A stretch of 44,333 bases of DNA from Oculatellaceae cyanobacterium bins.114 (GCA_033764315.1 JANRJA010000243.1:1-44333), one strand, 5' to 3'. Counted from the first letter of the stretch, positions 1 to 44,333 are shown. Notes: generated by a model not told the origin, from the sequence alone. Numbers and translations are program-made.

Positions 1-44
1 CCCCTCTGGGGTGCGCCTCTCACAACCCATTTGGGATTGCTATA
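1..44 (-). mobile_element. Partial MITE (family A, TATAGCAATCCCAAAT terminus), cut by the window edge
   Basis: Reverse complement (TATAGCAATCCCAAATGGGTTGTGAGAGGCGCACCCC...) matches the left part of the complete copy at 40735-40828. Confidence 0.85.
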
Positions 45-248
45 TTACCAATCACCTCAAAAGACAAGAGAATCCCCTTTCATGTTGAACTCAATCCACC
101 AGAAGGTGGGATAAAAGTACGTAGCTTTGTCAAATGTGAAGATATTCGCTCAATTTCTGTAGAACGTTTGGAAAAGTGTTGGGGTACAGTTTTTCCGGAA
201 ACACTAGCCGCAGTGGAAGATAGACTCAGAATTTTGATTGGACTGTGA
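3..248 (+). pseudogene. C-terminal part of a MazF/PemK-family endoribonuclease toxin, apparently interrupted by MITE A
   Basis: Manual translation from 45: LPITSKDKRIPFHVELNPPEGGIKVRSFVKCEDIRSISVERLEKCWGTVFPETLAAVEDRLRILIGL*. PITS, IRSISxxRL and the final helix are PemK/MazF hallmarks. Not in the ORF track. Confidence 0.8.
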
Positions 249-361
249 ACACTGTAGCTGTGAAATGCTACGAAGGCAGATGCAAAACTGGCACATGGCT
301 TCAGTGGACAGTTGAAGAGTTTGAATAGGCTAGGTTTACCTGAAACCCACGGTATTCCTTT

Positions 362-1114
362 ATGCCAGTTCTTCATCCGTTACCTGTTTCTCAGACAACT
401 ACTCAATCCACTCTGCCAATTTCGCAGCTGTCGGTGGATGGCTTGACTCAACTTTCGAGTTTTGATGCAGCCATTCATGCAGTTGCTGACCATTATGCCT
501 TTGAGCAGCATCCCTATTTGCTGTGGATGCAAGCCTCAAACACCACTCGTGATGCCTTTCGTTATAGTCAGATCCCCTTTCGCTTTGCGGTAGAGTCTTT
601 TTCGCAAGCACTGGCGGCAGTTTTAGCAAGAGTTCCTCAATTAGACGATCGGTTAGCTCTGGCAGAGAACGTCGCTGAAGAACACGGACATGGCGATCGC
701 TGGAAGTCTCACAAATATACCTTTCGGCAATATTTGCTAGCGTTGGGTGCTTCACCAGAAGAGCTAACTAACCCTTGTCCAATTGGTGTTTTGTCCTTCA
801 ACCAATCCATTCTCAACTTTTGTTTGACCCAGTCTGGCGAAGCGGGAGCCGCTGCCCTGGGTGTGATCGAGCATTTGTATGTGCCGATCAGTGCAGCGAT
901 CGCCCGAACAGTGCATCAACGGAGCTGGACGGCTCCGGGGTCGCAATCTCACTACACGGTGCATGAAGTGTTGGATGTCGAACATGCGCGAGATTTGTTA
1001 GCGATCGCCTCTCCTCGATGGGAGTGTAAGCATTCTCGACCGCTCGTGGCTCAAGGATTGCTGCTGGGTTCTCACTATTTTTGGACGCTATACAATGACT
1101 TACCCCGCTTTTGA
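362..1114 (+). CDS. Heme-oxygenase-like diiron oxidase (iron-containing redox enzyme; CADD/PqqC/TenA fold)
   Basis: Diiron-ligand pattern E107..H117, E170, H201-x3-D205-x2-H208 (NVAEEHG..SH; LGVIEHLY; HYTVHEVLDVEH); N-terminal HPY. Confidence 0.8.
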   Translation: MPVLHPLPVSQTTTQSTLPISQLSVDGLTQLSSFDAAIHAVADHYAFEQHPYLLWMQASNTTRDAFRYSQIPFRFAVESFSQALAAVLARVPQLDDRLALAENVAEEHGHGDRWKSHKYTFRQYLLALGASPEELTNPCPIGVLSFNQSILNFCLTQSGEAGAAALGVIEHLYVPISAAIARTVHQRSWTAPGSQSHYTVHEVLDVEHARDLLAIASPRWECKHSRPLVAQGLLLGSHYFWTLYNDLPRF

Positions 1115-2216
1115 TCTGGGTTCTGACCCGATTTCTGAGATTGCCTTTGCTCAGGTGCGCGAAGACCCGCGTGTGGAACTGAGTCTGATTGATTACCTGG
1201 CAGAACGGCAGAACCGCCCATTACGAGTGCTGTTAGTGGCATCTGGGGGATGCACCGCTTTGAGTTTGCTGGTTTCACCCGCGATCGCCCAGATCGACGC
1301 GGTGGATTTGAATCCGGCTCAGTTACATCTAGTAGAATTGCGGCGACAAGCCCTGGTGCATCTGTCGTTAGCGGATCAATTACACCTGATTGGGGCATAC
1401 CCTTTCCCTGAGGACGAATCGCAACTTGCCCCTGCCCATCATCGACAGGAGCTTTACAACAAACTGCGTCCCTGGTTACCAGAACCCACACAAGCCTTTT
1501 GGGATGCCCGCTCAGAGCAAATCGCCTTTGGCATGAACCGAGTTGGACGGTTTGAGGCATTGTTTCGAGAACTGGCTCAGGCGGTTGCAGCCCAAGGATT
1601 AGATCCGCTGAAGCAACCTGCGATCGCCCTATCTAGCCCTCTTTGGAATTCCCTGTTTGAGCAGGTGTTTGAGCGTCACAAACTGGCGCAAGTGTTTGGA
1701 GAAGCCGCTGTCAACTACTCGATGGATCGCAGTTTTGGCGAACACTTTGCCGATATGTTTGCTCAGGCATTACGCAGCAAAAACCCAGCCCAAAATTACT
1801 TTGTCACTCAGGTTTGGGGCGATCGCTACACCACAGGTCAAAACGAAGTGCCCCTCTACCTGCAATCTCCAGTTCAACTAATGATTCGCCATTTGGGAGT
1901 GGAGCGGTTGCATCTCCATCAAGGGACATTAGCCGATGTGATGACTCGACTGGCTCAAACGGCTCCCTTTGACCTGATTCAACTGTCAAATATTTCAGAT
2001 TGGATGCCTGTTCCGGAGTTGCACAACTTGTTGGCGATCGCCACTTGTTGCCTTAACCCTGGTGGTGCATTGTTAGGGCGCAGACTCAACGGCGATCATC
2101 ATCTTGCAACACTGATGGCAGAGCATGTGCAGGTTAAATCTGAACTCAGTCAACAATTGCATCAAGCCGAACGGTCTTACTTTTATCGAGAAGTGGTAGT
2201 GGGGTTTGTTGAATAG
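1095..2216 (+). CDS. DUF3419/BtaA-like SAM-dependent protein (putative 3-amino-3-carboxypropyl transferase)
   Basis: FAQVREDPRVE, VASGGCTAL, AVDLNPAQ and LSNISDWMP motifs typical of BtaA/DUF3419; overlaps the upstream gene by 20 nt. Confidence 0.8.
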   Translation: MTYPAFDLGSDPISEIAFAQVREDPRVELSLIDYLAERQNRPLRVLLVASGGCTALSLLVSPAIAQIDAVDLNPAQLHLVELRRQALVHLSLADQLHLIGAYPFPEDESQLAPAHHRQELYNKLRPWLPEPTQAFWDARSEQIAFGMNRVGRFEALFRELAQAVAAQGLDPLKQPAIALSSPLWNSLFEQVFERHKLAQVFGEAAVNYSMDRSFGEHFADMFAQALRSKNPAQNYFVTQVWGDRYTTGQNEVPLYLQSPVQLMIRHLGVERLHLHQGTLADVMTRLAQTAPFDLIQLSNISDWMPVPELHNLLAIATCCLNPGGALLGRRLNGDHHLATLMAEHVQVKSELSQQLHQAERSYFYREVVVGFVE

Positions 2217-2257
2217 TCAATGGGCAATAGTCAATGACTCCATGTGCGCTTCCTTCA

Positions 2258-2323
2258 AGATCCCCGGTTGCTGTGATGCACATCAGACCCCTTTAAGGAG
2301 GCTGAACGAGCAACCGGGGATCT
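2258..2323. repeat. Inverted repeat AGATCCCCGGTTGCT...AGCAACCGGGGATCT
   Basis: Perfect 15-bp arms; related palindrome at 38105-38137. Confidence 0.7.
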
Positions 2324-2375
2324 ATCTATGTTGTTCACTTTATCCTTCGTCTTTTATCATTTTCCTTTCCTTCTT

Positions 2376-3227
2376 ATGCCTCTTACAATTCACTCAATTC
2401 CATCAAATGATTACTTACAGGGGAAAATAGCTTCACATCGTTTGTTCTATCAACCCAAGTTGGTGGAATTGGAGCAAACCGCCAGTTATCCGCTGGGAGA
2501 AGACACCTTTCAGTTGGATCATGGCACGGATTATTTTGCTTTTTTCGATCGCTTGGGTCAGGCCAGCTACTATGTCGTTTTGGATGAGGAAAAAGCGATC
2601 GCGGTAGGAGCGGCGGTGCTTCGGTATGTGCCTGATGGCTGTGGAGATAAGCCCCGTCCAGTCTGGTATCTGTGTGACTTGAAGGTGCATCCCGACTATC
2701 GTCGTCAGCATCTATCCCTACAGTTGTTTCGTCATGCGTTTGCACAACATTTTGCGGAGTGCGATCGCGGCTATGCGATTTCGATGAATCCAGGGGATGG
2801 TTCTCCTAATCGGGTTGTGCAATTGCTGCGGTTTGTCTGTCCGGTGGAGTTCCGCTGCACGGCTACTTTAGAAATTTATAGCCTCGATGCTGCCAGTATG
2901 CAGCGCATCGAACCCTTGTTGCACCATTATCGGGGAGCGATTTCTTATCTGTCGCTCAAGGGCATCAAAGATTTGCGGCTTCAGAGCACTGGAACCCTGT
3001 TGCCGCTGCTACATGTTCAATTTGGTGAGACAGCACAGCACCCTCTCTCTCATCTCAGCCATTGTTCGCCTATCCCCGGTTATGCTCATATGTTTTGCGC
3101 TCCACGCGGAGATACACTGGCGATCGCCCTGAGTCAACAGGGCATTGTGCCTCAAGCCACCGCTAGCATCGTTAGTCACGGCATAGATAACAGCGATTGG
3201 CAGTTTGTATTAACGAGCGACATTTAG
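2376..3227 (+). CDS. GNAT-family N-acyltransferase with C-terminal extension
   Basis: WYLCDLKVHPDYRRQHLS acyl-CoA-binding motif; ATG at 2376 preferred over TTG at 2328. Confidence 0.75.
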   Translation: MPLTIHSIPSNDYLQGKIASHRLFYQPKLVELEQTASYPLGEDTFQLDHGTDYFAFFDRLGQASYYVVLDEEKAIAVGAAVLRYVPDGCGDKPRPVWYLCDLKVHPDYRRQHLSLQLFRHAFAQHFAECDRGYAISMNPGDGSPNRVVQLLRFVCPVEFRCTATLEIYSLDAASMQRIEPLLHHYRGAISYLSLKGIKDLRLQSTGTLLPLLHVQFGETAQHPLSHLSHCSPIPGYAHMFCAPRGDTLAIALSQQGIVPQATASIVSHGIDNSDWQFVLTSDI

Positions 3228-3250
3228 AAGAAAGAAAATTGAAAAAAGGA

Positions 3251-3328
3251 TAGTCCTAAACAAGTAAGGATATGCCACGCTCCGCGTGGCATATCCTTAC
3301 TCAAAAATCATTACTTTTAGAGAACTAC
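3251..3328. mobile_element. MITE-like repeat family B, copy 1
   Basis: Imperfect terminal IRs (TAGTCCTAAA / TTTAGAGAACTAC) around the hairpin GTAAGGATATGCCACGC-TCC-GCGTGGCATATCCTTAC; closely similar copy at 42837-42915. Confidence 0.75.
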
Positions 3329-3401
3329 CAAAAAAAGAATAGGGTGTTTGGATACAGAGTGGATCTTATTCGATCTTCAATTTTCGATCTTCTTTCTTAA
3401 T

Positions 3402-3926
3402 TTATTCCTCTTGATGTTCTTTCCAAAATTGCTCAGCAAACGCAACAGTGGGATGAATTGGGGCTTTGGGTTTGCTTTTGAGGGGCATGTTGGCTTCATG
3501 GGGAGTGCGATCGCCTTTGCGAGAGTTGCAGCGATCGCAGGCAGCGACGACGTTATCCCACGTATGAGTCCCTCCTCTAGAACGAGGCATGATGTGGTCG
3601 ATGGTTAAGTTGCGGGTGCTGCCGCAGTATTGACAGGTGTGGTTGTCGCGCCGCAAGACCTCGCGCCGATTGACCGGGGGCATTTTCCAGAGCCGTTCTG
3701 GGTTAGTGACGGTGAGGCGAATGTGTTCGGGTACGTGCACCACGAGACTAGGCGATCGCACCTGCCAACATCGGGCTGTGCTGAGTTCCAATGATTCGGC
3801 TTGCCCAGTCACTAGCAAAACAACGGCTCGTTTGATGTTAATTCTCGCTAAAGGCAAGTAGTTTCTAGAAAACACCACAACTGAGTTTTGCAGTACGGGC
3901 AGTTGACTGGGGCGACGAGCTTTCAT
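3402..3926 (-). CDS. HNH endonuclease (McrA-like, CxxC..HNH..CxxC)
   Basis: RRDNHTCQYCG, TIDHIMPRSRGG, NVVAACDRCN; GAGGAG 8 nt before ATG 3926 (alternative GTG 3935). Confidence 0.9.
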   Translation of the reverse strand: MKARRPSQLPVLQNSVVVFSRNYLPLARINIKRAVVLLVTGQAESLELSTARCWQVRSPSLVVHVPEHIRLTVTNPERLWKMPPVNRREVLRRDNHTCQYCGSTRNLTIDHIMPRSRGGTHTWDNVVAACDRCNSRKGDRTPHEANMPLKSKPKAPIHPTVAFAEQFWKEHQEE

Positions 3927-3940
3927 TGTAAACACTCCTC

Positions 3941-3979
3941 AAAATAAAAAACCCCGCTTTTACGATGAAAAAGCAGGGT
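3941..3979 (-). terminator. Intrinsic terminator/attenuator directly upstream of the HNH gene
   Basis: Minus strand ACCCTGCTTTT-TCATCGT-AAAAGCGGGGT followed by TTTTTATTTT. Confidence 0.7.
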
Positions 3980-4553
3980 CAGAATGTGAGTCGCACGAGA
4001 TTGTAAGCAGAGGCAGGTTAAATATTGCACTGCGGATGGTCGGTCAAGTAGCGAATGCAAATGGACCGATATCGAGCGATTCATGAATAAACCGAAGATT
4101 GTTGCAGATGCGATCGACAACACAGGCAATGACTATATAAATGAATGAATAACTGAAATATGAAACGGAGTAGCTCTGATGTGAAATGGCTGACGTCAGA
4201 TAATGCCACTCCATGACAGACTGGCACTGGTGCAGGGTTTGTTTAAGTGTTGTAAAGTGCAGCGATCGCCAACCAATCCCTCTAAAACGACACTATATCG
4301 CAAGATCTCGTAGATGTGATCGTCTGGTGATTGACAATTGGTGACTGGCGGTGCAATATCACGATTACTTAACTGGGTTTAATCAGTTGCACGCTTCAAA
4401 TTAAGTCAACTTCGGTTATCATGGCAACCTAATATTGATTAAACTTGGCACTATAGAGAGTGGATTGATTAAGTTCAGACCGCTACATGCAGCATCAGGT
4501 TGGCATCCCCTATGGGTAGTGATGTTTGTCCAAGTAACAGATTGGTGAAGTAT

Positions 4554-6206
4554 ATGCAGAAGGCACAATTTGGGCAACGATTTTGGCTCAGCCTTGGATT
4601 GATGGGCCTGTCGATTGCTGGACATCCAGTTACGGTTGCCTTGGGGCTAGGAGCGATCGCCCTTACCGTACCTGCACCAAGTTATGCGGCTGTGTTGACA
4701 GGTTGGCGATTTAACACCAGCAACGCTGAGTTAGAAATTACGGTGCCCGCAGGGGTGACACCTCGATATTTTTTGTTAGCTCAACCTGCTCGCATCGTGC
4801 TGGACTTGCCAAATACCACGATAGGAAGCGTGCCTGCAGTGCAAACCTATTCAGGGCGGGTGCGGCAGATTCGGGTCAATGAGTTTCAACCTGGGGTGAC
4901 TCGCATTGTGATTGAGTTGTCTCCTGATGTGGTTTTAGCAGCACAACAGGTTGACCTGCGTGAGATCGGGCAGGGTCGGTGGGTGGTGCGTCCTCGATTT
5001 GCTGGAGATGCTGCGCCAGTAGCAGCACAACCGATTCCACGTCCGGCGGCGACTGTTGCTCCGGCTCCTATTCCTTCAGTGCAGCCTGCCCCGGTTGTAG
5101 AACCTGCGCCAGTGGCGGAACCGCCCGAAACCGTGCGTGATCCAATTCTGGTACAGCCTCCTAGCACAACAGCCGTTGTTCCTCCTCCCAGTTCTACTCC
5201 TGCGGCTCCAGCCACATCGCTGCCTCCTTTAGAGTCGGGTGCCACTGAGATTCCCGTTGAGATTGCTGAACCTGATGCCCCTGTCGTAGCCGCTCCTGAG
5301 ACAGCCACTCCAGAACCGACGCCTGAAGTAGCGATCGCCCCTCAACCTGCCCCAGTGGTGACTCCTGCCCCAACCGCACCTCTGACCACGCCTTCCCCTG
5401 CGCCTTACGATCCACAATTGCCCACCACTTTGCCGCCTGCCAACTTCTCTGGCGATCGCCCCGTGACTGTGCAGGTGCCTGAGTTGGGTAGCGCACCTGC
5501 CAGACCTGCCCCAGTGCAGCCCCCAATACAACCTCCCGTGCAATCTCCTCCAGTGCAATCTCCTCCAGTGCAACTCCCCGTTCTACCGCCTGCATCCTCC
5601 ACACCCAATCAGGCGATAGTCCCTCCCGTTGCACAGCCTCCCGTTACACAGCCTCCTTCGGTCATTCCTGTGCCTGTGCCCTCTCCCGCTTCTGTCGCAG
5701 TGGCTCCTAACCCAACTGTTTTACTGCCATCGGGAACGGTGTTGCGGTTGCGCTATCCGCGTGAATCCGTATTGGAGTTGCAGGCAGGCTCGCCCTGGCA
5801 AGAAGTGTTGGTGTTAAATCAAGCGTTGCGCGATCGCTCAGGCAATATCATTGCCCCTGAAGGCAGTCCAGTGATTGGTCGGTTTGAAACCGATCAAACT
5901 GGCAGCCGATTTGTAGCACAAGCGATTACCCTGCAAGGACAGAACATGCGGCTGATGGCTCAATCGAGTCGATTAGGGGGCGATCGCCAAGTGTCTGAAC
6001 AAGAGTTAGTGCGAAACTCTGCTATTGGTGGGCTGGCTCTCACCGTGTTAGGTGCCTTTACAGGCATTGGGGCGATCGCGGGTGTGGTTGCCGGAGCAGC
6101 AGCTGGAGCCGCGACCACTTATATCACCGCACCTCAACCAGCAATCATTCAACCCAATCAAATTGTTGAAGTGCGTTTGATAGAAGATTTGCCTAGACCC
6201 CAGTAA
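4554..6206 (+). CDS. AMIN-domain, proline-rich envelope protein
   Basis: Signal-like N-terminus, AMIN motifs (PARIVLDLP, VTRIVIEL), long Pro-rich linker, C-terminal beta domain with Gly/Ala-rich hydrophobic segment; start ATG 4554 inferred. Confidence 0.8.
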   Translation: MQKAQFGQRFWLSLGLMGLSIAGHPVTVALGLGAIALTVPAPSYAAVLTGWRFNTSNAELEITVPAGVTPRYFLLAQPARIVLDLPNTTIGSVPAVQTYSGRVRQIRVNEFQPGVTRIVIELSPDVVLAAQQVDLREIGQGRWVVRPRFAGDAAPVAAQPIPRPAATVAPAPIPSVQPAPVVEPAPVAEPPETVRDPILVQPPSTTAVVPPPSSTPAAPATSLPPLESGATEIPVEIAEPDAPVVAAPETATPEPTPEVAIAPQPAPVVTPAPTAPLTTPSPAPYDPQLPTTLPPANFSGDRPVTVQVPELGSAPARPAPVQPPIQPPVQSPPVQSPPVQLPVLPPASSTPNQAIVPPVAQPPVTQPPSVIPVPVPSPASVAVAPNPTVLLPSGTVLRLRYPRESVLELQAGSPWQEVLVLNQALRDRSGNIIAPEGSPVIGRFETDQTGSRFVAQAITLQGQNMRLMAQSSRLGGDRQVSEQELVRNSAIGGLALTVLGAFTGIGAIAGVVAGAAAGAATTYITAPQPAIIQPNQIVEVRLIEDLPRPQ

Positions 6207-6654
6207 AACCAGTTGTCTGACAAAAATTGCTGCCAACTCTGATTAAGAAATACTGAGGCGGTGCTAAACTTTTGGCGATCGCTAACCGCTAAATTTTTGC
6301 CATTCGCATTAAGTTATCTTAATCCGTCGCCTATAGTTTTTTAAGCAAGCAAAGATCAATAGAAGATCGACAAGATTTTTTGGGAAGCAATATAAGAACC
6401 CCTTGAATGCTGATATGGCTTTGAGTCTTAAGCATTTCTACTTAATATTGCTTGAAATCTCACTGCATCAAAATTTAAGGAATTTTTGATCCTTTCCCAA
6501 GTGCTTTATTAAAACAGCGTTGGTGAATACAGCGATGGTTCACAGACTCTGACTATTCCAGCAGGGGCATTTCACAAAACACTCCGATGATAGTCATACA
6601 GTTGGTCACCAACGCCTATTAAATATCTTCTGAGTCACATTCTGAGTCATCGTC

Positions 6655-9366
6655 ATGCTCTCCAGACACCCTCCTCGACTTACTGCCTATACGATTGCTG
6701 TGCTTCTAGTGCCAGTGGCGATCGCATTGACGTTTGTGCATGTTCACTGGTTTGGTCAACCTGCCTTTGCCTTCTTCTACCTAGCGGTCTGCTTTAGCAC
6801 CTGGTATGGTGGCAGATATCCAGGATTGGCGACAATTGTTCTGTCATTATTGGCAGCCAACTATTTTTTTGTTCCCCCCATCTATAGCTGGAGTGTGTCC
6901 GGCAGAGATGCATTTCGCTTAGGGATTGTTTTGATTGTCATGCTAGTAATTAATTGGCTGACTTCAGAACTAGATTATGCGCGTCGTCGAGTCGAACAAC
7001 ACTCAGCCGCACTACAAGAGAGTGAAACTCGCTATCGCGCCATTGTCGAAGACCAAACTGAATTGATTGTCAGGCTTTTGCCCAATGGCACCGTCTTATT
7101 TGTCAACGAAGCCTATTGTCGTTACTTTGGGTTGCAACAACAAGATTTGATTGGCAAGAGCTATGTCCCAGTGATTTTTGAAGCCGACCGAGAAACGGTA
7201 AGTCAGCAGGTGCAGTCAATTAGTATCAAAAATCCGATCATCACAATTGATAACCGCGTGGTCGTAAATGGCGAAATCCGTTGGACGCAGTGGGTGACTC
7301 GTCTGTTATCCAATCAGACTGGGGATGTGCTAGAACTGCAAGCCGTGGGTCGAGACATCACAACCTTAAAGCAAATTGAGGAAGCCCTACGGCTCAGTGA
7401 GAATCGCTTAAAACTGGCTCTGGAAGCATCGGGTGATGGATTGTGGGAATGGAATATTGCCACTGGAGAAGTTTATTTAGACTCCAACTGGTCAGGAATG
7501 TTGGGGTACGAAGCAGATGAGTTGCCCTGTCACGTCAGTACTTGGCAGCAGTTAATTCACCCAGATGACCAATCCTGGGTAACAGAAATGCTCAACGCCC
7601 ATCTTGCGGATAGCACAAAGCCCTATTCCTTTGAGTATCGAGTGCGAACTAAGCTTGGAGATTGGAAATGGATAGCCAACTATGGCAAGGTGGTGGCTTA
7701 CGATCCTCAAGGGATGCCTCTGCGCATGGTGGGGACTCACAAAGATATTAGCGATCGCAAACAGACCGAAGATCAGTTGCGGATCAGTGCCGAGCGCATC
7801 AGCCTTGCCAATGCCGAGTTATCTAGAGCCGCCCGTCTCAAAGATGAATTTTTGGCAGGCATGAGCCATGAACTCCGCACACCGCTCAATGCGATCTTAG
7901 GAATGTCAGAAGTATTGCTAGAAGAAATTCATGGCAACCTCACGGGTGGGCAACGGGACTCTGTGGGCTTGATCGAACGCAGCGGACAGCATCTATTAGC
8001 TCTGATCAATGACATTCTTGACCTGGCAAAAGTTGAGTCAGGCAAAATGGATTTGGAAATCGGTTCAGTCGATGTTAGGCAACTTTGCGACACCAGTTTG
8101 AGCTTTGTCAAACAGCAGGCTTATCAAAAACACATCCACTTGCGCTGTCAAGTTGATGAAGAAATAGACGAGATTGAGCTAGACGAACGCCGGATTGGTC
8201 AGGTGTTGATTAATTTGCTTAGTAATGCGGTCAAATTTACTCCTGAAGGAGGCAGGGTGCAGTTGTCAGTTCGTGTCAATCCAGAACAGGAAACGATTGA
8301 ATTTTCGATCTCTGATACGGGTATTGGCATTGCCCCCGATCAAATGGATAGGCTGTTTCAACCCTTTGTGCAGCTCGATAGTCGCCTCTCTCGCCGCTAT
8401 AGCGGCACAGGATTAGGGCTAGTGTTGGTGCGGCGCATTGTCGAGTTGCATGGTGGCAGTGTCACTCTAACCAGTGAAATCGGTCAGGGTAGTTGTTTTA
8501 CTGTGATGTTGCCGTGGCGACGGGCAAATCAGTCTTTGCTAGAGGGGATGCCCGCTCCATTGACCACGACGCAATTCTTACCCATTCAGAAGGCACTGAT
8601 TGTGGAAGATTCTGAAGCGGCGGCCAATCAAGTCTCGCGCTATCTAACCGAACTGGGGGCGACTACAGTGGTGCATCCGTTGGGGCAAGGAGTGGTCGAT
8701 CTCACCCTTCAAACCAAACCAGATGTGATCATTCTCGATATTTTGTTGCCTGATCTACCAGGTTGGGAGGTGTTAATGGAGCTGAAAGCCCATTCCATAA
8801 CTCGCACTATTCCAGTCCTCATTATTTCAGTGGTAGACGATCGCCCCAAGGGGTTAGCGTTAGGAGCCGCTGATTATTTGTTAAAGCCCATTACTCGATT
8901 GCAGCTTCAACAAGCGGTAAAGCGGCTGACAGGGGTGGTTGATCACGAACAAAAAACGGCACTGGTGGTTGCTGCTCACGCATCAGTTTCAGCCCCACTA
9001 ATTGTTCTGGCAGAAGATAACGAAGCTAACATTGAGGTAATTCTCAATTACTTGCAAGCCTATGGACTGCGAACTGCGGTCGCCCGTAATGGATTAGAAG
9101 CCGTTCAACTGGTCAAGCAGTGTCATCCTGACCTGGTATTAATGGATATTCAAATGCCTGAGATGGATGGTTTAGAAGCTATTTGTCGAATTCGGGCCGA
9201 TACTACCTTGGCACCCCTACCCATTCTTGCACTGACCGCTCTAGCCATGCCAGGCGATCGCGATCGCTGCCTAACAGTCGGAGCCAACGAATATCTCACC
9301 AAACCTGTCAGTTTGAAACAACTGTTGCAATTGATCCAACAATATTTACCCGATTGGTCAACTTAA
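6655..9366 (+). CDS. Hybrid sensor histidine kinase (DUF4118-like TM, 2 PAS, HisKA, HATPase, 2 REC)
   Basis: MSHELRTPLNAI, NLLSNAVKFT, DTGIGI, GTGLGL; two receiver domains. Confidence 0.92.
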   Translation: MLSRHPPRLTAYTIAVLLVPVAIALTFVHVHWFGQPAFAFFYLAVCFSTWYGGRYPGLATIVLSLLAANYFFVPPIYSWSVSGRDAFRLGIVLIVMLVINWLTSELDYARRRVEQHSAALQESETRYRAIVEDQTELIVRLLPNGTVLFVNEAYCRYFGLQQQDLIGKSYVPVIFEADRETVSQQVQSISIKNPIITIDNRVVVNGEIRWTQWVTRLLSNQTGDVLELQAVGRDITTLKQIEEALRLSENRLKLALEASGDGLWEWNIATGEVYLDSNWSGMLGYEADELPCHVSTWQQLIHPDDQSWVTEMLNAHLADSTKPYSFEYRVRTKLGDWKWIANYGKVVAYDPQGMPLRMVGTHKDISDRKQTEDQLRISAERISLANAELSRAARLKDEFLAGMSHELRTPLNAILGMSEVLLEEIHGNLTGGQRDSVGLIERSGQHLLALINDILDLAKVESGKMDLEIGSVDVRQLCDTSLSFVKQQAYQKHIHLRCQVDEEIDEIELDERRIGQVLINLLSNAVKFTPEGGRVQLSVRVNPEQETIEFSISDTGIGIAPDQMDRLFQPFVQLDSRLSRRYSGTGLGLVLVRRIVELHGGSVTLTSEIGQGSCFTVMLPWRRANQSLLEGMPAPLTTTQFLPIQKALIVEDSEAAANQVSRYLTELGATTVVHPLGQGVVDLTLQTKPDVIILDILLPDLPGWEVLMELKAHSITRTIPVLIISVVDDRPKGLALGAADYLLKPITRLQLQQAVKRLTGVVDHEQKTALVVAAHASVSAPLIVLAEDNEANIEVILNYLQAYGLRTAVARNGLEAVQLVKQCHPDLVLMDIQMPEMDGLEAICRIRADTTLAPLPILALTALAMPGDRDRCLTVGANEYLTKPVSLKQLLQLIQQYLPDWST

Positions 9367-9390
9367 GCCCCCGCCTTCAACTCTACTGTC

Positions 9391-10461
9391 ATGATGCAAA
9401 CTGCCACGATTCTGGTTGTAGATGATGAACCGAGCGGTTTTACGGTCGTCAAAAGTCTCCTGACTCCGCAGGGATATAACATTTCCTGTGTCTCTAGTGC
9501 ACAAGATGCTTTTACTCAATTAGAAACGGCTCTTCCAGATGTCATTTTGCTGGATGTGATGATGCCAGAGATGGATGGCATTGAAGCGTGTCGCCTGCTC
9601 AAAGCGCATCCTGACTGGCAACATATTCCCGTTATCATAGTCACTGCCCTCAATTCTAAAAGTGATCTAGTTCGTTGCATCGAAGCGGGAGCTGACGACT
9701 TTATTACCAAACCTGTCAACGGTTTAGAGCTACGGTCTAGAGTTCGGTCAATGCTCCGCATCAAACACCAATATGATGCACTTCAGTCAACTCTGTCGCT
9801 GCGAGAAGACCTCTCTCACATGATCGTGCATGATCTGCGTAATCCTCTCGCTAGCATTTTGTTAGCCGCTGAGATTTTAAAACGGTTTGAGTCTTCAGAT
9901 CGACAACAACAAAAAATTGAACAGATTGTGATTGCTGGACAACAAATGCAATCGTTGATTGACAGTTTGTTGTTAATGGCAAAGCTAGAGTCTGGCAAAA
10001 TGATTTTGCGACGAGAAGATACTGACCTCAATGCTATGTGTTCTGCGGCGATCGCCTTGATTGAACCGTTGGCTGCTCAAAAAAAGCTGGAACTCATTGC
10101 CGACCTGCCAGAACCCAATGGCAGAGTGAGTATCGATATCAATATTTTTCGTCGTGTACTCGATAATTTGTTGTCCAACAGCATTAAATTTGCTCCGTTT
10201 AATAGCCAAGTCATCTTAAAAGTCAGCTATCCAAGACTTCACCAAGCTCAGATTCAAGTGATTGATTTTGGCCCCGGCGTTCCAGAAGACTTGCGACAGA
10301 GCATTTTTGAAAAATACCAAGTTGGGAAGTTTGTGAAAGAGGTGCCTCAGATTGGCTTAGGGCTTGCCTTTTGCAAAATGGCGGTAGAGGCGCACGGAGG
10401 ACAAATTACCGTTGAAACTAATCAGCCCAAAGGTTCAATCTTCACAATTTCGCTTCCATAG
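9391..10461 (+). CDS. Hybrid response regulator/histidine kinase (REC-HisKA-HATPase)
   Basis: ILVVDD, LLDVMMP, VHDLRNPL, NLLSNSIKF, GLGLAFCK. Confidence 0.92.
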   Translation: MMQTATILVVDDEPSGFTVVKSLLTPQGYNISCVSSAQDAFTQLETALPDVILLDVMMPEMDGIEACRLLKAHPDWQHIPVIIVTALNSKSDLVRCIEAGADDFITKPVNGLELRSRVRSMLRIKHQYDALQSTLSLREDLSHMIVHDLRNPLASILLAAEILKRFESSDRQQQKIEQIVIAGQQMQSLIDSLLLMAKLESGKMILRREDTDLNAMCSAAIALIEPLAAQKKLELIADLPEPNGRVSIDINIFRRVLDNLLSNSIKFAPFNSQVILKVSYPRLHQAQIQVIDFGPGVPEDLRQSIFEKYQVGKFVKEVPQIGLGLAFCKMAVEAHGGQITVETNQPKGSIFTISLP

Positions 10462-10706
10462 ACCGTTGAAGCATGATTTTTTTCTAAAGACGCGGTTTTG
10501 AGTACAGTTAAAGAGTTTGATCACAAGACACAGATTGGTTGAAGGACTCCCTCTATGTAAGCTGCCAAAAATTTTGAGAACGAACTTCGCAACGTCGATG
10601 AACAACAATTGATGTAGATCTTAGGTTAAAGACTGCGATATTGACCCAAGTAAAGTAGATTTGCGATCGCCCATTTCCCCAACTCACCTGACTTTAGAGG
10701 TTCACC

Positions 10707-11321
10707 ATGCAACTGATTGGCATGTTAGATTCGCCCTATGTTCGTCGTGTCGCCATTACTTTAAAGCTTCTGGGCTTGTCCTTTGAGCATCGTGCTTTGT
10801 CAGTATTTCGCAACGTTGAGGAGTTTCAGCAGATTAACCCCTCGGTCAAAGCACCAACACTCGTCTGTGACAACGGTGATGTACTAATGGATTCGACCCT
10901 CATCCTCGACTATCTTGAGGCGATCGCCCCTGCTGACAAGAGGTTGATGCCTGCTGACATTAACCAACGCCTCACCGCATTAAGGCTGATAGGTCTGGCA
11001 TTGATTGCCTGTGAAAAAACAGTGCAAATTGTCTATGAGACAACCCTGCGTCCACCAGAAAAACAGCACCAACCCTGGATCGATCGCGTTCAAGGGCAAC
11101 TTCATGTTACCTATAACGCTCTTGAATCTGCCGTTGATGCGGCTCATCCCTGGCTGATCACCAATCAAATCATGCAGCCCGACATTACAGTAGCAGTGGC
11201 GTGGCGATTTACCCAATACGTCCTATCTCACATCGTTGATGCAGATCGTTATCCCACATTAACCCATTTCTCAAAACAGGTAGAAGCCTTGCCAGAGTTC
11301 ATTTCAACGCCATTAGAGTAA
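10707..11321 (+). CDS. Glutathione S-transferase family protein
   Basis: DSPYVRRV, KAPTL, DSTLILDYLE; AGAGG RBS. Confidence 0.9.
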   Translation: MQLIGMLDSPYVRRVAITLKLLGLSFEHRALSVFRNVEEFQQINPSVKAPTLVCDNGDVLMDSTLILDYLEAIAPADKRLMPADINQRLTALRLIGLALIACEKTVQIVYETTLRPPEKQHQPWIDRVQGQLHVTYNALESAVDAAHPWLITNQIMQPDITVAVAWRFTQYVLSHIVDADRYPTLTHFSKQVEALPEFISTPLE

Positions 11322-11492
11322 AGAGCAAAGTAGAGAAAATAATAGAATTTTGGCGGTTGAAACCGCAAGCTTCGACGTCAGCTTCAACGGTCGGTGATGC
11401 TCATCCCACTTTGATTTGAAAACGGTGCAAATGATGAAAATGCGACCCCTCCCAATCTCCCCTTGCCAAAATCTCTCAAAAAGGACATCACC

Positions 11493-12833
11493 ATGAGCCA
11501 ACTCCCGAATTGTGTGCCTGGACCTACCTGGTTGCAACTCCTTAGTTGGATTGCCGACCCACTCAAGTTTCAAGACCGCTGTCGTCAACGGTATGGTGAC
11601 ATTTTCACAATGCGGATCGGTCGAAATAAAGCCTATACCATTGTTGGCGAACCCCAGTTGATTCAAGAAATTTTTAGTCAAGACGCCAAATTTGATATAG
11701 GACGGGGAAATGCCCTGGCTGAGCCCTTGCTTGGGCAAAACTCGCTGATGATGATGGATGGCGATCGCCACAAGCGAGAACGCAAACTCTTGATGCCGCC
11801 GTTTCATGGTGAACGGTTGCAAACCTATGCCAATCAGATTTGTGCGATCGCAGATCAGATAATCAGTCGATGTCCGGTGGGTCAACCCTTTGTCGTGCGA
11901 ACGGTGATGCAGCAGATCAGCCTGGAACTGATTTTGCAAGTGGTGTTTGGCTTAAGTGAGGGTAGTCGCTATCAACAACTAAAACCGCTGTTAACGGAAT
12001 GGCTGGATATGACCGATTCGCCGTTGCGATCGAGCCTATTGTTTTTAAAGTTTTTGCAACAAGACTGGGGCACCTGGTCTCCCTGGGGTCAAATGAAGCA
12101 ACGACAACGTCAGGTTTATCAACTGCTACAAGCTGAAATTAGCGATCGCAGAGTGCAAAACAATGAAGGACGGGTTGATGTGCTCAGCCTGATGATGGCA
12201 GCCCGCGATGAACAGGGTAATGCGTTGACCGATGAAGAGTTGAAAGATGAACTCCTGACGCTTTTATTTGCCGGACACGAAACGGTTGCCACAACTCTTT
12301 CTTGGGCGTTTTATCAAACCCATTGCCAAGCGGCTGTGCAAGACAAACTCATACATGAGTTAGACAGCTTAGGCAATAACCCTTCCCCGATGGATGTGGT
12401 TCAACTGCCGTATCTTACGGCTGTCTGCCAGGAAACTCTGAGGATGTATCCGGTTCTGCCCGTCATCTTTCCCCGCATTGCCAAAACACCGGTCACATTA
12501 GCAGGGCAGTCATTTGATACCAACACAGTGTTAATGCCCAGCCCTTACCTGGTGCACTATCGTGACGATCTATATCCTGACTCTCACCTGTTCAAGACAG
12601 AGCTGTTTTTAGAGCGGCAATATTCTCCTTGGGAATTTTTACCCTTTGGAGGGGGCAGTCGTCGCTGCCTGGGTTATGCTCTGGCGCAGATCGAGATGAA
12701 ACTGGTGCTAGCAACTGTGTTGTCTCACTATCAACTCACATTGCTAGAGACAAAGCCAGTCAAGATGCAACGACGAGGGTTTACATTGGCACCAGCCGGG
12801 GGAGTTCGCATGGTAATAACCAGAAAACGATGA
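11493..12833 (+). CDS. Cytochrome P450 (CYP110-like)
   Basis: [19 protein letters not shown] heme motif; AAGGA RBS before ATG 11493. Confidence 0.92.
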
Positions 12834-13064
12834 CATCTAGAACTACTCTGATTGCTCGGTCTGGGGAGTTGGGCCTAGATTCCACCTCCGTCGAGGCCCA
12901 GTATCCAGATGAAGTCGGTTGAGAGTTGGGTAGATGCCCATCCATTTTGAGTGGGTTAATAAATACCTTTCAACATCTCTCCTGTGGTTGTTTTCTTGAG
13001 GGAACTTGTGGAGTAATATCAAGTCCGGTAATTTGTCTCAAACAAAGAATTCACTCAAAAATTA

Positions 13065-15158
13065 ATGCATTTAGAACCCATCGTTTCATTTGCTATCCTG
13101 TTAGCCGTTATTTTGATTGTGCCCCTGTGCTTTGAGCGGCTAAAATTGCCAGGATTGCTGGGGTTGCTGGTAGCGGGTGTTGTGCTTGGCCCCAATGGCT
13201 TGCGCCTACTTGATACCGACTCCGAAACGATGAAACTGCTATCTGACATCGGGTTAGTTTATCTGATGTTTGTTGCAGGACTTGAGGTTGATCTAGAGGA
13301 ATTTCAAGCGAATAGAAATCGATCGATCGGCTTTGGTAGCTTTACATTTGCAGTGCCTTTGATCTTTGGCACAATCGTTGGACGATTGTTTGGCTTTGGT
13401 TGGAATGCCTCCATTTTGATTGGTTCACTATTTGCCTCTCATACTCTATTGGCATATCCCATCATTAGTCGCTTAGGGGTTGTCAACAACGAAGCGGTCA
13501 TGGTGACGATTGGGGCAACTATTTTTACAGATATTGGGGCATTGATGGTGCTGGCAGTGTGCATTAGCATTCACCAGGGCAGTTTCACAGTATTGAGTCT
13601 TGTAACACTTGTAGGATCGTTAGCTCTTTATTCGGCGTTGATTTTGATTGGGTTCAAACGCATCGGAAAAGAATTCTTCCGGCGATCGGGCGATGAAGAA
13701 GGCAAGCAATTTTTGTTTGTGTTGCTGGTGGTCTTTGTTTCTGCTTTAGGGGCTGAAGTCATCGGCGTTGAAAAAATTGTTGGGGCGTTTTTAGCGGGGC
13801 TATCGGTTAACAGTGTCTTGGGTGAAAGCCCAGTTAAGGAGAAAGTTATTTTTGTAGGGAATGTGCTGTTTATTCCCATCTTTTTTGTCGATCTGGGGTT
13901 ACTGGTCAATATTCCAGGGTTCATTAGCAGCTTAGGTTCGATCTGGCTGACGGTGGCGATCGTGGTTGGGTTAATTAGCAGCAAGTTTGGGGCGGCTCTG
14001 CTAGCCAAGTTGGTTTATCGCTATAACTGGCAAGAAATGCTGACCATGTGGTCTTTGTCACTCCCCCAGGTGGCGGCGACTCTGGCAGCTACTTTGGTGG
14101 GTTATCGTGCCGGATTGCTCACTGAAAATGTCTTGAATGGTGTGATCGTGTTGATGTTGGTAACAGCCACTTTAGGCCCCCTGATCACAGCTCGCAGTGC
14201 GGCCAACTTAGTTCCCTCGGTGTCAGGTGCTGTTGAACCGGAGTCTACTCTGTCCCTTCAGTGGAATGAAGAGTTGGATGCTCAGCCACTCACAATTGTG
14301 GTGCCCGTTTATAACCCCAAGACTGAGCAGTTTTTGATCGAAATGGCAGCTTTGCTGGCGCGACATGAGTCGGGTAAGCTGGTGCCTTTGGCTGTCACCA
14401 CTGCCCAAGCCTCAATGGATGCTCCTGACTTAAAAAATGCGTTGCAACGCAGTGACCTGTTATTGTCTCGTGCAACGGAGTTGAGTCAAGAGTTTGGAGT
14501 AACCGCAGACCCTGTTTCGCGGATTGACGATAGTATCGCTCAAGGCATCAGCCGCGCCAGTCGAGAACAAAACGCTGACTTGATTGTGATGGGATGGGGT
14601 AAAACCAGTGGGTTTCGGGCGCGACTCTTTGGGACGGTGATCAATAGCGTGTTGTGGTCGTCGCATTGTCCGGTTGCGGTGACTCGGTTATTGGATTCTC
14701 CTGGCAGCATTCATCGGATTTTGGTGCCCATTGATACTCTGACGCAACGGGCTGTGCGCTTAGTTCGCTTTGCTGAGATTCTTGCAGCCTCTAACTTGGC
14801 AGAGGTGACGCTGTTGCATGTGTGCGATCGCCACACGACTCCCAGTCGCATTGCCTGGACTGAAAACCAACTCAACTTATTAGCGACTAAATATTCTCCT
14901 CAAGCGAGAACCAACGTCTTAGTTATTCCATCAGACAATATTGCTGCTACTATCCTCAAGACATCTAAGTCCTTTGATTTAGTGGTGTTGCGATCGATTC
15001 GACAACGCTTACGAATCGGAGAACTGGCGATTAGCGATCTCACCACCGAAGTGGTGCAACACCTGACTTGCTCGGTTGTATTGCTCGGTGAACCACAACG
15101 GCAAACTGCCCCAACGCTGGTTGATGTTCGTGGTCAAGTGCTTCCAGCAAGCACCTAA
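13065..15158 (+). CDS. Cation:proton antiporter (CPA2) with C-terminal USP-like domains
   Basis: Many TM segments, GVVLGPNGL, TIFTDI, GAFLAG; ADLIVMG USP motif. Confidence 0.9.
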   Translation: MHLEPIVSFAILLAVILIVPLCFERLKLPGLLGLLVAGVVLGPNGLRLLDTDSETMKLLSDIGLVYLMFVAGLEVDLEEFQANRNRSIGFGSFTFAVPLIFGTIVGRLFGFGWNASILIGSLFASHTLLAYPIISRLGVVNNEAVMVTIGATIFTDIGALMVLAVCISIHQGSFTVLSLVTLVGSLALYSALILIGFKRIGKEFFRRSGDEEGKQFLFVLLVVFVSALGAEVIGVEKIVGAFLAGLSVNSVLGESPVKEKVIFVGNVLFIPIFFVDLGLLVNIPGFISSLGSIWLTVAIVVGLISSKFGAALLAKLVYRYNWQEMLTMWSLSLPQVAATLAATLVGYRAGLLTENVLNGVIVLMLVTATLGPLITARSAANLVPSVSGAVEPESTLSLQWNEELDAQPLTIVVPVYNPKTEQFLIEMAALLARHESGKLVPLAVTTAQASMDAPDLKNALQRSDLLLSRATELSQEFGVTADPVSRIDDSIAQGISRASREQNADLIVMGWGKTSGFRARLFGTVINSVLWSSHCPVAVTRLLDSPGSIHRILVPIDTLTQRAVRLVRFAEILAASNLAEVTLLHVCDRHTTPSRIAWTENQLNLLATKYSPQARTNVLVIPSDNIAATILKTSKSFDLVVLRSIRQRLRIGELAISDLTTEVVQHLTCSVVLLGEPQRQTAPTLVDVRGQVLPAST

Positions 15159-15238
15159 AAGACTATTTCAGATCCTGTATCGTCGAGTACGCTATTTATT
15201 TACCCAGTGCAGACCCTCCAGTGCAGACCCTAACTTTT

Positions 15239-15391
15239 TTATCGGGGTCGGCGTTTTGGGAAATCAATCGCTAGGCACTTTTCTAAGTACCTGATTTTTT
15301 CTTCAATGGTTAACTCTTCAGGAGGCTGTCGCTTTACAAACAAAGGTTGGTTGAGGAATGCCCAAATTCGTTGCCAAGTTTTAAATCTCAT
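15239..15391 (-). CDS. Small 50-aa hypothetical protein
   Basis: Manual translation MRFKTWQRIWAFLNQPLFVKRQPPEELTIEEKIRYLEKCLAIDFPKRRPR*; FLNQPLF..LEKC resembles a motif I recall from small cyanobacterial proteins; below the ORF-track length cutoff. Confidence 0.55.
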   Translation of the reverse strand: MRFKTWQRIWAFLNQPLFVKRQPPEELTIEEKIRYLEKCLAIDFPKRRPR

Positions 15392-16051
15392 AGGTCAGCA
15401 AGGAGTGAATCGTATCTGCAATCAAGACAGTTAATCTAAAAACCTGACAAATCAAACGGATCGAACCCTTAAAAATTTCAAATTTGATCTCAGCTACACC
15501 ATCAGCAAAATCCTGAGAACCACTCAACCTCTTTATTGTAAATATCTAGACAAAAGGACACTTCACCTAACGGAGTGCCCTAATTGGGTGATGATGCTAG
15601 TTTTGATTTTGTTAACTTAGTTTGTTAAGTTAATTTAATATGATCAAGAAAAGTAAAGGTTGAACACGTGCGGAATATTTCTAAACAAAGAAATCTTAAA
15701 AAACTAGAAAACGGAGTTTAGAAGATTACTCTACTGATCTAATTAATAGAACAATTTTGTTGAATCGTCGCCCTTAGTAAGGATCTTTTAAGGATAGAGA
15801 AGTCTCCGACTAATCTTGCATGTCTTGATCACGCGGCCACATCTTCTCTAGCCTCCAAAACAGCCTAAAGTTTCATTTCATGCAGCACGAAATTCTCATA
15901 TCGCTGATCAGGTGTTCAGAGTTTAGGCGAGTTAGAGCGATCGCTTATCAAAGCTTTACCTGAGTTATCTATAAAACTCATAGACTTTGCAGCGATTTAA
16001 AGCAGACCTGCTAAGGTTGAGTCATTGTTCTAACTCTATGCATGCTAAACG

Positions 16052-16390
16052 ATGAACCCTGAGAAAGCCTCCCCAAAAATTAAGGTAGTGAAACCAAGCG
16101 GCATCTTAGATAGTACTCAAACCAAAAAACTTCGCAGTGAAATTGACACCATTCTGCAAGCAGGCATCCATATAATTTTGATGGATCTAGAAAACGTCAC
16201 TTTTATGGATAGTTCTGGGTTAGGTGCTTTAGTGGTTAACTTGAAGGCTGTTCGGACGGCTGGGGGAAAGCTTTACATTTGTTCTATGAATGGCCAAATT
16301 CAAATATTATTTGAATTAACCGGAATGGATAAAGTCTTTAAAATCTTTGCTAATCAATCTGAGTTTTATCAAAAAGCAGATATTTTCTAA
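16052..16390 (+). CDS. STAS-domain anti-sigma factor antagonist
   Basis: VTFMDSSGLGALV, LFELTGMDKVF. Confidence 0.92.
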   Translation: MNPEKASPKIKVVKPSGILDSTQTKKLRSEIDTILQAGIHIILMDLENVTFMDSSGLGALVVNLKAVRTAGGKLYICSMNGQIQILFELTGMDKVFKIFANQSEFYQKADIF

Positions 16391-16423
16391 TTCACGAGGC
16401 TTAGAGCAACAAATCAGCACATC

Positions 16424-16516
16424 TATAGCAATCCCAAATGGATTTTAAGAAGCGCACCTCAATGGGATGCGCTTCTTACAACTCCCTAATCTCACAAATA
16501 ATTTAGGACTGCTACA
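16424..16516 (+). mobile_element. MITE family A copy, followed by a partial tandem left end (16513-16541)
   Basis: TATAGCAATCCCAAATGG...hairpin...CTCACAAATAATTTAGGACTGCTACA; matches 40735-40828. Confidence 0.8.
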
Positions 16517-16728
16517 GCAATTCTAAATGGGTTTTGAAAGGCGATTTTTGTCTTTTTTGGAACTTTTACTAATGGCCTTCGTCTGATCAAGATATTAGGC
16601 TCAAATCATCTCATCATTGCAGCCAAAATTTCCTACTTGTCTTCTAGTTCAATCTATTTTGATGTTGGACGATTACTGTTAAATGGGTGCGGAAACACAG
16701 GTAGTTGTATTTTACATCGGTAGACTCA

Positions 16729-17568
16729 ATGGTGAAGTCAATCCAGTCATTAACAGGTCGTGAATTCCATCGCTTGGGGCGTTTTTTGGCAGTCCGCAAA
16801 GCCTACAGTTTCATTCAACATCAACGGCAACGGGGCAATGAAACTCGCTGGAAAGACAACCTCAAGATTCAGGAATCATCCCTATTTCAGGCGATCGCCG
16901 TTAATCAATGTGTGAATGAAATTCGTCAAGAAGCTGTTTGTTTTGGACTGCAATTACCAGAAGAATTAATTGTAGACATCGATCACTATGCCAGAACCAC
17001 TCCTTGCAAAGAACCTGGCTTTCAAGACCTGTTTTTGATTGATGAAGTGCAAGAGGGGCGGTTACGTGGGGGACGACCTGTATTGCGTGGATTGGTAAAC
17101 AATACACAAGACTGTAAGGCGATCGCTCTATTAGAACAAGACCCCACATTAATCGAGATTGTGCGATCGTATTTGGGCTATTACCCGACTCAAATTACTC
17201 GTCATTTAACCTGGAGTATAGTTTCCCATCTTCCAGATCGGGGAAAACCGTTTTATCCACCCACAACCTTTCATTACGATATTGCCGGGTTTAATTTTAT
17301 GACGACCTATTTCTACATTACCGATGTAGATGCAGAGTCAGGCGCACATGTCATGATTCGTGGATCTCATGTGCAAAAACCCTGGTGGATGGTGTTATCT
17401 TCGGGGCGACAATCTGATCAAGCTGTCTATAGGTATTATGGCAAAGCCAAAGAGTTGGTCATTGAGGGCAAAAGAGGATTTGGGTTCATACAAGACCCCT
17501 CTTGCATTCACAGAGTTTTGCCTCCCATTAAAGCCAATCGATTATTGTTACAACTCCGCTATGCTTAA
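16729..17568 (+). CDS. PhyH-like Fe(II)/2-oxoglutarate dioxygenase-fold protein
   Basis: FHYD (HxD), YITDVD..SGAH..RGSH, distal HR, RLLLQ; start ATG 16729 or TTG 16705. Confidence 0.7.
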   Translation: MVKSIQSLTGREFHRLGRFLAVRKAYSFIQHQRQRGNETRWKDNLKIQESSLFQAIAVNQCVNEIRQEAVCFGLQLPEELIVDIDHYARTTPCKEPGFQDLFLIDEVQEGRLRGGRPVLRGLVNNTQDCKAIALLEQDPTLIEIVRSYLGYYPTQITRHLTWSIVSHLPDRGKPFYPPTTFHYDIAGFNFMTTYFYITDVDAESGAHVMIRGSHVQKPWWMVLSSGRQSDQAVYRYYGKAKELVIEGKRGFGFIQDPSCIHRVLPPIKANRLLLQLRYA

Positions 17569-17643
17569 ATAAAAAAATCCCCAATCTCATCGAAGAAATC
17601 GGGGAACTCAACCGTTTAGAACAACCGTTTAGAACGGCTGTGG

Positions 17644-18045
17644 TTATTTGGATTCAGGATGCATTAGAGCATTCCAAGCCGCTTTAGCCGCATCTGATAA
17701 GCGAGTCCCAAATGACTCTGCCTCAGTGACAACCGACTGCCAATTTTTTTCGGCTTCTTTTTGAATCAATTCGATTGATTTCTCAATCCGTTCAGGGTCA
17801 ATCAGTTTATTTTCTTCGATCGCCTCACGAGCTTGCCGCACTGCCTTGAGATAAGCCTCGCGAGTGAAGTCGTTTGCCGATTGCACTTCGACTTGTGCCC
17901 GTTTTTTAACAGCTTCAATTAGAGCTTTGGTTTCACGACGAATATCGTCTGATTCACCTGCCATCTCAGAGTCAACCATAGCGTTGGTTTCAGGGCTAAC
18001 AGGGACGATCGCTGAGGTTTCGGAAGTATCAGTTTCAGAAGACAT
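17644..18045 (-). CDS. Hypothetical helical protein
   Basis: 133-aa ORF with AAGGAG RBS, charged and helical composition. Confidence 0.75.
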   Translation of the reverse strand: MSSETDTSETSAIVPVSPETNAMVDSEMAGESDDIRRETKALIEAVKKRAQVEVQSANDFTREAYLKAVRQAREAIEENKLIDPERIEKSIELIQKEAEKNWQSVVTEAESFGTRLSDAAKAAWNALMHPESK

Positions 18046-18125
18046 AGGTTCTCCTTGGAGTTAGGAATCAGTGGATAACAAACGACGAACAACAGCAGCC
18101 AGAAGACAATCCTCTACTATCGAGC

Positions 18126-18998
18126 CTAGCGCACGCTCAACGGAGCAACCCATTGCTGTTCTAATTTCAACAGATTTTGAATTCTCGCTTCGGTTGATGG
18201 ATGAGTTGAGAACAGGCTGCTAAAGAGTTGTCGAGGCATAGCATTGACAATCAAGAGTGGCTCAAAAGCAGGGTTAGCCGCGATTGGCATTTGCCGTGCG
18301 CTGCTCTCTAACCGTTGCAAGGCTCTTGCCAAGGCACGAGGATTGCCTGTCAGTTGAGCAGACCCTGCATCGGCTTCAAACTCGCGAGTCCGAGAGATGC
18401 CCAGTTGAATCACAGAAGCAGCCACTGGAGCTAACAACAGGGTGAGTAATAAACCAAAGGGATTGCTACCTTCGCGATCGCCTCGAGAGCCACCACCAAA
18501 CCACAGACTATAGCTAACCATTTGTGCCAAAAACGAGATGGCTCCAGCGATCGTAGCGGCAACGGCTTGAGTCAGGGTGTCACGGTTTTTGATGTGGCTC
18601 AGTTCATGGGCGATGACGGCTTCTAGCTCATCTTCGGGTAGCAGGTTGACGATCCCTTGAGTGACGGCAACAGCAGCGTGCTCTGGGTCGCGTCCCGTAG
18701 CAAAGGCATTGGCTCCCGCCGCGGGAATGACATAGAGTTTGGGCATCGGCAGATTGGCGCGATCGCTTAACCGTTGCACGATGCGGTATAACCCAGGTGC
18801 TTGAGTGGGGCCAATCGGTTGGGCTTGATAGGCAGCCAGAGCAATTTTGTCAGAGGAATACCAAGATACTAAGTTCATCAAAGCGGCTAGACCAATCCCT
18901 AGCACCGCTCCGGTAGTTCCCCCAATCAACCCATAGCTGACCGTGATTAACAGCGCACTCAATAAACCCAGCAAAGCAACGGTTTTAATTTGATTCAT
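18126..18998 (-). CDS. htpX: Zinc metalloprotease HtpX (M48)
   Basis: NAFATGRDP, HELSH, SRTREFEAD, FSTHP; ATG 18998 (alternative GTG 19007). Confidence 0.93.
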   Translation of the reverse strand: MNQIKTVALLGLLSALLITVSYGLIGGTTGAVLGIGLAALMNLVSWYSSDKIALAAYQAQPIGPTQAPGLYRIVQRLSDRANLPMPKLYVIPAAGANAFATGRDPEHAAVAVTQGIVNLLPEDELEAVIAHELSHIKNRDTLTQAVAATIAGAISFLAQMVSYSLWFGGGSRGDREGSNPFGLLLTLLLAPVAASVIQLGISRTREFEADAGSAQLTGNPRALARALQRLESSARQMPIAANPAFEPLLIVNAMPRQLFSSLFSTHPSTEARIQNLLKLEQQWVAPLSVR

Positions 18999-19095
18999 AC
19001 CTTGCACTCCTTACAACAACGCCACGAGAGGTGCTTGAGGTTTATTAGCGTTGTCTTTCATATTTCTTTCATTATTAATGATTTTCCTCTGAAGC

Positions 19096-19136
19096 GTAGG
19101 GTATAACCCTTCCTTGCGGGGTACGGATTTGCCCAC
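19096..19136. promoter_or_regulatory. K-box/Rre1-like palindromes upstream of htpX
   Basis: GTAGGGTATAACCCTTC and GTACGGATTTGCCCAC resemble GTTCGG-NNAN-CCNNAC; minus-strand TAATAAT at about 19071-19077. Confidence 0.4.
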
Positions 19137-19239
19137 CTGGGTGAGATCACTTCGTAGCGGCTGATGCTATTTGATCTAGCGATCGCTGATATTGAGTGAC
19201 TGATACACTAACGAAATTGGTACTGCCTTTTGGTCGCCC

Positions 19240-21564
19240 ATGACGATGAAAACTGAATTGCAAGAACGGGCAGATAGCTTGGCAAGTAATTTGCAGCGCA
19301 GTGTAGATGCTTGCTTTGAAGTCTTGCGATCCATCAGCCAACTGTATGCGTCATCGTCACAGGTCAGACGACAAGATTTTCAGCGATTTGTGCAACCTGC
19401 GTTAGTGCGTCATCCCAGCATTCATGCGCTGGAGTGGTTGCCCCGACTGCTAGAGAGCGATCGCCCTGTGTTTGAGCAAGCGATGCAAGCAGAGGGCTAT
19501 CCCGCCTTTCAGATCACAGAACGGATGTCAGATGGCACGCTGATTCGAGCAGAGTCACGGTCAGAATATGTTCCGGTGTGCTTTGTTGAACCGCTCGATA
19601 ATAACGAGTTGGCACTGGGATATGATTTGGCGTCAGATGCAACGCGACGGGCGGCGTTAGAGCGGGCCCGCGATACAGGAGCGATCGCCGTCAGCGGACG
19701 GATCGAACTGGTGCAAGCGGCTCGACGACAATTTGGGTTTTTAGTGATTTTGCCTATCTACCAACAAGGGGCAGCTTGTGACACCGTGAGCGATCGCCGT
19801 CAGCATTTGCAGGGCTTTGTGTTGGGTGTGTTTCGAGTAGCAGATGTGGTGCGTTCGTCGCTAGCCGGGTTGACTCTCGACCACATTGACTTTTATTTGA
19901 GCGATCGCTCAGATCACCCTGAAGTTGGTCTGTTGTCAGCTTATGACTCTAAAAGCAAACAAGTCATTGCCAATATAGAAACCAAATTGACGTTGCCCCA
20001 TGCAGCACGAGGAAAAGCTATTTGCACCCGCAGTTTTGCGATCGCAGATCGAGAATGGTCACTGGTGCTCATGCCCACAGTTGCCTACATTGACCGAGCA
20101 GAACTTTATCACCAAAGCTTGATTCGGGCAGATGCAGCGACGGCTGAGGCAGAAACCCTCAAAAAAGTACTGCGTAATCTGCAACAGACTCAAGCCCGTT
20201 GGTTTTTAGAAAAAAACTTGATTGCAATTGGGGTGGGATTGATTCTGCTGATTTTGGGAGGAGCCAGTTGGATCTCGCACTACAACACCACAACATTATT
20301 AGAGAGCAAAGCCAAAACCGAGCGCACCTATGCTGTTTTGGCTCAACTGGCGACCCTGCTGGCGTTAACCACCAATGCTGACACCAACACCAGCCCTGTC
20401 AGTTCGTCGTCCCTGCCTACTGTTACGATAACAACCATTGAATCTGAGTTAGAAGCTCTGCGGCAGGCGATCGCCCCTGATTCCGATCAACAACATCGGC
20501 TTGATCAGTTGGAGCCGTTAATTGCTCAACGGCTGAGTTTGCTCAATCAAGTCAGCCAACCCACTTCAGCAGGGGTGAGTCCATCCACCAGCCGCGATCG
20601 CCAACTGCAACAGCAAATTCGTCACATCATTGCTGAGATCGATCAAGCCGAGCGATCGCAATTACCTTACTGGGAAATGCAAGCCAAAGCCAGTGTAGAA
20701 AACAGCTTCTGGATTAATATCATTGGAGCTATTCTCGGCATTATTTTATGGATTGGTGTGTACTACCTATTACAACGCCAAATCTCGGAACGACAGCGAG
20801 TTGAAGCGGCTCTGTATGCGGCTAACAACCAACTAGAGCTAGAGGTACAAGAACGATTAGCCGAGTTAGTTCAAACCCGCGAAATTAATGAGCTAAAGAT
20901 GCGACTCTTTTCGATGGTGTCTCACGAATTTCGCACCCCCCTCAGCACTATTCTGGTATCCACTCAACTATTGAGTAATAGTGATGTCAGTTGGTCAGAG
21001 GAAAAGCGGGTTAAAAATCTGTCTCGCATTCAATCGGCAGCCAAAACGATGGCACAGTTGTTGAGCGACATTCTGACGCTGGGACGAGCAGAGGCAGGCA
21101 AATTAGAATTTCGCCCTGAGTTGCTCGATTTAAAGGACTTTTGTCATCGCCTGGTTGAAGAAATTCAAATTAGTACTGAAACTCAACGAGCGATCGATGT
21201 CATCGTTTGCGGCCAATCAACTCAAGCCACCGTAGACAGCAAGTTGTTACAGTCAATTTTGACAAACTTGTTGTCAAACGCTATTAAATATTCTGAGAGC
21301 GATCGCCCCATTCAATTGATCCTCAATTGCACCGTAGAGCAGGTAACATTTCAGGTTAAAGATCAAGGCATTGGCATCTCTTTAGACGATCAAAAACGGC
21401 TTTATGAAGCCTTTCATCGGGGTAAAAATGTTGGTGATGTAGTGGGTACTGGGTTGGGTCTTGCCGTTGTCAAAACCTGTGTTGATTTGCACAGAGGACA
21501 CATTGTTGTAGACAGCAATGTTGGAGTTGGCACCACCTTTACAGTCACTCTGCCACAACTTTAG
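19240..21564 (+). CDS. CHASE-domain sensor histidine kinase with a second CHASE3-like membrane sensor
   Basis: CHASE motifs (ALEWLP, ALGYDL, RRAALERARDTG), two TM helices, SHEFRTPL, NLLSNAIKY, GTGLGL. Confidence 0.88.
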   Translation: MTMKTELQERADSLASNLQRSVDACFEVLRSISQLYASSSQVRRQDFQRFVQPALVRHPSIHALEWLPRLLESDRPVFEQAMQAEGYPAFQITERMSDGTLIRAESRSEYVPVCFVEPLDNNELALGYDLASDATRRAALERARDTGAIAVSGRIELVQAARRQFGFLVILPIYQQGAACDTVSDRRQHLQGFVLGVFRVADVVRSSLAGLTLDHIDFYLSDRSDHPEVGLLSAYDSKSKQVIANIETKLTLPHAARGKAICTRSFAIADREWSLVLMPTVAYIDRAELYHQSLIRADAATAEAETLKKVLRNLQQTQARWFLEKNLIAIGVGLILLILGGASWISHYNTTTLLESKAKTERTYAVLAQLATLLALTTNADTNTSPVSSSSLPTVTITTIESELEALRQAIAPDSDQQHRLDQLEPLIAQRLSLLNQVSQPTSAGVSPSTSRDRQLQQQIRHIIAEIDQAERSQLPYWEMQAKASVENSFWINIIGAILGIILWIGVYYLLQRQISERQRVEAALYAANNQLELEVQERLAELVQTREINELKMRLFSMVSHEFRTPLSTILVSTQLLSNSDVSWSEEKRVKNLSRIQSAAKTMAQLLSDILTLGRAEAGKLEFRPELLDLKDFCHRLVEEIQISTETQRAIDVIVCGQSTQATVDSKLLQSILTNLLSNAIKYSESDRPIQLILNCTVEQVTFQVKDQGIGISLDDQKRLYEAFHRGKNVGDVVGTGLGLAVVKTCVDLHRGHIVVDSNVGVGTTFTVTLPQL

Positions 21565-21695
21565 CAACTGTAATATAAACACAAATTAAACACAAAATTC
21601 CTACGCAAATTTTACAAAATTCATTCACACAAGAATTCTAAAGCCATCATTCAGGCAAACAAGAGTTTTATATCAACTCTCAACACAGTAGTCCT

Positions 21696-21760
21696 TATAC
21701 CAATTCAATATGAAGCTGCACTAAACAAGGGGCTTAAGCCCCTTGTCTCAATGCTTCTAT
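21696..21760. repeat. Repeat-like element with perfect palindrome ACAAGGGGCTTAAGCCCCTTGT
   Basis: 22-bp perfect palindrome at 21725-21746 between convergent genes; single copy in the window. Confidence 0.5.
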
Positions 21761-21864
21761 AGCTTTAGTCAGAAAGCTTAAGGCAAAGGCTCAAATCCTG
21801 ATGCTGGGAAAGCTTTCTGACTCGCCTCCGCCCCATCGAATGTGGCTACGGCTATACACCGCAT

Positions 21865-22986
21865 TTATTTCTTCTTTTTGAGCAACCAGCCTAAGCCCAA
21901 CAGACCTAAAGCAGCTGTCACACCGGGTTCTGGAGTCGAGCGTGGAATTGGATCAAGGGGAATGCGCTCAGTCTTGGTAATCTCTGCCACAGGAATATTA
22001 ACTCCAGTCTCTGGTTCGCCACATCCTTCCCCAAACAAAGTAATGCTGCTTTGCTCAGGAACAAAAGTATCAATGGGAGGAGGAGTCAGAGGTGGAACAT
22101 CAGGATTGGCTACTTCTGCATCAAAGAATAGATTGATGTTTGCCGTGGTTGGGTCACACACCGAGTTGTCATTACTGATGCGAGCTGGAGTAATGCGGTA
22201 GCGAAAGCTAGCAACATCTAAAAAGGAATCTATCGTCAACCCATTTTCAGGGATAAAGTAGGCGAAGGGTTCCGTCGCGCCGTCAGAGGTGACGGTAAAC
22301 AGAAAATTAGTTAACTCATAGGTTCCCAAACCTGGAAGTGGATTCAAATCAGGGGCATCAGCATCGTAAAAGACTGTTCCCTGAATAAACGCATTGGCAT
22401 ATTCTGGAATCGACGATGAAGCGGACAGAGTGCCTTCAATGCCAAATTGCACTAAATTAAAGCCGAGTTGCCAACCATCTAAACTGCCTGAAAATAAAGT
22501 AGAGGTATTCTCAAGCTCTAGTTCCCAAGTGCCAGACTGTAATTCACCGTTGAAATCAACTAAGGTGCCATCGGGCAGATAAGTGCCGCTGGGCGTAAAG
22601 GTGCCCGCAAAAGCATTGAGACTTGTAGTGTGACCATCGCTAAAACTGTAGTTGCCATCAATCTGAGTTGAAGGGGCCAGATTGGGAAACAGAACGACGG
22701 ATGTGCCTGTATCAACATGAGTCAGCTTGGCACGTAACTCGGACGCATCAGGATGGGACAAGCCAAATAGAGTGACGGTCAAGTTATTGGAAATGCTGGG
22801 TCCAGGACCAATGACAATTTGACTGGTAAAGATTCCATCTGACAATGGAAAGAGAACGCCTACCCCTTCAACTGTGCCACCACCACCATTAAAGACAGCA
22901 GCTTGGGCTGCGGGAGCGATCGCCACCCCGACAACACCAACCGTAGTAACCATTAACGCCGTAGATAAAGCTTTGGACAACAACAT
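21865..22986 (-). CDS. PEP-CTERM protein with proprotein convertase P-domain-like region
   Basis: Signal peptide (AQA), VTLFGLSH..EL, FNGELQSGTWEL, C-terminal PEP-hydrophobic-KKKK. Confidence 0.8.
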   Translation of the reverse strand: MLLSKALSTALMVTTVGVVGVAIAPAAQAAVFNGGGGTVEGVGVLFPLSDGIFTSQIVIGPGPSISNNLTVTLFGLSHPDASELRAKLTHVDTGTSVVLFPNLAPSTQIDGNYSFSDGHTTSLNAFAGTFTPSGTYLPDGTLVDFNGELQSGTWELELENTSTLFSGSLDGWQLGFNLVQFGIEGTLSASSSIPEYANAFIQGTVFYDADAPDLNPLPGLGTYELTNFLFTVTSDGATEPFAYFIPENGLTIDSFLDVASFRYRITPARISNDNSVCDPTTANINLFFDAEVANPDVPPLTPPPIDTFVPEQSSITLFGEGCGEPETGVNIPVAEITKTERIPLDPIPRSTPEPGVTAALGLLGLGWLLKKKK

Positions 22987-23696
22987 GACTTGGTTCGCTC
23001 CAATCTTGTTAAAACAGTAAGTTGTAAGAATTCAGTTGATTTGGGGTCGAACAGTAATGCTTTTGTCTACAAAAGAGACGGTGATCGCACTTGAAAATCA
23101 GGCTCTAGCGTCAGTTACGCAGGAGGCAAGCTAGCAACACAAGCAGCGATCGCAAAAGCGGTAGTTCTAAAGTACGAGCATTTGGGGTAGAAGCAGCCCG
23201 TCACAAAGATGTACTGAATTTGATATTCCAGTTGTATCGGATATCAATTCCGTATGCCAGTATTTACACTGAGCTTCAGCAAAACAATACAATCTGCATT
23301 GAAGTGTTAAAGATTAAGCAAAGACACATCTCAAAAAATACTTTGAACGGTCAAAACCCTTGAAAAACGAGATCTTCATACTTCTATTCCATCAGTTCTA
23401 CACTTTATGAGTTCACTATCAAGACAATCGAACTGTGCTTCATGCAATACGAGAACTCATAAAGGCAGTGTAAATAAAGATACTTGATATAAAATTTGTT
23501 TAATGTCAAGGAGTTTTGATGCAGTTTTCGTGTAGATTTGCAGCCAAACTCATGAATGAGGCAACGGATAGGATCGCTTACAAAGCCCCTAATCCCGCCC
23601 TTGCATCCTGCTTTAACGATTAACCTGGGAACAAAAGACTCGACACTAACGAGGAGGGTGCTGTTAGCGTCAGCATCTAGTAGTTGGAGGACTGAA

Positions 23697-23803
23697 CCCG
23701 GCGAATGAATTCACGGCTATTGGAACGAAGTCCGCCGACGCGGACTGAGAGTTTTGAACCTACGAAGGCAGGGTTTGTTCTGGTAGGTGCGGTTTCAACC
23801 GCC
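23697..23803. repeat. REP-doublet-like repeat family C
   Basis: Shares CCC(G/A)GCGAAT(G/A)AATT..GGCTA..AACGAAGTCCGCC..CGCGGACT with 29614-29663; its end TGCGGTTTCAACCGCC recurs inverted at 11352-11367. Confidence 0.7.
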
Positions 23804-23868
23804 ACTCCCCCGACCGTTAGCGTCATGTCAATTTGATTTAAAGATAGTGCAAGTGCCCAACTTGCTTG

Positions 23869-24717
23869 TTATAACAAGTCATCCATCAACGTCATAATTT
23901 TGACGGCTTCTGCTGACAAGTCTGGACATGGAACCTGCTGTAATTGCTTTTCTAGTAAGCCCTTTAACGCAATCAGCTTGAGGCTGTTTTCTGCTGGAGT
24001 TTGGGCGATCGCCTCAGCCGCAGGAAAATACCCAATAGCCCCTAAATCAGCTAAAACTGTCCGTCGCAGTTGCAAGGAAGAACTCTTTAACGCTTGAATT
24101 AACTGGTCTCCATAGCGAGGCTCATGGGTCAACTGATACATCACTCGAATAGCCGCATATTGAATGCGCTCTAGGGGATGTTTTAGAAACGGTTTCACAT
24201 AAGGAATGGCATGAACCGCTTGCAAAGTCCCTAATGCTTCTAGAATGGCGTCATAGGGTTGAAAGAGAGCAGGTTGATCGGGGACTAACTGATCACCCTG
24301 TAACCCAGATTTCAATAGGTCAAGCAACGCAGGCACACACTCTGAGTTGCCCAATGCCTGTAACGATTGCGCTGCTGCCTCGCGCACATAATAATCGGAA
24401 CAACTCAACGACTCAATCAAGACGGGAACCGCTCGTTGATCATCCAATTTGCCCAATGCTCTCGCTGCATTTCGGCGCAGTGGGTATCCGCCTGCTTCTG
24501 TCTGATCAGCTTCGTCTGCCAGTGCGGTAATCAAAGCCAAAATAGCAGCTTCTTCTCGAACTCGGAAGCGGCCTAGCCACCAAGCAGCATAAAATCTCAG
24601 CCCCAAATCGTCTCCCTGGAGATTGGTGATCGCCTGTTCTACAGTTAATGCCTTGCCATCCCCAGATTCGGCTCCCAGTGGGGAAGGATCTGTCGTTTCA
24701 AAGGTCGCTTCTTGCAT
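23869..24717 (-). CDS. cpcE: Phycocyanin alpha-subunit phycocyanobilin lyase CpcE (HEAT repeats)
   Basis: RFYAAWWLG, GGYPLRRNAARALGKL, ENSLKLIALKGLLE. Confidence 0.9.
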   Translation of the reverse strand: MQEATFETTDPSPLGAESGDGKALTVEQAITNLQGDDLGLRFYAAWWLGRFRVREEAAILALITALADEADQTEAGGYPLRRNAARALGKLDDQRAVPVLIESLSCSDYYVREAAAQSLQALGNSECVPALLDLLKSGLQGDQLVPDQPALFQPYDAILEALGTLQAVHAIPYVKPFLKHPLERIQYAAIRVMYQLTHEPRYGDQLIQALKSSSLQLRRTVLADLGAIGYFPAAEAIAQTPAENSLKLIALKGLLEKQLQQVPCPDLSAEAVKIMTLMDDLL

Positions 24718-24832
24718 ACGGCTTTAGACGTGCTGAGTGCTGAGGATTGGAGCGAGGGGATAGATGAGGGATGGGTGGATGAGTCCTTTTTGCCTTGACT
24801 CACCCACCCATCATCCCATCATTGCCTCACTT

Positions 24833-25702
24833 CTAGAGGGGAGTAATGCTGGCGATCTTGCCACCCTGACGTTGCACTCTCTGCATATGAGGTGTCAATT
24901 CTTCATAGGGAATGATGACGGCTTTATTGACCCGGCGCACTTTGGGATAACCAGGTCCCGCGATTCCAGCCACCTCGACCCGGAACAGACGACCAGAGCC
25001 AAATGCTTTTGATCCACCAAAGGCACTGGTAGAGGCATCGCCTTTAGCAGCTGATAAAAAGGCAAACCCACCGGCTCCACCCGATGGAGGCACAATGGTA
25101 GAGGCTGAGTTACGAGCTAATTCTTTGACTAGTCGAGGAGCATTGCCCGTGAATTGAGCACAATCGCTGCTAGCCGCACCACGATAAAGCTGTAACAGTC
25201 GGGTAAAACCAACCGATCGCTGTCCCACACCCGTTGTTACCAGGTCTCGATAATAGGGCACGATATTTTCACCAAAGCTGATCTGATACTCAGATGAGTC
25301 GATATAGGAATCAATATCTGCTTCAAATCCTTTGTTCTGATACAGATTCATGTGCTCTGTAATTTCAGACTGGTCGTAGGGTGCCCGACCCAACAGGTGC
25401 TTAAAGTTCAGCTCAATCGTCCGGCTTTGAAAGCTGCTATGAAAAAACTTTTGTTTGTATAAATCTGACTTTGCAACCTGGCGCACAAATTCTTGCACTG
25501 TAATCTTGCGATCGCGCAGAAGAGACTCAGGGATAACCAGACGCTCAGAGTTGAGCAAGTGAGGGTTGCCCAGCACTTGCTGATAAACAGCAAGAATCAC
25601 CGCTTCAATCTCTCCCTGAGTCGCATTGGGACGCAATTCAATAGGGGCGGCATCACTAAATGCGGATGTTCCGAGACGAGATGCTGCTGTTGTAATAGCC
25701 AC
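24833..25702 (-). CDS. cpcC: Phycocyanin rod linker polypeptide
   Basis: [20 protein letters not shown]-terminal CpcD-like domain ([12 protein letters not shown]). Confidence 0.9.
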
Positions 25703-25899
25703 CTAACATTCTCCTTCAATAATGAGTAATGGAAAGAAAGTAATACAAAATCAGGTTGATTACAGTTGTTTAATTTTTGTGAGAACCTTCCTGAAGCAAG
25801 ATTCTCACAAAAACGAACGTTAGATCTATCAACAGAGTTGATCAACAAAGTTAATAGAGATCATTGCCTAACTGTTGCTGGAGCTGTTGCCTCCATGAC

Positions 25900-26715
25900 C
25901 TAAACTGTAGTAACGCTGATCACCTTGCTTCCGGCGCGGTTGAGCTGTTGCAACTTATTTGTTAGTTGGTCATAAGAGACTAACATTTCCATTGTGGTTT
26001 GCCGAACAACCGTTGCTCTAGGGGAGGCAGATTGCAACACCCGTAGCCGATACACATCACCTCGACGACCCCCAATCGCGCCCGATAGAGCGGCGGTTGC
26101 TGGAGCATTGATGGGAGTTGCCAGATTTCTTGCCACTTCCCAGGTCAGTTTGGGTTGTTTTTGCCCTTGAGAGCGATCGCTGTTGGCATAGCCCCGATAA
26201 AGGTGCATTAAACGGCTAAAGCCGATTGCCCGCTGTCCGGGGTGATCAACTTGAAAATCTCGGTGATAAGGGACAATATTATCCCCAAAACTCTGGGTAT
26301 ATTCCTGCGAGTCCAAATAAGATGCGATCTCCGCTTCATATCCCTCAGAGTTATAGAGATCGAGGTGGTAGGAGATCTCAGACTGATCGTAGGGTGCCCG
26401 TCCCAACAGATGTTTATAGTTCAATTCAATGAAGCGGACATGAAAATTGGGATACAAAAACTTTTCTCGATACAAGTCTGACTGGGCGATCGCCTGCACA
26501 AACCCTCTCACCGAGATACTGCCCTGTTGCAAAAGCGACTCAGCTCCGACTAACCGTTCACTCTCCATCAAATACTCATTGCCGAGTACCTGACGATAAG
26601 CCGCTCGGATCACCGCCTTCACATTATCTTGAGTCCGGCTAGAGCGCAATTCAACGGGTTGTGTTTCTTCAAAGGGTTTAATCCCTAATTTCCCTGCTTC
26701 TTGTAAACCAGCCAT
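25900..26715 (-). CDS. cpcC: Phycocyanin rod linker polypeptide (second CpcC-type paralog)
   Basis: [22 protein letters not shown]-terminal CpcD-like domain; ATG 26715 or GTG 26727. Confidence 0.85.
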
Positions 26716-26827
26716 ATTTTTTCCCACTCAACTAAATTAATAGAAAAAATTTTTCAATGATTTTTAAGATTGCAGCTCGTCTACAGTTCTTCAAAAACAA
26801 CTGCTTTGAGCAATTCTCCTAAGACAG

Positions 26828-26890
26828 TTGCCCAGAAAAGTAACCAACAAATCGCCATCTAGCGATCGAGCTGCTTACCTTTCTGGGCAA
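26828..26890 (-). terminator. Stem-loop downstream of cpcA (partial terminator or stabiliser)
   Basis: TTGCCCAGAAA..TTTCTGGGCAA arms just after the cpcA stop. Confidence 0.55.
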
Positions 26891-26898
26891 GATATGAC

Positions 26899-27387
26899 TT
26901 AGCTCAGAGCGTTGATCATGTAGTCGATGTAGGAGTTTGCCTCAAGTGCAGGGTCGCCACTCAAACCGTGGTTCGCCTTGATGTATTTGAGAGCCTCAAC
27001 ATACCAGCTAGGAGACAATTCAAAGGTGCTGTGCATTTCAGCCAGACCTGCCAACAGGTAATCATCAGCAGGACCTGTACCACCCGCAATCAGGCAGTAT
27101 TGAATCATGCGAATGTAGTAGCCGATATCACGAGAGCACTTAGCTTTACCCCGTGCATCAGAGGCATAGTTGTTGCCTTGCATTTGGGTGGTGTAAGGAA
27201 ATTTTTGGTAGACTGCGTTTGCTGCACCTTCAGTCAACTGAGCAGCTTTAGCACCCAGAGCCTTAGCCGCTTCTAGATCAGCAGTTGCCAGACGAAGACG
27301 ACCAAAAGCCACTTGATATTCGGTGTTGCTTAAAAAACGACCCTGGGAATCAGCACTAGCGACAGCTTCAGTTAATTGCGTTTTCAT
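26899..27387 (-). CDS. cpcA: C-phycocyanin alpha subunit
   Basis: 162 aa; [18 protein letters not shown] (Cys84), [19 protein letters not shown]. Confidence 0.97.
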
Positions 27388-27491
27388 TGGTTTAATATCT
27401 CCCTAATGTGTTGCGATGAATTGCGAAAGTTGAGTTAAACAGCCGTTTTGTCGAGTTGACTAACGCCTAAAAAGGCATCTTTAGCCAAGCG

Positions 27492-28010
27492 TTAGCTGAT
27501 GGCAGCCGCCGCACGATCAAAGTAGCTTGCTAACTCAGCCATTAACGAGCTGCAATCACCGGGTTGAATGTTGTTCCGATCGTTGGCGATCGCGATCGCA
27601 GCATCTTTCATTTTGATGATGCTGGTTGCCATAGAACCTGTAGGAACGCCCAACGCCAAGTAGGTTTCACGCAAACCGTTTAAGCAGCGATCGTCGAGAA
27701 TACTAGAGTCGCCAGTAAACACCGCATAGGTGATATAGCGCAGGACAATTTCCATGTCACGCACACAAGCAGAAACCCGACGGTTAGTGTAAGCATTGCC
27801 ACCTGGAGCAATCAGTTGAGGTTGCTCAGCAAACAATTCCCGTGCAGCGTTAGCAACGATGGTAGATGCATTGCTGGTGATGCGGTTCACAACGTCATAA
27901 CGCTTAGCACCATCTTTAACAACCGTTAACAGCGCATCGATTTGAGCATTATTGACTAACTCACCCCGTGTATCAGCTTGGGAAACTACTTTAGTAAATG
28001 CATCTAGCAT
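27492..28010 (-). CDS. cpcB: C-phycocyanin beta subunit
   Basis: 172 aa; [19 protein letters not shown], Cys82 and Cys153, CLNGLRETY. Confidence 0.97.
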
Positions 28011-28336
28011 TGATTCAATCTCCTAAATTTGCTCAATTGAGTATTTATGGTTTTGTTTCAAATCTGAGTCGATTCAGTTTGAACATAAACTGCAAAAACA
28101 GTTTCAGAAGGGTATGACATACCCCATTCTGGTTCCGCAAACCTCTCCCTATCCTGAAGTAGATGGATTTTATAAAATGCCAAGTTTGCTTTTAGAAAAT
28201 TTGACATTACAACCCCAATTGACACAGCTATTAGCTATGTCAATGCCACCCGATTAATCTGGGAAATCCAAACTCTTAACCGTAATAGCAAAGGGTTTAG
28301 TGGTTTTTGGATTACCTCTGATTAAACCAATCCGTT

Positions 28337-28354
28337 TGTGCCAAATTTGTGCAA
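28337..28354 (-). promoter_or_regulatory. L-box-like direct repeat (putative RcaC site) upstream of cpcB
   Basis: Minus strand TTGCACA-AATT-TGGCACA versus consensus TTGCACA-N4-TTGCACA; one mismatch. Confidence 0.65.
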
Positions 28355-28682
28355 ATTAAAACTTTAGATAGAGCATCAACCAGAACATGCAAATGAGTGC
28401 CGAAGCCTTTACTAGGTAAGCTTTTCAAGGCTCTTTTTAAGATTTTAGTGTTGTAAATTATTCTTAACATGAAGTCACTTACTCATAAAAATGGGAACAC
28501 TTTAAAACCGCTCTAACTATTGATGAATAAGCAAAATAGCCTCTTTTAAGCAGTGTTTTTTCCGTTATCCAACTATTAAATGTAACGTTTTGTCAGGCTA
28601 ATGCAGATTGGCATCCCCTCCCCACTTTATGATGAGCGAAATACTTTTTAGACGTTTAGTAAGATTAGGAGATTGTGTCAGC

Positions 28683-29435
28683 GTGGCAATTCCTTTATTA
28701 ACGTATTCTCCGTCCTGCCCTAACCAACGTGTAGACGCACTAGGGGCACGGGATGATGAAGCTATCATTTACTCTACTGATGATCTGTTTTCTCCGTCAG
28801 ATATAGGCAATTTGATTAATGCTGCCTATCGCCAGATCTTTTTCCATGCATTTAGGTGGGATCGTGAGATTGTTTTGGAATCTCAATTACGCAACAGACA
28901 GATCACAGTGCGCGACTTTATTCGAGGGTTGCTGCTCTCTAAAACCTTTATCGATAGCTTCTACGATAAAAACAGTAATTATCGCTTTGTCGAGCATTGT
29001 GTCGAGAAAGTTTTGGGACGGCGAGTTTACAACGAACGGGAAAAGATTGCCTGGTCAGCCGTTGTCATGACCAAGGGTGTCAAAGGGTTTGTCGATGAGT
29101 TACTCAACAGTGATGAGTACATTGACAACTTTGGCGAAAACACCGTTCCCTATCACCGTCGTCGCATTCTACCGAGTCGTGCAATAGGCGAAATTCCGTT
29201 CAACATTACGTCTCCCCGTTACGATGCCTACCATCGTGCTCAGTTGGGCTTCCCCCAAACGGTTTGGCAAGAGGTTGTGCGTGGCTTCCGTCCTTACGAC
29301 ACTCAGCCCAAGACAGGCGATCCAAGCTTGTTTGTCAATATGGCTAGAAGCATCAGCCCAGCTGCGGCTACTCCTAGCAGAACATCGGTTTACAACATTG
29401 ATATCGACAAGACCGTCCCTTATCGCTCGCGTTAA
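28683..29435 (+). CDS. cpcG: Phycobilisome rod-core linker CpcG
   Basis: GTG start (M)AIPLLTYSP after [22 protein letters not shown]; hydrophilic C-terminus ([10 protein letters not shown]), so not CpcL. Confidence 0.9.
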
Positions 29436-29537
29436 GGAGTGCGTAGAGGATGGTGGGTTGATTGCATTCACCTCAATCACGAGATGAAGCGGCATCCCCC
29501 TTGTCCACCATTGTCGATAATGAATAGGAGATTATGG

Positions 29538-29566
29538 GTAGGGGTTTAGCATTGCTAGATCCCTAT
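29538..29566. repeat. GTAG-type REP-like palindrome
   Basis: GTAGGGGTTTAGC-ATT-GCTAGATCCCTAT followed by a T run. Confidence 0.55.
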
Positions 29567-29613
29567 TTTTTTGGAATGATGGCTTTGAATTAAGGTCAGT
29601 TTGATTTAAGCAG

Positions 29614-29663
29614 CCCAGCGAATAAATTGGTGGCTACCAAAACGAAGTCCGCCTTCGCGGACT
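29614..29663. repeat. Repeat family C, partial copy
   Basis: Matches the first half of 23697-23803. Confidence 0.65.
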
Positions 29664-29781
29664 AGCAAAATCAAAGGTTTACTGAACCGACTCACACCGA
29701 TTTGAAGTAAAAATGGGGCAAATGCTTATATGGGTTTGGCAGTACCGAAATACTTCCTAAGTGAGTAATAGTCTTTTATCA

Positions 29782-30912
29782 TCAACTAAGCTGTGTGCGG
29801 AATTTTTTGATGCTCACCGCCATCAAAATTACAGCGATCGCTGCCAAAGCCACAACATGCTGCCACAGTTCCATGACCCCAACTCCCTTGAGCAAAAAGC
29901 CACGAATAATAGCAACATAGTGGCGCAGCGGATTGATCCATGACAAGTGCTGAAAAATCAGAGGCATGCTTTCGATGGGGGCGATCGCGCCTGAGAGTTG
30001 GATCATCGGCAGATTGATAAAAAACGAGGTTAATACCACCTGTCGTTGATTGCGAGAAATGGTCGCCAACAAAATGCCTAAACCAATCCCAACAAAAATG
30101 TAGAGTGCTGAAACCAAGAGAAATAGCGGTAAACTGCCACGAAAGGGAACATGAAACACCAACTCGCCCACCGCTAACGCTAAGAAAATATCTGCCATCA
30201 ACAACACAAACAATGGCACGATTTTGGCAACTAAAATTTCCCAGGCTTCAGCAGGTGTAATCAACAATTGCTCTAGAGTACCCGTATCCTTTTCGCGTAC
30301 TACGGTTGAAGAAGACACCAATACGCTGGTCAGAGTCAACACCACACCTGTGACACCGGGGATAAAAAACCAACTGCTGTTGAGTCCAGGGTTATAGAGA
30401 AACGTCACCTGTGGGTCAATGATCTCAGTCATTGGCTCTGGGCTTAATTTGCGGCTAAATTGATTGGTGATTTGAGCAATGTATCCGGCTGCAATGCCTG
30501 CGGTGTTGGCATCCACACCATCAATCATGACTTGCACATCAGCGGTTTGAGACTCAGCTAATTGTTGGTCAAACTCTGGTGGAATGATTAACCCCGCTGT
30601 AATTTGTCCTTGTTGAACTTGTTTGCCTAGTGCTTGATCGTCGAAAAAATAATCTTTAGCTACAAAGATGTTGTTTTCTGTGAGGGCAGAGACAAGCTCA
30701 TGGCTTTGAATGCTATTGGAATAATCTAATACTCCTAGTTTGAGAAAATGCACTTCAGGGTTGAGTGCAAAGCCATAGACTAATAGTTGAACGGTAGGTG
30801 GAAAGATCAACAAAAATAAAAGCTGTTTGTTCTTTAAAATTTGATTCACTTCTTTGGTTGCTAATGCCCAAAGACGGCTATTAAGCAAACGATCCAACAG
30901 TTTTGTAAACAT
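29782..30912 (-). CDS. ABC-2 type transporter permease
   Basis: DGVDANTA, YNPGL, REKDTGTLEQL, NPLRHY. Confidence 0.92.
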   Translation of the reverse strand: MFTKLLDRLLNSRLWALATKEVNQILKNKQLLFLLIFPPTVQLLVYGFALNPEVHFLKLGVLDYSNSIQSHELVSALTENNIFVAKDYFFDDQALGKQVQQGQITAGLIIPPEFDQQLAESQTADVQVMIDGVDANTAGIAAGYIAQITNQFSRKLSPEPMTEIIDPQVTFLYNPGLNSSWFFIPGVTGVVLTLTSVLVSSSTVVREKDTGTLEQLLITPAEAWEILVAKIVPLFVLLMADIFLALAVGELVFHVPFRGSLPLFLLVSALYIFVGIGLGILLATISRNQRQVVLTSFFINLPMIQLSGAIAPIESMPLIFQHLSWINPLRHYVAIIRGFLLKGVGVMELWQHVVALAAIAVILMAVSIKKFRTQLS

Positions 30913-30924
30913 AGAGCTTTTTGA

Positions 30925-32034
30925 TTACTCTGAGATTTGCATGCGCTGTAAATTGCGACGTGCCACATTAAAGAGAAATAAGCTAATTCCAATTAAGACG
31001 AGCACTGAAAACCATACCCCACTCCATCCGGTGCCTCGAACAAAGGCATCACGAGTAATATCGATGTAATATCGAGCCGGAACGACGTTTGACAATAAAG
31101 ACAACGGAAAAGGAATATTGCTTAATGGATAGATAAAACCAGAGAGTAAAAATGCGGTGAGAAATCCGATGGTGGCGACCGCTTGAACGGCTGCATTTTG
31201 ATTACTGGCACGAGACCCTATGACCATGCCAAACATAACACTGGCTGTGATAAAAATAGGCGTTCCAATTAGCAGTGGAGTGGGATCACCTGCAAAACTT
31301 AGTCGGAATAATAAAGCCCCCAACCCTATCACGACGATCGCTTCAGTTAGACCGATCGCCAGATACGCCAACGCCTTTCCCAGAAGCAGTTCTGATGAAC
31401 TTAAATTAGAGGCATAGACCTGCACAATTGTTCCCTGTTCTTTTTCCCGCACAAGCGCGATCGCGGCTAACAAAGAGGGATAAATCCACAGAATTACAGC
31501 ACAAGTTCCCGGCACAATATAGAGTGATTCTTTGCGACCCGGATTAAACCAAATTCGGGTGTGAGGAATGACTCTTAAAGAGGGAGGCTGTTGCAAGTTA
31601 GAGACTTTTAAAAAGAACCGAGTAACAGCTTGAATACTGTTTTGAATAATACGGGCATTATTAACATCTGTGCCATCAACTAACACCTGAATTTCACTGG
31701 ATAACCCCGCCTTTAATTGACGAGAAAAATCAGGTGGAATAACCACAGCCGCTTTAGCTATGCTAGAGTCTAACGTTGCTCGAACCGGATCGGAACCAAC
31801 CCAGGAAATGGCTTGAAATTGATTCGTAGCAAATAACCGTTCAATATAGGAACGACTCAAAGGGCTGTTATCAAAATCTTGAATCGCAATGGGAATATTT
31901 TTGGCTTCTAAACGAATGGCAAACCCAAAGATTAAAAGCGTCAGTAAGGGCAACACAAACGCCAGAGCAACGGTCAAGCGATCGCGCCCAAATTGAGCTA
32001 ATTCTTTAGTACATTGACTCCAAATTCGTTTCAT
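30925..32034 (-). CDS. ABC-2 type transporter permease
   Basis: KELAQFGRDR, WFNPG, REKEQGT, LSGFIYP. Confidence 0.92.
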   Translation of the reverse strand: MKRIWSQCTKELAQFGRDRLTVALAFVLPLLTLLIFGFAIRLEAKNIPIAIQDFDNSPLSRSYIERLFATNQFQAISWVGSDPVRATLDSSIAKAAVVIPPDFSRQLKAGLSSEIQVLVDGTDVNNARIIQNSIQAVTRFFLKVSNLQQPPSLRVIPHTRIWFNPGRKESLYIVPGTCAVILWIYPSLLAAIALVREKEQGTIVQVYASNLSSSELLLGKALAYLAIGLTEAIVVIGLGALLFRLSFAGDPTPLLIGTPIFITASVMFGMVIGSRASNQNAAVQAVATIGFLTAFLLSGFIYPLSNIPFPLSLLSNVVPARYYIDITRDAFVRGTGWSGVWFSVLVLIGISLFLFNVARRNLQRMQISE

Positions 32035-32109
32035 ATATGAGGCAGGAAGTAGGGAGTGGGAATCGGGAATCGGGAAATAGGATTAGTGAAAGGGGAAAGG
32101 AGCGAAGAA

Positions 32110-32163
32110 GAGACGCGATTAATCGTGTATGTATTGGAGAGACGCGATTAATCGCGTCTGTAC
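32110..32163. repeat. REP-like GAGACGCGATTAATCGCGTCT repeats (2 units)
   Basis: Two units; the second overlaps the ATPase stop codon. Confidence 0.75.
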
Positions 32164-34172
32164 GGGGTTGGAGCATTTGTTTGAGATCGTTCCACAATGC
32201 CAATGAAGGTGTCTTCAAGTGAGAAAGGAATGGGCCGGAGAGAATAAATTTCGAGGGTTCCGTTAGGGATGGGGGCATCGTGTAGCAAATCTTGGATGTG
32301 GTCGAGTTCGGCATCGGGATTGTCGAGCACCAAGTGGAGGCGATCGCCAAAAATAGAAACGCGCCACGGGTCAAGCTGGGTTTTTAATAAATCTGACGCA
32401 GCTTGCGTGTGATTTGTGACTAATTCGATCAATTTGCCAGGTTGTTGAGCTTTAATCTGGCTGGGCGACCCTTGAGCCATGACCTCACCTGCCACCAAGA
32501 ACCCTAGATAGTTGCAGTGCTCTGCTTCTTCTAGGTAGTGAGTCGTCACCAAAATAGCCGTGCCGCGACGGGCAAAGTCTTCAATCAGTCGCCAAAACTG
32601 TCGTCGTGCCAGCGGATCGACTCCTGACGTCGGTTCATCTAAAAACAAAATCTCCGGTTCGTGCATCACCGATGCACCAAAGGAAACTCGCTGTTTCCAA
32701 CCACCGGGGAGACGTCCGGTGAGCATATCTTCTTGCCCTTCTAAGCCACAAATGGCGATCACCCAGTCAATTTTTTCGCGTCGCTGTTGGCGTGGCACGC
32801 CGTAAACCCCGCAATAAAACTCCAGATTTTGGACTACAGATAGGTCATCATAGAGCGTAAATTTTTGGCTCATGTATCCAATTCGTTGCCGCAAGGCAGG
32901 GTCACGCAAATTTTGGGTTTCCCCAGCCAGGATCATCTCACCCCCACTGGGGGCTAACAAGCCGCAGAGCATCTTGATCGTGGTGGTCTTGCCTGCTCCG
33001 TTTGCACCCAACAATCCATAGATCTCTCCATAACGCACTTCAAGCGTTACATCTCGCACCGCCTGAAAGGTGCCAAACATCTTACAGAGGTGTTTTGTCT
33101 TGATGGCAAGATTGCTTGCAGGGCTAGAAAATGCCCGCGATCGCCCCTTTTGCCAATGGGTACGCGGAAAAGGAATAAAGGGTGGGTCAGCCCCTCGCTG
33201 TCGCAGACGGGTGACAAAGACATTTTCTAAGGTGGCTTCGACGGGTTGAATCTCGTGGATTGCTAGATGCTGATGAGACAACAGGTGCCTCACCTCGATT
33301 TCACTCTGGTCAAGTCCTTCGGAGTTGTCACTCCCTTGGGGCGATCGCACTAAAACATCAAGGCGATCGCCAAAGGTTTGCACATCCACCAGAGCCAATG
33401 GTTGATCTGGGTTGCTTTTGGCCTGGTAAATAGCCTCTAGCAAAATGTTTTCGGTCTTTTCGAGATGATCTGTTCGCAATTCCAATCGGTGCAACCCCAA
33501 TGTCTCTCGCAATTCTCGCAGCGTACCGACCTGCTGAATGGCTCCCTCATACATCAGGGCAATCCGGTTACACCGCTCTGCCTCATCCAAATAAGGTGTT
33601 GCCACTACAATCGTCACCCCTTGACTGGCAAGGGTTGCCAACACATCCCAAAACTCGCGCCGTGACACCGGATCAACCCCCGTCGTAGGTTCATCGAGCA
33701 ACAAAATCTCAGGTTGAGACACCAGCGCACAGCACAATGCCAACTTTTGCTTCATGCCGCCCGACAGTTGCCCTGCTAGCCGCTTGCCAAACTGTTCTAG
33801 GCTCATTAGTTTGAGGTAGCGATCGCGCCTTTCTAACAAGCGATCGTGAGGCACTTCGCGCAACCCCGCACTGTAGCTCAAGTTTTCATCAATGCTCAAA
33901 TCTAAGTACAGCGAAAATTGCTGAGTGAGATAGCCAATTCCCAATCGTGCCTCTCTGGGAACCCGATTGAGCACTTCTACCGTTCCCTCGCTGGCTTCCA
34001 TGACCCCTGCCAAAATCTGGAAAGTGGTTGTTTTGCCTGCCCCATCGGGTCCAATCAGCCCAAAAATCTCACCTCGCCGCACCGTGAAGTCAATGCCCCG
34101 CACCGCAGCCACTGAGCCATAATGCTTTTTTAAGCCTTGAACGCGGATGACAGTATCGGAGGCAAAAGGCAT
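32148..34172 (-). CDS. ABC transporter ATP-binding protein with two NBDs
   Basis: GPDGAGKT/LSGGM/LLDEPT and GANGAGKT/LPGGW/FLDEPT; start ATG 34172. Confidence 0.92.
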   Translation of the reverse strand: MPFASDTVIRVQGLKKHYGSVAAVRGIDFTVRRGEIFGLIGPDGAGKTTTFQILAGVMEASEGTVEVLNRVPREARLGIGYLTQQFSLYLDLSIDENLSYSAGLREVPHDRLLERRDRYLKLMSLEQFGKRLAGQLSGGMKQKLALCCALVSQPEILLLDEPTTGVDPVSRREFWDVLATLASQGVTIVVATPYLDEAERCNRIALMYEGAIQQVGTLRELRETLGLHRLELRTDHLEKTENILLEAIYQAKSNPDQPLALVDVQTFGDRLDVLVRSPQGSDNSEGLDQSEIEVRHLLSHQHLAIHEIQPVEATLENVFVTRLRQRGADPPFIPFPRTHWQKGRSRAFSSPASNLAIKTKHLCKMFGTFQAVRDVTLEVRYGEIYGLLGANGAGKTTTIKMLCGLLAPSGGEMILAGETQNLRDPALRQRIGYMSQKFTLYDDLSVVQNLEFYCGVYGVPRQQRREKIDWVIAICGLEGQEDMLTGRLPGGWKQRVSFGASVMHEPEILFLDEPTSGVDPLARRQFWRLIEDFARRGTAILVTTHYLEEAEHCNYLGFLVAGEVMAQGSPSQIKAQQPGKLIELVTNHTQAASDLLKTQLDPWRVSIFGDRLHLVLDNPDAELDHIQDLLHDAPIPNGTLEIYSLRPIPFSLEDTFIGIVERSQTNAPTPYRRD

Positions 34173-34203
34173 AGGAAAAAGGGGGGAGGGGTGTAGGGGG
34201 TGA

Positions 34204-34298
34204 AGAGACGCGATTAATTTCGTAGGGTGAAGAGACGCGATTAATCGCAATTAATTTATGTATGGTACAGACGCGATTAATCGCGTCTGTACCATACC
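34204..34298. repeat. REP-like GAGACGCGATTAATCGCGTCT cluster (3 units)
   Basis: Includes the perfect palindrome GTATGGTACAGACGCGATTAATCGCGTCTGTACCATAC. Confidence 0.8.
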
Positions 34299-34308
34299 GT
34301 ATCTGTGA

Positions 34309-35553
34309 TTACCTTTCCAAAACGATCTCAGCATCGGCAGGCATTCCAGGCTTGGCAAATCCACTCGGTTCTTCAATGGTGATGCGAATGCCAAATACCT
34401 GTTGCACCCGATCTTCTCGAAAATAGACGTTCTCTGGGGTAAAGGATGCCTCAGCGTCGATCGCCGCTACTTGGGCCGCCAGCGGTTGATCGGGATCGGA
34501 GTCAAGATAGACTCGCGCATCTTGACCGACTCGAATATTGCCAATGTCACCCGCTGGGACAAAGCCCCGCAAGTACACGGTGTCGAGATCTACAACAGAG
34601 AGCAGGGTTCTGCCTGATGCAACGACCACACCGGGTTCTACACTGCGAGCCGTAACAACCCCATCAATTGGGCTAATAATCGTCAGATTGTCGAGTTGTG
34701 CCTGAATTTGCTGTCGCTTGGCCTGGGCATTAGCAACTTCTGACTGAGCGATCGCCCATTGCAGTCGAGCTTGTTCAAGTTGGGTGTTGAGTCGTCCGAC
34801 CTGCACCGTGCGAATGTCGGGGTTAAGGTCTGTAGAGCGGGTTTGGGTTAACCCACCCTGAGCCACTGCCACTTGACGACGAGCCGCTTCGACAGCGGCT
34901 TGCTGGCTAATGAGCGTGGCTTGTGTGGTCTGATAAGTGGTTTCTGCCTGATCAAACTGTTGTTGTGTTACGGCTCCTTCAGTCACCAGTTGGGCATAGC
35001 GATCGCGATTGAGAATGGCTAACCGCAAATCAGCATTGGCTCGCACGGCTTGCGCTTCGGTTTCTCGCAACTGGGCGATCGCCGATGCCACGGTTGCCTC
35101 CGCTTGAGAAATTCGCCCCTGCGTATCTCCGCGTGACTGTTGTAGCGTTAGCTGAGCTTCAGCGATCTGGCTCTCTAACACTGAAACCTGTAATCGAGCA
35201 CTGGCTTCTTGTTGTTGAGCCGCTTGCAATGCAGCGATCGCCCCTTGCAACTGAGCCTGCAACTCTTCATCATCCATACGCACTAAAATGTCGCCCTGCT
35301 TGACCTCTGCCCCTTCTCGCACAGTGACTTCTTCAACCCGCCCTGCCACCTTACTACCAATATCCGTTTCATAGCCCTCAATGCGACCACTCACGGGCAA
35401 ATCTCCAGTCGTAGGGCGTGAAAGCCAATACCAGGTGACTAATCCTGCACCAACCACCAGCAAGCCCAAAGGCAAGAGCAACCGACGTTTAGCAGCACGT
35501 GGCTGAGCTTGCGGCTGAGTCGGGGTTGAAGCATCTGAAACAGACTGTGCCAT
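34309..35553 (-). CDS. HlyD-family membrane fusion protein
   Basis: N-terminal TM, SGRIEG, coiled coil, SPIDGVV, FTPENV, KPGMPAD. Confidence 0.92.
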   Translation of the reverse strand: MAQSVSDASTPTQPQAQPRAAKRRLLLPLGLLVVGAGLVTWYWLSRPTTGDLPVSGRIEGYETDIGSKVAGRVEEVTVREGAEVKQGDILVRMDDEELQAQLQGAIAALQAAQQQEASARLQVSVLESQIAEAQLTLQQSRGDTQGRISQAEATVASAIAQLRETEAQAVRANADLRLAILNRDRYAQLVTEGAVTQQQFDQAETTYQTTQATLISQQAAVEAARRQVAVAQGGLTQTRSTDLNPDIRTVQVGRLNTQLEQARLQWAIAQSEVANAQAKRQQIQAQLDNLTIISPIDGVVTARSVEPGVVVASGRTLLSVVDLDTVYLRGFVPAGDIGNIRVGQDARVYLDSDPDQPLAAQVAAIDAEASFTPENVYFREDRVQQVFGIRITIEEPSGFAKPGMPADAEIVLER

Positions 35554-35794
35554 AGATGTAAACCTTAATTACCGATGCCAAAACAGATACTGAATTCCAG
35601 ACACAATAAAATCAGTGATAGCGATCGCCCCATGACACCCACTGCGGTGATCAGAGCACAATGAAAACATGAGCCAAGGAAGCTGAAGAGTGTTAAATTT
35701 GCCTCCTTAATGAAAACCTGAGAGCATCAAACACAATCTAGCTGTTGTGCTTACTGATTCAAACGCGGTTAATGATCTAAAACTAGAAGACTAA

Positions 35795-35809
35795 ACTAGA
35801 CTGTCTAGT
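35795..35809. promoter_or_regulatory. Putative TetR operator ACTAGAC-T-GTCTAGT
   Basis: Perfect 7-1-7 palindrome between divergent hlyD-like and tetR genes. Confidence 0.6.
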
Positions 35810-35897
35810 ATGACCATGCAGTGAATCTTAGATCGGTTCTGCATGACGAAACAAGAGATTTTGCAAATCTTTTAGATCTTACTGAGAGGATACTTCC

Positions 35898-36536
35898 TTG
35901 GAATCGTTGTCATCGCCCAACTCCCACATTGAAGAATCAAGCAGCACCCGCGAAAAACGGGAGCAAATTTTAAGGGGAGCCATGCATGTTTTTCTGAGTC
36001 AGGGATATGCAGGCACTAGCATGGATCGGGCCGCTGCTGCCGCAGGGGTTTCAAAACAGACCATTTATAGTCACTTTCAAGACAAAGAGGGGCTATTTTC
36101 GGCGTTGATTGAGCGAGTCACCATCAATCGCATGCAGCTCGATTTTGTTGCTGAGGCGTCTCATGGAGAACCAGTGGTACTCTTACGCCGCTTGGCCAAT
36201 ACGTTTCTGCAAAAAATGACGGATGAAGAATATCTCGCTCTGTTGCGAGTGGTGATTGCAGAGTCAGTTCGCTTCCCAGAGTTAGCACAACTTTATACTC
36301 GTACTGTCATTCAACGAGCACAACATACCCTCAGCATCTATTTCAAATCTCATGTGGAATTGGGCATTGAAGACCCAGAGGCGATCGCCCGGATCTTTTG
36401 GGGATCACTCGTCTCATTTTTGGTGTCCCAAGAGATTCTCTATGGCAAACTCGTCATGCCCATGGAAAAAGACCGTTTCGTCAATAATCTCGTTGAGCTG
36501 GTCTTGAGCAAAACTCAGTCCTTCAGTAAGGAATAA
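35898..36536 (+). CDS. TetR/AcrR-family transcriptional regulator
   Basis: GYAGTSMD..AGVSKQTIYSHFQDKEGLF HTH. Confidence 0.93.
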   Translation: MESLSSPNSHIEESSSTREKREQILRGAMHVFLSQGYAGTSMDRAAAAAGVSKQTIYSHFQDKEGLFSALIERVTINRMQLDFVAEASHGEPVVLLRRLANTFLQKMTDEEYLALLRVVIAESVRFPELAQLYTRTVIQRAQHTLSIYFKSHVELGIEDPEAIARIFWGSLVSFLVSQEILYGKLVMPMEKDRFVNNLVELVLSKTQSFSKE

Positions 36537-36739
36537 TCCTCAAGTCTGAATTAATACAATTCAGCCATATTGACACTTAACGACCTGTGCCTTAGCAGGC
36601 TAAGATAACCATTAGCGGTACTCAATCAGTACCGATGTCGAATTTATGCGCTTTATGGACCGAAGTCCATCCCCCCACAGTAGTTAACTCCCCACCTGGC
36701 GAGCTTGTCTCCCAGCGAGGGGGAGACATAGGAGGTTGT

Positions 36740-38089
36740 ATGCTCACTCAGGAAGTTTTTACTTCGCTGGCGACGGCGACTGCTGATTTTAATCGGTTGA
36801 AGTTTGAGCTAAATCGCCTCCCAGCCGTTGATGTTGGCGACTATATTGCAGATTTGGCTCCAGAACGACAGGCGATCGCCTTTCGATTGCTTAACAAAGA
36901 TCATGCGACCGATGTTTTTGAATATCTGCCGTCTGAAGTTCAAGAAGAACTGGTCAGTTCACTACACCACGCTCAAGTGCGTCAAATTGTCGAGGCCATG
37001 CGTCCCGATGATCGCGCCGAGTTATTTGATGAGTTGCCCGCAGGTATCGTTCGCAAACTATTGCAGCAACTCAGTATTGAAGAGCGTCAGGCTACTGCCA
37101 CGATTTTAGGATATGCCGAGGGCACGGCTGGACGGGTGATGACAACCGAGTATGTGCGGTTGCGAGAAGGGTTAACCGTTGGGGAGGCTCTCGAAAAAAT
37201 TCGGCGAACGGACGAAGACAAAGAAACGATCTATTACGCCTACGTGACGGATGACAACCGCAAATTAGTGCGGGTGATTTCGTTGCGGCAGTTGCTCTTT
37301 ACGATTCCGACGGTCTCAGTGCGAGATGTGGCAAGCGATCGCGTCATCAAGGCATATACCGAGATGCCTCAAGAGCAGGTCGCGCAGTTAATGAAACGCT
37401 ATGACTTGATTGCGGTGCCTGTGGTCGATCGAGAAGATCGGTTGGTGGGCATTATCACGATTGATGACGTCGTAGACATTTTAGAAGAAGAAGCCACCGA
37501 AGATATTCAAAAACTAGCAGGGGTCAGTGGTGGAGACGAAGCGGCTCTATCGCCCCCTGCCGTCACCATTCGTAAGCGGTTGCCCTGGCTATTGGGCAAT
37601 ATTGGGCTTTATATCGGTGCGGCCAGTGCGATCGCGCCATTTCAACATGTGATTGCTTTGGTGCCTGTGCTAGCGGTGATCATGCCGATTTTGTCTAACA
37701 CCAGTGGCAACGTCGCCATTCAAGCCCTCTCGGTGACGGTGCGGGGGTTGGGGGTAGGTGAGGTGACGCACGAAGATACCCTCAAAATTTTGCGAAAAGA
37801 GATTTTGGCAGGGTTTGGCACGGCGATCGCGCTGGGGACTGCCCTGGGCATTTTGTCGCTAATTTGGTCATTACCGGGCGATCGCTGGATTGCCATCATC
37901 GCGGCTCTGGTGATGATGGTGAATGTCTTAGTGGCGGCTAGTTTGGGCACGTTATTGCCGATGGGACTCAAACGCATGAATCTAGATCCTGCCTTGATTA
38001 GCGGTCCACTGCTCACCACTACCCTCGATGCGGTCGGATTTCTCACATTCCTATCGCTGATCTCACTAGCTCTAAACCTGATTGCTTGA
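36740..38089 (+). CDS. mgtE: Magnesium transporter MgtE
   Basis: MgtE N domain, CBS pair (AGRVMTTEY, VPVVDRE), DPALISGPLLTTTLD; AGGAGG RBS before ATG 36740. Confidence 0.95.
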   Translation: MLTQEVFTSLATATADFNRLKFELNRLPAVDVGDYIADLAPERQAIAFRLLNKDHATDVFEYLPSEVQEELVSSLHHAQVRQIVEAMRPDDRAELFDELPAGIVRKLLQQLSIEERQATATILGYAEGTAGRVMTTEYVRLREGLTVGEALEKIRRTDEDKETIYYAYVTDDNRKLVRVISLRQLLFTIPTVSVRDVASDRVIKAYTEMPQEQVAQLMKRYDLIAVPVVDREDRLVGIITIDDVVDILEEEATEDIQKLAGVSGGDEAALSPPAVTIRKRLPWLLGNIGLYIGAASAIAPFQHVIALVPVLAVIMPILSNTSGNVAIQALSVTVRGLGVGEVTHEDTLKILRKEILAGFGTAIALGTALGILSLIWSLPGDRWIAIIAALVMMVNVLVAASLGTLLPMGLKRMNLDPALISGPLLTTTLDAVGFLTFLSLISLALNLIA

Positions 38090-38104
38090 GATTCCATAAA
38101 TTTT

Positions 38105-38137
38105 AGTTCCCCGGCTGCTTCAAACAACCGGGGAACT
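38105..38137. terminator. Hairpin between convergent mgtE and Uma2 genes
   Basis: AGTTCCCCGG..CCGGGGAACT arms. Confidence 0.55.
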
Positions 38138-38168
38138 GAAGGATCTAAAATCAATCGAATCCACCCAT

Positions 38169-39116
38169 CTATCCCTCTAAGTCAGCTCTTACTAACTCTT
38201 GCACTTCAGCAGGGGTGAGCTGCATCAATGACGCAACTTGCTCTACTGACATTCCCTGTTGCACGAGATTGAAAGCGACTTGGCGTAACTGGGTTTCTAC
38301 TTGTTCCACTCGTGCGATCGCTCTTTCCTTATCCTCGCGTTCCTGTTCTGCATCAGTAAGCATCCAGCTTCCCTGACTATCACACCAACGCAGCCATAAG
38401 CGATCGACTCCTTGAAACTCTCCTTGCCACAGTCCTAACCCTAGCTCTAATTCTGGAATCCAAATACGAGGAGCATTCGGATCAAGTAATTGCTCCTGGT
38501 AGTGCCCACCGAGCAACTGAAAGAACCGCAGTCGATTGGTATAACGACTGAATACGACATAGTAGGGCACGCGCAAGAGTTGCTCATACACCTCCCATTT
38601 GCGGGGTGGAATGTCTTTCGCAAGTTGCCCGTTCCCCAGGTTGGTTTCTCCACAAATTGCGCTGGGCAGTGGGGGAGTGAGAGACTGATCACCCTCCGCC
38701 GCACGAGGTGAATTTGCATCCTCTCCTAAGTCTTCTTTCTCAGTACCAGGCGATAGCAGTTCAACAACAACAAAGGGGTTGACCCCTTCCTGCCAGATGA
38801 CATAACTCGATCGCATATCGGTTTCATCATATAGCCGGGGCACCCCTAGCACCAAAAACCAATCAGGACGCTTGTACCACTGAGGATGGCGGACATCGTA
38901 ATAGAGATTTAAGTCTGAGCCTGTGAAAAATTGGTTTTGAGTGTAGTTGCGAAGTCGGAGTGTGGCACTCAGCAGTTGGGGTTGTAAATCATGAAACTCG
39001 TCGGGCAAGCCAGGCTCCTCAGGATTTTCGCTCGGTAGATCATACATAGTCGGCAGCGTCTCTCTAGGAGAGAGAGGGGGGTCTGTCTGCGGAACGGGGT
39101 ACGATCGCTGGCTCAT
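38169..39116 (-). CDS. Uma2-family (PD-(D/E)XK) endonuclease with Rpn-like C-terminal tail
   Basis: LPTMYDLPSE, RPDWF, VVELLSPGT, WLRWCD. Confidence 0.88.
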   Translation of the reverse strand: MSQRSYPVPQTDPPLSPRETLPTMYDLPSENPEEPGLPDEFHDLQPQLLSATLRLRNYTQNQFFTGSDLNLYYDVRHPQWYKRPDWFLVLGVPRLYDETDMRSSYVIWQEGVNPFVVVELLSPGTEKEDLGEDANSPRAAEGDQSLTPPLPSAICGETNLGNGQLAKDIPPRKWEVYEQLLRVPYYVVFSRYTNRLRFFQLLGGHYQEQLLDPNAPRIWIPELELGLGLWQGEFQGVDRLWLRWCDSQGSWMLTDAEQEREDKERAIARVEQVETQLRQVAFNLVQQGMSVEQVASLMQLTPAEVQELVRADLEG

Positions 39117-39173
39117 AGGGGTGCACGAAGGGCAATTCTAGGCTTATTCTAGGCGATCGCGCTTGCAGTCATC

Positions 39174-39223
39174 GGATTTTGGATTTTGGATTTTAGATTT
39201 TAGATTTTAGATTTTAGATTTTG
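39174..39223. repeat. Heptamer tandem repeat (G/A)GATTTT x7 (STRR-like)
   Basis: Directly visible tandem array. Confidence 0.85.
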
Positions 39224-39375
39224 GGTTGTGAATAAGGTGGTGTTTGAGCGGCGGACGAAGGCGATCGCTATAAAAAGCACTACACATCCCGACTGGTGAT
39301 TTTCCTCCATCCTCTGATCAAAGGAAGTGGAGGCAGAGACATCTGGATGTGTAGCGTGTCAAACCCAAATTGGGA

Positions 39376-40401
39376 TTAAGTGGATGCCTTGAAAGGCTTT
39401 CGCTTGAGGCTAACGGCTCCATAAAGGCTAACCGCTAACAGACCCAAAATTGAGGCAGGTTCAGGAACGGCAGCAGGCTCATCGGGGGGTTCGACAATTG
39501 CTTCGGGTGCCCCTGTCCCAAAAATAGTGGCAGTGGTGTAAGTGGCGGAACCATTTGCACCCAGAGAGAAGAGATTGCTGAGAGCGAGGGTTACGTCATA
39601 ACCTGGACCTGCGTCAATAAACCCATTGTTGTTCCCATCTCCTGCGATCGCGTTATCCAGTGGCTCACCTGCAATAATGCGTTCTGCTAACCCAGGATAG
39701 CCGTCAATTTCAAAATCTCCATCTGTGCCACCGTTGGTTAGAATGCCAACGAACGTTGTCTCATCATTTGCTCCAGTAGCACTATCGGTTTCAAACAAGA
39801 CTTCTCTGCCATCTGCGGCGAGCCGACCTCCTCCATCATTCAGTGAACCGTCAAAGAGTAAGTCAGCATCTAAATAACGAACCAATTCAAAAGCTGAGTT
39901 ACCTGTACCAGTGTTCGTAATGGCATAGGTTTGAGTTAGGAGAGTTCCAGTTCGTGTTCCTGAGGTAAATAGAGCCGTTAGCGTTTGAGTCAGGTTGAAG
40001 GACAAACCTTGAATCAGAAATGAACTGAGCGCACTGGTCGGAGTTCCCGTAACTCCTGGATCGACTAATCCACCTGACCCTGTGATTGACCCAGTACTTA
40101 GGAATTGGCGAGTTCCCAAACTACCAAACCGAATGGCGACGGCTGATTCATAAACCGTTTGAGCAGGAGTTCCCGCTCCTAATGGATCGTAAAAGGCATC
40201 TGTTGTGTCAACTCCAGCCGCACTACTGCCAAATGAACCGTAGCCATCGACACCGACGGTGATCGTTCCATCGCCAAGACCATTGGATAGGGTGAATGCT
40301 AGTGAAGGCGACTGAGAAACAACCATCGCCCCAAGGGTCGTCGTAATAATCGTGATGACCGTTGCACAAGTAGATGAAAAAAGCGTATAAAAACGGCTCA
40401 T
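39376..40401 (-). CDS. PEP-CTERM sorting-domain secreted protein (Gly/Thr-rich)
   Basis: Signal-like N-terminus, VPEPASILGLL..KRK; AGGAG RBS before ATG 40401. Confidence 0.82.
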   Translation of the reverse strand: MSRFYTLFSSTCATVITIITTTLGAMVVSQSPSLAFTLSNGLGDGTITVGVDGYGSFGSSAAGVDTTDAFYDPLGAGTPAQTVYESAVAIRFGSLGTRQFLSTGSITGSGGLVDPGVTGTPTSALSSFLIQGLSFNLTQTLTALFTSGTRTGTLLTQTYAITNTGTGNSAFELVRYLDADLLFDGSLNDGGGRLAADGREVLFETDSATGANDETTFVGILTNGGTDGDFEIDGYPGLAERIIAGEPLDNAIAGDGNNNGFIDAGPGYDVTLALSNLFSLGANGSATYTTATIFGTGAPEAIVEPPDEPAAVPEPASILGLLAVSLYGAVSLKRKPFKAST

Positions 40402-40548
40402 AGTTACAGCTCCTAAAGGAGATTGGATAGTTTGAGATATGACTTTCAATCAGGATTTGTCATCAAAGGGAAAAACGAAATGTGACAAGGACTATACTCT
40501 AAATTTAATCTCCGGTCAAAAGATTTTTATTAAGAAGTGTTTGTCATC

Positions 40549-40572
40549 TATAGCAACCCCAAATGGGTTGTG
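40549..40572 (+). repeat. Left-end fragment of MITE family A
   Basis: TATAGCAACCCCAAATGGGTTGTG. Confidence 0.65.
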
Positions 40573-40734
40573 CTTTGCGAGCTTCAGAATCGGGCATTAG
40601 ATAAACTGGCTCATTAGGAACTGGCAATGCCACGTCCTTACCTAGAGAATGACACTTTAATTGATTTGTGAGCGTTGGCGTTTGTAATTGGACTTCGGGC
40701 GATCGCTTCTAAACTCAGAAGGTCTTTCGCTGAA

Positions 40735-40828
40735 TATAGCAATCCCAAATGGGTTGTGAGAGGCGCACCCCTCAGGGGGTGCGCCTCTCACAACCTACTA
40801 ATCTCACAAATGATTTAGGACTGCTATA
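40735..40828 (+). mobile_element. Complete MITE family A (94 bp)
   Basis: Terminal IRs TATAGCAATCCCAAAT / ATTTAGGACTGCTATA, TA ends, long internal hairpin. Confidence 0.85.
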
Positions 40829-40956
40829 TACTTTCCTTAAAATTATTGCTATGTATTGCGGAAGAATGGCTGCCAGTCAATTCATCCGGAGAGAGTCATG
40901 GGTCGATGTAAAAAGCGGTAGTTTCAGTTCAACGTGTAACCCATCGACCCATTGCT

Positions 40957-42804
40957 ATGCAAACGACCCTACCTCTAGACAACCTGAATACATTAGGGGT
41001 ACAGCTACAGGAGTTATTACACGAAAATCTATTACACGACATCCCCGTTGGCATTCGTTGCACGCTTAAAGAAGAAAAATTGATTGTCTTGGGGCAACAT
41101 CAACCAGGTATTTCTCTTGACTCGACCCAAACACTAAGATTTCTAGAACGTGCCATTCAATCTCTGCAACTGCACTTTACGCAGCAAGTCAGGCTTTATT
41201 TGCGCGTTTCAGGACAAAAACAACCTTATGCCCATCGCTTTTTTGTCATTCAACCACCGCCACCCCCCCCAAATCCAAAGTTGTGTGGAACTGAGGAAGC
41301 GTCGCCATCTAAAGATGAGTGGATTGTTGGGGATGAAGAGTTGGATGTGTTGGTGGAAGAATTAATGACCTATGCGTCGCAACCGGCCTCTGAGAAATTG
41401 CAAGGTAGCCCCCCAGACGGGCAGGAGACTCCACCCAATTTTTTATCCTTTGACTCAGGAGGAGCACTGACCTTGCTTTCATCCTCAGCCTTAGAGCGAA
41501 TCGCCACTGACACTCGCTCTACCTGGGATGTGTGGATGACTCGGTTGCAGGGCAACCCAAAGGTCGTGATTATTGCAGTCGCTACGTTGGGTGTAACGGG
41601 TGGATTGTATGCTCTGACTCGTCCTTGTGTGGTGGGAAGCTGTCCAGAGTTGCAAACGGCTCGTGATTTAAACCAACGGTTGATGGATCAGGTAACCAAT
41701 GCCCAAACTAAAACAGATTTAGAGCAAGCTCAACACCAGTTAGGACGAGCGATCGCCCTGTTAGAAACGATTCCAATCTGGTCTGGGAAATCGCCGGATG
41801 CCCACACCTTGATACACAACTATCAAGCTCAAACAGATGCGCTGAATCGCTTGATTGCCGCTCAAGATAAGGCGACTCTGGCATTGCAGGCGAGTCAAGA
41901 TCCTCCCTATGCGATCGCGGTTTGGCAACAGGTGCAAGCCCACTGGCAAGAGGCGATCGCCCAACTTGAGCAAATTGCCCCTGAGAGCACCATGTATCCC
42001 GTTGTTCAACAGCGATTGCAAACCTATCGCACTAACCTGACCGAGGCAAGACAACAGGTGCAGCGAGAAGAGCAAGCCCAGAGCACCTTAGATGTAGCGG
42101 AACAAGCCTCTAAGTTGGCGGCAGAAAGACACCGCAAAGCCCGTTCATTGGCAGATTGGCAATTGACCAGAGCCACCTGGCAAATTGTGATCATGCGATT
42201 GCAGGAAGTGACTGCCAACACGACAGGTGCTCTAGAGGCAGAACGGTTGTTGAATGCCTATCAACCCAAATTAACCGAAGTGAATGCCCGGGTTGAGCAA
42301 GAAGAAATTGCCCATCAGATGTTTACACAAGCTACCCAACACGCCCAATTGGCGCAATCGGCTGAACGTCGCTTTGCATGGCAAGACGCGATCGCTCGTT
42401 GGCGATTGGCCATTGAGATGATTCAAGAGGTGCCTCCTGGAACCGCTTATGCGACCCAAGCCGGCGAACAGGTGGATACCTATCAAGCTGCTTTGAGTCA
42501 GGCAGAGCAAAAACTGCAAGCATCGGCACAAGTAACGAGTGAGTTAAACAAAGTGTGCACAGGGGAGTTGCAAGCCTGTCAATTGCTGTCCGTTAGTGAC
42601 GAGATTCGAGTGCAACTTGAACCTACCTATGTGCAAGCGATTGAGACGGCTCGAAATAGTGGGAACCACGACCTACAGGCGATCGTTGCAGATCATCAAC
42701 TGACTCTGAGGCGATCTCTAGAAGGTATCGCTAACCAGTTTCGATTACCAGTCGAAGTGTATGACCCCAATCACGGGCTACTGGATCGCCATTTGCCAGA
42801 GTAA
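40957..42804 (+). CDS. Membrane-anchored helical-repeat hypothetical protein
   Basis: 615-aa ORF, single TM followed by RPCVVGSC, repeated W..AI..L..IP units. Confidence 0.8.
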   Translation: MQTTLPLDNLNTLGVQLQELLHENLLHDIPVGIRCTLKEEKLIVLGQHQPGISLDSTQTLRFLERAIQSLQLHFTQQVRLYLRVSGQKQPYAHRFFVIQPPPPPPNPKLCGTEEASPSKDEWIVGDEELDVLVEELMTYASQPASEKLQGSPPDGQETPPNFLSFDSGGALTLLSSSALERIATDTRSTWDVWMTRLQGNPKVVIIAVATLGVTGGLYALTRPCVVGSCPELQTARDLNQRLMDQVTNAQTKTDLEQAQHQLGRAIALLETIPIWSGKSPDAHTLIHNYQAQTDALNRLIAAQDKATLALQASQDPPYAIAVWQQVQAHWQEAIAQLEQIAPESTMYPVVQQRLQTYRTNLTEARQQVQREEQAQSTLDVAEQASKLAAERHRKARSLADWQLTRATWQIVIMRLQEVTANTTGALEAERLLNAYQPKLTEVNARVEQEEIAHQMFTQATQHAQLAQSAERRFAWQDAIARWRLAIEMIQEVPPGTAYATQAGEQVDTYQAALSQAEQKLQASAQVTSELNKVCTGELQACQLLSVSDEIRVQLEPTYVQAIETARNSGNHDLQAIVADHQLTLRRSLEGIANQFRLPVEVYDPNHGLLDRHLPE

Positions 42805-42836
42805 CGGAAAAGAGAAAGAAGAGAGAAAAAAGAAGG

Positions 42837-42915
42837 GTCGTCCTAAACAAGTAAGGATATGCTGCGCGCTGCGCGGCATATCCTTACTCAAAAATTATTA
42901 CTTTTAGAGGACTAC
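42837..42915. mobile_element. MITE-like repeat family B, copy 2
   Basis: Closely similar to 3251-3328. Confidence 0.75.
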
Positions 42916-43023
42916 CAAAAGAAGAGAGAAGAAGGAAAAAAAGAGGGAATAAATCTCTCCTGTGGCGACCGTTGACCTAATTACCAACCGATAAGATAAA
43001 GGAGTTGAGGTTGGGGTAAGCCA

Positions 43024-44022
43024 ATGGGACTGGGTATTTTAGTGGATGGTCAGTGGGTGAGCGATCGCGACCAAGAAGATCAGCAGGGTCGCTTTGTTCG
43101 TCCAGAAACCACATTTCGCGATCGCATTACGGCAGATGGTGTTAGCGGATATAAAGCTGAGCCAGGTCGTTATCATCTCTATGTTTCGTTGGCTTGTCCC
43201 TGGGCTCATCGCACCTTGATCATGCGGGCACTCAAAGGATTGACAGAGGCAATTTCCGTCTCTGTGGTTGACCCAGTGATTGAAGACAACGGTTGGGAGT
43301 TTTCGGATGCTCCGGGGGCGATCGCTGATCAGGTTAACCAAGCCCGCTATCTCTGGGAGATCTATACCAAAGCTGATCCCAGTTATAACGGTCGAGTCAC
43401 CGTTCCGGTGTTGTGGGATAAACAAACTCAGGCGATCGTCAACAACGAGTCACGCGATATCATTCGCATGTTAGACACTGAGTTTCATGCGATCGCGCCC
43501 ACAGCGGCTGACCTTTATCCACAGCCATTGCCAACGGCGATCGACGAGACAATTACCGCAATTTATCAACCCATTAATAACGGCGTTTATCGAGCTGGGT
43601 TTGCCACTCACCAAGACGCCTACGAAGAAGCCGTCACTGACTTGTTTGGGGCACTTGATCAGTGGGAAACGGTGTTGGGGAACCAGCGATATCTCTGCGG
43701 CAACACTTTAACGGAGGCAGACGTGTGTATGTTTACAACACTGCTGCGATTTGATGTGGTGTATTACACCCACTTTAAGTGCAACCTGCGCCGCATTGTG
43801 GATTACCCCAATTTGTGGGGCTACTTGCGGGATATCTATCAACATCCAGGGGTTAAAGAAACCTGCAATCTTGACCACATTAAACAGCACTATTTTAAGA
43901 GTCACCCCAAGGTCAACCCAACTCGCATTGTGCCCAAAGGACCCATCATTGATTTTGAGTCGCACCAAGGACGCGATCGCCTCTTTAGCCCTCAGGCTCA
44001 AGCCACTCCGCCTGTGAGTTAG
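43024..44022 (+). CDS. Glutathionyl-hydroquinone reductase (YqjG-like GST)
   Basis: ACPWAHR, TVPVLWD, NNES, INNGVY, RFDVVY..HFKCN. Confidence 0.93.
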   Translation: MGLGILVDGQWVSDRDQEDQQGRFVRPETTFRDRITADGVSGYKAEPGRYHLYVSLACPWAHRTLIMRALKGLTEAISVSVVDPVIEDNGWEFSDAPGAIADQVNQARYLWEIYTKADPSYNGRVTVPVLWDKQTQAIVNNESRDIIRMLDTEFHAIAPTAADLYPQPLPTAIDETITAIYQPINNGVYRAGFATHQDAYEEAVTDLFGALDQWETVLGNQRYLCGNTLTEADVCMFTTLLRFDVVYYTHFKCNLRRIVDYPNLWGYLRDIYQHPGVKETCNLDHIKQHYFKSHPKVNPTRIVPKGPIIDFESHQGRDRLFSPQAQATPPVS

Positions 44023-44193
44023 CGACAGGCAGAGGCGGTCTGCCCCTCGCGCAAAACATCTGACAAATCGAGATCGCTGAATGGAGAGGCCGTCGTCGGT
44101 TTAGAGTAAGCCGATACGAACCCCAAAAGATGCAGAGTTTAACGAACCGACGTAGGTCAGTTTTGTTCATGTAGCATATGAATTAAAGTCTGA

Positions 44194-44333
44194 GTAAAGG
44201 TATCCTCCGGCAGAGCCGGAGGCTTTAGCATATGGGAGCCGCTCAAAGCGGCTTTCTCACCTTCATTCCTCCTGCCATAACTTCAATTGTTCCAATCGCT
44301 GATCCTCCTTCTCTTGGTCTCGAATGTACTGTC
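44194..44333 (-). mobile_element. Right end of an IS200/IS605-family (IS200-type) element
   Basis: tnpA C-terminus followed by hairpins AGCCGCT-CAA-AGCGGCT (44237-44253) and CCTCCGGC-AGA-GCCGGAGG (44204-44222); exact end inferred. Confidence 0.75.
44263..44333 (-). CDS. tnpA: IS200-family Y1 transposase, C-terminal fragment (window-truncated)
   Basis: Manual translation QYIRDQEKEDQRLEQLKLWQEE*, with the catalytic YIxxQ motif. Confidence 0.78.
   Translation of the reverse strand, partial: QYIRDQEKEDQRLEQLKLWQEE

Follow-up and report, generated by a model that had tools for sequence, protein, structure and literature searches.

Organization of the locus

The window, meaning the whole 44,333-nt stretch of DNA from Oculatellaceae cyanobacterium bins.114 (GCA_033764315.1 JANRJA010000243.1:1-44333) that was analyzed, carries at positions 362-3227 genes for a haem-oxygenase-like dimetal oxidase (HDO), a DUF3419 protein and a GNAT-type acyltransferase, all on the same (+) strand. 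The original prediction of three co-oriented genes, the first two overlapping by 20 nt, was borne out by the ORF listing (362-1114, 1095-2216 and 2328-3227, all +). The features of the locus are the following:

362-1114, + strand: haem-oxygenase-like dimetal oxidase (HDO), 250 aa; PF14518, 66 bits
1095-1114, + strand: end of the HDO gene and start of the DUF3419 gene, overlapping by 20 nt, from the ORF listing
1095-2216, + strand: DUF3419/BtaA-family SAM-dependent enzyme, 373 aa; PF11899, 126.8 bits
2258-2324, no strand assigned: 67-nt hairpin repeat in the DUF3419-GNAT spacer, with inverted arms; dispersed genome repeat
2376-3227 (ORF opens at 2328), + strand: long acyltransferase of the GNAT type, 283 aa when counted from the probable start; PF00583, 29.6 bits

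Homology and an alignment of 17 orthologues favored the ATG at 2376 (283 aa) over position 2328 (299 aa) as the likely start of the GNAT gene. Upstream of the HDO gene the window holds a MazF-like fragment, followed by the contig end, and a promoter and terminator scan gave counts at the shuffle level. The 20-nt overlap between the HDO and DUF3419 genes suggests that their translation may be coupled. The two frames overlapped or abutted in 36/36 loci of the same gene order; the HDO stop already lay inside the homologous part of the DUF3419 coding sequence in 26 of the 36, and in 10 that part began 1-19 nt past the HDO stop, from query residue 12-14.

The hairpin in the DUF3419-GNAT spacer has perfect 14-nt inverted arms (2258-2271 and 2310-2323) and an RNA fold of -38.1 kcal/mol (z -6.0). 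Searching its own genome for this repeat gave 109 candidates, 40 of which were scored, and the 40 matches listed included the window copy, with the others at 85-94% identity. In relatives the two genes either overlap or stand about 25-30 nt apart. The 67-nt hairpin is an inserted dispersed repeat of this genome and lies outside the enzyme set.

Conserved linkage and natural fusions of the three genes

Close cyanobacterial loci were defined by DUF3419 matches at 56% identity or more. HDO was present in 35/37 of those with room upstream, GNAT in 29/29 of those with room downstream, and all three genes were adjacent in 26 of the 27 with room on both sides. The trio was also found in both Uabimicrobium loci (2/2), and a second branch, hosted by Poribacteria, Legionella, Rickettsiales, Bdellovibrionota, Planctomycetota and Myxococcota, had it adjacent in 75/79 loci, with the order DUF3419-HDO-GNAT in 72 of those 75. 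On giant-virus-like contigs the genes were adjacent in 4/5 cases, and among DUF3419 matches below 35% identity all three occurred in 3/17, in differing gene orders. The linkage of the trio is far greater than chance, and the expectation that the genes would be conserved together held in several gene orders. The fusions proposed as a further check were found as well: the best 150 of 1080 HDO-profile matches contained 10 fusions of HDO with DUF3419, in both orders (8 DUF3419-HDO and 2 HDO-DUF3419), and one HDO-GNAT fusion. An apparent 984-aa HDO fusion at two loci (L045 and L007) was rejected, because the high-GC ORF, rich in Arg, Pro and Gly, is spurious and the true start lies near the HDO domain.

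The distribution of the trio within the phylum was patchy, as the genes stood side by side in 3 of 300 genomes (G029, G144 and G100) in an even sample of the phylum's other genomes. HDO occurred without the other two cassette genes in one genome (G083), as did DUF3419 at one locus (L124). In the Laspinema/Oscillatoria clade DUF3419 was present, with HDO or GNAT found nowhere in 4/4 genomes searched, and in a quick tree this DUF3419 clade was nested among the cyanobacterial cassette sequences. A plasmid search returned 3 distant matches only.

Across 158 loci no further neighbor was conserved between lineages, and none of these neighbors was a conserved exporter, regulator, resistance, transporter or receptor gene. 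A hydroxamate-siderophore reading (N-hydroxylation plus N-acetylation) was set aside for want of a conserved transporter or receptor gene beside the trio. A local neighbor was seen in Uabimicrobium, where a Hydrolase_4 alpha/beta-hydrolase gene lies just 3' of GNAT in 2/2 loci.

Because many phyla, and giant-virus contigs, keep or fuse the set, the trio very probably makes one product, and we are highly confident that it constitutes one self-contained functional biosynthetic module. The fusions, the adjacency and the lack of a further conserved gene therefore point to the HDO as the center around which three physically coupled enzymes are organized, with coupling of HDO to DUF3419 suggested by the natural fusions and the gene overlap. 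Since the conserved set stops at these three genes, the system would need only common metabolites.

The oxidase is a CADD-related HDO with a complete ligand set

The HDO scored 66 bits against PF14518 (Haem_oxygenas_2; cut-off 28.9), which places it in this superfamily, and it was predicted to be soluble, with no TM-like segment. A complete E/H/E/H/D/H ligand set had been proposed for this protein, and the six positions (E107, H117, E170, H201, D205 and H208) were invariant in 16/16 aligned orthologues, in an alignment that took in sequences down to 27-31% identity. In a phmmer alignment they face identical residues of CADD (1rcw; E81, H88, E142, H174, D178 and H181), which we take to be its metal ligands. 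The closest solved chains in a PDB sequence search were those of CADD/4-aminobenzoate synthase (1rcw and 8va9, E 4e-11); CADD was the only match among solved chains at E up to 1, and no N-oxygenase, SznF included, appeared there.

This kinship bears on the view that the three genes are unrelated neighbors, for example a CADD-like folate enzyme that happens to lie beside two others. In its favor, CADD is the closest solved relative of the HDO, and the counterpart of CADD Tyr27, presumably the sacrificial tyrosine, is retained as Y52 (90% or more). However, the CADD-family model TIGR04305 gave 27.8 bits against a cut-off of 200, so that the protein falls outside CADD-type membership, and the position of Lys152, which we take to be the amine donor of CADD, is occupied by Ile180 (90% or more conserved), so that the Tyr/Lys pair is incomplete. 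As chance neighborhood is also contradicted by the adjacency across phyla, the several gene orders and the fusions, we give it almost no credence.

The DUF3419 protein is related to, and distinct from, BtaA

The DUF3419 protein belongs to PF11899 (126.8 bits, cut-off 28.2) and was predicted to be soluble. As originally claimed, it keeps SAM-binding motifs: VASGGCTALSLL, AVDLNPAQ and SNISDWMP are conserved in its DUF3419 subfamily and recognizable in the btaA-btaB-type BtaA. Its AlphaFold2 model (pLDDT 90.6) shows a class I Rossmann core into which a large helical segment is inserted. Foldseek matches of the model in the PDB were generic class I methyltransferases only (best TMq 0.38), and a PDB sequence search gave no match below E 0.1. 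To our knowledge BtaA, which acts on diacylglycerol, is the single characterized DUF3419 member.

Close homologues are publicly annotated as 'BtaA family protein' or 'S-adenosylmethionine-diacylglycerol 3-amino-3-carboxypropyl transferase', which would fit an ordinary betaine-lipid (DGTS) locus with the DUF3419 gene as btaA and a btaB elsewhere. Against this, the window protein was 25% identical to the BtaA of a Sinorhizobium replicon, whose gene directly precedes a BtaB-like methyltransferase gene, and a quick tree of 55 rows placed the cassette DUF3419 proteins in a clade apart from btaA-btaB-type BtaA (SH-aLRT 99). The PF11899 scores were likewise apart, at 127 bits for the window protein versus 382 for the Sinorhizobium BtaA and 253 for the other DUF3419 protein of this genome. 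A BtaB-like query against the genome found weak generic matches only (best E 6.5e-7, 31 bits), none of them on the contig (C105); absence of BtaB from the genome is not proven by this, because the genome is 90.7% complete. The observation that the window has no BtaB-like methyltransferase stood, and the outcome named as refuting the proposed cassette, clustering with true BtaA together with a btaB elsewhere in the genome, was not seen. Given the steady linkage with HDO and GNAT instead, the DGTS reading is very improbable, and by sequence the window protein is not a BtaA orthologue.

A further reading is that the DUF3419 enzyme performs other SAM chemistry (N- or O-methylation, or SAM cleavage or cyclization) to make the substrate of the HDO, with the GNAT acylating the oxidized nitrogen, in a logic resembling that of SznE followed by SznF in streptozotocin biosynthesis. 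The class I methyltransferase core, the exclusively methyltransferase PDB matches, weak Methyltransf_25/12 Pfam matches in the window protein and its relatives, and the low identity to a BtaA are all consistent with it, as is the description, in passages of PMC13133933, of SznF, RohS, FlcE and BelK/HrmI as N-oxygenating HDOs. The family-specific motifs shared with BtaA argue instead for the family's own reaction, and among solved chains the HDO matched CADD and no N-oxygenase; we consider this reading improbable.

Other DUF3419 branches have fusions or neighbors of their own. A search of longer relatives for DUF3419 fusions returned one match only, a PAP2_3+DUF3419 protein (P0122), and the Gemmatimonadota DUF3419 branch has as neighbors a reductase-like gene of the NAD_binding_4 family and an MMPL exporter.

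The acyltransferase is a long GNAT with an unusual loop

The third protein, also predicted to be soluble, consists of a GNAT domain and a C-terminal extension of about 110 aa; PF00583 (Acetyltransf_1) matched residues 68-144 only, at 29.6 bits against a cut-off of 20.7. Its AlphaFold2 model (pLDDT 87.1, pTM 0.82) has the GNAT fold, aligning with AAC(2')-Ia over 166 residues (VIA-align Z 13.5, rmsd 3.3). Longer structural matches, of 208-224 residues (Z 11.7-12.9), were N-myristoyltransferases, a tandem GNAT, 3ddd and 5kf1, and the tabtoxin resistance protein 1ghe was among the matches of the GNAT domain (Z 12.5). A PDB sequence search gave no match below E 0.1. The CoA-pyrophosphate loop of GNAT proteins canonically reads Q/R-x-x-G-x-G/A after strand 4; the corresponding stretch here, R110-L115 of the 283-aa form, is RQHLSL, and a glycine occurred in this stretch in 0/17 orthologues. 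As the usual loop glycines are lacking, the donor may not be an ordinary acyl-CoA.

A fourth gene in the cyanobacterial form of the cassette

Directly 5' of HDO, 32/33 close loci with room carried an FA_desaturase-family gene, which by its sequence is a membrane diiron hydroxylase/desaturase-like protein with three His boxes and TM segments, integral to the membrane. This partner is missing from the window and was not found in the rest of the genome, where the best match was 23% identical (E 1.2e-7), so that this genome departs from the four-gene cyanobacterial form. The best NCBIfam matches of the fourth-gene protein were GntB (78-82 bits, cut-off 380), CrtW and CrtR, all far under the equivalog cut-offs (350-475), and a PDB sequence search gave no matches. 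GntB (the guanitoxin L-arginine gamma-hydroxylase), CrtR and CrtW are membrane three-His-box diiron enzymes, like the fourth-gene protein in their His boxes and TM segments and unlike it in these scores, and they bear on this gene only, which the window lacks. A passage of PMC12371840 calls GntB alpha-ketoglutarate-dependent, at odds with the family matched by the NCBIfam model.

A proposed product and pathway

The following scheme draws on analogy with known family members for both its chemistry and its order of steps. The DUF3419 enzyme, acting as BtaA does, would use SAM to place a 3-amino-3-carboxypropyl group on a hydroxyl, with release of MTA. The acceptor that bears this hydroxyl would be an abundant molecule, with a glycerolipid (for example diacylglycerol) the likeliest candidate. 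The GNAT would N-acylate the new alpha-amine, in place of N-methylation by BtaB, and the HDO, bound or fused to the transferase, would carry out an O2-dependent hydroxylation, desaturation or oxidative decarboxylation of the head group thus formed, giving an N-acylated, oxidized homoserine-type lipid. In most cyanobacteria the membrane diiron hydroxylase-like enzyme would add a fourth step; as this genome lacks that gene, it would make the core product only.

Parts of this scheme differ in strength. SAM chemistry is suggested because the DUF3419 signature motifs are common to btaA-btaB-type BtaA, and a combination of SAM-alkyl transfer, oxidation and N-acylation, in some order, seems to us marginally better than an even bet. 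We lean tentatively, at somewhat under even odds, toward a lipid acceptor, because the sole characterized family member acts on diacylglycerol, because of the PAP2_3+DUF3419 fusion, the reductase-like gene and MMPL exporter beside the Gemmatimonadota branch, the integral-membrane three-His-box nature of the cyanobacterial fourth gene and the Hydrolase_4 gene adjoining GNAT in both Uabimicrobium loci, and because no exporter or regulator is conserved. As a whole, a module yielding an N-acylated, oxidized homoserine-type lipid is the best explanation, to which we assign a probability of roughly 0.4. Observations that count against it are the kinship of the HDO with CADD, a pABA synthase and its closest solved relative, the GNAT loop without its usual glycines, the occurrence of HDO or DUF3419 without the full trio (Laspinema/Oscillatoria, G083 and L124) and the patchy spread (3/300 sampled genomes).

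The same module might instead act on a soluble acceptor, an amino acid or amine, and yield a SAM-derived product that diffuses, either a non-proteinogenic amino acid or an antimetabolite, with the GNAT either finishing the molecule or protecting the producer by N-acetylation, like MccE and the tabtoxin-resistance protein. Several observations that weigh against a lipid speak for this: all three proteins look soluble, and the best family match of the membrane partner is by NCBIfam name a hydroxylase of free L-arginine (although at 78 vs 380 bits, far under the cut-off). The patchy distribution, as in accessory metabolism, and the match of 1ghe to the GNAT domain fit as well. Likewise, most of the HDOs listed in passages of PMC13133933, the RohS paper, act on free small molecules such as amino acids, a fatty acid (UndA) or 2-aminoimidazole (RohS), with CADD using its own tyrosine. 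On the other side stand the lipid substrate of BtaA, the lipid-type fusions and neighbors of other DUF3419 branches and the absence, in all 158 loci, of a conserved exporter, regulator or resistance gene beside the trio, and we regard a soluble acceptor as a real, if rather unlikely, alternative to the lipid-forming module.

Comparison with known systems

BtaA and BtaB make the betaine lipid DGTS in Rhodobacter and rhizobia, as does BTA1 in algae. The window enzyme shares with BtaA its family, PF11899, and the signature motifs of the Sinorhizobium-replicon protein, and the most economical reading, by analogy, would have SAM used in the first step to generate a free alpha-amino acid group. It differs in its identity of 25%, its separate clade, the failure to find BtaB in its genome and its partners: where BtaA works with an N-methyltransferase, this enzyme is accompanied by an acyltransferase and by a dimetal oxidase that depends on O2. 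In microcin C maturation MccD and MccE carry out SAM aminocarboxypropyl transfer and decarboxylation, with a GNAT domain for self-immunity. The trio would parallel this pathway in pairing an aminocarboxypropyl transferase with an enzyme that works on the newly attached amino-acid group and with an acetyltransferase. The microcin C system differs in its protein families, its PLP-dependent processing enzyme and its peptidyl-nucleotide substrate.

In streptozotocin biosynthesis SznE carries out a SAM-dependent N-methylation before N-oxygenation by SznF. A SAM-dependent alkylation thus creates an HDO substrate there too (for SznF, see passages of PMC13133933), whereas SznE is not a DUF3419 protein, SznF bears a cupin domain and was not among the sequence matches of the window HDO, and no GNAT is involved. 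CADD (CT610 of Chlamydia, an Fe/Mn 4-aminobenzoate synthase), whose self-sacrificial tyrosine is described in PMC13133933 and PMC9522330, is like the window HDO as its closest solved chain, in the six identical ligand positions and in the kept tyrosine (Y52); it differs in the TIGR04305 score and the Lys152 position, and CADD is not known to be tied to a SAM enzyme and a GNAT.

Among the open-access papers and preprints searched, we found none that describes the trio or its product, and the words lipid, acetyltransferase and S-adenosyl are absent from a 2026 HDO mini-review (PMC13108848). The view that no described pathway uses this trio, and that the genes form a candidate uncharacterised cassette, is thus upheld by this search and by the linkage across phyla.

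Implications

The locus represents a compact, self-contained module of an HDO, a DUF3419 enzyme and an acyltransferase, conserved over many phyla and validated by natural fusions, and HDOs as a group are rapidly yielding new examples of unusual oxidative chemistry. As the trio is small enough for expression from one operon, its product lends itself to direct testing, be it a new membrane lipid head group or a new metabolite derived from SAM. Speculatively, a set of hosts made up of cyanobacteria, Poribacteria, Legionella, Rickettsiales, Bdellovibrionota, Myxococcota, Uabimicrobium and giant viruses suggests that the module may serve its carriers in interactions with prey or eukaryotic cells. 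A bolder and doubtful extension is that HDO and DUF3419 effectively work as a single bifunctional enzyme that couples aminocarboxypropyl transfer to O2-dependent oxidation, with the GNAT finishing an N-acylated homoserine-type lipid or signal, and that this horizontally shared system acts at membranes in such interactions. If true, this chemistry would be new for both the DUF3419 and HDO families and the product class would be new, shared by cyanobacteria, sponge symbionts, predatory bacteria, amoeba-associated intracellular bacteria and giant viruses.

Conservation and linkage of the three genes

The open reading frames (ORFs) of the window bore out the original prediction of three co-oriented genes, the first two overlapping by 20 nt, that encode a haem-oxygenase-like dimetal oxidase (HDO), a BtaA-family SAM enzyme (DUF3419) and a GNAT-type acyltransferase.

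Features of the cassette and its surroundings (coordinates, strand, description)
3-248, +, MazF/PemK-like toxin fragment at the contig edge, upstream of the cassette
362-1114, +, HDO ORF, 250 aa; PF14518 Haem_oxygenas_2, 66 bits (Pfam)
1095-2216, +, DUF3419 ORF, 373 aa, overlapping the HDO ORF by 20 nt; PF11899, 126.8 bits (Pfam)
2258-2324, no strand assigned, 67-nt hairpin element in the DUF3419-GNAT spacer; perfect arms of 14 nt, folding energy as RNA -38.1 kcal/mol (z -6)
2328-3227, +, GNAT ORF, 299 aa; PF00583 Acetyltransf_1, 29.6 bits, residues 68-144 (Pfam)
3402-3935, -, stand-alone HNH nuclease, 177 aa, downstream of the cassette

In NCBIfam, the nuclease came closest to the HNH portions of IscB and Cas9d, at scores far under cut-off. 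The remaining DNA was ordinary for a cyanobacterium (phycobilisome genes, sensor kinases, an ABC-2/HlyD exporter), and no additional cassette partner gene was found in the rest of the 44,333-nt window.

A first profile scan, with one genome per species, yielded 79 loci, which were banded by DUF3419 identity.

Partner genes at the 79 first-scan loci
56% or more: 41 loci; HDO in 35/37 with room upstream, GNAT in 29/29 with room downstream, both in 26/27; FA_desaturase-family gene just upstream in 32/33
45-55%: 19 loci; HDO and GNAT both in 6/16
35-44% (Uabimicrobium): 2 loci; both in 2/2
Below 35%: 17 loci; both in 3/17 (L074, L078, L089), with the genes differently ordered

Clustering of the ORFs at these loci showed that only the HDO, DUF3419, GNAT and FA_desaturase families recurred across lineages, and the HDO and DUF3419 frames overlapped or abutted in all 36 loci with that gene order. 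When an even draw of 300 other genomes of the phylum was searched with each protein, the DUF3419 query matched five, three of them strongly (G029, G144 and G100); the GNAT query matched exactly these three and the HDO query these and G083, where the HDO gene had neither partner and was flanked by genes for a kinase and a urease. The three genes lay side by side in all three genomes. Co-occurrence of the trio in other genomes, the check originally proposed, was seen both here and among the close loci.

The 10 loci lacking HDO and GNAT in the 45-55% band formed one clade of Laspinema, Oscillatoria and Phormidium (L053-L056, L058-L063), with DUF3419 alone, placed between a LeuA/HMGL-like gene and one for a STAND NTPase. 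Searches of four genomes of this clade found neither HDO nor GNAT anywhere (4/4), the genome of locus L039 serving as positive control for GNAT. L039 itself, from a Pseudanabaena MAG, is a decayed copy that matches DUF3419 from residue 35 onwards and retains GNAT, with no HDO or membrane-enzyme gene upstream and no HDO found in its genome. At L014 (Leptolyngbya RL_3_1), no cassette-type membrane gene lay in the 319 bases available upstream of the HDO ORF, and one may lie further away on that side; a different, DesA-family desaturase gene (L014:3795-4640, minus) lies two genes downstream of GNAT and is read from the other strand.

A second scan, whose query was an alignment of members from outside the cyanobacteria, added 79 loci (L105 being on the same contig as L078), from entries titled Poribacteria, several Legionella species, Rickettsia/Rickettsiales, Coxiella, Bdellovibrionota, Planctomycetota and Myxococcota. 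All three genes were present in 75/79, in the order DUF3419-HDO-GNAT (72) or DUF3419-GNAT-HDO (2), or with GNAT upstream on the other strand (1); three of the four loci without partners break off at the DUF3419 gene or close to it, and L124 is a real exception. No other neighbour common to lineages was found at these loci. Six Legionella loci (L113, L149, L151, L154, L155, L161) carry a second DUF3419 gene after GNAT (that of L113 is 418 aa long; Pfam score 130 bits). Among viral contigs of IMG/VR, the three genes were adjacent in 4/5 loci (GC 22-40%, one of them named GVMAG), with both strands represented; the fifth, cut by a contig edge, held HDO and DUF3419.

Natural fusions were sought with an HDO profile against 1.84 billion representatives (1080 matches at E 0.001 or better, 197 at 1e-30 or better). 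Of the best 150 matches, the 20 longest included eight DUF3419-HDO fusions (P0136, P0144, P0161, P0178, P0184, P0234, P0236, P0265), two HDO-DUF3419 fusions (P0163, P0259) and one HDO-GNAT fusion (P0210), and in every fusion the DUF3419 part was closer to the window protein than to Sinorhizobium BtaA. The opposite-order fusions are not read-through artefacts, because their order reverses that of the overlapping cyanobacterial operon genes. On these sequence comparisons, the three proteins are shown to be one conserved, physically coupled module that would need no other dedicated gene.

Among the fusions, P0136 (772 aa) has an EF-hand insertion within its DUF3419 part. Four further proteins of the 20 (P0135, P0137, P0139, P0148) are cassette-type HDOs, 39-45% identical to that of the window, with a C-terminal PilZ domain, which hints at c-di-GMP control in some lineages.

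Properties of the three proteins

The only PDB sequence matches of the HDO were chains of CADD, the Chlamydia 4-aminobenzoate synthase (1rcw, 8va9; E 4e-11), and its only NCBIfam match was to the CADD family, below threshold (27.8 bits against a cut-off of 200). The complete E/H/E/H/D/H ligand set originally described was upheld: E107, H117, E170, H201, D205 and H208 were invariant across 16 aligned orthologues, of which three were just 27-31% identical, and stood opposite identical CADD residues (81, 88, 142, 174, 178, 181), which we take to be metal ligands. Because these six positions and Y52 (aligned with CADD Tyr27) are kept but the position of CADD Lys152 is Ile180, the window oxidase is, by its predicted residues, a complete dimetal HDO and not a CADD-type synthase. 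Functionally known HDOs are RohS, SznF, FlcE, BelK/HrmI, UndA, BesC, FlcD, AetD, SktA and CADD, and the passages that name them describe a DUF3419 or GNAT partner for none (PMC13133933). The genome of the window has a second HDO-like gene (G000:C122:16865-17482; L104:4806-5495), 29% identical to the cassette HDO, with matches to PF14518 (124 bits) and TENA/THI-4/PQQC, adjoining DUF6464 and an EF-G-like gene.

DUF3419 relatives at E 1e-10 or better numbered 719 among 8000 candidates; the best 120 of these were 334-413 aa long and bore no names other than DUF3419, BtaA family and that of the BtaA enzyme, and the closest (Oscillatoria sp. FACHB-1407) was 82% identical. Our BtaA reference was a 421-aa DUF3419 gene on a Sinorhizobium replicon (382 bits), directly followed by a 219-aa methyltransferase in the btaA-btaB arrangement; the window protein has motifs in common with it but is only 25% identical. 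In a quick maximum-likelihood tree with midpoint rooting only (55 rows: 52/62 clustered DUF3419 ORFs, namely those of 300-460 aa, the window protein, its paralogue and Sinorhizobium BtaA), all 37 trio-linked rows fell in a single clade (SH-aLRT 99), separate from Sinorhizobium BtaA, the paralogue and a Gemmatimonadota group; the Laspinema clade, on a long branch, fell at an uncertain point among the cassette sequences of cyanobacteria. A BtaB-like query in the genome of the window found weak generic methyltransferases only (best E 6.5e-7), and both results speak against the originally named alternative of a true BtaA with a BtaB elsewhere. In the AlphaFold2 model (pLDDT 90.6) a Rossmann core carries a long helical insertion, and Foldseek matched it to generic class I methyltransferases only (top TMq 0.38).

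The unlinked paralogue (G000:C151:392-1453, L010) scores 253 bits to Pfam and shares 25% identity with the window protein; on its contig of 2953 bases it overlaps a PEP-utilisers gene of PEP-synthase-like type. In Gemmatimonadota (L073, L076-L087), the DUF3419 genes of a distant branch (27-31% identity) come immediately after one for a small COQ7/rubrerythrin-like diiron protein, with genes for an NAD_binding_4 reductase-like protein and an MMPL exporter close by; DUF3419 is thus paired with a diiron protein a second time, independently of the cassette. Linkage of an MMPL gene to the trio itself was not observed at the loci of these scans. P0122 is a PAP2_3+DUF3419 fusion (658 aa, 29% identical).

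The GNAT protein is probably 283 aa long and starts at 2376, because relatives match the long ORF only from about residue 13-38 and the ATG there is where the alignment of 17 orthologues begins. Its model (pLDDT 87.1, pTM 0.82) combines a GNAT domain with a C-terminal extension of ~110 residues. VIA-align gave Z 13.5 to AAC(2')-Ia over 166 residues and longer matches (208-224 residues, Z 11.7-12.9) to N-myristoyltransferases, a tandem GNAT, 3ddd and 5kf1; Foldseek returned the same families at low TM. The loop that normally carries the motif Q/R-x-x-G-x-G/A reads RQHLSL.

Proposed pathway

We found no literature on this trio among the open-access papers and preprints searched. Like BtaA, the DUF3419 enzyme would transfer the aminocarboxypropyl group of SAM; GNAT would acylate the new amine where BtaB would methylate it, and the HDO would oxidise the newly added group. 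We lean towards a lipid acceptor (probability roughly 0.4), because of the precedent of the DUF3419 family, the existence of the PAP2_3 fusion, the lipid-type genes (NAD_binding_4 reductase-like, MMPL) beside another DUF3419 branch, the integral-membrane nature of the fourth gene, the FA_desaturase-family member (three His boxes and TM segments), and the lack of an exporter conserved beside the trio. A soluble product, to which the substrate record of HDOs and the top family match of that fourth gene (GntB) point, is somewhat less likely. A methyltransferase-type reading is compatible with the sequence but unlikely.

The DUF3419-GNAT spacer is ~25-30 nt or an overlap in relatives, versus the hairpin-bearing spacer of the window. 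The hairpin is a dispersed repeat, with at least 40 matches in the same genome including the window copy (109 candidates, 40 scored), the others at 85-94% identity. What the window adds is a cyanobacterial cassette of three genes that lacks the membrane enzyme and has a 67-nt hairpin repeat, dispersed through the genome, between DUF3419 and GNAT.
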